From a virus (lineage: Duplodnaviria > Caudoviricetes): 39,518 bases of DNA. The translations under genes were made by a program, and so were the position numbers. The stretch spans positions 1-39,518 of IMG/VR virus record IMGVR_UViG_3300032212_000060. One strand, 5' to 3'. The notes under the pieces were generated by a model, which was given only the letters and a program-made list of their open reading frames with translations, had not been told where the DNA came from and did no database searches. This document shows positions 1 through 39,518 of the stretch, piece by piece. The stretch's first letter is position 1. Each line of letters begins with the position of its first letter.

Positions 1-210
1 ATTACATTTTGGGGGAGAATTCAAGCCTAAGTTACAAAAAGTTACAAAACTTATGAGCCTAAATGATTTAGGGGGAGAGGGGGGAAGGGGGGCCACCAGT
101 AGTGCAATTCAACCCCCAAAAAATAGCTACAAGAAATTTTTGAAATAGGTAAGTGGTCTAATTATCCAGCCTAAATGCTAAGGGACTAGGGGAGAAACTA
201 AGCCTAAATT
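1..210. repeat. Short dispersed repeats near the probable genome end (packaging/terminal region)
   Basis: AGCCTAA at 24, 56, 168 and 201; tandem GTTACAAAA at 31 and 41; three GGGGAGA runs; no ORF. The terminal-region role is inferred by analogy with the short repeats next to T7 termini. Confidence 0.55.
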
Positions 211-240
211 AATTATTTTAAACTTTTTTTAATTATTTTG

Positions 241-269
241 GGAACCTTTTGGAATAAAAGTTGTATAAT
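241..269 (+). promoter_or_regulatory. Putative phage ECF-sigma promoter for the late operon
   Basis: GGAACC-N13-GTTGTATAAT preceded by A/T tracts; the same motif with the same spacing recurs at 30853, 36241 and 36862 on the - strand. Confidence 0.85.
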
Positions 270-401
270 ATAATTATATAGGACTGAAGGATTAGATGAA
301 AAGAAAAGATCGTAAGATCTAAATGAAAAGAAAAAGACGTACAGGACTCAATTAATAGAACTGTATTCATTTAATCTATTAACATATTAAAGGAAACTGG
401 A

Positions 402-590
402 ATGGAATACTTAAACACATTCTTCTCAGCTGCTTCTATTGAACTCTACATCGTTGCTATCTCAGCTTTAGTTGCTTTACTTGCTGCTATTGCAGACATC
501 ACTAAGAACAAGAAAGATGATGAGTACGTAGGTTACATTAAGAAAGGTTGGGATAAGATTAAATCATTACTAGGTCGTAAGACTAAGTAG
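402..590 (+). CDS. Holin-like small membrane protein
   Basis: AAGGA RBS; one long hydrophobic segment and a basic C-terminus; directly upstream of a spanin-like pair. Confidence 0.55.
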   Translation: MEYLNTFFSAASIELYIVAISALVALLAAIADITKNKKDDEYVGYIKKGWDKIKSLLGRKTK

Positions 591-788
591 TTGGATATGA
601 TTACTTACTTACTAATTACTGGGGGTATCTTTCTTACAGCTTACGTCAGCTACCGTGCTGGTAAGACAGTAAGTAAAAAAGCCCACCAAGAAGAAATATT
701 AAAGGCTATCGAAGATGTTAGGAAAGCTAAGTCTCGTATCAATGATCCTAATTACCTTAAGCGGTTGTATACTAAGTACGGCAAGTAA
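591..788 (+). CDS. Putative inner-membrane spanin (Rz-like)
   Basis: N-terminal transmembrane helix then a charged helical tail; its 3' end is overlapped by a lipoprotein ORF. Confidence 0.6.
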   Translation: MDMITYLLITGGIFLTAYVSYRAGKTVSKKAHQEEILKAIEDVRKAKSRINDPNYLKRLYTKYGK

Positions 789-942
789 AGGTAACTTCTG
801 TGATACTTATACAGTTGAACAGTTTTACATCTTTGAAGAACAGGAAATAGAATACGCTATCGAGAATGGTACACGTATCCTTACCCCTCAGCTTAAACAG
901 AAATTAGAAAACCTAGCTGCACATGATACACTAGGTTGTTAA
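715..942 (+). CDS. Putative outer-membrane spanin lipoprotein (Rz1-like)
   Basis: Signal peptide with lipobox LSGC; overlaps the preceding ORF in another frame, the typical overlapped spanin layout. Confidence 0.65.
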   Translation: MLGKLSLVSMILITLSGCILSTASKGNFCDTYTVEQFYIFEEQEIEYAIENGTRILTPQLKQKLENLAAHDTLGC

Positions 943-950
943 GGAATATT

Positions 951-1289
951 ATGAAAACATTACTTACAGCTCTAGTCCTATCAACTAGTACAGCTGCACT
1001 GGCATTAGAAAAGCCTCTATACTGGGACATTCCTAATCAGCGTGAAGATGGTTCAGAGTTACCTATTGAACAGATTGAAAACTACACACTGTACCAAGAT
1101 GGAAACCCTATTCAGTTTCTTGAACCTACACAAACATCCACTGTAGTTTCAGTTGAAGAAGCTGGTAACTACTGCTTTACAATCTCTACTACAGATACAG
1201 ATGAAGTAGAAGGTTTCAAATCCCCAGAGTTGTGTTTGGATTTTTTTCCTGCACCACCAGCAGCCCCTGCTCTCCGATCCAGTTTATAA
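951..1289 (+). CDS. Secreted fibronectin type III-like protein
   Basis: AAGGA RBS before ATG 951; signal peptide ending ALA; FN3-like pattern LYWDIP..REDGS.L..I.NYTLY...Y.FTISTTD...EG..S. Confidence 0.65.
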   Translation: MKTLLTALVLSTSTAALALEKPLYWDIPNQREDGSELPIEQIENYTLYQDGNPIQFLEPTQTSTVVSVEEAGNYCFTISTTDTDEVEGFKSPELCLDFFPAPPAAPALRSSL

Positions 1290-1341
1290 GACTAGACGGC
1301 TTCCACTGGTGGCTTAACAAATATTAAAGGAAAAGATATAA

Positions 1342-1689
1342 ATGTATTTTATTACAATTGATGCAAACAACTACATCACTGGTATCTATGATGGTAGCTT
1401 AGACTACGTACATCGTATCACAGGTGAGCCTATTGAAGGTGCTTTCCAGCTTCCAGCTGGTGCATTCGCTATAGATGATACGTGTTGGGAAGCTATTAAA
1501 TCAGCAACACCTGCCTCTACTCCTAAGTGGGATCCAGACAACAGCTGTATCATACAAGAGACAGATCTCTCAGTTGCAGGTAAGCGTAAGAAGCTATATG
1601 CTGAACGTATTGATAATGTTCTTGAAGCTGAAGAAGCCCGCATAGCTGGTTTGACAGAAGCAGAGATTGATGCAGAACTAGGAGCTTAA
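1342..1689 (+). CDS. Hypothetical protein, possibly fibre-assembly related
   Basis: AAGGA RBS, co-oriented in the operon, no clear motif. Confidence 0.5.
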   Translation: MYFITIDANNYITGIYDGSLDYVHRITGEPIEGAFQLPAGAFAIDDTCWEAIKSATPASTPKWDPDNSCIIQETDLSVAGKRKKLYAERIDNVLEAEEARIAGLTEAEIDAELGA

Positions 1690-1690
1690 T

Positions 1691-3172
1691 ATGTCCATAG
1701 GTGTTTATTCAGCTTACTCAACTATCACAGTACTTCCTGCAACTAGTGGGACTCCTGTACTGACAGACTTTATTGGTACTGCTCCTCTTCCTGAGCTATC
1801 TGATGTTACTCTGTTTGCTTACGTTAAGCCACGCTTTGCAGAAGCAACAGAACAGATTACTTCAGGTGATGCAGCAGGTACATACAAATCTAAGTTTGCA
1901 TTCCAGTATGCTCCTTTCCGTTTCGGTACTGGTAGCCCAACATTCCAGTTCCCTTCAGTTGGTTGTAACCTATCGTTAGACTTTACGATGAATACAACTA
2001 CACAAACATCTGGAGCCTCTCTATCACTAGATGCAGCACAGGTTGTTACTGACGATGATGGCGGAACGTTCACAACAGATGCTAGGGCACTAGATACTAT
2101 CCTTGCTAATGTCATTGCTTCAGATGAACAATGGTTAGCAGTTGCATGTGTATCCTCACTTCCGAGTGGAGTTATCACCAGCTACATCATTGATCCAGAA
2201 GACGGTACAGTACTGTTCTCTGGTACAGATACAGACATACAGAATGATGCAGCGTCTCCTTTTGTAGGTGCAACTCCTCCAGATGGTTCTCTTAGTATTG
2301 CTCGTATTGGTGGTCGTGCTCCTAACCACGTAGTAACTAACACTGACTTCGATTATAAGCTAGCAGAGATGTGCGTATGGCATGGTGCTAAGACTCAAGC
2401 AGAGCTACAAGCATTTGCTCAAACAGGATTCGCAGCTATCAATGAACCTACCGATCTAGTTCTTGATTGGAACTTCATGCTTAACTGGGGTGCTACAGAC
2501 CAGACTACTATCCCTGATCAATCAGGCAATGGCAACACTGGTGACATCATTGATGTTTCTTCACAGACACAGTTCTTCACTGACAACCCAGTACCAGTGT
2601 TCATACCACAGCTAACTGGTAATGAGCACGACGAGATAACAGTTAACCTGTTCTCTGGTAACTCAGGTGTAGTATATGGCGGTGTGTACCCTAGAGCAGC
2701 TACAGCACCAACAGATGCAGAGTTAGTTGCAGGTACTGGTGCATTGTCAACAGCAACAGTTACTCTTGACGGTATCGTAACTTCAGATATTACACTAACA
2801 CAACCAGACACAGATACTCTTTACACAGTCTACTTTGTACAAGATACTACTGGTGGTGGTGCATATACTGAAGTGTTTGAGTTAGATTACCAGTCGCCAA
2901 CTAAGTATTCAGAGACTTTGATCGACATCGATGGCGTTAGCCTAGACAGCATCACAGCTATTGAGTACTCTTGGTATGACTCTACTGACTTCAACAACTT
3001 AGGTTCAGCTAAGATAACTGGTACAGTAGAAGTTACTAACGGCTCAGGTCTATTAGAAACTACACTTCCAACTACTATCACAACCGCTAAAGGTGCTGAT
3101 GGTACAATGGTTCTTAAGGTAGATGACGCAGGGACTATACGTACAGCTGCTCATATTGTAACGGTGAAGTAA
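1691..3172 (+). CDS. LamG/concanavalin A-like domain virion protein
   Basis: Thr/Gly/Asp-rich beta-type sequence; LamG-like C-terminal pattern LAEMCVW..A.TQAEL...LV..WNF...TIPDQSGNGNTG. Confidence 0.65.
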   Translation: MSIGVYSAYSTITVLPATSGTPVLTDFIGTAPLPELSDVTLFAYVKPRFAEATEQITSGDAAGTYKSKFAFQYAPFRFGTGSPTFQFPSVGCNLSLDFTMNTTTQTSGASLSLDAAQVVTDDDGGTFTTDARALDTILANVIASDEQWLAVACVSSLPSGVITSYIIDPEDGTVLFSGTDTDIQNDAASPFVGATPPDGSLSIARIGGRAPNHVVTNTDFDYKLAEMCVWHGAKTQAELQAFAQTGFAAINEPTDLVLDWNFMLNWGATDQTTIPDQSGNGNTGDIIDVSSQTQFFTDNPVPVFIPQLTGNEHDEITVNLFSGNSGVVYGGVYPRAATAPTDAELVAGTGALSTATVTLDGIVTSDITLTQPDTDTLYTVYFVQDTTGGGAYTEVFELDYQSPTKYSETLIDIDGVSLDSITAIEYSWYDSTDFNNLGSAKITGTVEVTNGSGLLETTLPTTITTAKGADGTMVLKVDDAGTIRTAAHIVTVK

Positions 3173-3173
3173 T

Positions 3174-4448
3174 ATGCCTTTAGTATTAGACAATCCGAAT
3201 AGCGGATCAGGCTATTACTTTGATGATCCGAGCAACACAGCAGTACCAGTAGCAGTTGATCCTGTTAACATGACAGCACAGACTGTAGCAGTTGGTGACA
3301 ACTGGGTTAAGGTTGGCAATAGTTATGTTGGAGATAGACCAGCAGGCCCGATCAGTGGAGGCACAGCAGCGTTAGGTTGGAGTGCTCCAAACGGTTTGGT
3401 AGAAGGCGACACTCTTACTATATCAACAGACGGCACAAACTCGTTCGGAAGTAATGCCCCGAACTTCTTGTTCTTGATGGATACCTACAATGCAACCGGC
3501 CCTACCTTGACTGCATCAGATATTGAGATTGGTGGCGGTGCTGTTCTTGACTACACTGGTGGTTTTGACATAGGCACTACTGACAAACTTGGCAAAGCTA
3601 TTAAGATGGGTACGTCCACCCCGTTTGCTACAACACAGAACGGCACAGCTGTACAGGGCAAGATCTGGCTAGACTTCCCTGCACATCCACGGATGTTTGA
3701 AAGCCGAGCAACATACTGGCCAGCAGCTAACCAAGCCAACGCTGAACCTATGCTAAGCTCTGGCACAAATACTTGGCAGCTAAAAAACGTATGGAAGATG
3801 GCTGACAGAGATTTCGTCGCAACAGATACAGACTTCTTTGTAAGTGGCGAGGGTTATGCTTTTTATGACCCAACAGATAAGTTTAAGTCAGGCACGCCGG
3901 TGCTGTCTTCTAACTCTGTCTCTACTATATACATGAACGAAGGGACAGCGACGAACGATCCAACAGATGTTCACAACCGCCCTTACCCAGATGTGTTCTT
4001 CCACGAAGCACTGTGCGATCAGAAGAACTATGACGGAACAACAGCTAACAACGTTGTAGAGTACAGGAGTGCTAGGGCAGATGTAGCCGCTAGTGCGTTA
4101 GTGCAAAGAAACGACTTAATCCTAGCAGTTCCGTCAGCTCCTACTAGAGTGGTTAACTCGTTCTCCTATCCGGGGTACGTGCGAGGCTTCTCTATTCCAG
4201 AGGACGCTAACTTCTATGAGTCAGATCTTTACTTTGCTAATGGCGATGGTGCAGCATGTCGAGTAGTTATTTCAGACAATGCCGACTATTTTCAGTCAAC
4301 TAAGTACGCAGCTATGAGACCTTTGTCTTGGACTAATGGCCAGATTGAGATGAAGTTTAGAACTGGTATCTTCCAAGGAGACCTGACAGGTTGTCACTTG
4401 AATGTGATTGGAGAAGATAATACTCAAATAGGGAGTATCGCATTATGA
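3174..4448 (+). CDS. Putative fibre/carbohydrate-binding structural protein
   Basis: 424 aa, beta-rich; GDTLTI..GTNSFG and WTNGQIE segments resemble Ig/IPT-type strands; context among fibre genes. Confidence 0.45.
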   Translation: MPLVLDNPNSGSGYYFDDPSNTAVPVAVDPVNMTAQTVAVGDNWVKVGNSYVGDRPAGPISGGTAALGWSAPNGLVEGDTLTISTDGTNSFGSNAPNFLFLMDTYNATGPTLTASDIEIGGGAVLDYTGGFDIGTTDKLGKAIKMGTSTPFATTQNGTAVQGKIWLDFPAHPRMFESRATYWPAANQANAEPMLSSGTNTWQLKNVWKMADRDFVATDTDFFVSGEGYAFYDPTDKFKSGTPVLSSNSVSTIYMNEGTATNDPTDVHNRPYPDVFFHEALCDQKNYDGTTANNVVEYRSARADVAASALVQRNDLILAVPSAPTRVVNSFSYPGYVRGFSIPEDANFYESDLYFANGDGAACRVVISDNADYFQSTKYAAMRPLSWTNGQIEMKFRTGIFQGDLTGCHLNVIGEDNTQIGSIAL

Positions 4449-5224
4449 TATTAGATAGTAACGATGCTTCTATGCAGCGTGATGTCAACTGGAGCGTGGT
4501 TCTATCTAGCCCAGCTACAGCGCCAACACTATTAAACACTACAGCAGTTAGTGGAGACGATACCTTGACTCCTGTCAGTGTAACGGGCACAGGCCCATAT
4601 ACTGTAGAGTTTCCTGTTGGTGACTTGAGCAAGCAAGTAGATGCTACTGGCTATCCTTGGGATATTACTGTAGATGCAGAAACTGTAACTACAGGTAACA
4701 TACCTCTCAATATACAAGCAGGCTACACACTGGTAGACTTAGTAGACCCTGTAACAACAAACGGTTCTATATTGTTTGGTGCCACAGGTGGGACAGTAGT
4801 TACATCTGACCATGCTGAGTACGATGTAACAAGTGACTTAGACTCAGGTGTAACGTTTAGCGTTGCAGCTAACGGTGTATGGACAGTTACAGAAGCTACT
4901 GATGGTGACTGGACAACAGACATTGTTATCACAAGAAGAGTGGTAATAACTTCTGGAGTTATAGGACAAGAAGCAATTCTTATTCTTAATGCAGCTACTC
5001 AGTCCGTGGTACTTGTGCCAATAGGATCAGAGCAAGAGAAGGCCATAGCATTCTACAGATCTGTAACAGGGTCTAGCTCATATAACTTAAACGATCTAGC
5101 AGTTGCATACTACAGACAAGTGGGAAGCACAGCAGGGTACAGTTATAACGATGGCTTGCGTGCAGCTCAGGAAACTGTCTCATTTGTAGGGCAGTCTCCT
5201 ACAGATTGGAGAAACAATGTTTAA
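4445..5224 (+). CDS. Putative structural protein (Thr/Val-rich)
   Basis: ATGA overlap with the upstream gene; beta-rich composition; short C-terminal internal repeat. Confidence 0.45.
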   Translation: MILDSNDASMQRDVNWSVVLSSPATAPTLLNTTAVSGDDTLTPVSVTGTGPYTVEFPVGDLSKQVDATGYPWDITVDAETVTTGNIPLNIQAGYTLVDLVDPVTTNGSILFGATGGTVVTSDHAEYDVTSDLDSGVTFSVAANGVWTVTEATDGDWTTDIVITRRVVITSGVIGQEAILILNAATQSVVLVPIGSEQEKAIAFYRSVTGSSSYNLNDLAVAYYRQVGSTAGYSYNDGLRAAQETVSFVGQSPTDWRNNV

Positions 5225-5738
5225 AGATAATAAAGGGGCTTGGCGAACCAAGTCGCTCTTTGTTGAATGGTTAGGAGTCGAAGACCAAGAGAAATGGGAC
5301 GCTCCTTTTACCCTCAAAGAGAATGATACAGAGCGCAGGGGTAGAAAGTATAAGTCTCTCTACCAGCTCTTTATTAGCAGTGTGGATGAGTATGACTTTG
5401 CAGTTAAACATCTTGGTGGATATGCCCACCTTGAACAGCTGAAGAAAGCTAAATGGTTTTGTGAAGGTCATAGAACACACCGAGGATACAACGCTTGGCT
5501 CGATGAGCTTGGTTACAGAGATGAGAGCTTAGCTAAGAAAGCAGTGATTGCCGCAGTAAATGATGGCGATACAGCAGCTGCCAAGAAGCTTTGGGATATG
5601 TCTAAGAAGCCAGCAGAGACTAAGCGTGGTAGATTCGTTAAAGACGAAGCGAAGAAAGAAGCAGCTAAGAAAGTTAATGATGATGAACTTCTTTCAGATG
5701 CAGCATTAAGACTTAACGTAGTTCCTATAAGAGATTAA
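5217..5738 (+). CDS. Putative terminase small subunit
   Basis: 173 aa helical, charged protein with a basic tail, upstream of TerL; resembles small terminases of VpV262-type podoviruses (from memory, not searched). Confidence 0.55.
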   Translation: MFKDNKGAWRTKSLFVEWLGVEDQEKWDAPFTLKENDTERRGRKYKSLYQLFISSVDEYDFAVKHLGGYAHLEQLKKAKWFCEGHRTHRGYNAWLDELGYRDESLAKKAVIAAVNDGDTAAAKKLWDMSKKPAETKRGRFVKDEAKKEAAKKVNDDELLSDAALRLNVVPIRD

Positions 5739-5741
5739 CAG

Positions 5742-7244
5742 ATGGGCGTACAATTAAACTTAACAGATATTACAAGCGGATTCTTATCCGCAGCGCAGCA
5801 CACTGCTAATAATACATTAATAGAAACTGCGTTGAACAAAGCATTGGATCGTACCTCCAGTACGAACAACGCTATGGAAGTAGATATTGATATGGGTGTT
5901 AACGCACTGATCAATGCTTCTAATGTATCGACTTCTAAGATCACACTTAGTGGACAAGAGTTCACATCTCGTGACGACCTGATTGGCCCAGTAGGCCCGC
6001 AAGGTGAGCAAGGCATACAAGGCATACAAGGTGTTCAGGGTATTCAAGGACTTGTTGGCCCTCAAGGTCAATCGTTCAGCCCAGACTCAAGCGGTACTTA
6101 TGAAGATATATTCTCTCTTGGTTCGGTTGCTGACGACGCGGCTGTACTAGTGACTGAGTGGTTCCCTCCTCAGGTTGTTAACACTGGTGTGAATGAGATA
6201 ACCGTAAGGGTGTTTGATCCACACGGTGCCATTGGCGGCACTGCTTATCGTGCTTACATAGAGCCACTAAACGGAGCTACACAACCGTATTTCCCAACTG
6301 TTAAAGACTACATCAACGCAGCGGGTAGTACTGAGATAGGGGCGCAAGCTGCTAACTACGTAGACTTTGTATTCTCAGGGCTATCTGCACCTTACCTGAA
6401 TGACCATGCCCATATCGGCGTGGCGTACACAGACGGTACGGGATTTACCGACTACAACCTATACGACTTAAAGGTTACAGATTATGTCAGCTCATTAGCT
6501 GGCGGTGGTAGCTTAACAGCACCAACTACCGAAGCTTACGTATTTATCAAGCGTGGCGCACAGACTGTCCCTGTAAACTCTGTCACTGAGTGGACTGTCA
6601 ACGGTAATGAGTTTGTGCCTTCGAGGGGTGTATGGGAGACTCCCTTAGTCTTTGGCGGTACTGGCCCTCAAGGAATACAAGGTGACCAAGGGCCTCAAGG
6701 TATCCAAGGTATCCAAGGTATCCAAGGCCCACAAGGTATCCAAGGTGAGACAGGCCCAGCAGGTGAATCTCTAGATACTTCTGGAACCTATCCAAACCTT
6801 AGAGCACAGGCTACTACTAAAGGTGATGTCGGTTTAGGTAATGTTGCTAACTACACGGTTACCTCTTCTGTCAGCGACAGCAGCGCAACCAAGTACGCTA
6901 CAGCTTCAGCAGTTAAGACAGCTTACGATGAAGCCAACAAAGCAACAAACAGAACCACTCTGTTCACTGGCTCAACAACTGGAGACCTGTCTCTTTCTGA
7001 AGCATACACAAACTTCAGATACATAGTTATCGTCGCAGGTGAAACTGACTGGGGAAGCAGCCTAGTCATAGAGACAAGTTCTATATCAAAAGCATGGGAA
7101 AGATCTAGTAGTAAGTATGTCCACTCTGTTGGCTCAGACGGATTCATAGAGATACTACAAAGCGGATCAAGCTCAACATACTTTAATATGGGCGGCAGTC
7201 TCCGTGGTGTTGTTACAGCGGTTTATGGAGTAGGAAGATTATAA
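5742..7244 (+). CDS. Tail fibre with collagen-like repeats
   Basis: N-terminal anchor-like region, two Gly-X-Y blocks, TKGDVGLGNVANY and ATASAVKTAYD fibre motifs. Confidence 0.85.
   Translation: MGVQLNLTDITSGFLSAAQHTANNTLIETALNKALDRTSSTNNAMEVDIDMGVNALINASNVSTSKITLSGQEFTSRDDLIGPVGPQGEQGIQGIQGVQGIQGLVGPQGQSFSPDSSGTYEDIFSLGSVADDAAVLVTEWFPPQVVNTGVNEITVRVFDPHGAIGGTAYRAYIEPLNGATQPYFPTVKDYINAAGSTEIGAQAANYVDFVFSGLSAPYLNDHAHIGVAYTDGTGFTDYNLYDLKVTDYVSSLAGGGSLTAPTTEAYVFIKRGAQTVPVNSVTEWTVNGNEFVPSRGVWETPLVFGGTGPQGIQGDQGPQGIQGIQGIQGPQGIQGETGPAGESLDTSGTYPNLRAQATTKGDVGLGNVANYTVTSSVSDSSATKYATASAVKTAYDEANKATNRTTLFTGSTTGDLSLSEAYTNFRYIVIVAGETDWGSSLVIETSSISKAWERSSSKYVHSVGSDGFIEILQSGSSSTYFNMGGSLRGVVTAVYGVGRL
5985..6074 (+). 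repeat. Collagen-like Gly-X-Y block 1 (10 triplets)
   Basis: GPV GPQ GEQ GIQ GIQ GVQ GIQ GLV GPQ GQS. Confidence 0.9.
6663..6770 (+). repeat. Collagen-like Gly-X-Y block 2 (12 triplets)
   Basis: GPQ GIQ GDQ GPQ GIQ GIQ GIQ GPQ GIQ GET GPA GES; tandem CAAGGTATC at the DNA level. Confidence 0.9.
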
Positions 7245-7537
7245 TGGCAAACTTATACGTACACAAAGAGCACGGTGGCGTGATAGAGTACCCAGCCCCA
7301 GCTGATACAGAGAACTACTACACAGTTCCGCATCAACCGCTTAGTGATATTGTTGGGAAGAAGTATAATCCAGCAACAGAAGCTTGGGAAGACTGCCCAG
7401 TGTATGCAGCATCTCTAGTAGACGCAGCTCGCAGAGAAGCCTACGGGCCTATCGGTGACCAGCTTGACGAGATCTACCATGACATAGACGCTTGGAAAGC
7501 TAGAATCCTAGCAGTAAAGGAAGCTAATCCAAAGTAA
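7244..7537 (+). CDS. Tail fibre assembly/chaperone-like protein
   Basis: Coupled to the fibre gene (TAATG); C-terminal RREAYGPIGDQLD.IYHD..AWKA.I.AVK..NPK pattern common next to phage fibres. Confidence 0.6.
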   Translation: MANLYVHKEHGGVIEYPAPADTENYYTVPHQPLSDIVGKKYNPATEAWEDCPVYAASLVDAARREAYGPIGDQLDEIYHDIDAWKARILAVKEANPK

Positions 7538-7540
7538 GGA

Positions 7541-9130
7541 ATGCATATGTCTTCTAAGAGACTGACAAAAGAAGATTTAAGAAACGAATGTATCAATGAC
7601 CTGTGGGCATTTGCTAGGGTAATAAACCCTACCTATGTCTACGGTGACATACACGAGAAGGTGTTCAGGTGGTTATCAGATCCAGATGCTAACAAACGTC
7701 AGCTACTGCTTCTACCACGTGGACATCTTAAGTCTCACTGCATAGCAACATGGTGTGCATGGGAGATAACACGTAAGCCTTGGACTACATTAGTTTACTT
7801 ATCAGCTGGTGAGGATCTTGCAAAGGATCAGCTCTACGCAATTAAGAACATGATGACAGGGGAAGTATACAGCAAGCTTTGGCCTGAGATGATCAACGAT
7901 AAGGAAGGAGACCGAGAGCAATGGTCTGCTTACAGCTTTAACGTAGATCACCCACATCGTAAAGCTAGAGGGATACGAGACCACACCATCATCGTTAAGA
8001 CAGTGAAGGCTAACTTCATTGGACTGCACGCAGACGCTATCATCTTTGATGACGTTGTTGTTCCTAAGACAGCATACAGCGAGGCAGGTAGACAGGAAGT
8101 GGCGAAGGCATTGTCACAGTGTACTTCGATCTTGAATGCAGGTGGTAGTATCAAAGCGGTAGGTACACGGTATCATCCTAAGGATGCTTACCAAGATATG
8201 TACAACGCTAAGTACAAGGTATGGGATGAGGCAAACAGAGAGTTTGTTTCAGAAGAACCTCTCTGGGATATAATGGAAGAGAAGGTTGAGGATGAAGGAG
8301 ATGGCACAGGTAACTTCCTGTGGTCACGATCCTTATCTCCTGTAACTGGTGAGTGGTACGGATTCGATATACAGCAGCTTGAGATCATCAGGTCTGACTA
8401 CGATTCCAAAGGCGAGAGGGCACAGTTCTTCGCACAGTACTACAACGATCCTAATGACGAGACAACTAATATCCTAGATAGAAGTTTGTTTCAGTACTAC
8501 GATCCTAAGTTCATTGAGTTCGATACAGGTGGTATCAAGTTCAAAGGACAGAGGCTAAGAGTCTACGCAGCGATGGACGTTGCATGGACAGAGGCTACAG
8601 AGTCTGGCGGTAAACGTGCTGACTACACTGCAATAGCAGTAGTTGGTGTGGATAGCAAAGGGTTCTACTACGTACTGGATCTAGATAGATTCAAGACAGC
8701 TTCCTTCCAAGTCTACTACGATAACATCATGAGACTGTCAGAGAAGTGGGGCTTCAGAAAGATCAAGATAGAAACTAACTCAGGTGGTAAGTTAGTTGCT
8801 AAAGAAGTTGAGAGGATCTCCAGAGAGAATGGAGGAGCTATCTCAGTTGATCACAAATCAAATGCTGGTGCAGGAACTAAGTCAAAGATCCTAAGGCAGT
8901 ATGCAATTGTTAATCCTAAGTATGAACTTAGGGCAATATTCCACCGCAGGGATGGCCTTACATCTACATTAGAAGAAGAGTTAATACTAGAGAATCCTCC
9001 ACATGATGACTTGGTTGATGCTTTAGGTATGGCCCTAGAAGATGCTAAGCCCCCAATACAAACAACAGAGTACCTAGACACAGATCAGAAAGTTATAACT
9101 AATGCTAGGTTTGGGGGAAGGAAACGATGA
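7541..9130 (+). CDS. terL: Terminase large subunit
   Basis: Walker A-like LLLPRGHLKS, Walker B IIFDD, coupling motif GTRY, RNase H-like AAMDVAW...ADYTA and HDDLVDA. The true start may be ATG 7547. Confidence 0.95.
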   Translation: MHMSSKRLTKEDLRNECINDLWAFARVINPTYVYGDIHEKVFRWLSDPDANKRQLLLLPRGHLKSHCIATWCAWEITRKPWTTLVYLSAGEDLAKDQLYAIKNMMTGEVYSKLWPEMINDKEGDREQWSAYSFNVDHPHRKARGIRDHTIIVKTVKANFIGLHADAIIFDDVVVPKTAYSEAGRQEVAKALSQCTSILNAGGSIKAVGTRYHPKDAYQDMYNAKYKVWDEANREFVSEEPLWDIMEEKVEDEGDGTGNFLWSRSLSPVTGEWYGFDIQQLEIIRSDYDSKGERAQFFAQYYNDPNDETTNILDRSLFQYYDPKFIEFDTGGIKFKGQRLRVYAAMDVAWTEATESGGKRADYTAIAVVGVDSKGFYYVLDLDRFKTASFQVYYDNIMRLSEKWGFRKIKIETNSGGKLVAKEVERISRENGGAISVDHKSNAGAGTKSKILRQYAIVNPKYELRAIFHRRDGLTSTLEEELILENPPHDDLVDALGMALEDAKPPIQTTEYLDTDQKVITNARFGGRKR

Positions 9131-9149
9131 AGATAAAAGGTAATTTATA

Positions 9150-10943
9150 ATGGCGAGCACTGGTGCTAATACACTGGATTTCAGAAATGTTCTTTCTTCT
9201 GATGAATCTCTAGCAGGAGCTATATACAGAACTTGGTCATTGTGGGACGGAGCTAAGCACGAAGCTAAGACCCGTTGGACAGAGACTAAGCAGTATGTAT
9301 TTGCTACCTCTACAAGAGATACCACTAACGAAAAGAATGAGTGGAGCAATACAACTAACCGTCCTAAGTTGTACAACATATATAACAACTTACTTGTCAA
9401 CACTGACTTCAGCTTGTTCCCTCACAGGGATTGGTTAGAGTTCATAGGCAATGACGAAGACTCCAGCTCTAAGACTAAGCGACAAGCAGCACTGGCTTAC
9501 CTTAACACTAAGCACAGGCTGTCAACATTCCGTAAGACAATCAGAGACTTGATCAACGATTGGATCTTATACGGTAACTGTTTCGCTGGTGTCGAGTACG
9601 TAACAGAGTATGCTTTCGATCCTGTAACTGGTGAGAAGATACCTGCTTACATTGGGCCACGCCCAGTACGTTACTCTCCATACGATGTAGTGATGAATCC
9701 TAAAGCTTCTGCTTTTGAGAACTCCCCTACTATCATCCGTACTAGAACTACTCTAGGCGAGATGGAGATAGCGATGCAAGAGAATCCTAGCCTTGGCTAT
9801 GATCCAGAAGTTCTTGCACAGATGAAAGAAGATCGGTTCCAGATCGGTAGACAATCTGAAGATGGTGAGATAGACGAGAGTCTTATCCCTGATGGCTTCG
9901 GTAATACTGGTGACTACTACATCTCTGGACACGTAACACTGTATGAATTCTATGGTGACATCTACGATCAAGAGTCAGGTGAGCTTCTTAAGAACCACTT
10001 GATCACAGTTGCAGATGGTAGGCACATCCTACGTAAGACACCACTGAACACATACACTGGTAAGCCTAACATCTTCCATTCAGTTTGGAAGCCACGTCCA
10101 GATAACCTTTGGGGGTACGGGCCACTAGAACCGTTGGTAGGTATGCAGTACCGTATCAACCATCTAGAGAATGCTAAGGCTGATGCCTTTGATAACATGC
10201 TAGATCCAGATGTTGTTATCCAAGGTGATGTTCAGAAGTTCAAGGTTGGTGCAGCAACGCACTACTTGATACCTGAAGGTGGCAGTGTTAACTACCTAGC
10301 TCCAGACACAACTGTACTGAATGCTGACTTCCAGATTCAGGAACTTGAACGAGCTATGGAAGAGTATGCGAATGCTCCACGTGAAGCACTAGGCATACGC
10401 AGCCCCGGTGAGAAGACAGCGTTTGAAGTTAACATGCTTTCAAACAATGCTAACCGAGGGTTCGAGTATCAGACTGACATCTTCTCTAAGTTCTTAGAAG
10501 AGGTTGTTAACGCTGAACTAGAACTAGCAATACAAAACTTACATACATCAGATGTCGTATCAATCATTGACGATGATCTAGGTGTAGAAGAGTTTATCAC
10601 AATAACAAGGGAAGACCTAGTATCTAACGGTAAGGTTATCCCAGTAGGTGCAAGAGAGTATGCACGTAAGTCACGCATTACGCAACAGCTTACTACTTTC
10701 TACCAGACTGGTATGGCAGATCCTGAGGTTGCTCAACACTTCCCAGCCAAGAAGATGGCGCAGCTATGGGCTGACTTGCTAGACTTCGAGAACTTGTACG
10801 AACCATTCGGAAGAATCCCTGAGAGATTAGAGGCAGCTTCAATGGAAGGACAAGCACAGAACATGTTGGCAGAACGACAGATGATTGACCCAACAGGAAT
10901 GAGTGAACTAGATGAAGAAGACGCAGCGGCAATTGGCGCTTAA
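9150..10943 (+). CDS. Portal protein
   Basis: 597 aa directly after TerL; WILYGNCF, RPDNLWGYGPL and PGEKTAFEV motifs typical of podoviral portals. Confidence 0.9.
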   Translation: MASTGANTLDFRNVLSSDESLAGAIYRTWSLWDGAKHEAKTRWTETKQYVFATSTRDTTNEKNEWSNTTNRPKLYNIYNNLLVNTDFSLFPHRDWLEFIGNDEDSSSKTKRQAALAYLNTKHRLSTFRKTIRDLINDWILYGNCFAGVEYVTEYAFDPVTGEKIPAYIGPRPVRYSPYDVVMNPKASAFENSPTIIRTRTTLGEMEIAMQENPSLGYDPEVLAQMKEDRFQIGRQSEDGEIDESLIPDGFGNTGDYYISGHVTLYEFYGDIYDQESGELLKNHLITVADGRHILRKTPLNTYTGKPNIFHSVWKPRPDNLWGYGPLEPLVGMQYRINHLENAKADAFDNMLDPDVVIQGDVQKFKVGAATHYLIPEGGSVNYLAPDTTVLNADFQIQELERAMEEYANAPREALGIRSPGEKTAFEVNMLSNNANRGFEYQTDIFSKFLEEVVNAELELAIQNLHTSDVVSIIDDDLGVEEFITITREDLVSNGKVIPVGAREYARKSRITQQLTTFYQTGMADPEVAQHFPAKKMAQLWADLLDFENLYEPFGRIPERLEAASMEGQAQNMLAERQMIDPTGMSELDEEDAAAIGA

Positions 10944-11199
10944 CGATAAACTCGTAGCAGGATTAAATGAGGATAAAGCGAACAACGTTAGGGAGAGCTT
11001 CACAGCCTCCCGTTCTTTCCTCACATCTTTAGCAGATGAGCTAGAGAAAAAGATAGAGAATAAAATCAAGGAGTCTGAAAGCTCCTCTAACTATGAGAAG
11101 AACTCTTGGTCGCAATACCAAGCCGATAACTTCGGTTACCGTAGAGCACTGAGAGATGTACTTAACTTATTTGTGGACAACACACAGGAATACAAATGA
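10912..11199 (+). CDS. Small helical protein between portal and scaffold
   Basis: Overlaps both neighbours; YEK.SW..YQAD..GYRRAL pattern; start may be TTG ~10933. Confidence 0.6.
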   Translation: MKKTQRQLALNDKLVAGLNEDKANNVRESFTASRSFLTSLADELEKKIENKIKESESSSNYEKNSWSQYQADNFGYRRALRDVLNLFVDNTQEYK

Positions 11200-11912
11200 C
11201 CGAACAATCATTTACCAACGACCAAGGTAATCAAGGAACAACTGAAACAGGTTTCGCATCAGGTGCTGACAACAGCAACAATGGGAATAATGATTCAGGA
11301 AGTAATCTTCAACAACAAATAGATGTGATGCAGAAGCGCATTGGTGATAAGGATTCTTTCATTGATACTTTGAAAGAAGAGAACCAAAAGCTTCGTGAAG
11401 AAATGACATCTATCGCAACTAAAGTAGAGTCGATGGGCTCAGTTGAAGATCAGCTCAAACGCATGGAAGAAGCGAAGAACAGTAATCAAGACACAACCCT
11501 TGATGAAGAAACGCTGGTGAGCAAGATACTAGGAACACTAGAAGCTAAGACAACCCAAGAGGTTCAAGACAAGAACTTCAAGGAAGTATCAGAAACTTTA
11601 GTTAAGACTTACGGTGCAGATAAAGTCGATGATGTTGTACGACAAGCTGCTGATAAAGTTGGACTTAAGTTTGACGATATGTTTGAACTAGCTAAGAAGT
11701 CTCCTAAAGCTGTGTATGAGATGGTGGGTGTAACCCGTTCAGCTCCTGCATCAGCAACCCCATCACAAAGTACTCACGTTGGTTACACAACCGACAATCA
11801 AACTAAAGAACAGAAACTAGCATACTTCTCGAAGCTCCGTAAGGATAATCCTAAAGAGTACTTCAAGCCTGAAACACAGAAGGCTTTCCGAGAAACATGT
11901 CTTTCTAAATAA
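11196..11912 (+). CDS. Capsid scaffolding protein
   Basis: Low-complexity N-terminus, coiled-coil and charged, directly upstream of the capsid gene. Confidence 0.8.
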   Translation: MTEQSFTNDQGNQGTTETGFASGADNSNNGNNDSGSNLQQQIDVMQKRIGDKDSFIDTLKEENQKLREEMTSIATKVESMGSVEDQLKRMEEAKNSNQDTTLDEETLVSKILGTLEAKTTQEVQDKNFKEVSETLVKTYGADKVDDVVRQAADKVGLKFDDMFELAKKSPKAVYEMVGVTRSAPASATPSQSTHVGYTTDNQTKEQKLAYFSKLRKDNPKEYFKPETQKAFRETCLSK

Positions 11913-11932
11913 ACTATACAAGGGTAATAGTA

Positions 11933-12943
11933 ATGTCTATTGATTCTTCATGGGGTAGTACCCATCTACAACGTAGCGAAATCTTTCGCGAAATGTTTAA
12001 AGAGGCTCAACTAGAGCCAACCTACGCACAACAGTGGGTTAACTGGATTGGTGATATTCCTGCTGATTCTATCCGTACAACTTTGAAAGTTAACTCTTTG
12101 AGCGAACTTGAAGTTGACAACTGGGCTGAGAGCCAAGCTCTACCAGAACGTCGTATGGACACTGGTCAGTTCACATTCAACATTGATGAGTTCAAAGGTA
12201 TTAAAGTTCCTTTCACTGATCACTTCTTTGAAACTTCTTTCCAAGCTAACCAAGTACTACAAAGTACTCCTGCTAAAATGAAACGTGCACATGACGTTTA
12301 CATGGAAACTAAGTTCCTAGAAACAATCAACGATGGTCAAACAGCTAACACAGCTAACGTGATCAACAACGGTAACCACCGTATCGTTGCATCTGGTGAC
12401 GGTTCTACTGCACCAGCAGACTCATTAACTTTGTCTGACTTCTCATATGCTAACTACTCTTTGAACAAAGCACAAGCTCCTGTTCAAGGTCGTATTGCAA
12501 TCGTTGATGCAGTTACTGCACACAACATGAACGTTAAGTCTAACATCGTTGATATTTCTAACAACCCAATGTGGGAAGGTCTTGTAACAGAAGGTCACCT
12601 TGATGGTACTGGTCTTCGTTTCATGCGTAACATCTACGGCTTTGACGTTTATGTTTCTGAATTCCTCCCTGAAATCAGTGCAGACGAAGCTGCTTTGACA
12701 ACTTACAATGGCACAGCTCCACAAGCTGCTGACATCTCTGGTTACAAAGCTAACTACTTCATGGCTATCGGCGGTGACGCTTCGCCAGTAATCGGTGCAA
12801 TGGGTCGTCAGCCACGTTTCGTTTCTTGGAGAGATGAAGACGTTGAGACTGAATACCACCAGTTGACTCAATCTTTCGGTTTTGGTCTATACCGTCCAGA
12901 GAATGCGATCACTGTTCTTGCTGATTCATCTGCAATCGCTTAA
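11933..12943 (+). CDS. Major capsid protein
   Basis: 336 aa after the scaffold, strongly biased codons; LNKAQAPVQGRIAIVD, NIYGFDVYVS and FGFGLYRPEN motifs of HK97-fold podoviral capsids. Confidence 0.9.
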   Translation: MSIDSSWGSTHLQRSEIFREMFKEAQLEPTYAQQWVNWIGDIPADSIRTTLKVNSLSELEVDNWAESQALPERRMDTGQFTFNIDEFKGIKVPFTDHFFETSFQANQVLQSTPAKMKRAHDVYMETKFLETINDGQTANTANVINNGNHRIVASGDGSTAPADSLTLSDFSYANYSLNKAQAPVQGRIAIVDAVTAHNMNVKSNIVDISNNPMWEGLVTEGHLDGTGLRFMRNIYGFDVYVSEFLPEISADEAALTTYNGTAPQAADISGYKANYFMAIGGDASPVIGAMGRQPRFVSWRDEDVETEYHQLTQSFGFGLYRPENAITVLADSSAIA

Positions 12944-12961
12944 TAGAGAAGGAAATATATA

Positions 12962-13408
12962 ATGACTTTCGCAAACACTTGGGTCAACAACGATGGCCTA
13001 ACAGTACCTTTCGGTACTTCAAATGGTATCCAGAAAGAAGGTGGTACTGTTCATACTAAAGGTATGGATAAAGAACTACGTTTAGACTTGGATCATTCTA
13101 ACCTACCTGTTATCGGTACAGCTGTACAAGGTTCTAACATGGGCATTCCTGCCGGTGCTGTTATCCTTTCAGCTGAACTAGAGTGTACTGAAGTATTCTC
13201 TGGTGCGATCACTGTTGGTACTATGGATGCAGCTGGTGCTGACATCGACGCTGATGGCTTGATCACTACTGGTACTCCTGCTGCTGGTTCATTCACAGTA
13301 GGTTCTGGTGCTTTGGTTGGCACAGTAACTACAGAAGACAACTATGTTTCTGTAGCTGGTACTGTAACAACTGGTGCTGGTACATTGGTAGTTAAATACC
13401 GTATCTAA
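12962..13408 (+). CDS. Putative head decoration/minor capsid protein
   Basis: Strong RBS, capsid-like codon bias, Gly/Thr-rich with IPAGAVI motif, followed by a terminator. Confidence 0.65.
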   Translation: MTFANTWVNNDGLTVPFGTSNGIQKEGGTVHTKGMDKELRLDLDHSNLPVIGTAVQGSNMGIPAGAVILSAELECTEVFSGAITVGTMDAAGADIDADGLITTGTPAAGSFTVGSGALVGTVTTEDNYVSVAGTVTTGAGTLVVKYRI

Positions 13409-13432
13409 TTATTATTTATAATTAGTAACTTG

Positions 13433-13471
13433 AAAGAGGAGAGGCAGATTAGATTCTCCTCTCCTTTTTTT
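13433..13471 (+). terminator. Rho-independent terminator after the capsid genes
   Basis: GGAGAGG...CCTCTCC stem followed by a T run. Confidence 0.8.
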
Positions 13472-13488
13472 ATTTATAGGATTAAAAA

Positions 13489-14163
13489 ATGGCAGAGCAT
13501 AGCACATTAACAGGCTCATCCCTACACGATGTAAAGGATGCGGCAACTTCAACAGCAGGTGAGATATTAGTATCTAGTGGAGGGGCTTCTACTTGGGGAG
13601 ACTTAACAGATGCTAGCACTGACGGAGCAGTAGCAGGTTCATACCTAACTGCTGACGGTCTTGGTGGTTCAACGTTTGAAAGAACTAAAGGTTGGTCACA
13701 GTTTCAAGACTCAAGGACAACAGCTGGTACTCCTACAATGGATATAGCCAGTGGAGTCCGAACTAAATTTTTATGCGATGGTGGTGTATCGACAATAGAA
13801 CGTAACCCATCAGACGCAGTAAGTTCCATGTGGGACACTGCAACAAACAAACATACCCCTATTGCAGAGTTCGATGTATACCACATTCGTCTAGGTTTTA
13901 CAGCAGAGAACTACGCTGGTACAGAGCCCTATATAACGCTTGAGCTAGATATAGGCGGCAGTATTGGAACTATCTTCTCACGAGACATAGCTCTACGCAA
14001 GTCAGGCAGTGCAGTTCTTTGTAGTGCAGCATTCCCAGTATATACAGGGTCTACTTACCTTGCTAATGGCGGTGAGTTCTACTTGACATACGAAGGTACA
14101 GGTAGCTGTGACATACACACTACTAGCGTGATGCTTGTTAGAGAATCAAAAGATTATACATAA
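13489..14163 (+). CDS. Putative head fibre/virion appendage protein
   Basis: MAEHSTLTGSSLH N-terminus and repeated G..L.ADG.GG fibre-like segments. Confidence 0.5.
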   Translation: MAEHSTLTGSSLHDVKDAATSTAGEILVSSGGASTWGDLTDASTDGAVAGSYLTADGLGGSTFERTKGWSQFQDSRTTAGTPTMDIASGVRTKFLCDGGVSTIERNPSDAVSSMWDTATNKHTPIAEFDVYHIRLGFTAENYAGTEPYITLELDIGGSIGTIFSRDIALRKSGSAVLCSAAFPVYTGSTYLANGGEFYLTYEGTGSCDIHTTSVMLVRESKDYT

Positions 14164-14171
14164 GGTGAACC

Positions 14172-14912
14172 ATGTCTAGGACTTTAAACTACGCAGTACA
14201 AAGAGTAATGGAGAAACTGGATCTTGATCCTATCAACTCTATAAATGATTCTCCTGACAGTATCCTTGTTGCTCGTGAAGCAGAGGATACCTTATACGAT
14301 CTCTTCAATAGAAATGACTGGCCATCTCAGTTCAGTATTCTAGAAGTAGAGTCAATGGGTGACACATCAAACCCTACAGGTCTTAGACTTCCAGAGAATG
14401 TAACTAAGGTTTGTTCAGTACGTTACAATGTAACCACTGCTTCAGACACAGACACTGTATACAAAGAACTTCAAGAGCTAGAGCCTGAAGAGTTTCTACG
14501 TCGTTCGTATAACCTGAAGAGTTCAGAAGCTGATACTCAGAGTTCAACATACAACTCATCTGAGTTCTTTGTTAAGAATGACAAGATGCCTGAGTACTTC
14601 ACAGTGATGGACAACTCAGTAATATTGTGTGACTCGTTTGATAATACAGTAGAGGCAACACTTCAAGGTGCTAAGACTGTATGTAGAGCAGCAAGTGTCC
14701 CTACTTTTGTAATGGATGATGACTACGTACTACCTCTTGACCACAAGATGTTCCCTTTGTTCTTAGCAGAACTTACATCAGCTTGTTCTCTAGAGTTGGT
14801 AAGGTCACCAGCCCCTGAAGCAGAGCGTAGACGTAACAGAGGCATGAGCCAATTACGTGAACATGCTTACCGTACCAACATGCCAAACTTTAAAAACAAC
14901 TTCGGAAGATAG
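14172..14912 (+). CDS. Tail tubular protein A/adaptor (T7 gp11-like)
   Basis: Size and position; N-terminal LNYAVQRVME.LD.DPINSIND..DS..VA helix pattern. Confidence 0.75.
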   Translation: MSRTLNYAVQRVMEKLDLDPINSINDSPDSILVAREAEDTLYDLFNRNDWPSQFSILEVESMGDTSNPTGLRLPENVTKVCSVRYNVTTASDTDTVYKELQELEPEEFLRRSYNLKSSEADTQSSTYNSSEFFVKNDKMPEYFTVMDNSVILCDSFDNTVEATLQGAKTVCRAASVPTFVMDDDYVLPLDHKMFPLFLAELTSACSLELVRSPAPEAERRRNRGMSQLREHAYRTNMPNFKNNFGR

Positions 14913-14922
14913 AAGGTAAACA

Positions 14923-17313
14923 ATGACTAGACAAGCAGCAGCTAAGGTATATGCTAACTTCACAGGAGGTCTAGCAACAGAAGCACCTACACTATCCTTT
15001 CCTGAGAACTCTGCAACAGACCTAAGCAATGTAGACATTAACGAAGACGGTAGTATACAGACTCGTAATGGTTTGCAGTACACAGGCGCAACTGAAGTAG
15101 CATTCCCTACACTATCTACTACATTTGCAGAGACAGCTACTCAAGTACTATCTTGGGACTCTGTGAATGGTGATGAGAGCTTGAACATAGCTGTTGTCCA
15201 GATCGGTGACAGGCTAGAGTTCTACTATGTGGTAGACGAACAGATCATAGGCAGCCTAGCAGCAGACCCTATAACAATCTCTGCTCCTAGTCGTACCCTA
15301 GTAGGCTCTACAACAGCAGATAGACAATCCTCTAAGGTACAAGCTGTATCAGGAAAGGGTTGGTTATTTGTTTCAGGCCCATACTGTGACCCATTTGTCC
15401 TAACCTTTACAGGGGATGGAGTTAACAAAGGATCTGTTAGCAGAACAAGTTTGGTTCTCAAGATCAGAGACTTCAGTATCTTTGAAGAAGGTTTGTCAAC
15501 AACACTGCCTTCTCTTGGTACGTTTACTCTTGATGGTTCAGAGAGACAGACTGAGATGTCTGGTGCTCACTTCTATAACCTAGCTAACCAAGGTTGGCCA
15601 TCAGAAGTTAATGGCTCAGGATTCTACACTGAAGTCACAAGCACAGTGATGGACGATCAGAACCCTAATGGTAATGCCTTGCAGCAACTAGCAGCGGCAT
15701 GGACTCTTCACAGAGTTAACTTCTATCCTACTATAGCGCATGTATACCATGCCTACCAGAACGGTGGTGGTTCAGACATAGACAGGCAGGTAGCATATCA
15801 ACCCTTCCTACTACAGAATGACTACACTGGTAACAGCCCATCTCCTAGGGGTAAGATTATCCTTGAAGCTTTCTACAAAGAAAGAAAGGCAGTAGGTTAT
15901 TGCTCAATACCTGATACCTTTGGTTCAGCGTATGCTAACTTCAGAACATACAATGAGATAGAGAGATCTAATACTAGGCCAACGAGTGTTGCTTACTATG
16001 CAGGAAGGATATGGTACGCAGGACTAGAGTCGTCTGCTTTTGCTAACAACGTATACTTCTCTCAGATCTTAACGGATCGTATCGAGACAGCTGAGAAGTG
16101 TTACCAAGAAGCAGATCCAACTGCTGAAGTAATCAATGAACTGGTTGATACTGATGGTGGTGTGATAGGTCTTGAAGGTGTTGGTAAGATACTTAAGATA
16201 ACAACAGTAGGTGTAGGCTTACTTGTTATTGCTGATAACGGTAGCTGGATCATAGCTGGTGATGGTGAACAAACAAGCTTTAAGGCTACTAGCTTTACTG
16301 TACGTAAGATCACTAACCGAGGTTGTCTAAATGTAGACAGTATTGTTACAGCTAAAGACAGTATCTTCTACTGGTCTAACTCTTCCGCTATTGTTATATC
16401 GCAAGATGAAGCGGGGTTCTTAGTAGCTACTGATGTTACTACACAGAAGATCAAGACACTGTATGGTGAGATAGTTTCTAACTCAAGGGATGCTTGCTTC
16501 TCAGTCTACGATGAAGGGGCAGACAGGGTGCTATGGTTCTACAGAAAAGATCTCCCTGACACACTGCAACAAACTACGTTCACTCCTAAGTCCTTCAACA
16601 AAGTCTTAGTCCTTGACCTAGGTCTTAACGCTTTCTATAAGTACGACCTAACCCTAAGCCCTCAAGACTTACCAGTATCTGCCATCAGTGTAGAGACAGT
16701 AGGATCTCTTGTTGTAGCAGAGGGTGTGTATGACGGTGGTGTTATTGTTACTGACAGTGGAGAAGATGTTGAAGTCTCTACCACTATAACAAACACAGAC
16801 AGATCATCTATAAAGATCCTCACACTGTCTTCTGTTAACCCGTTCACATCTGTATACAAAGTGTCAGGGTTCATAGAGAGTGCAGACTACGAAGACTTTG
16901 GCAATCCTATAGACTCCTTCGTAGAGACTGGCTTCGATGCACTAAGTGATGTTCTTAACAAGACTAAGATGGCTCCTATAGTACAGACACACTTAAGGAG
17001 AACAGAGCAGGTTGTTGACATAGACACTGATACTGGTCAACTTGCTGTTGTTAATCCTTCTAGTTGCTTCATGTCATATGGATGGGATTGGAAGACTAAC
17101 CTAAGCAATCCTATAGACATTTACAGACTTAACAAGAACTACACACCAGCAACAGCTGGAGAGTCTTTCGACTATGGTCAGGATGTTATAAGTACACGTA
17201 ACAGGATCAGAGGAAGAGGCACATCCCTAGGCTTGAAGTTCAATGCAACAGCAGGTATGGGCTTCCACCTATTAGGTTACAGCGTACTGTACACAGTGGG
17301 GACAAGAGTATGA
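14923..17313 (+). CDS. Tail tubular protein B/nozzle (T7 gp12-like)
   Basis: 796 aa beta-rich; NFTGGLATE start, RPTSVAYYAGRIWYAG, C-terminal RIRGRG.SL.LKF. Confidence 0.85.
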   Translation: MTRQAAAKVYANFTGGLATEAPTLSFPENSATDLSNVDINEDGSIQTRNGLQYTGATEVAFPTLSTTFAETATQVLSWDSVNGDESLNIAVVQIGDRLEFYYVVDEQIIGSLAADPITISAPSRTLVGSTTADRQSSKVQAVSGKGWLFVSGPYCDPFVLTFTGDGVNKGSVSRTSLVLKIRDFSIFEEGLSTTLPSLGTFTLDGSERQTEMSGAHFYNLANQGWPSEVNGSGFYTEVTSTVMDDQNPNGNALQQLAAAWTLHRVNFYPTIAHVYHAYQNGGGSDIDRQVAYQPFLLQNDYTGNSPSPRGKIILEAFYKERKAVGYCSIPDTFGSAYANFRTYNEIERSNTRPTSVAYYAGRIWYAGLESSAFANNVYFSQILTDRIETAEKCYQEADPTAEVINELVDTDGGVIGLEGVGKILKITTVGVGLLVIADNGSWIIAGDGEQTSFKATSFTVRKITNRGCLNVDSIVTAKDSIFYWSNSSAIVISQDEAGFLVATDVTTQKIKTLYGEIVSNSRDACFSVYDEGADRVLWFYRKDLPDTLQQTTFTPKSFNKVLVLDLGLNAFYKYDLTLSPQDLPVSAISVETVGSLVVAEGVYDGGVIVTDSGEDVEVSTTITNTDRSSIKILTLSSVNPFTSVYKVSGFIESADYEDFGNPIDSFVETGFDALSDVLNKTKMAPIVQTHLRRTEQVVDIDTDTGQLAVVNPSSCFMSYGWDWKTNLSNPIDIYRLNKNYTPATAGESFDYGQDVISTRNRIRGRGTSLGLKFNATAGMGFHLLGYSVLYTVGTRV

Positions 17314-17765
17314 TTACAATTGATGTAGTAAACCCTGCTGAGATTGCAGAGTACCTAACCCCACTCCATGAGGATCACTACAAAGGCGACTTCAGAGAGG
17401 ATGCAGTTGATCTAGATATAGACTGGGATCTCTACTCAGAGATGTATGACAATGGCACACTGTTGTGTGTCGTTGCTCATGACGACAAGAAGCCACTGGC
17501 TTACATGACTACTATCTTATCTCAGCACCATCACAACAAAGAAGATACTGTTGCTAAGATGGACACACTGTATGTATCCCCTGACCACAGGGGGCAAGGG
17601 TTGGCTTCGTTACTGTTTGAATTTACAGAAGAAGAATTAACAGAGATAGGTGTAGCTTGGTTTACCGCTACATTTAGGGACGAAGCTACAGCTGAGTCTG
17701 TAACAGGAAAATATGGATACAAAAAAGTAGAAGTGTCCTACGCAAAAACATTGAGGAATAAATAA
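17310..17765 (+). CDS. GNAT-family acetyltransferase-like protein
   Basis: LYVSPDHRGQGLA acetyl-CoA binding motif; sits at the T7 gp13-equivalent position. Confidence 0.8.
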   Translation: MITIDVVNPAEIAEYLTPLHEDHYKGDFREDAVDLDIDWDLYSEMYDNGTLLCVVAHDDKKPLAYMTTILSQHHHNKEDTVAKMDTLYVSPDHRGQGLASLLFEFTEEELTEIGVAWFTATFRDEATAESVTGKYGYKKVEVSYAKTLRNK

Positions 17766-18262
17766 TGGCAGGTACTATGTTACTGGCTACAGCTCTATCG
17801 GGTGGTGCTCAAGTTGCATCAGCTGTTGATCAGCGCAAGGCAGCCAAGAGAGCAGAGCGTAAACAACAAAGAGCAAATGATATAGAGAGAGCAAGAGCGG
17901 ATGTCAACCGAGGTATCGAGCGACGTAGAGCGATAGCCAAGGCAAGACAAGCACAGGCTTCTAACTTTGCAGCAGGTATATCTTCTGGTATCACAGCTAG
18001 CTCATCTCCATTGCAAGGTGCTATCTCTTCTATTGGCGCAGACCTAGGTACTTCACAATCGTTTGCTAATGCAGCGTTTACTTCTGGCCAACAGTCCTTT
18101 GATTTAAGACAGTCTGCTGCTTTCACAACAGCTAATGCTAACGCTAATGCAGCTATCGTTAATGCTACAACAAATGCAGTACAGACGCTATCTTCTTTTG
18201 CAGGAGGCGGTGGTAGCCCAACACAAGAGACTGGCACTACTGGTGTAACTGGAGGTCGATAA
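17765..18262 (+). CDS. Internal virion/ejection protein (gp14-like)
   Basis: Ala/Gly/Ser-rich, hydrophobic N-terminus then a basic coiled coil; position in the operon. Confidence 0.7.
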   Translation: MAGTMLLATALSGGAQVASAVDQRKAAKRAERKQQRANDIERARADVNRGIERRRAIAKARQAQASNFAAGISSGITASSSPLQGAISSIGADLGTSQSFANAAFTSGQQSFDLRQSAAFTTANANANAAIVNATTNAVQTLSSFAGGGGSPTQETGTTGVTGGR

Positions 18263-21200
18263 TGTTGCCCAACGAACAAAACTCTTTTGATCAAGCAATT
18301 GCACAGGAAGAAGTTGATATAGCTTCTGGTGTAGTTGACTTGACGGTAGAAGATACGCCGTCTTCAGCAGGGCTAGATGAGATGCCTTTGCTAGGTGCAG
18401 CTTCTAACCCAGAGCTAGACAGGCACAAGGCTTTAAAGGCTGCTTTTCTTCAGAACTATATTGATGGAACACCAGTTACTCAAGGCTACAAGAATAACAT
18501 TGGTGAGCTAGACAAGGATGGTAGGCTCGGTCAACTAACTGCTGAGAAGGCAGAAGAGGACAGCGCTTCAATCATAGGTGCACTAGAAGAGTTATACACA
18601 GCTGACCCTGATGTTGACTTCGAGAGTGCCCAAGCAGCAGCAGAGATGAAGGCAGTTGTTGATACACAAGCACAAGAGCTAGACTCAACAGCTGCTTACG
18701 TAGATGCAATCGCTGGCCCTGACGCTACCCCTGATCAAAGAGCAGCAGCTACTAACCAACTTAAGCTTTACGAAATGTTTGCTGAAGCAATGGGAGAGTT
18801 TAGTACGGGTGACAAGGTGATGGACTTTGGCGCAGAGATGATTCCTTTTGTTTCTACGCTTAGAGAGTTCTCGCTCACTGGTGACATCTTCGGTAACGAA
18901 GAGAACATGAGGAGCGCGATAGTCAAGTTTAAATCGTTACCTATGGAACAGCAACAAGAGATGTTCCCTTATATACAGGAGCATGTGCTTGATAAGCTTG
19001 GCCCTATCAGAGGGTTCCCTACTCTAGAGAAGTTTATCAATCCAGTAGGTGACGACGATCTATCAGACTTCTCTAACTGGTGGAAACTAATTGATGCAGT
19101 AGACCTAACATCAGCAGGTGCAGCATTTGCCCTAGCAGTCAGAAGTTTCAAGAGCACCATCAACTTACCTAAGACTATGAAAGCTGTAGGTAACGAAGAT
19201 GATGCAGGTGAAGCGGTAGCTACAGCACTAGTAAGTGATGAGTCTGCTGAAGCAATGAACCTGTCTAAAGAGACAGCGTTCGGAGATGCAGTAGCATTTG
19301 ATATATCTCTGTTAGATCCAGCTTACACAGCTGGTATCAGCTCTAAGGCTCAAGAGTCTCTACGTACCTTCTTCGGTAACACAGACAAGACTATCGACGA
19401 CATCATGGCAGGTAACTCCTTCATGAAAGAGGGGATACTTAACAGTGTTGAGCGGGGACTACAAGAACAAGCAGCGTATAAGAAGTTCAAGGCTGCTGAG
19501 CATGAGAACATCACTGTTGTTAACAGAGCAGAGAACACCACAACCTTTAGCTACCAAGCAAGGGATGAAAATGGTGAGCTATACAATGAGACCTACGATC
19601 TAGACCTTACGCTTGACAACGTAGGACAGTGGAAACAGTCAGAGATTGCTACACTATCTGCTTTCTTGTCTAGCCCTACAGTATTTGCTAAAGGGTTGAC
19701 GAAGCTAGATGTAAAAACAGCAACACGACTGGACTCAACACAAGCCAAGCTGTTCAGGGAATTAACAGACTTACAAACAGAGGCTGTTAAGGATCTTGGA
19801 AGTTTACTAAGACCTAAGAACCGTAAGAAGCTAGCTGAAGTAGAGCATGTACTACGTGAAGGGGATGAGTTCCCTAATGCTGATGGTACTCGTGGCACAG
19901 TGTTCGATGTTGACACATTGAAAGGTGCATACCACCTTGATGATGCTCAGATCTCTACTTATTACAAGACTAACAGGTTGTATAACAACTTGTGGAGACT
20001 TCGTAACAATACTAAACGTCAAGAGATGATCGCACGTAAGTATAAGCAGGTAAGATTCAACGAGCAGAGCTACAGCTTTGGCAAACGTAATGAAACTGCT
20101 AACGATGCTTACAATTCCCTTACATCTGGCAACATTGCTAAGGCTTGGGATGCAGTTGATGGTGAAGTAACCACTTCCCTTAGCCGTGATGCTCTAGATG
20201 AGCAGTACGCAATGGGTAAAGTGATGGTTAAGTTACCTGAAGCTTACTCTCCTGATGGAACAAGTGGTAAATTCTCCCATGTACTAGTAAATGCAGAGGA
20301 TATACACGAACTTCCTTCAGTTGTACTCAACCGTAAGCGTGGTTATGTGCCACGAGTGTCAGAGAATGGACACTGGTTCGTTAAAGAGTTTGCTGATGAT
20401 GTAGTTGATGGTAAAGAAACCACTACAGTAGCTAGAACTCTTCGTTATTTCGACAATAAGAAAGATGCTGAGACATTCCGTGAACAACAAATCGTTAAAG
20501 ACATGGAAGATAACGGCACTACTCGACTTCAAGCTGAAGGAAAGTTCAAAAGCTTAGAAGATCGGGAAGAAGAGATCACGAATAGTGCAGCAGGTTCTTT
20601 CTCACATGGATCAGGTGGCTTATATACAGCTGCTCGTGCTCAAGATGAGATACTATTTGGACTAGAAGGCGAGAGAAGTCAACGTGTTTCTCCCTACCAA
20701 GCGCTTGTTCGGAACATTGCCAACGTATCAAGGCAAGTTCCTATCAATCAGTGGAGGCTAGGACTTGAACAACGTTGGATCAACACAGCTAAGGCACTAA
20801 CAGGTAAAGACATTGATAAGTTTGGTACATTGCCAGACAGCATAGAGTCTACTAGATCTGGTGAGTTCCTTAACAAGATGGCTAGACAGATCCGAGACTG
20901 GCAAGGCTTCCCTTCTAAGGAAGAACAGGTGTACCAAGGTGCTACTCAGCGTTTATATGAGTGGGCATTAGGTAAGAACTCTGAGTCAGGGGCTAGGATA
21001 GCAGGTTGGATGAGAGATAAAGATCCAATTGCTGCATCTAGAGCAGCTGCATTCCACTCCTTACTTGGTTGGTTTAACCCTGCACAATTATGGGTACAAG
21101 CACAGGGTATGTCAATAGCTGTGTCAATGAACTTAGGTAAGAACCTAACCGAAACACTGCGACATACTACTGGATTGGCAGTACTAGGGCTAGGCAGAGA

Positions 21201-22620
21201 ACTTCCTAAGGGATCATACAAGAATGCAGCTAAGGTTGCAGGTATGGATGCCAAGGAGTTTGAGGAACTGCACAAACTGTGGATACGTACAGGGTTTGAG
21301 GACTCTATCTTGCAAACAGCTGACCATGCTGCTGCAATACGTGGACATGGTATAGCAATGGATGCAGTATCTAAGGCAGCTGACAAAGGTCTACTGTTCT
21401 ATCGACATGGTGAGCTACTCAACAGACGTATGTCCTTTACTTCAGCTCTTGATGATCTTAAAGCAGGTAGACTAGAAGGCTTTGAGAACTTCAAGAAAGG
21501 ATCTAAGGTAAACGATGCTGAGCTTAAGGCTGTTATGGACAGAGCTAACGTTCTGATGCTTAACATGACTAAGGCTAACAGAGCACAGTGGCAGAAAGGT
21601 CTTGCTTCTATACCAACACAGTTCTTCCAAGTATCTGCTAAGGCACTTGAGACTGTTGGTGGGTTCAACGACTCACTCACTGGTGCAGAGAGGATGAGAA
21701 TCCTAGCAGGTCAGGTTGCTCTGTACGGTACAGCAGGTGTACCTCTTGTTAACTTTGCAAGTAACTACCTAATGGAAGTTGCTGATGTTACACAACAAGA
21801 CATAGACAACAACCCTGTACTTGTTAAGACTTGGAACGATGGTTTCTGGGGTTTCACAACTCTAGGGATATTCGGAGTAGATGCAGAGGTATCATCACGA
21901 GGATCATTGATACGTGGTGTTACAGACTTTGTAGATAACTGGATGTTCTCAGAGGATACAGTAGCAATCAAGTTGATGGGTGCATTTGGTGCAACAGGTC
22001 AACGCTTCTGGGATAGCTTTATACATCAGATCAAACCTTTGATGTATCAAGCAACTCCAATAGATGCTATTGATGTACTGAAGATACCGACCATGCCGTT
22101 CCTAGAGACTGTATCTACTTGGAGAAATGGTGAGAAGGCTGTGTTCATGCAGGTTATGGACAGAATCCTTACTAACAGTGGCGACACCCTGATAGGCAGA
22201 GAGTTTGACGTAAGAGAATCAATCATGAAAGCGATTGGTTTCCAGTTATCAGATGAGGCTAAGATATACAAGCTGAATGAAATGACTGAGAATGCTAAGG
22301 CAGTACGTCAGAAGATTGCAGACATGTTGATACACCGTATGAACGATGCAGTATTCAAATCTCGTACAGGTCAGTGGTCTGACGCTAAGCAAGCACAGCA
22401 TGAACAGCAAATGGCTACTATGTTTGCAGGTTTAGATCCTGATGAGAAGGTAGCAGTTCAAGAAGCTGTCCAACGTAGGCTAATGTCTGATACTAAAGAA
22501 GCTAAGTCACTACGTAGATACATACAAACGATAGGTACTGACATGACTGAAGGGATCACTAAACTATCCGCAGTTCTAGGTACAAATGTTCAAACTATTA
22601 ATGAACCAGAGGAAGATTAA
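18262..22620 (+). CDS. Large internal virion protein
   Basis: 1452 aa helical protein in the ejection-protein block; TAATG coupling at both ends. Confidence 0.75.
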   Translation: MLPNEQNSFDQAIAQEEVDIASGVVDLTVEDTPSSAGLDEMPLLGAASNPELDRHKALKAAFLQNYIDGTPVTQGYKNNIGELDKDGRLGQLTAEKAEEDSASIIGALEELYTADPDVDFESAQAAAEMKAVVDTQAQELDSTAAYVDAIAGPDATPDQRAAATNQLKLYEMFAEAMGEFSTGDKVMDFGAEMIPFVSTLREFSLTGDIFGNEENMRSAIVKFKSLPMEQQQEMFPYIQEHVLDKLGPIRGFPTLEKFINPVGDDDLSDFSNWWKLIDAVDLTSAGAAFALAVRSFKSTINLPKTMKAVGNEDDAGEAVATALVSDESAEAMNLSKETAFGDAVAFDISLLDPAYTAGISSKAQESLRTFFGNTDKTIDDIMAGNSFMKEGILNSVERGLQEQAAYKKFKAAEHENITVVNRAENTTTFSYQARDENGELYNETYDLDLTLDNVGQWKQSEIATLSAFLSSPTVFAKGLTKLDVKTATRLDSTQAKLFRELTDLQTEAVKDLGSLLRPKNRKKLAEVEHVLREGDEFPNADGTRGTVFDVDTLKGAYHLDDAQISTYYKTNRLYNNLWRLRNNTKRQEMIARKYKQVRFNEQSYSFGKRNETANDAYNSLTSGNIAKAWDAVDGEVTTSLSRDALDEQYAMGKVMVKLPEAYSPDGTSGKFSHVLVNAEDIHELPSVVLNRKRGYVPRVSENGHWFVKEFADDVVDGKETTTVARTLRYFDNKKDAETFREQQIVKDMEDNGTTRLQAEGKFKSLEDREEEITNSAAGSFSHGSGGLYTAARAQDEILFGLEGERSQRVSPYQALVRNIANVSRQVPINQWRLGLEQRWINTAKALTGKDIDKFGTLPDSIESTRSGEFLNKMARQIRDWQGFPSKEEQVYQGATQRLYEWALGKNSESGARIAGWMRDKDPIAASRAAAFHSLLGWFNPAQLWVQAQGMSIAVSMNLGKNLTETLRHTTGLAVLGLGRELPKGSYKNAAKVAGMDAKEFEELHKLWIRTGFEDSILQTADHAAAIRGHGIAMDAVSKAADKGLLFYRHGELLNRRMSFTSALDDLKAGRLEGFENFKKGSKVNDAELKAVMDRANVLMLNMTKANRAQWQKGLASIPTQFFQVSAKALETVGGFNDSLTGAERMRILAGQVALYGTAGVPLVNFASNYLMEVADVTQQDIDNNPVLVKTWNDGFWGFTTLGIFGVDAEVSSRGSLIRGVTDFVDNWMFSEDTVAIKLMGAFGATGQRFWDSFIHQIKPLMYQATPIDAIDVLKIPTMPFLETVSTWRNGEKAVFMQVMDRILTNSGDTLIGREFDVRESIMKAIGFQLSDEAKIYKLNEMTENAKAVRQKIADMLIHRMNDAVFKSRTGQWSDAKQAQHEQQMATMFAGLDPDEKVAVQEAVQRRLMSDTKEAKSLRRYIQTIGTDMTEGITKLSAVLGTNVQTINEPEED

Positions 22621-24545
22621 TGAGTACTTTTGCTCCAATACAAGAAACCCAAGGGGAGAGAGCAGTAGGGATTGGCAATCAACAGATTGTCACTCCTGAT
22701 AATAGCTACATAAATACTGCTGTACAGGGTGTTGGCACTGCTCTCGAAACTCTGGACAAGTACGGTGATGCCTATGCAAAAGAAGAGGTGAGCCGATTAA
22801 CAACTGAAGGTCAACAGTCTTTAGATAGAGACCAGAAGGCTATGGAAGAGGCTGCTGCTAAAAGAGCCTTGATACAGAGCGATCCTAACCTGACAGAGGT
22901 ACAGAAGAAGGCAGCAATGCTTGAGTCTGGTGTCAATCAAGGTAAGATCTCTCGTGAGAGTGCTCGACTTAGAGTTGCAGACATCGTAACCAAGGGGATT
23001 CAAGAGTCTCCTTTGTTTGCTGACAAGATGAGATCAGCAGCTACTAACTTACTAGGGTTTAACCCAGAGTCAGCAGCTGTACAGTCTTACTTCGGTGCGT
23101 TTGAAACTAATGCACAGATACAGGCAGCTAACAACAAGCCTCTTACCAAGAGACAACAAGCTATACAAGACTACAAGATTGCAACTGGTGGTACTACAGC
23201 AGAGGCCATTGAGTTCATTGCTAAGACTGAGACTACTCAGAGACAAAGAGACTACAACGATGCAAGGCTTGAGAATGACAGCATGGTTGAGAGAGAGTGG
23301 GCAGATAAGGAAGCTGTTTCTCTAGCAGAAGAGGGCGCAGTTAATATGTTCTCTACGCTAGGTCAAATGGCGGCTCAAGGTGAAGAAGTTAACCAGACTA
23401 CTTGGGAGAACTCAATACTAAGGGCAGAAGAAGCTGAGCTTCAGACACTAAGGACTCGTGCAGTAGCGGCAGGTAAACCTCTTTCAGCTGATGGTATAGC
23501 TAGAGCTAGGCAAGTAATCAAGGACAGCTACCAATCAGTTAGAGATTTCTCTGCTATTGCTGACACAGACTTCTTACGAGGTGAAGGTCTTAAGCGCTTG
23601 ACTAACTTGCATAAGGTATACGCTGCTGATGCGTTACCTATGTTCACTTTCCTTCATAACTCTTACGGTGACAGAACAGCAGGCCGTTACATTGACTTGA
23701 TTAACAAGGCCAATGGAGATCCTCAACAGCTTAGGAACTTACTAAGTGTATCCCCTGCACTACAGCCAATCGCTGATGTACTCGAAGGAGAGAACGGGAT
23801 AGCTAGGTTTAGTGATGTAATGAGCACAACGATACGTGCTATGCAGAACCCGACAACTAAGCTAAACCCTGAGCAGATGGCAGCCGCGCAGCTTATTGCA
23901 CAGCAGACTGGTATCCAAGAGACAGACAGCGATAAGGCTAAGGAAGCAGTAACAGACTTGTTTGAGAACAACAACAACACGGAAGCTGCTACATCTGTAA
24001 TACTTGGTGCTTCACAGGAGTTAGCAACCGAGAAACAGAAGAAGTTAGCTAAGTCTCAGTGGGATCTTGTAGCAGGGACTGTACCTGCAAGGATCATAGA
24101 TGCTATCGAGTCTCACAACACTAACAGCTTAACCCAACGTGGTGCTCGTGTAGTAGCAGGAGACAAAGGACTTAAGCTTGTGTTCACTGATGGCTCTGGT
24201 AATCAGAAGCAAGCAGTTGGCCACCCTGCATGGGACAGTGTACAAGAGATAAACAAGTACCTACGTTCTACAACAAGGGGTTGGTCAGAGTCTTTAGGTA
24301 TTGCAGACCCTAGATCACAGATGGAAAGCTTTGCTAACCGTATCAACAACACGTTGGATGGTAGCGTAGAAGCTAGAGAAGCTGAGAAGAAAGCATTTGA
24401 AGATGCTAGAGCTGCTAGGCAGGCTCAATCAACTCAGGCTCGTGACCTAGGAACAGCACAACCGCTCCCTACAGCAGATGCACTGAGAGATCAGAAGATG
24501 CAGCGGCTACTTGAGCTGAGATTGAAAGCGCAAGGAGGTAGTTAG
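22620..24545 (+). CDS. Internal virion protein
   Basis: 641 aa, Ala/Gln-rich and helical; position in the operon. Confidence 0.65.
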   Translation: MSTFAPIQETQGERAVGIGNQQIVTPDNSYINTAVQGVGTALETLDKYGDAYAKEEVSRLTTEGQQSLDRDQKAMEEAAAKRALIQSDPNLTEVQKKAAMLESGVNQGKISRESARLRVADIVTKGIQESPLFADKMRSAATNLLGFNPESAAVQSYFGAFETNAQIQAANNKPLTKRQQAIQDYKIATGGTTAEAIEFIAKTETTQRQRDYNDARLENDSMVEREWADKEAVSLAEEGAVNMFSTLGQMAAQGEEVNQTTWENSILRAEEAELQTLRTRAVAAGKPLSADGIARARQVIKDSYQSVRDFSAIADTDFLRGEGLKRLTNLHKVYAADALPMFTFLHNSYGDRTAGRYIDLINKANGDPQQLRNLLSVSPALQPIADVLEGENGIARFSDVMSTTIRAMQNPTTKLNPEQMAAAQLIAQQTGIQETDSDKAKEAVTDLFENNNNTEAATSVILGASQELATEKQKKLAKSQWDLVAGTVPARIIDAIESHNTNSLTQRGARVVAGDKGLKLVFTDGSGNQKQAVGHPAWDSVQEINKYLRSTTRGWSESLGIADPRSQMESFANRINNTLDGSVEAREAEKKAFEDARAARQAQSTQARDLGTAQPLPTADALRDQKMQRLLELRLKAQGGS

Positions 24546-24546
24546 T

Positions 24547-25668
24547 ATGTTGACACCTGAAGAACAGGCAGAACTGACTAACTTGGAGACAGAGTTCGCA
24601 GATGAGTTCTCTGCTCCCCTTTCTATTCAAGAAGAGGCTGAGTTAGCGGAGCTAGAGAAAGAGTTTGGAGCCAATCCTGAGGCTGTGGACACAGTTTCGC
24701 AAGAGGGGGTAGCCCAAGGCGTACCTACAGCAGAAGATCCCCTTGTAGAGGCTCAGACGCTCTCTCCTGAGACTGACGGGGCTAAACTATCTGTCGATTT
24801 ACAGGCTGAAAGGGAGTTTGACGAGGCTATTGCAAGAGAAGAAGCGTACCAGTTAGGCAGGTTTGATGCTGACGGCAAGACCAACAGAGAAAAGGGGCTG
24901 TATATCAGGGATACTTCAAGACTCTCAAACAAACTGATGAAAGAACTAGAGGCATATAACTTAACCTCCGATGCTGAAAGCAAAGAGGCAAGGGAAGGTA
25001 CTGGTATGTTCAGTAGGTTTGTTGAAGACCTAGCTGCAAGGGAAGGTACTGTGGATCACGATAGCCTAGAAGGAGGGAAGTCTACTGGTGCGTTTGGTAT
25101 TAAGCACTCACTAGGTTTGTCTAAGAAAGAAGGCGAAAGTGTGCAGCAGTTTGCTATACGTCTTGCTAAGAAACACTTCAACAAGATAGAGAAAAGCGTT
25201 CCAGACCTAGACAACCTGCCTGAAGCAGTGGTTAGGGGCTTGCTTGATGTATCTTGGAATGCAGGCAAGACCTTTAGCAACCAACACAAGTATGCAAATC
25301 AGTTGGCTAAGCTATCTCCTAACAGTGAGAAGTACAAAACAACTCTAGAGAAGCTGATGAAAGAAACACTGGATGTTGTCAGTGTGACTCAACAAAACGA
25401 TGCAGGGGATCTCTCAAAAGGGGGTAAGTTTATCCTCTTATCGCTAGGCAAGAGAAGGGCAGAGGTTTGGAACCAAACTGAGCTTGATGATATTGCGAAG
25501 GTGAAGGGGGAATACAACGATAAGACTAAGAAGACAACTGTTGAGTACTTAGATGCTGATGGCAACGTAGTGTTCTCTCATAAATTCAATCGTAGACTTG
25601 CTAGGTATATGCAAGAAGGAGACCAGACTGTTCCTAAATACGTAGATAGTCTTGAATACACAATCTAG
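24547..25668 (+). CDS. Protein with a lysozyme-like domain (virion-associated muralytic candidate)
   Basis: LAAREG....D..EGGKST.AFGI and GLLDVSWNAG resemble the T4-lysozyme/GH24 E-D-T region and LD..FN.G helix; acidic N-terminus. Confidence 0.55.
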   Translation: MLTPEEQAELTNLETEFADEFSAPLSIQEEAELAELEKEFGANPEAVDTVSQEGVAQGVPTAEDPLVEAQTLSPETDGAKLSVDLQAEREFDEAIAREEAYQLGRFDADGKTNREKGLYIRDTSRLSNKLMKELEAYNLTSDAESKEAREGTGMFSRFVEDLAAREGTVDHDSLEGGKSTGAFGIKHSLGLSKKEGESVQQFAIRLAKKHFNKIEKSVPDLDNLPEAVVRGLLDVSWNAGKTFSNQHKYANQLAKLSPNSEKYKTTLEKLMKETLDVVSVTQQNDAGDLSKGGKFILLSLGKRRAEVWNQTELDDIAKVKGEYNDKTKKTTVEYLDADGNVVFSHKFNRRLARYMQEGDQTVPKYVDSLEYTI

Positions 25669-25680
25669 TAAGGGAACTTT

Positions 25681-26265
25681 ATGGATGCGTTTAATAAGGG
25701 GATCATAGCACTGATCACATCACTTGGTATAATCGGAGCAGCAGCTTTTGGTTACAAGGGGATAGTGGCACAGACTGAAGTTGAGATCCTTAATAACCTG
25801 TATAAACAAAAGCAGAACCTAGAGGAACAAGTACAAGAGTGCAACCTAGACAGAGTGGAGTTTATGATAAAGCTGTCTAAGAAGTACTCATCCTCCCTTG
25901 TTATCAAGCAGTTGCTAAGACCTCTTGACTACCCAGTGTGGATCAAGAAGGTTGGTTGGGATGATAACGGGCTTGAAGAGTACAGGATGTGGTATATCAA
26001 CCCTTCGTATGAACAGGCGTTGGGCATAACTAATGAGAGGTACTACGGTAAGACAGACTTCGAGGTGGGGAGGTGGACAGAAGATACTGCATCTGAGTTC
26101 TACCGTAACGATAGCCTAGCATTTGCTTACAAAGATCATGTATGTGAACAAGAATCCTTCATGTTAAAAGAAGGGGACTTGACAACCATAACAAATGGTC
26201 AGGTATGTAAGTGGCCATTCAAACTGGATGGTGGTTGGGCTATAGCAGGTATGTTTGTTTACTAA
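25681..26265 (+). CDS. Membrane-anchored PAS-domain protein
   Basis: N-terminal transmembrane helix, coiled coil, then PVWIK...Y...INPSYE..LG.....YGKTDFE...E.TA.EF..ND, matching the PAS_4 consensus. Confidence 0.75.
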   Translation: MDAFNKGIIALITSLGIIGAAAFGYKGIVAQTEVEILNNLYKQKQNLEEQVQECNLDRVEFMIKLSKKYSSSLVIKQLLRPLDYPVWIKKVGWDDNGLEEYRMWYINPSYEQALGITNERYYGKTDFEVGRWTEDTASEFYRNDSLAFAYKDHVCEQESFMLKEGDLTTITNGQVCKWPFKLDGGWAIAGMFVY

Positions 26266-26277
26266 AATTTAGACAAT

Positions 26278-26317
26278 AAAAAAGGGAGAACCCATTACGG
26301 GAACTCCCTTTCTTTTT
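26278..26317. terminator. Bidirectional terminator between the two genome arms
   Basis: A-run, GGGAG-AA-CCC/GGG-AA-CTCCC stem, T-run, between convergent genes. Confidence 0.9.
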
Positions 26318-26326
26318 GCCTGCAAT

Positions 26327-26623
26327 TTATGCAGGATCTTTAGCTTCTGCTTCAGCTGCTGCTTCTTTAAGCTGCTTGTCCATTTCAGAAAGGACTTTAA
26401 GCGTAGAATCAAGAGCTTCGATCAACTCTTTGTGAGTCTCTTTGAACTCATCATCTTCTTTTCCAATAGCTTCAATCACAGCTGTTAAACAGGCTACCTT
26501 ATCTTCGTCGGTCTTCTGTGACTCAGCAATAATAACTAACTCATCAGTGTTGCCTTCTTTCATAGCCTTGATGTAGTTAGCTGCATGTTCTTCAATTGTG
26601 GTTACTTGTGTTTCTTCAGTCAT
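26327..26623 (-). CDS. Acidic helical hypothetical protein
   Basis: 98 aa, Glu/Asp/Lys-rich, last gene of the - arm. Confidence 0.7.
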   Translation of the reverse strand: MTEETQVTTIEEHAANYIKAMKEGNTDELVIIAESQKTDEDKVACLTAVIEAIGKEDDEFKETHKELIEALDSTLKVLSEMDKQLKEAAAEAEAKDPA

Positions 26624-26624
26624 G

Positions 26625-26846
26625 TTAAGTGTTTTCCATATAAAGTTTAGTTACCGCTGTCTCATCAAGAGCATAGAGATCTGCATCCCATAAGTCAAAA
26701 TATTCTAGCGTTTGTATGTCATGTAGTGTGTAGTCGTTAGCTCGGTAGCAGTCAATAGCTTGCTTGATAGCCTCCCATTCAACGTCGAAGAGGATAGACC
26801 TGCCCTTACCATCAGGTTCAGGTAGTTGGTACAGTTCTGGTATCAT
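26625..26846 (-). CDS. Hypothetical protein
   Basis: Probable start ATG 26846 (MIPELYQ) with AGGA upstream; the longer start overlaps the upstream gene heavily. Confidence 0.6.
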   Translation of the reverse strand: MIPELYQLPEPDGKGRSILFDVEWEAIKQAIDCYRANDYTLHDIQTLEYFDLWDADLYALDETAVTKLYMENT

Positions 26847-27117
26847 ACTTATATCTTCCTGATCCTGTGTAAGCGTCTGATATACAGCGTTGCGCCTTGA
26901 TAGCTGTCTCTTTCCTCGCGAACTGGTAGCATAACTTCTCATCTAAACCCTCTAGTGTTACATTGAACTCATATAGCTGAACAGCTAGGGATACGACTGG
27001 TGAGATATGAATGATGTCCTCAAGGTTAAAACAATCATTCATAAACTGGCATCTGCCACCGTCTCCCTTAGTTGCTGTCGGATCAATCTGAAAGAATCTT
27101 TCTATGACTTCACTCAT
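26818..27117 (-). CDS. Hypothetical protein
   Basis: ATGA-coupled to the endonuclease gene, GGAG RBS. Confidence 0.65.
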   Translation of the reverse strand: MSEVIERFFQIDPTATKGDGGRCQFMNDCFNLEDIIHISPVVSLAVQLYEFNVTLEGLDEKLCYQFARKETAIKAQRCISDAYTGSGRYKYDTRTVPTT

Positions 27118-27533
27118 GTGAACTCCTTAGGCAATCCTTTCTTGTAACAGTAGTAGCGGAAGTTATTCTTCTCTGCCCATTCACCATGTGTAAACTTGGT
27201 TCCGTCCTTCCTTCGTTTAGCAAATGGCATAGGCTTACAACTGTCCTCAAAGATGAAGATTAGTTCCTCATCATCCTTAAGAACTTCTCTAACAAACACA
27301 TACTTAGCAGCTTCCCCACTATCCCTGAACCTACCCTTGACTTCTAGTATTAGGTTGGTGTCGCCTACCTTCTTCACAAAGTCTGGTTGGTATGTGTGCT
27401 TAGATACGTAAGGGATCTTGGTAGTGTGATGATCCCATCCCTTAAGTGCTCCCTTATGTAGGTCATACTCTAGTCCAGAGTCGTAACCTTTAGGAGTTCG
27501 TGCTCTCTTCTTGAATGCCTTTCTTTTCTTCAT
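27114..27533 (-). CDS. Endonuclease I-like Holliday junction resolvase (T7 gp3-like)
   Basis: YDSGLE, YQPDF, ILEVKGRF and WAEKNNF PD-(D/E)xK motifs; start probably MKKRK at 27533. Confidence 0.85.
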   Translation of the reverse strand: MKKRKAFKKRARTPKGYDSGLEYDLHKGALKGWDHHTTKIPYVSKHTYQPDFVKKVGDTNLILEVKGRFRDSGEAAKYVFVREVLKDDEELIFIFEDSCKPMPFAKRRKDGTKFTHGEWAEKNNFRYYCYKKGLPKEFT

Positions 27534-27738
27534 AGGTGAGTTCAAGTAAGAGCTGACAGAAGTGTATAATCTTTTTAATATCATCAGCTCCGTTCTTTTC
27601 CTTATGTCTAGTAATGTATTTAACTACACATCCCTCGATAAAGCCAAGGTTGTTAGCTGTAATGTATTCAACAGGTTGTATCGCTAGCTTTTTGTAGTGA
27701 TCCCCGTCTATCTGTGTGCTTAGTGCGCTTTCTGTCAT
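27490..27738 (-). CDS. DUF3310 / T7 gp1.7-like nucleotide kinase family protein
   Basis: Q.DGDHY...IQPVEYI.AN.LGF.EG.VVKYITR...KNG..D..K..HF signature. Confidence 0.85.
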   Translation of the reverse strand: MTESALSTQIDGDHYKKLAIQPVEYITANNLGFIEGCVVKYITRHKEKNGADDIKKIIHFCQLLLELTYEEKKGIQEESTNS

Positions 27739-27740
27739 AC

Positions 27741-28643
27741 TTAGTCTTGTCCTTTACTACCCTGCTCTTGAACCAAGGCTTCATCACCATTGATTTCGCT
27801 GTCTTCTTCATCGTCATAACCTACCGAGTAGTAATGCGTATTTCGTATGTACAACTCTGCCTCTCCTGACGGAGGTGCATCGCTATTGCCCCTGCATATC
27901 CACAGAAGTGTTGCGTTCTCTTCTAGGAACTGGTAAGCATAGGCTCCGAACCTATTCTCGTACTCTTTGTACACATGCCTGAACATATCAAGCTCATCAG
28001 TCATATCGTCAAGAGCTTTTACACAGGTCGCTTTCTCTCCGACACGGTAGAGACCAAGGATATTATCGGTAGAGTCGCCAGTAAGCAACTGCTTATAAAA
28101 AAATCTGATGCCATCTTCTTCACTAACAAACCATTTCCTTTCCTTTTGATTACCACATGGCCAGCTATAGTGCCAGCCTGTGATCATTGACAGATCCTTG
28201 TCCCTTGAACAGATGATGGTATCACAGTACTTAGTCACTTTACCAGCAGGGCCGTCATAGCCATCGTCCCAAGCTAACTCATTTGCTTCTTGGAAGTCTG
28301 TGCTTTGCTCAATGCCACACCTATCATCAGCTTCAATACCATACTGAACTTCAGCATCGTAGTTATCTATCAGATGTTGTCGTATATCCTCCCAATGTGG
28401 AGGTTTCTCAGAGGTTCTGTGCCCCTTGTAAGGGAGTATGGTAGCCACAGCATTACGGTAGTTACTCTTGCTATCTGTAAGGTAGTAGACAGCCTCATCA
28501 GCCCCTGCCCCCTCCAGTATCTGCTGTATCCTCTCGTCAACAAACTTCCTAACGATAGGCCAAGCAAGTAAATCGCCTGTATCTAAGTCCTTCATGTTGC
28601 CGAACTCATAACACAGGATGTCAGCATCAACTATTGCTTTCAT
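27741..28643 (-). CDS. 5'-3' exonuclease (T7 gp6-like)
   Basis: IVDADIL.Y, NYR, YKGHR..KP, EADD, SRDKDL and LTGDSTDNI.G motifs. Confidence 0.92.
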   Translation of the reverse strand: MKAIVDADILCYEFGNMKDLDTGDLLAWPIVRKFVDERIQQILEGAGADEAVYYLTDSKSNYRNAVATILPYKGHRTSEKPPHWEDIRQHLIDNYDAEVQYGIEADDRCGIEQSTDFQEANELAWDDGYDGPAGKVTKYCDTIICSRDKDLSMITGWHYSWPCGNQKERKWFVSEEDGIRFFYKQLLTGDSTDNILGLYRVGEKATCVKALDDMTDELDMFRHVYKEYENRFGAYAYQFLEENATLLWICRGNSDAPPSGEAELYIRNTHYYSVGYDDEEDSEINGDEALVQEQGSKGQD

Positions 28644-28836
28644 CTTCCCATCCTTCTAGGTGTATGTTGATCTCTTCTTCAGGGTGTGCCTCAACGAGAG
28701 GTGCCCAGAACGGAAGTCTGGGCTTTTGTGATACTATACAGGTGATGCAAGAGGCAGGGTCTGTGTCTTTAAATCTACAGTTACCACAACTCCTATATGT
28801 AGTTGATTGTTGGTGGGCCATCCCACTCATCCTCAT
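28627..28836 (-). CDS. Small Cys-rich (CxxC...CxxC) protein
   Basis: CGNC..CITC..P.W; several possible starts. Confidence 0.6.
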   Translation of the reverse strand: MRMSGMAHQQSTTYRSCGNCRFKDTDPASCITCIVSQKPRLPFWAPLVEAHPEEEINIHLEGWEDESNS

Positions 28837-28978
28837 CCTTTGACTCCCAACTAGGGAAGTACTCCTTACCGCTGCGGGTAAGCATTAAACAATTACCACA
28901 GCGTGTCTCTCTGTCATTGACATCAGCTGCTTGATCTTCAAACTTACAGGACATGCAATCCTTTTCTGGAATTTGCAT
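28793..28978 (-). CDS. Small Cys-rich (CxxC...CxxC) protein
   Basis: CMSC..CGNC..P.W; AAGGA RBS. Confidence 0.65.
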   Translation of the reverse strand: MQIPEKDCMSCKFEDQAADVNDRETRCGNCLMLTRSGKEYFPSWESKDEDEWDGPPTINYI

Positions 28979-29135
28979 ACTTTAAATCCTTCTTAGTATC
29001 TTTAACTACTTTTTTGATACAGAAGTCTGTCATTACTGTGTACCCTCTACTGTGGGTGCGGTAGCTAACGTGGGGTTGATCCGAGAATAACAGTCTGGCC
29101 TGTCGTCTGATCTGTTTAACTAGGGATTGTCTCAT
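28944..29135 (-). CDS. Small basic hypothetical protein
   Basis: 63 aa, Arg/Lys-rich, overlapping both neighbours. Confidence 0.6.
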   Translation of the reverse strand: MRQSLVKQIRRQARLLFSDQPHVSYRTHSRGYTVMTDFCIKKVVKDTKKDLKYANSRKGLHVL

Positions 29136-29233
29136 TTAAATAAACCTTTTGTTATCTGAACTAGTAATGTAGCTATCATTGACAGTGTGACGGTTGCCAT
29201 CAGTATGCCTACTATGAGGTATTCGCTTGTCAT
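29132..29233 (-). CDS. 33-aa single-pass membrane peptide (not in the ORF track)
   Basis: MTSEYLIVGILMATVTLSMIATLLVQITKGLFK; AAGGG upstream; its TGA overlaps the next ATG (ATGA). Confidence 0.65.
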   Translation of the reverse strand: MTSEYLIVGILMATVTLSMIATLLVQITKGLFK

Positions 29234-29253
29234 ATCATGCCCTTAAAAATAGG

Positions 29254-29306
29254 TGAGAGATGCACAGACGGGTCTCTCAACTCCGCTGCTAGGATTGCAC
29301 TAACAG
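29254..29306 (-). ncRNA. Predicted double-pseudoknot RNA, element A
   Basis: CUGUUAG-UGCA-AUC-CUAGCAG-CGG-AGU-UGAGAGA-C-CCG-UCUG-UGCA-UCUCUCA; four complementary pairs; the U-G wobble favours the - strand. Confidence 0.6.
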
Positions 29307-29356
29307 TTACAGCACCCCGCTCTGTGCTAGGGAGTACGCCGCTCTATAAAGTAGTT

Positions 29357-29415
29357 GGCAGGTTGTGCGATCTGCGGTGCCCTGCCTTGCACTTGTTCAC
29401 GCTCCGCACTTAGCG
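29357..29415 (-). ncRNA. Predicted double-pseudoknot RNA, element B
   Basis: CGCU-AA-GUGCG-G-AGCG-UGAACAA-GUGC-AA-GGCAGG-GCAC-CGCAGAU-CGCAC-AA-CCUGCC. Confidence 0.65.
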
Positions 29416-29485
29416 CTCTTTAGTTATCCCAAATCATAAAGAGAAAGCATTGTTAACGACAGTATGTTTGTCAGCTGGGAGGCTA
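29416..29485 (-). ncRNA. Predicted kissing-loop RNA, element C
   Basis: UAGC/GCUG hairpin whose loop UCCCA is complementary to UGGGA in the loop of the CUCUUUA/UAAAGAG hairpin. Confidence 0.45.
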
Positions 29486-29489
29486 GAAA

Positions 29490-29558
29490 GGTGAGGAGGT
29501 GGGACTCGAACCCACAAACCAGCCAATGCTGTGCTGTACCAATTCGCACTACTCCTCG
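29490..29558 (-). ncRNA. tRNA-like RNA lacking an anticodon loop
   Basis: GAGGAG/CUCCUC acceptor stem, UA, D arm GUGC-GAAUUGGUACA-GCAC, short AGC-AUUG-GCU hairpin, T arm GUGGG-UUCGAGU-CCCAC, 3' ACC. Confidence 0.8.
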
Positions 29559-29566
29559 TAAAAAGA

Positions 29567-29630
29567 GCTAGCTTTGTCACCCCTTCAATCCCGCTAGCGT
29601 AGGATTCTCATAACCGTTGGTGACTACGTT
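29567..29630 (-). ncRNA. Predicted double-pseudoknot RNA, element D
   Basis: AACGU-A-GUCACC-A-ACGGUU-AUGAG-AAUCC-UAC-GCUAGC-G-GGAUU-GAAGG-GGUGAC-AAA-GCUAGC, then a U-run. Confidence 0.65.
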
Positions 29631-29752
29631 CCTCCAACTCTTAGTACCTATGACTAGGTAGGTGTTCAGGAGGACAATGCCTAGCATCAAGGGGCTAGGC
29701 TAACCTGTCACAGCTTCATCGTCAACCGAATCTATTATGTAACTGTCTACCA

Positions 29753-29767
29753 GTTACACAGTGTAAC
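29753..29767. promoter_or_regulatory. 15-bp palindromic site (copy 1 of 5)
   Basis: GTTACACAGTGTAAC at the stop of the SSB-like gene; extra half-site TGTAAC at ~29738. Confidence 0.8.
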
Positions 29768-30286
29768 TTACTCTTCCCAGTTGACAGCAGCTTTGATCTG
29801 CTTCTGTCGGTACTCGTTGAGGTTATCGAAGACTGCATCTTCACCATTCGAGAACTCATAGAAGTAAGTATCAATATCGGGTTCTGGAATGTCGATGCCT
29901 GCCATAGGCTTAGTAACATTGCTGATGTTGTCTCTCATCACACCCTTCTTGTCTTCGGCATGGGAGATCTCAAGCATACAAGGTAGTCCGACCAACTGTG
30001 CTAGGCTAGTAGCATCTGGTTTGATTGCCTTGACAAGCTTCATCAAGTTACCATCAGGGTTAGATGTCTGGTTAAGAGGCCAACCCCACTTCATCTTCTG
30101 TTTCTCAACACCATCTATCTCGATGGTCTCATTAGGTAGTACGAACTCAAACACTACCTGTTCCTTGTCCCCGTAAGGTGTCTTCTGTACACCTAGCTCT
30201 ATCACTCGTGCTACTCGTGCAGCATGTAGACCCTCAGGGATTAAGTCAAACTCTTTAGTCTCTACTACTTGTGGATTAAAAGTCAA
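29768..30286 (-). CDS. Putative single-stranded DNA-binding protein
   Basis: F.LIPEG.H.ARV..VIELG.Q N-terminus, L..LVG.PC.L.I.H, acidic/aromatic end; replication-module context. Confidence 0.6.
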   Translation of the reverse strand: MTFNPQVVETKEFDLIPEGLHAARVARVIELGVQKTPYGDKEQVVFEFVLPNETIEIDGVEKQKMKWGWPLNQTSNPDGNLMKLVKAIKPDATSLAQLVGLPCMLEISHAEDKKGVMRDNISNVTKPMAGIDIPEPDIDTYFYEFSNGEDAVFDNLNEYRQKQIKAAVNWEE

Positions 30287-30833
30287 GGAACATCCCTCCT
30301 ACTGTGTTGCCTGTACCTGTTGCACTGCGAACACTAGTAGCAAGATTGTCATGCGCTCGTCGTGCTTTGTTAGTGCTATCGTACAGGTCTCTTAACTTAC
30401 CGATCTCTGTAAGATGGTCTTTGTTAAGGACAATATTTCTTTTATCCTTACTGTAACCGCCAACATAGGCAGGGTTACGGGAGATACTAAAGTCTCCGTA
30501 CTGGATTACGTAGATGTATTGTCCACACTTAGAGATTAATCCGTTGTATTTTAGTTGCTCAAGAATTTCATCAGCTTTCTCAACTGCACTATCTTCAACG
30601 TACTTTAATTCTGGTAGGTGTTTTGATTCAGTCATATGTTCTGTCTCTGTCTTTGGTGTTTGAAAGTATTGCTCTATGTATTCAGGGTTAGGTACGTACC
30701 TGTTTTCTGTCGGTACGTTTTGCCTATCTAGTATGTCTCTTGCCTCTTCTAAAGCCTTAAGAGTTGTCTTCGCATCGTCTAAAGCCCTAAAAGCTAACTG
30801 TGCATCAGTGAGTGTCGTACCATGTGTTGCCAA
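30276..30833 (-). CDS. Hypothetical protein with a capsid-like N-terminal motif
   Basis: TTG start with AAGGAG RBS and its own promoter motif directly upstream. Confidence 0.7.
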   Translation of the reverse strand: MATHGTTLTDAQLAFRALDDAKTTLKALEEARDILDRQNVPTENRYVPNPEYIEQYFQTPKTETEHMTESKHLPELKYVEDSAVEKADEILEQLKYNGLISKCGQYIYVIQYGDFSISRNPAYVGGYSKDKRNIVLNKDHLTEIGKLRDLYDSTNKARRAHDNLATSVRSATGTGNTVGGMFLDF

Positions 30834-32211
30834 TCTCTGACTCTCCTTTAATTATACAACGAGAACCTAAGATAGTTCCCGCTTGTTCTATACTATCTTC
30901 TAGTATCTTAGCAACACGTTCAGCATGTTCTTCCTTGACTATGAGTTGGTACTCATCGTGCTGTACTGTTGCAAACTTAGCGTCAAGCTTCTCAGCTTTG
31001 ATAGTATCGTAAGCTACAACCATAGCCCACTTCATTAGCACTGCTTCAAAGTTCTGTAGCAAGTACACAAGTAGCATGTGCTCTGATGTAACGTATATCT
31101 TTCTCTTGTCTATGCCTAGTATGTAGCCATGCTTCTTCCAGAACTTCTTCAAGTCCTTGAGTAAGGCAACCAGTGCATCCAGACCTGCCTCGAACTTGGC
31201 TCTAATAGTCTCAGCCTCAGGGACAGAGCATCCAATCTGGCTAGCAGTCTTGTTTGCTCCTGCTCCAAAGAGGTAACCATAGAATACATTCTTTGCATGG
31301 CTTCTAGAAACACCTGCTCTCCTACCGTTGAGGCTGTGAAGGTCTGTCCCATTAGCTTTAACGCCATTAAGTAATGCCTCTTGAAACTCCATATCTCCCA
31401 TGTAGTGCGACAATGCACGTACCTGACACTGGTCAGCATCTGCACCTACCACTACATATCCCTTCGGTGCTCTGAACACCTTACGCATAACCTTCCACAG
31501 TGCCCCTTCCTTAGGAGCAGGGACATTAACTATCTTACTGTGGGTCATTCTTGCGGTAGCCGCTCCCAACGTATTGACCACTGAGGGTACAGTACCGTCA
31601 CTCCTGCAATCTCTGAGGAAGCCCTTGATCTGATTACGTTTATGCGTGATCTGCCTACGGTATATGATGAGCGACGCTGCTGGCCCCAAGCTTTTAAGAT
31701 CTTCGTAATCTTCTTCCGTAAGTTTAGGCGATGTTTTAATCTTGTTACCGTAGTAATCTTTGATCTCTTTACCGCTCTTATCTTTCTTATAGTTGTATGT
31801 CTTTGGTTTCCATCCATTGTTCAGCAACCATTTGTTTACCTGTTGAACAGAATCCAAGTTAATAGGAACGAATTCAACACGGTTAAATGCCCCATCAACA
31901 GTAAGGTTCGGTTCGGGTTCATCCCCCAACCAGTCAGAAACTTGTTTAGTATAATCTCCATTTAACTTAAATACCTTTGTAATAGTTGTCTTGTCTTGCT
32001 TAGGTTTGGGTGGTATCAGTGGCAGGATAGCCTCATCAACCCAGTCAACTCTCTCTTGTAGCTCAGTGATTTGCTTATAACATTCCTGTCTGTCAAGAGG
32101 GAAGCCATTGTTTTCCATTTCAATGGCTATGTCTTGTACACGTTGCTCAAGGTATAAAGCTGAAACCAGATCCAAGTTGTTTGTAGTAATCGGGTAGACA
32201 GGCTGCTTCAC
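30805..32211 (-). CDS. DNA polymerase family A, polymerase domain
   Basis: T.RMTHS..VNVP, motif A VGADADQCQVR, motif B R..AK..FYGYLFGAG, motif C HDE. Confidence 0.93.
   Translation of the reverse strand: MKQPVYPITTNNLDLVSALYLEQRVQDIAIEMENNGFPLDRQECYKQITELQERVDWVDEAILPLIPPKPKQDKTTITKVFKLNGDYTKQVSDWLGDEPEPNLTVDGAFNRVEFVPINLDSVQQVNKWLLNNGWKPKTYNYKKDKSGKEIKDYYGNKIKTSPKLTEEDYEDLKSLGPAASLIIYRRQITHKRNQIKGFLRDCRSDGTVPSVVNTLGAATARMTHSKIVNVPAPKEGALWKVMRKVFRAPKGYVVVGADADQCQVRALSHYMGDMEFQEALLNGVKANGTDLHSLNGRRAGVSRSHAKNVFYGYLFGAGANKTASQIGCSVPEAETIRAKFEAGLDALVALLKDLKKFWKKHGYILGIDKRKIYVTSEHMLLVYLLQNFEAVLMKWAMVVAYDTIKAEKLDAKFATVQHDEYQLIVKEEHAERVAKILEDSIEQAGTILGSRCIIKGESEIGNTWYDTH
30851..30879 (-). promoter_or_regulatory. 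Putative ECF-sigma promoter inside the polymerase 3' end
   Basis: GGAACT-N13-GTTGTATAAT immediately before an AAGGAG RBS. Confidence 0.8.
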
Positions 32212-32671
32212 GTTCTAATTCCTCAAGCACTAATAGGTTTATCTCTGCGTCTTCAACACAACGGTGGCCCATAGCCTCACTGTACTGTGACCAGTCCGTA
32301 TGGTCAGGCTTCCATCTGCCTAGCCTACGTGCCCATGCCTCTATGCTGTGAGTTGCCTTGCCTTTGTAGTCAGGTGGTGGTGGGCGCTTAGGGTTAAGCA
32401 TACGGCTGAACACTAGGGTATCAACCACTACCTGATGAGAGGCAGGCTCCCAATCATAGAGCTTCTTGAGCAGTGGCAGGTCATGCTTCTTGATGTTGTG
32501 TCCTACCAGTACGTCAGCAAGAGATAGGTGTGCTAGTCCTTTAACTACATCAGTGGGAGGGAAGAGAGTAGCAGTGCCGCTCGATCCCTTGTCCACTGTT
32601 GCAATACACCACAGTGTGTCAGCTACATCTAGGAAGCCGTTACTCTCTGTATCGAATACTCTGACTAGCAT
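32147..32671 (-). CDS. 3'-5' proofreading exonuclease domain of PolA (separate ORF)
   Basis: ExoI FDTESNG, ExoII GHNI..HD, HSIEAW, ExoIII C.ED. Confidence 0.9.
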   Translation of the reverse strand: MLVRVFDTESNGFLDVADTLWCIATVDKGSSGTATLFPPTDVVKGLAHLSLADVLVGHNIKKHDLPLLKKLYDWEPASHQVVVDTLVFSRMLNPKRPPPPDYKGKATHSIEAWARRLGRWKPDHTDWSQYSEAMGHRCVEDAEINLLVLEELEREAACLPDYYKQLGSGFSFIP

Positions 32672-32679
32672 AGTGATTC

Positions 32680-33120
32680 CTACTTATACTCCACTGATAC
32701 AACAAGGTCGTCAAAGTCATCTTTATGTACTACTAAGTCGAGTGAGTAAAGCTTGTACCCATAGCTGTAGAGCGCTTTAAACCTGTAGATCTCTTTAAGG
32801 TCTTCCCAGTCATCGAAAGCTTCCCCTCTCTTCCCATCACTGAGCCATCCATCAGTGGTTCTAACATGGTCACACCGCTCCCCATCTATCTTAATAGCTC
32901 TTATGCTGTGGGCTTCAGCATACTTAAGGATAGCCTCCTGTTGGTTAGTCAGCTTAGGCTTGTCTAGCTTAGCAGCATGTTCCTCTAGAACCTTAGCTGC
33001 TTTACGCAACTCTTCTGATGTAGGTTTTGTTAGCTTGCTATCTACTAAAGCTGTTGAATATATATCGTCAAACAAACTTGTGTACATAGTCTTTCCTTTC
33101 ATTGTTCCGTAACTAATCAT
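32680..33120 (-). CDS. Hypothetical protein
   Basis: Start either 33120 (GGAG RBS) or 33087 (AAGGA RBS). Confidence 0.65.
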   Translation of the reverse strand: MISYGTMKGKTMYTSLFDDIYSTALVDSKLTKPTSEELRKAAKVLEEHAAKLDKPKLTNQQEAILKYAEAHSIRAIKIDGERCDHVRTTDGWLSDGKRGEAFDDWEDLKEIYRFKALYSYGYKLYSLDLVVHKDDFDDLVVSVEYK

Positions 33121-33316
33121 TCGTTGTCTCTCCGCTGTTGTACCCCATCGTGTACATCTTCTTGTCTCTGTCATTGTATTGTACACCAAACTCTAGGTTT
33201 AGTTCCATTTGTGCTGCTTGTTGTCCTTCGATATACATACGTCTGTCACGTTGGTATCTAACTTCAGCTTCTTCTTTAGGTCTTGATAGTTTGTTTGTAT
33301 CTAGATGATCAAGCAT
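33113..33316 (-). CDS. Hypothetical protein
   Basis: GGAG RBS, tiles with its neighbours. Confidence 0.6.
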   Translation of the reverse strand: MLDHLDTNKLSRPKEEAEVRYQRDRRMYIEGQQAAQMELNLEFGVQYNDRDKKMYTMGYNSGETTND

Positions 33317-33458
33317 TCCATGACTCCGTTATCTTCTTACGTTGTAACCAGTTGAATCGTTTACCAAATATGTTATCGAAGTTATTATGTACTTCTTCTC
33401 TGGAGATCTGAGGCTTACGCTCCCATGATCCCTTGCTTCCTGTCCAAGGTCTGCTCAC
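33309..33458 (-). CDS. 49-aa hypothetical protein (not in the ORF track)
   Basis: GTG start overlapping the upstream TGA; MSRPWTGSKGSWERKPQISREEVHNNFDNIFGKR... Confidence 0.6.
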   Translation of the reverse strand: MSRPWTGSKGSWERKPQISREEVHNNFDNIFGKRFNWLQRKKITESWNA

Positions 33459-33625
33459 TGTTTTCTCTCTTCAAATATCACGCACTCTGGACACACAGGG
33501 CAGGGGTATCCAAGGTGTTCATCAGCCCACCACTTATGTATTCCCTGTTCATTATCCTCAGTAAGGTGGTCTACCTTATCAGTGTCTATAACAACACCGC
33601 ACTCATCACATGATGCAAGCTTCAT
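33455..33625 (-). CDS. 56-aa zinc-ribbon-like protein (not in the ORF track)
   Basis: TAATG coupling to the helicase; MKLASCDECG...YPCPVCPEC... Confidence 0.65.
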   Translation of the reverse strand: MKLASCDECGVVIDTDKVDHLTEDNEQGIHKWWADEHLGYPCPVCPECVIFEERKQ

Positions 33626-35274
33626 TAGAACCTCTCTATTAATCTTGTTGTCTCTTTATCATAATACAAGAAAAAGCTACCAACGTTCCCGTACTCACGA
33701 TCTTTTAATAGAACCATCTTACGTACATTACGTTCATGCTCTGGTAAGTCAGGGTCTTTAGTCCCTTCCAATCCCCACAAATGTGTAGACCATTTCATCA
33801 TAGCTCTACTGCCTGTCATTTGTGCTTCATTAACCTTGCCGCCACGCTCATGGCTAGGCCCAGTCTTAGGTGGGTTAAGGTGTGCGAAGTAGAAGGTACT
33901 GAAGTCTAGCTCTTGTGACATAGCTGATAGGTCAGAGAAGATTGTATTAAGCTGATCGTTAGCTTCACTGCTGCTTAGGTGTGCCACAAGAGCAGTGATA
34001 GGATCAAGCATGACAGCTCTAGAGTTGTTAACAATAACACTATGCCTAATATAAGATTTAATTTCATCCCAATCTCTTGAACCTTTGTGCTTGTAAAGAC
34101 TTAGCTTACCCTTCAGTGGTTCAAGGGCATCCTTAATCTCTTGTTGTGTTGCTCCGCTGTCTGGTCTATGCAATGCTTTGGATGCAGACTTAGATGCTAA
34201 CAGTTTACCTGTGTTCTTGTAGCTGTACTCAAGGTCGAAGGCTGTAACATGGTGGCCCTGCTTACATAGGTGTACTATCAGTTCGTTCTTAACGTCTGAC
34301 TTACCCATGCCTACACCTGCTGAGATACCTATGATCTGCTGCTCACGTAGCCCATACGTTAGGTCAGTCATGGTCTTCCAAGGGTATTCAGTACCGTACT
34401 TAGGAGGCTCAGCAATCTCTTCTATCAGCTCACTGATGTCAGCCATACCGTCTAGCTTGTTAGCTACAGCTGAGAACTGTACCAACTTGGCAAGTTCATC
34501 CTCTCTCTTTGCTACGGTGTAGTCATTAGGATCTTTGCCATCCTCAAGGATAACAGTCTTGATGTTAGGGTATAGGCCAGAGAGTTTATCAACTGTCTCC
34601 TTACCTGCTGCATCGCCATCAAGAACAAGTATAATCTCCTTGCACTTGTCAAGCAGTTCCTTCTCTAACTCGAAGGTAGCTATGGCTGAGCCAGTACCAT
34701 GAGGCAGACCAACTACGTTAGGCTCAGCATTGATACCTACCTTCTTCCAAGCCTTGCTCATAGCTTGGTACACAGACAGGGTATCCATAGCAGCTTCAGC
34801 TATGTACAGCTTATTTATTTTTCCTTTAGGTAGAGTTTGTCTTCCGATAAATCCAGATTGTTTAACTCTACCAACATTCCAGAAACGTTTTTCCTTAAGG
34901 AGTCTGACTTTGTATCCGATGATCTGGTTATCCAAGTCATGATAAGGGAGTAGGTAACTACCAATGGAACTGCGATCAGTAGGGTCACACCCAACGCGAC
35001 AGTTATAACGCTGCGTCGTAGCCTTCGTAAGACCTCGGTTAGGGTAGGCTTGCACACTACATCCCATGAAGTCCTTAACGATTTCAGCCAATTCTTCATC
35101 TGTGATCTCCGTTTTTCTTTTAGGTATTTCTCTTTCAGTATCATATGTACCAGTGTATCCACATCTGTTGCAGTAAGAACCACCATCCTCGAACAGCATC
35201 AAGTGGTTGCCAGTAGTATCATTTCCTTTTTCTACACAAGAAGGACAAGCCGTGTCCCCTACTATCTTTCCCAT
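33625..35274 (-). CDS. Primase/helicase (T7 gp4-like)
   Basis: Zn finger CPSC..CNRC, TOPRIM E...D and DGD, KDPND, Walker A GVGMGKS, DnaB-like motifs to KDR..G. Confidence 0.93.
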   Translation of the reverse strand: MGKIVGDTACPSCVEKGNDTTGNHLMLFEDGGSYCNRCGYTGTYDTEREIPKRKTEITDEELAEIVKDFMGCSVQAYPNRGLTKATTQRYNCRVGCDPTDRSSIGSYLLPYHDLDNQIIGYKVRLLKEKRFWNVGRVKQSGFIGRQTLPKGKINKLYIAEAAMDTLSVYQAMSKAWKKVGINAEPNVVGLPHGTGSAIATFELEKELLDKCKEIILVLDGDAAGKETVDKLSGLYPNIKTVILEDGKDPNDYTVAKREDELAKLVQFSAVANKLDGMADISELIEEIAEPPKYGTEYPWKTMTDLTYGLREQQIIGISAGVGMGKSDVKNELIVHLCKQGHHVTAFDLEYSYKNTGKLLASKSASKALHRPDSGATQQEIKDALEPLKGKLSLYKHKGSRDWDEIKSYIRHSVIVNNSRAVMLDPITALVAHLSSSEANDQLNTIFSDLSAMSQELDFSTFYFAHLNPPKTGPSHERGGKVNEAQMTGSRAMMKWSTHLWGLEGTKDPDLPEHERNVRKMVLLKDREYGNVGSFFLYYDKETTRLIERF

Positions 35275-35519
35275 CTAATAGGTCTCCGTTCGTGTTCATC
35301 ACATACACCCCAAGGGTTGTTAAGTATGTGAACACCTTGTTCAGAATTGATTGAACCATCTTCGTTAAGGCAGGCTGCATCCACAGTACACACGTCAGCT
35401 GACATACCATCAACACCACCGTACTGTGTCTCGTTCTTGAAGTGAGTACAGTTCTTACAGGTGTTGCCGTACTGTTGGTAGTTGTGTCTCATCTTTAATT
35501 TTCTTATAGCATTATTCAT
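35262..35519 (-). CDS. Small Cys-rich protein
   Basis: TAATG-coupled start at 35519; CKNCTHF..C..C..CDEH. Confidence 0.65.
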   Translation of the reverse strand: MNNAIRKLKMRHNYQQYGNTCKNCTHFKNETQYGGVDGMSADVCTVDAACLNEDGSINSEQGVHILNNPWGVCDEHERRPIRWER

Positions 35520-35803
35520 TAACAGTACCTTCTTTTGTAGGCTTTGTTGCACTCATAGTAGAGTGCTTCTCTGAATGAGGCAAGCTCAGTGATTAGTGTG
35601 TCTATCTTCGCTAACCTGTCTCTGCTTTCTTTGAGAGAGTTAGTGTCGAACTCTAGGGATACTGTTCTACCGCAGTCAGTTAGTGTGATGCCTGCCTCTA
35701 CGAACCTATCACTAGTTCCGTAGTAAGCGAAAGGGGATACTGACCACCTAACAGAACCGCCACCTGTGTCTGCCTTACATAGGAATGACTTACTCTGAAC
35801 CAT
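35519..35803 (-). CDS. Hypothetical protein
   Basis: GGAG RBS; I.L.DC.R.V.LEF...RL.KID.LI.EL pattern seen in small phage proteins. Confidence 0.65.
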   Translation of the reverse strand: MVQSKSFLCKADTGGGSVRWSVSPFAYYGTSDRFVEAGITLTDCGRTVSLEFDTNSLKESRDRLAKIDTLITELASFREALYYECNKAYKRRYC

Positions 35804-36203
35804 CCGACTCTCCCATGTCTACCCACTGTTGGTACTGAGGTGCTGATATATCTATGTGTGTTGATAGGAGATCAAGGACAAAGCTTCTCTCTAAAGACTC
35901 CGATTCATCATGGAAAGCCTGAAGTACATTTAGGACTCTGCTGTGTTCTTTAAGAATGGCGGGGTGTTCAAGACCGTTCTCCTCTGCTCGAAGTGTAAGC
36001 ACTCCGACAGAACTGTTTTTTCCTAGTAGATGTGGGTAGTCGTGTACGAGAAGCCAACCAACAGCACAGTGTTGATCCTCTGACACTCCCTTGTAGTTGC
36101 ACTTACCATCAGTGTCAACACACCTGCCACCTTGCTCTACTATCTTAGTAACTGCATAGTCACATGCTTCTTGTATTGTAGCTGTATTAATATCGAAGGT
36201 CAT
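35790..36203 (-). CDS. Hypothetical protein with conserved-looking C/H motif
   Basis: QG......C.Y......CAVG.L ... LQAFHD pattern; first gene after the promoter at 36241. Confidence 0.65.
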   Translation of the reverse strand: MTFDINTATIQEACDYAVTKIVEQGGRCVDTDGKCNYKGVSEDQHCAVGWLLVHDYPHLLGKNSSVGVLTLRAEENGLEHPAILKEHSRVLNVLQAFHDESESLERSFVLDLLSTHIDISAPQYQQWVDMGESDGSE

Positions 36204-36206
36204 AAG

Positions 36207-36221
36207 GTTACACCGTGTAAC
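36207..36221. promoter_or_regulatory. 15-bp palindromic site (copy 2)
   Basis: GTTACACCGTGTAAC between the promoter and the start codon. Confidence 0.8.
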
Positions 36222-36238
36222 TTAGTTCATTGTAATAG

Positions 36239-36267
36239 ATTATACAACGGAAGGGAGGGAAGGTTCC
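36239..36267 (-). promoter_or_regulatory. Putative ECF-sigma promoter of the replication operon
   Basis: GGAACC-N13-GTTGTATAAT. Confidence 0.85.
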
Positions 36268-36281
36268 TTTTTTCAAGGCAC

Positions 36282-36315
36282 AAAAAAAGCCAGTCGGCAT
36301 AACCCGTTACTGGCT
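36282..36315 (-). terminator. Rho-independent terminator after the sigma gene
   Basis: AGCCAGT...ACTGGCT stem followed by a T run on the - strand. Confidence 0.8.
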
Positions 36316-36319
36316 CGTA

Positions 36320-36808
36320 TCAAATAAGTTGATTCTTAATGTGATCTTTAGCACGCTTGACTCTGGACTTAACAGTACCAATCGGAATAGAAAGTTGATC
36401 AGCAATCTGTTGGTATGTAAGTTCATCTACTTCTTTGAGGATGTACACTGAAAGAAAGTTATCATCCAGTTCCTCAATTGTTTTATTAAATTGTTTTGTT
36501 TGTTCATCAGCAATGAGTATTGCTTCGGGGGAGGCGAGGTCTTCAGTAGCATCACTGTCGTATATCTCTGGCTTGTATACTACGTGATCCTTGAGGGCTT
36601 TGAAGTAGTTCTTCAGGGTGTTGAATGCTATGGTGTAGATCCAAGTTGATAGCTGATACTTATCGTCGTATGTACCTAGATTTGACCATACCTTAAGCAT
36701 AGTCTCTTGTACCAAGTCGTCAATGTAGTCTTTATCTTTGACTTGTTTCTTAAACATTACTTTAAGTCTAGGACTATAAGTATTATAAATATTATTATAA
36801 TCTAACAT
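36320..36808 (-). CDS. ECF (RpoE-like) RNA polymerase sigma factor
   Basis: Region 2 DDLVQET.LKVW..L..Y.....LSTWIY.IA.N; region 4 L.EVDELTYQQIA..L.IPIGTVKSR..RAK. Confidence 0.93.
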   Translation of the reverse strand: MLDYNNIYNTYSPRLKVMFKKQVKDKDYIDDLVQETMLKVWSNLGTYDDKYQLSTWIYTIAFNTLKNYFKALKDHVVYKPEIYDSDATEDLASPEAILIADEQTKQFNKTIEELDDNFLSVYILKEVDELTYQQIADQLSIPIGTVKSRVKRAKDHIKNQLI

Positions 36809-36859
36809 ATCTATTAATCTCTATACAGTGAGTCCTAATAAGTCCGATGTCCATATAGG

Positions 36860-36888
36860 ACTATACAACTGAAAACAGAAAAAGTTCC
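36860..36888 (-). promoter_or_regulatory. Putative ECF-sigma promoter upstream of the sigma gene itself
   Basis: GGAACT-N13-GTTGTATAGT with upstream A/T tracts. Confidence 0.85.
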
Positions 36889-37023
36889 CCAAACTAAGAA
36901 AATACTTTACTTATTTTTCTCAGCTTGAGGATAAAAACTCTAGCATTAAGGAGGTGCTGAGATACTAACTAAGTACAGTTAGTATATGCGCACCCCCTCT
37001 TGTGACCTGTGTCTGAGCGGTAG

Positions 37024-37182
37024 TTATAGCAGCTCTATAATATCTTTAAGCTGATCTAACTCAGGTCGTATAATGCCAGTGTACACAAGTAAACTTTGGT
37101 TTATAGTACAAGCGATAGCATGTATCAACTCACTCGATATTGGGACAGTGAGCGGGTGTACTGTAAAGAGTCCAATGTGCAT
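37024..37182 (-). CDS. 52-aa hypothetical protein (not in the ORF track)
   Basis: GGAG RBS; MHIGLFTVHPLTVPISSELIHAIAC...DIIELL. Confidence 0.45.
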   Translation of the reverse strand: MHIGLFTVHPLTVPISSELIHAIACTINQSLLVYTGIIRPELDQLKDIIELL

Positions 37183-37185
37183 GGG

Positions 37186-37464
37186 TTACTCCATCTTAGT
37201 GAATCGCAGTGTTAGCATTTGAGATAGCCACAAGCCACCACAAAGGTAAGCTAAGTGAACAAACTCTGGAACCCAGTTAGTCCATAGACCAACCATAACA
37301 GATCCTGCTAATACTGTGGTGCCTGCATACAGCAGGCGTTTCTTTAAGCTGCCAGTTGGTGTACCGACAACAAGTGTTTGATTTGATTTGACTGGTGAAC
37401 CCCGTGCCTTGATAGCACGCTTAGTTACTTCAGCATTCTTAGGGTCTAGTCTTCGCATAAGCAT
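37186..37464 (-). CDS. Small membrane protein
   Basis: AAGGAG RBS, basic N-terminus, two hydrophobic segments. Confidence 0.7.
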   Translation of the reverse strand: MLMRRLDPKNAEVTKRAIKARGSPVKSNQTLVVGTPTGSLKKRLLYAGTTVLAGSVMVGLWTNWVPEFVHLAYLCGGLWLSQMLTLRFTKME

Positions 37465-37479
37465 CTCCTTAATAGTTAG

Positions 37480-37494
37480 GTTACATTGTGTAAC
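37480..37494. promoter_or_regulatory. 15-bp palindromic site (copy 3)
   Basis: GTTACATTGTGTAAC just upstream of an RBS. Confidence 0.75.
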
Positions 37495-37606
37495 TTGAGG
37501 TGCTCAGACAATCACATCAGACAGAGTTTAGTTATAGACCAGTGGCTCAACACACTGGCTTATTATTATAGCCGCTTACGCAGCTACAGGACAGTCGTAG
37601 TGGATG

Positions 37607-37870
37607 TTAGTGTACGGTAGTGGTGCTACCAACTCCTTCAACAGCAGTTAGTTTGCCTAAATGTTTAGGCGATACATAGCTAACGCCATGCTTACTTGCA
37701 ATGTCACTGAGTTCATTGTAGTAGCTCGTTGGCCACTCATCACGATCAGTGTAAGGTCTGTATTTCTCCCAAAGATCTTGGAAGGCTAGGATCAAGCCAA
37801 TGTCATTAGGATTAAAACATGCTTGACCATCGAACAACTCTTGTTGAGTAACAAGATCTGCCATATACAT
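37607..37870 (-). CDS. Hypothetical early protein
   Basis: AAGGA RBS, 87 aa. Confidence 0.7.
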   Translation of the reverse strand: MYMADLVTQQELFDGQACFNPNDIGLILAFQDLWEKYRPYTDRDEWPTSYYNELSDIASKHGVSYVSPKHLGKLTAVEGVGSTTTVH

Positions 37871-37973
37871 TTCCTTTTGTTTATTACTGGGTTTACTTAC
37901 TAAGGATCTTTAACCGTCCGACTGACGACCGATGCTGCACACACACGGTTAAGTGTATGAAAGGCAGACGGCC

Positions 37974-38240
37974 TTAGCCTATCCTGCTAATGTCCTTACC
38001 CCAGTACTCTGACATCTGCACTCCTGCCAAAGCTGTTACATATTGGAGCAGCAGTAGCTCCTTTAATTCACTTACTTCTAATGTATCTTCACCCGACACT
38101 GGCATAGTAGTGTCACCAGAGTTGCACTCCTCGATTGAAGATCCTACCGACCGATCCACATTAGACATAAGCATGATTGATAGAGGGAAGCAGGCAATGA
38201 ACAAAGCCACACACCATACTACCCATGTAGGTACAAACAT
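37974..38240 (-). CDS. Small membrane-anchored early protein
   Basis: AGGAGG RBS, hydrophobic N-terminus. Confidence 0.7.
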   Translation of the reverse strand: MFVPTWVVWCVALFIACFPLSIMLMSNVDRSVGSSIEECNSGDTTMPVSGEDTLEVSELKELLLLQYVTALAGVQMSEYWGKDISRIG

Positions 38241-38268
38241 TGAGTACCTCCTATTGCTTATCGTTTAA

Positions 38269-38283
38269 GTTACACTGTGTAAC
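38269..38283. promoter_or_regulatory. 15-bp palindromic site (copy 4)
   Basis: GTTACACTGTGTAAC upstream of an RBS. Confidence 0.8.
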
Positions 38284-38551
38284 CTTGCTAGGCTCGTCAT
38301 GTATGGACGAGAGTTGCACATACTACAGCAGTTTGTTTGGAACCTGTATCATTAACGTGTGTGGTTGCCATAATCACACTAACCTCTCTGAGCTTTCATA
38401 CTCAGTGGCTCCACCTAATAGGCTGACCAAGAGGGAACAGCTGCACACCAACACACCTGATGTACTAGGGTGTTGACTAAGATGTGTGTCTTATGCTGTC
38501 TATGCTACAAGAGCATAACACATAGCACCATGCTAGATGCTATGTAGTATG

Positions 38552-38785
38552 TCAAGTTGGCATGAATGGTATCGTGATAATCTGAACATCTAAGTACCAT
38601 GCTGTGAACAAAGAGACACACGCTGTAAGTGCAACGATGAATAGCACTACGGCTAACTTCCCTGCTGTGTGTATAAATTCATTCAACATGTACCATAAGC
38701 AAGCTAACATGTACGTTATGAAAGAGAAGAACTCTTTGGTACGTACCGCCAACTTGTGTACAGTTGGGTCATAATTTTCTGGCAT
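38552..38785 (-). CDS. Small membrane protein
   Basis: AGGAG RBS, two hydrophobic segments. Confidence 0.7.
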   Translation of the reverse strand: MPENYDPTVHKLAVRTKEFFSFITYMLACLWYMLNEFIHTAGKLAVVLFIVALTACVSLFTAWYLDVQIITIPFMPT

Positions 38786-38972
38786 AATTTTTTCTCCTAA
38801 TTTATATGAATGGTATCAGTTGACACCCAAGATAGCACCATATACACATCAGCTTACACGCTGACAACCTTAAGGTAAACAAGCCCTTTACGCATAGCGT
38901 TTGACTTGTATGCAGATGCTATCTAAGTTGGTAACTGCGGTGGATCTAACAAGTGCACTTGGCTAAAGTTAA

Positions 38973-38987
38973 GTTACACAATGTAAC
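38973..38987. promoter_or_regulatory. 15-bp palindromic site (copy 5)
   Basis: GTTACACAATGTAAC, intergenic. Confidence 0.75.
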
Positions 38988-39156
38988 TCACTACTGGAGT
39001 TGCGCCAGTCAAGGAGTACCTCGCCTTTAACGCACACTTGTTCCAGAAGTCGGTGTCCTTTCCAGCCCATTCGCCTATCAGGTTTCACACTGTAGACTAC
39101 TGTTGGGTTACGTGTACTTGCACACCACCGACTAACAGTTATGGCTCACCACTAAA

Positions 39157-39518
39157 CTAATGTATAGAAACCTGAGCATCAGACAGAACGCTTAGCAAAC
39201 TACGTGTCTTGGGTTTGCCTTGACCTTGCTTGTTGTTCTGTTGCTGCTTCTGGTTCTCCTTGTTCGAGGAAGATCCCTTCTTGTTGTTGCCACCACCATT
39301 GTTGAAGTTGTATCTCACACCTTCACGTTCTTCGAGTATAGAGTTATCTATATCGACATCGAAGTACGCCTCAGAGTTATCAAGTAAAAACAATTGCAAT
39401 GTCTCTAGCTCATCAGCCACGTTAGTAGAACCTACCACATACGAACGTGATAGCTCTAAGTATTTGGACAAAGCATTATCTCGATGCTCTTTGAGTAGTC
39501 GTACTTCTTCCGAGAGGT
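39157..39518 (-). CDS. Hypothetical protein, 5'-truncated by the window edge; N/Q/K/G-rich tail
   Basis: The frame stays open from the window end to TAG at 39157. Confidence 0.65.
   Translation of the reverse strand, partial: LSEEVRLLKEHRDNALSKYLELSRSYVVGSTNVADELETLQLFLLDNSEAYFDVDIDNSILEEREGVRYNFNNGGGNNKKGSSSNKENQKQQQNNKQGQGKPKTRSLLSVLSDAQVSIH

Follow-up and report, generated by a model that had tools for sequence, protein, structure and literature searches.

An uncatalogued double-pseudoknot RNA fold predicted in shuffled non-coding arrays of phages

What is held in the 530-nt gap that separates an SSB-like gene from a 33-aa hydrophobic ORF in the replication operon of a 40-kb podovirus? 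The gap lies in the window analysed here, which is the whole of a 39.5-kb virus record (39,518 nt; IMGVR_UViG_3300032212_000060). The virion genes of this record share one strand, opposite those for a primase/helicase, a family A DNA polymerase in split form, a sigma factor and an exonuclease. A preliminary description had proposed that the gap encodes an array of sequence-unrelated small RNAs, termed A to D, that share one double-pseudoknot topology. Our analysis suggests that these pseudoknot units belong to a real, uncatalogued RNA fold family residing in shuffled non-coding arrays of phages, an assignment that we regard as firm for unit D and probable for units A and B.

The polymerases of marine podoviruses are ~33-36% identical to that of the window, and the one record in a collection of cultured phages that contains a relative of the neighbouring gene is classed in the Zobellviridae; hence we refer to the window phage as Zobellviridae-like. 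Its DNA polymerase (30805-32671) is split into an exonuclease ORF of 174 aa and a polymerase ORF of 468 aa, which overlap. Immediately upstream of the gap, on the minus strand, is the gene for a 172-aa SSB-like OB-fold protein (29768-30286), whose structural model (pLDDT 77) recovered PrgE as the best Foldseek match (E 4e-4), along with PriB and SSBs, with modest TM-scores. A locus search with this protein alone returned no matches. A 65% identical relative occurs in L027, a contig of 1 Mb whose title assigns it to the genome bin of an archaeon, and may come from a mis-binned or integrated phage. Downstream of the gap, on the same strand, the 33-aa ORF (29132-29233) is preceded by a U-rich stretch and a Shine-Dalgarno-like site; a Pfam search with it yielded no matches, and similar small ORFs come after the cassette in related phages. 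The 5' part of the gap consists of hairpin modules (29630-29767, minus strand; hairpins at 29760-29736, 29700-29679 and 29674-29630; fold z -3.5), the second of which recurs in L015 with 26 of 28 nt in common. Scans for sigma-70 promoters and terminators gave no signal exceeding that of shuffles.

To describe the units we used the pairing order P1-a-P1'-b-c-b'-a'-c' as a descriptor. Every helix that had been reported for D, B and A is present at the position given for it, and the claim of a single pairing order is upheld by the descriptor and the shuffles. Over the whole window, on both strands, the descriptor found 10 matches, and the top three by number of pairs are D (22), A (21) and B (20), all inside 375 nt. 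In a test that is post hoc for the window, the descriptor having been derived from D, B and A themselves, dinucleotide shuffles of 29245-29760 contained a mean of 0.02 matches, with at least three in 0/3000 and two in 1/3000; the pattern is far commoner in this region than in shuffled sequence. Shuffles of the whole window (n=30) contained 3.7 +/- 1.9 matches, with 0.47 at 20 or more pairs. The unchanged descriptor was also applied out of sample to the stretch past the SSB gene in 13 distinct related phages (2352 nt), where it found three matches (L005, L012 and L016), all with at least 20 pairs; three matches were seen in 0/3000 shuffles of these 2352 nt, and L012 attained the top descriptor score among all loci scanned. 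Throughout the fetched loci, matches with at least 20 pairs numbered four on the sense strand and one on the opposite strand per 48,075 intergenic nt, as against 12 per 866,282 nt of coding sequence, these rates being rough as the loci overlap. The description of the units as sequence-unrelated also stands, the pair scores of D, B and A being equalled by 318, 36 and 32 of 500 shuffles.

Two H-type pseudoknots that interlock, one formed by P1 and a and the other by b and c, provide the best description of the predicted fold. The classic H-type geometry is seen in both: a loop of 1-3 nt spans a helix of 5-7 bp, and most units have 0-2 nt between the stacked helices. When folded with nested pairs only, the units do not surpass shuffles in energy (z -0.3 to 0.5); this is to be expected of a calculation that leaves out pseudoknots, and it likewise provides no support. 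Variants with G-U pairs occur on the sense strand. A relaxed descriptor, tuned post hoc after some units were already known, adds units in L006 (with a 64-nt insert), L015, L045, L116 and L118, which are individually weak, with 0 to 5 of 40 shuffles matching. It missed L119 and the D unit of L118, and gave the D of the window another, upstream partner for helix a. The L045 unit has an AU-rich helix a, whose partner is absent from the intergenic stretch of the near-identical L021; the additional unit of L118 adjoins a tRNA-Met and contains a helix b that is found inverted in L114. The double-pseudoknot units range from 60 to 111 nt and their inserted hairpins from 0 to 64 nt. Five of the 10 curated units end in ACC past helix c, against a background of ~2% per position; these units are not independent, and the ACC may belong to a shared junction.

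Covariation is clearest in unit D (29567-29628, minus strand), in which P1 is formed by 29628-29626/29617-29615, helix a by 29624-29619/29581-29576, helix b by 29606-29601/29592-29587 and helix c by 29598-29593/29572-29567, as delineated by the descriptor and the homologues. The latter come from two Zobellviridae-like relatives (L005 and L016) and from an unrelated group of phages (L114 and L116-L119). A pattern made from the 5' half of D only detected seven loci, two from the L005 phage and five from this other group, and an 18-mer pattern of D retrieved four, of which two are the L005 phage and two are chance matches in coding sequence. With D alone, blastn against 50,697 phage records gave one chance match (E 8). 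In the eight D sequences, which represent four lineages with five of the eight being close kin, 162 of 162 cells pair, partly by construction as the helix boundaries were set by hand, and two-sided changes are found at 14 of 21 positions, including all six of helix c. Even P1, with just 3 bp, shows a two-sided change in L016. Pairs were counted by anchored coordinates, the MAFFT alignment A3 placing helices b and c out of register. When the 3' half, which lies outside the search pattern, was shuffled, the fold was restored in 0/5000 cases for each of the eight sequences, and both chance coding matches to the D pattern fail the pairing test. The covariation of D extends over four lineages. The unpaired linker GUYAUGAG (also given as GUYAUGAG-A) is kept in 8/8 sequences, with 19 invariant columns in all. 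In L005 and L016, D is followed by an ORF rather than a tRNA. Helix c of the window D (29593-29598/29567-29572) is a self-complementary hexamer that could form an intermolecular kissing dimer; this is probably incidental, because helix c of the homologues is not palindromic. We firmly predict, on comparative grounds, that D is a member of an uncatalogued RNA fold family.

Units A and B are probable members of the same fold family, resting on two sequences each, with one homologue apiece. The pairing order originally read in unit A holds, and its extent (29306-29254) was probably mis-cut: the unit redrawn here spans 29254-29337 on the minus strand, with P1 at 29337-29331/29318-29312 and a 7-bp helix a at 29327-29321/29268-29262, and the hairpin previously taken for P1 is an insert (29306-29286). 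Helices b (29285-29283/29271-29269) and c (29279-29273/29260-29254) complete the unit, which ends in ACC and is followed by a U-rich stretch. This redrawing follows from the homologue in L015, which keeps GCACAG/CUGUGC of helix a together with the core of b, and in which c is replaced by another fully paired helix. Unit B (29357-29416, minus strand) comprises P1 29416-29412/29403-29399, a 29409-29405/29369-29365, b 29392-29389/29380-29377 and c 29386-29381/29362-29357. Its single likely homologue, L012, has an identical c and different P1 and a, all of them paired. Sequence pattern searches gave two chance matches out of two for A, and for B one real match out of six, namely the L012 phage, which was known beforehand. 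Segment C (29416-29480, minus strand) is a candidate simple pseudoknot, in which 29480-29475/29432-29427 crosses 29443-29437/29422-29416, with an inserted hairpin. The two pairings initially noted for C therefore survive as a plain two-helix pseudoknot, with the coordinates of our own reading, and its standing as a fourth unit does not, as it has no homologue in the 1.09 Mb of fetched loci. By eye, L011 (3600-3665) and L026 (3606-3665) have a common candidate unit with the same helix order, a 3-bp P1 and a c of 5-7 bp; these candidates passed neither descriptor.

Between D and B lies an element absent from the preliminary description, a tRNA look-alike (29490-29557, minus strand) that has no anticodon arm. 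It scored 28.5 bits with the Rfam tRNA model RF00005 against a cut-off of 29 (E 0.0011), the best score in a scan in which the window had no match at the gathering threshold, and ARAGORN reported neither a tRNA nor a tmRNA at this position. In the look-alike, the acceptor stem is 6 bp long and runs on into ACC, the D stem has 4 bp and the T arm is canonical; just 15 nt separate the D and T stems, where the anticodon and variable arms would lie, and the fold z is -2.4; the T arm equals that of T4 tRNA-Leu at 21/22 and of T5 tRNA-Ser at 22/25 positions. We rejected a functional tRNA, the element having no 5-bp anticodon stem with a 7-nt loop and an acceptor of 6 rather than 7 bp. The stub in place of the anticodon arm (29530-29514) has three complements in 29478-29446 (7, 5 and 6 bp), which could provide an alternative fold with segment C. 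The tRNA look-alikes of L005 and L006 possess an 8-nt AU-rich anticodon loop. In L085 (2070-2144), a tRNA with an abnormal anticodon loop (ARAGORN tRNA-???) is found upstream of an exonuclease relative.

The association of D with tRNA-like elements recurs in the second phage group, where D ends 4 nt ahead of such an element in 5/5 phages. These elements have intact acceptor and T arms and a hypervariable middle; two were scored by Rfam, at 41.3 and 27.9 bits, a third in part, and the rest were recognised by eye. The one annotated member of the group has terminase and portal families different from those of the window phage and a GC content of 35%. The arrays of the group carry further units of the same helix order, and blastn with the L116 array matched T arms only. 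Within 600 nt past D in L114 and L116-L119 (G001-G005) we also observed hypervariable, anticodon-damaged tRNA-like genes and conserved structured elements without an Rfam match. The record G002 (L127 1395-5957; L130 4394-9072) contains two portal/terminase pairs, has a GroEL-like gene, by eye, near the array, and may be chimeric or duplicated.

Comparison of close relatives points to gain and loss of modules. In ~98% identical contigs (flanks) from runs X2 and X3 of one study, 29250-29677 is skipped exactly, so that 29249 is joined to 29678; runs X6 and X7 gave no coverage of the cassette. L015 displays the same empty junction, which implies that this gene-free block of 428 nt is accessory and was probably gained. 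Six of the 13 related intergenic stretches hold a unit, with a different mix of modules each time, and the others lack one. The near-identical strain also differs in the first hairpin of the gap, where it carries 19 additional bases at 29752 and several changes next to them; the hairpin tips vary too. Long AT-rich inverted repeats, resembling RNase III or module-boundary stems, enclose parts of the intergenic regions in L009 (1768-1836), L011 (3597-3966) and L012 (2086-2340). In 80 loci of distant exonuclease relatives no convincing unit was found past the SSB gene. With blastn, the cassette matched the 50,697 phage records only at the T arms of tRNAs and plasmids at a single 22-nt chance match. 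The sequence model R1, run over 65 sources (748,523 nt), recovered training sequences or copies only (among whole records, 1/5).

The notion of a multi-RNA cassette, in which sequence-unrelated units are under selection for one pseudoknot topology, is supported by the covariation, the accessory indel and the recurrence beside tRNAs in the second phage group, and the presence of the tRNA look-alike makes processing more plausible. We tentatively favour, as a possibility falling a little short of even, an accessory, exchangeable non-coding array in the replication operon, whose units would be freed by host tRNA-processing nucleases as end-protected RNAs and would act as decoys for host proteins; the processing part, taken alone, is likelier than the decoy role, which is the weakest link. 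The cassette would be co-transcribed with the SSB operon. Bacterial RNase P gauges the acceptor stem and T arm while pairing to the 3' RCC (PMC10731613), and because the look-alikes retain all three, the enzyme would be expected to cut before them. At the look-alike this cut would leave D with a 3' end that lies 8-9 nt beyond helix c, or 4 nt beyond it in the second group. Endonuclease cuts in the U-rich spacers and 3' trimming, such as open spacers and mature ends in tRNA maturation, would free the other units. With P1 sequestering the 5' end of a unit and helix c its 3' end, exonucleases would be expected to stall. The freed units could then serve as decoys for host proteins recognising tRNA ends or structured RNA, and a constant scaffold with turnover of helix sequences and inserted hairpins is what would be expected of surfaces under host-driven diversifying selection.

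The best-surviving alternative, still rather unlikely in our estimate, is that the units are cis-acting roadblocks akin to the exoribonuclease-resistant xrRNAs, with strand a threaded through a ring latched by c, which would stabilize the downstream tRNA-like RNA or mRNA. The core order a-b-c-b'-a'-c' is the helix order of viral xrRNAs, which have a ring of 15-16 nt, occur in tandem and block RNase J1 (PMC8374639). Flavivirus class 1 and dianthovirus/luteovirus xrRNAs further resemble the units in having a slot for a variable hairpin between a and b, in occurring as tandem copies and in retaining the fold as the sequence diverges, and a unit is often the final element ahead of a U-rich ribosome site or a tRNA. 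The ring from c to c' measures 14 nt in A and 16 nt in both L015 and L012, but 19-23 nt in the other ten rows, including D, B and L006. Moreover, the flavivirus-class architecture was rejected: its P1-P2-P3 three-way junction, into which the 5' end pairs and which has a base triple, is absent here, P2 is missing from D and B, and the 5' end instead closes a separate hairpin stem around strand a. This extra 5' hairpin provides a second H-type pseudoknot, and the units come from a DNA phage rather than a eukaryotic RNA virus. Many Gammaproteobacteria lack a 5'-3' exoribonuclease, which counts against a roadblock.

Less probable is a ribozyme reading, in which D, and perhaps other units, would represent an undescribed self-cleaving class and would process the array much as phage tRNAs are processed by theta ribozymes. 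D is 60-63 nt long, forms two pseudoknots, is phage-borne and adjoins tRNAs, and its 19 invariant columns include the unpaired GUYAUGAG. It also has the four helices of pistol in another order, and non-circular permutations of ribozymes exist (PMC10085705). As in pistol, the P1 loop pairs with a junction strand (helix a 5-7 bp; 6-bp pseudoknot in pistol), two more helices are present and the association is with phages; the strand order differs, though, and pistol was rejected because G40-C41-G42 is absent (a' is followed by AAA, AA, A or GA), as is the 2-nt P3-P2 cleavage junction: in D, helix c runs straight into b', and the end pairs that would need to open covary. Hammerheads in all six permutations were rejected, with the CUGAnGA block absent and GUYAUGAG in its place in 8/8 D sequences, and the stems misfitting the hammerhead blocks (in block S, which runs from a stem III strand over the cleavage nucleotide to a stem I strand, the misfit is that P1' has its partner on the 5' side of strand a and not on the 3' side). 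In HDV-like ribozymes the double pseudoknot is nested, and P2 closes it at the 3' end; no helix of the units starts before b and ends past a', and they have no conserved C before the last strand. Theta ribozymes are likewise small double-pseudoknot RNAs adjoining phage tRNAs, but with this other nesting, the catalytic C of J4/2 and a position 3' of the tRNA rather than 5' as in D. A, B and the L006 unit do not contain the D core. The tRNA-like domain of tmRNA has no D stem and has a G3-U70 alanine identity; the look-alike resembles the TLD-only tmRNA of DS6A in being without an anticodon arm, but its 4-bp D stem and an acceptor devoid of a G-U pair led us to reject this too. The initial statement that the units are not HDV, pistol or tmRNA accordingly holds, each failing a defining feature.

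It is very doubtful that the pseudoknots tune the downstream small ORF as translational operators to which phage proteins bind, in the manner of the T4 gene 32 pseudoknot and its SSB. The neighbouring SSB-like gene and the pseudoknot, U-rich and ribosome-site layout are reminiscent of the gene 32 leader (PMC3014915), but the cassette follows the SSB gene instead of preceding it, a near-identical strain does without it, and D also precedes tRNAs in a phage group without the SSB-operator context. Slightly less probable still is the antitoxin mimicry entertained in the preliminary description, a part of its cassette proposal for which no support was found, whereby the units would be pseudo-ToxI mimics neutralising ToxN-like nucleases. 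Type III antitoxins are H-type pseudoknots, phage TE escapes them by a pseudo-ToxI (PMC5086642), and the cassette is accessory, yet these antitoxins are single H-type pseudoknots, which are cut from arrays of similar tandem repeats and have a cognate toxin. The units are double, 60-111 nt long and sequence-unrelated, with no shared cleavage motif at the two ends and no match to a ToxI family in Rfam, and we rejected ToxI for them. That D and the tRNA look-alike alone are real, and that the pairings of A, B and C are either decayed or due to chance, at a hot spot of recombination, is comparably improbable: A and B have one homologue each, C has none, and the descriptor background is ~4 matches per shuffled window, but A and B outscore every background match in the window, L015 swaps helix c of A for another paired helix, and the B homologue is the highest-scoring of all.

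Returning to the processed, exchangeable array, its closest counterparts are the stable RNAs of unknown function in the tRNA clusters of T4 (species 1 and 2, rnaC and rnaD) and T5 (RNA1, RNA2, RNAI, III and IV, among others). As in those clusters, non-coding modules lie back-to-back beside tRNA or tRNA-like elements, and in rnaC, T5 RNA1 and RNA2 the middle is replaced and a T arm and an acceptor-like stem remain, as in the look-alikes reported here. None of the 10 annotated T4/T5 stable RNAs fits the double-pseudoknot descriptor, their sequence likeness is confined to the T arm, and the present array differs in residing in the replication operon of a 40-kb podovirus. Tymovirus-type tRNA-like structures have a pseudoknotted helix ending in ACC, together with a T-loop and an anticodon hairpin; the stacked b and c helices of the units (9-12 bp) come near the 12 bp of the tRNA acceptor-T arm, but the units have neither T-loop nor anticodon hairpin. 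GOLLD and ROOL are pseudoknot-rich phage RNAs, with ROOL often near tRNA islands (PMC12286853), but they are hundreds of nucleotides long and have no Rfam match here. On the homologous loci, Rfam 15 detected only tRNA and its antisense look-alike family. A literature search, with subscription journals outside it, found no description of this fold, and the D core was not found in six supplement files of PMC10690425, whose further supplements could hold it as an unnamed candidate. Systems of this kind are known; what appears new is the fold, along with its spread across unrelated phages.

More speculatively, and with no greater probability than the roadblock, the double pseudoknot may be a general scaffold for RNA-only counter-defence, in which an acceptor-like helix, often ending in ACC and freed by host tRNA processing along with anticodon-less tRNAs, would soak up host toxins or sensors directed against the 3' ends of tRNAs, and the modules would be exchanged among unrelated phages in the way that small anti-defence genes are. 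The function of the stable RNAs of T4 and T5 has been a puzzle since their discovery, and the locus offers a defined, covariation-supported 60-nt fold together with a natural pair of strains with and without the block. If the units block exonucleases, they would constitute an xrRNA-like device in a DNA phage; if they are decoys, an RNA-only layer would be added to anti-defence; and if D cleaves, it would represent a new ribozyme class. A small fold that guards both RNA ends and tolerates large inserts would, moreover, be a useful scaffold.
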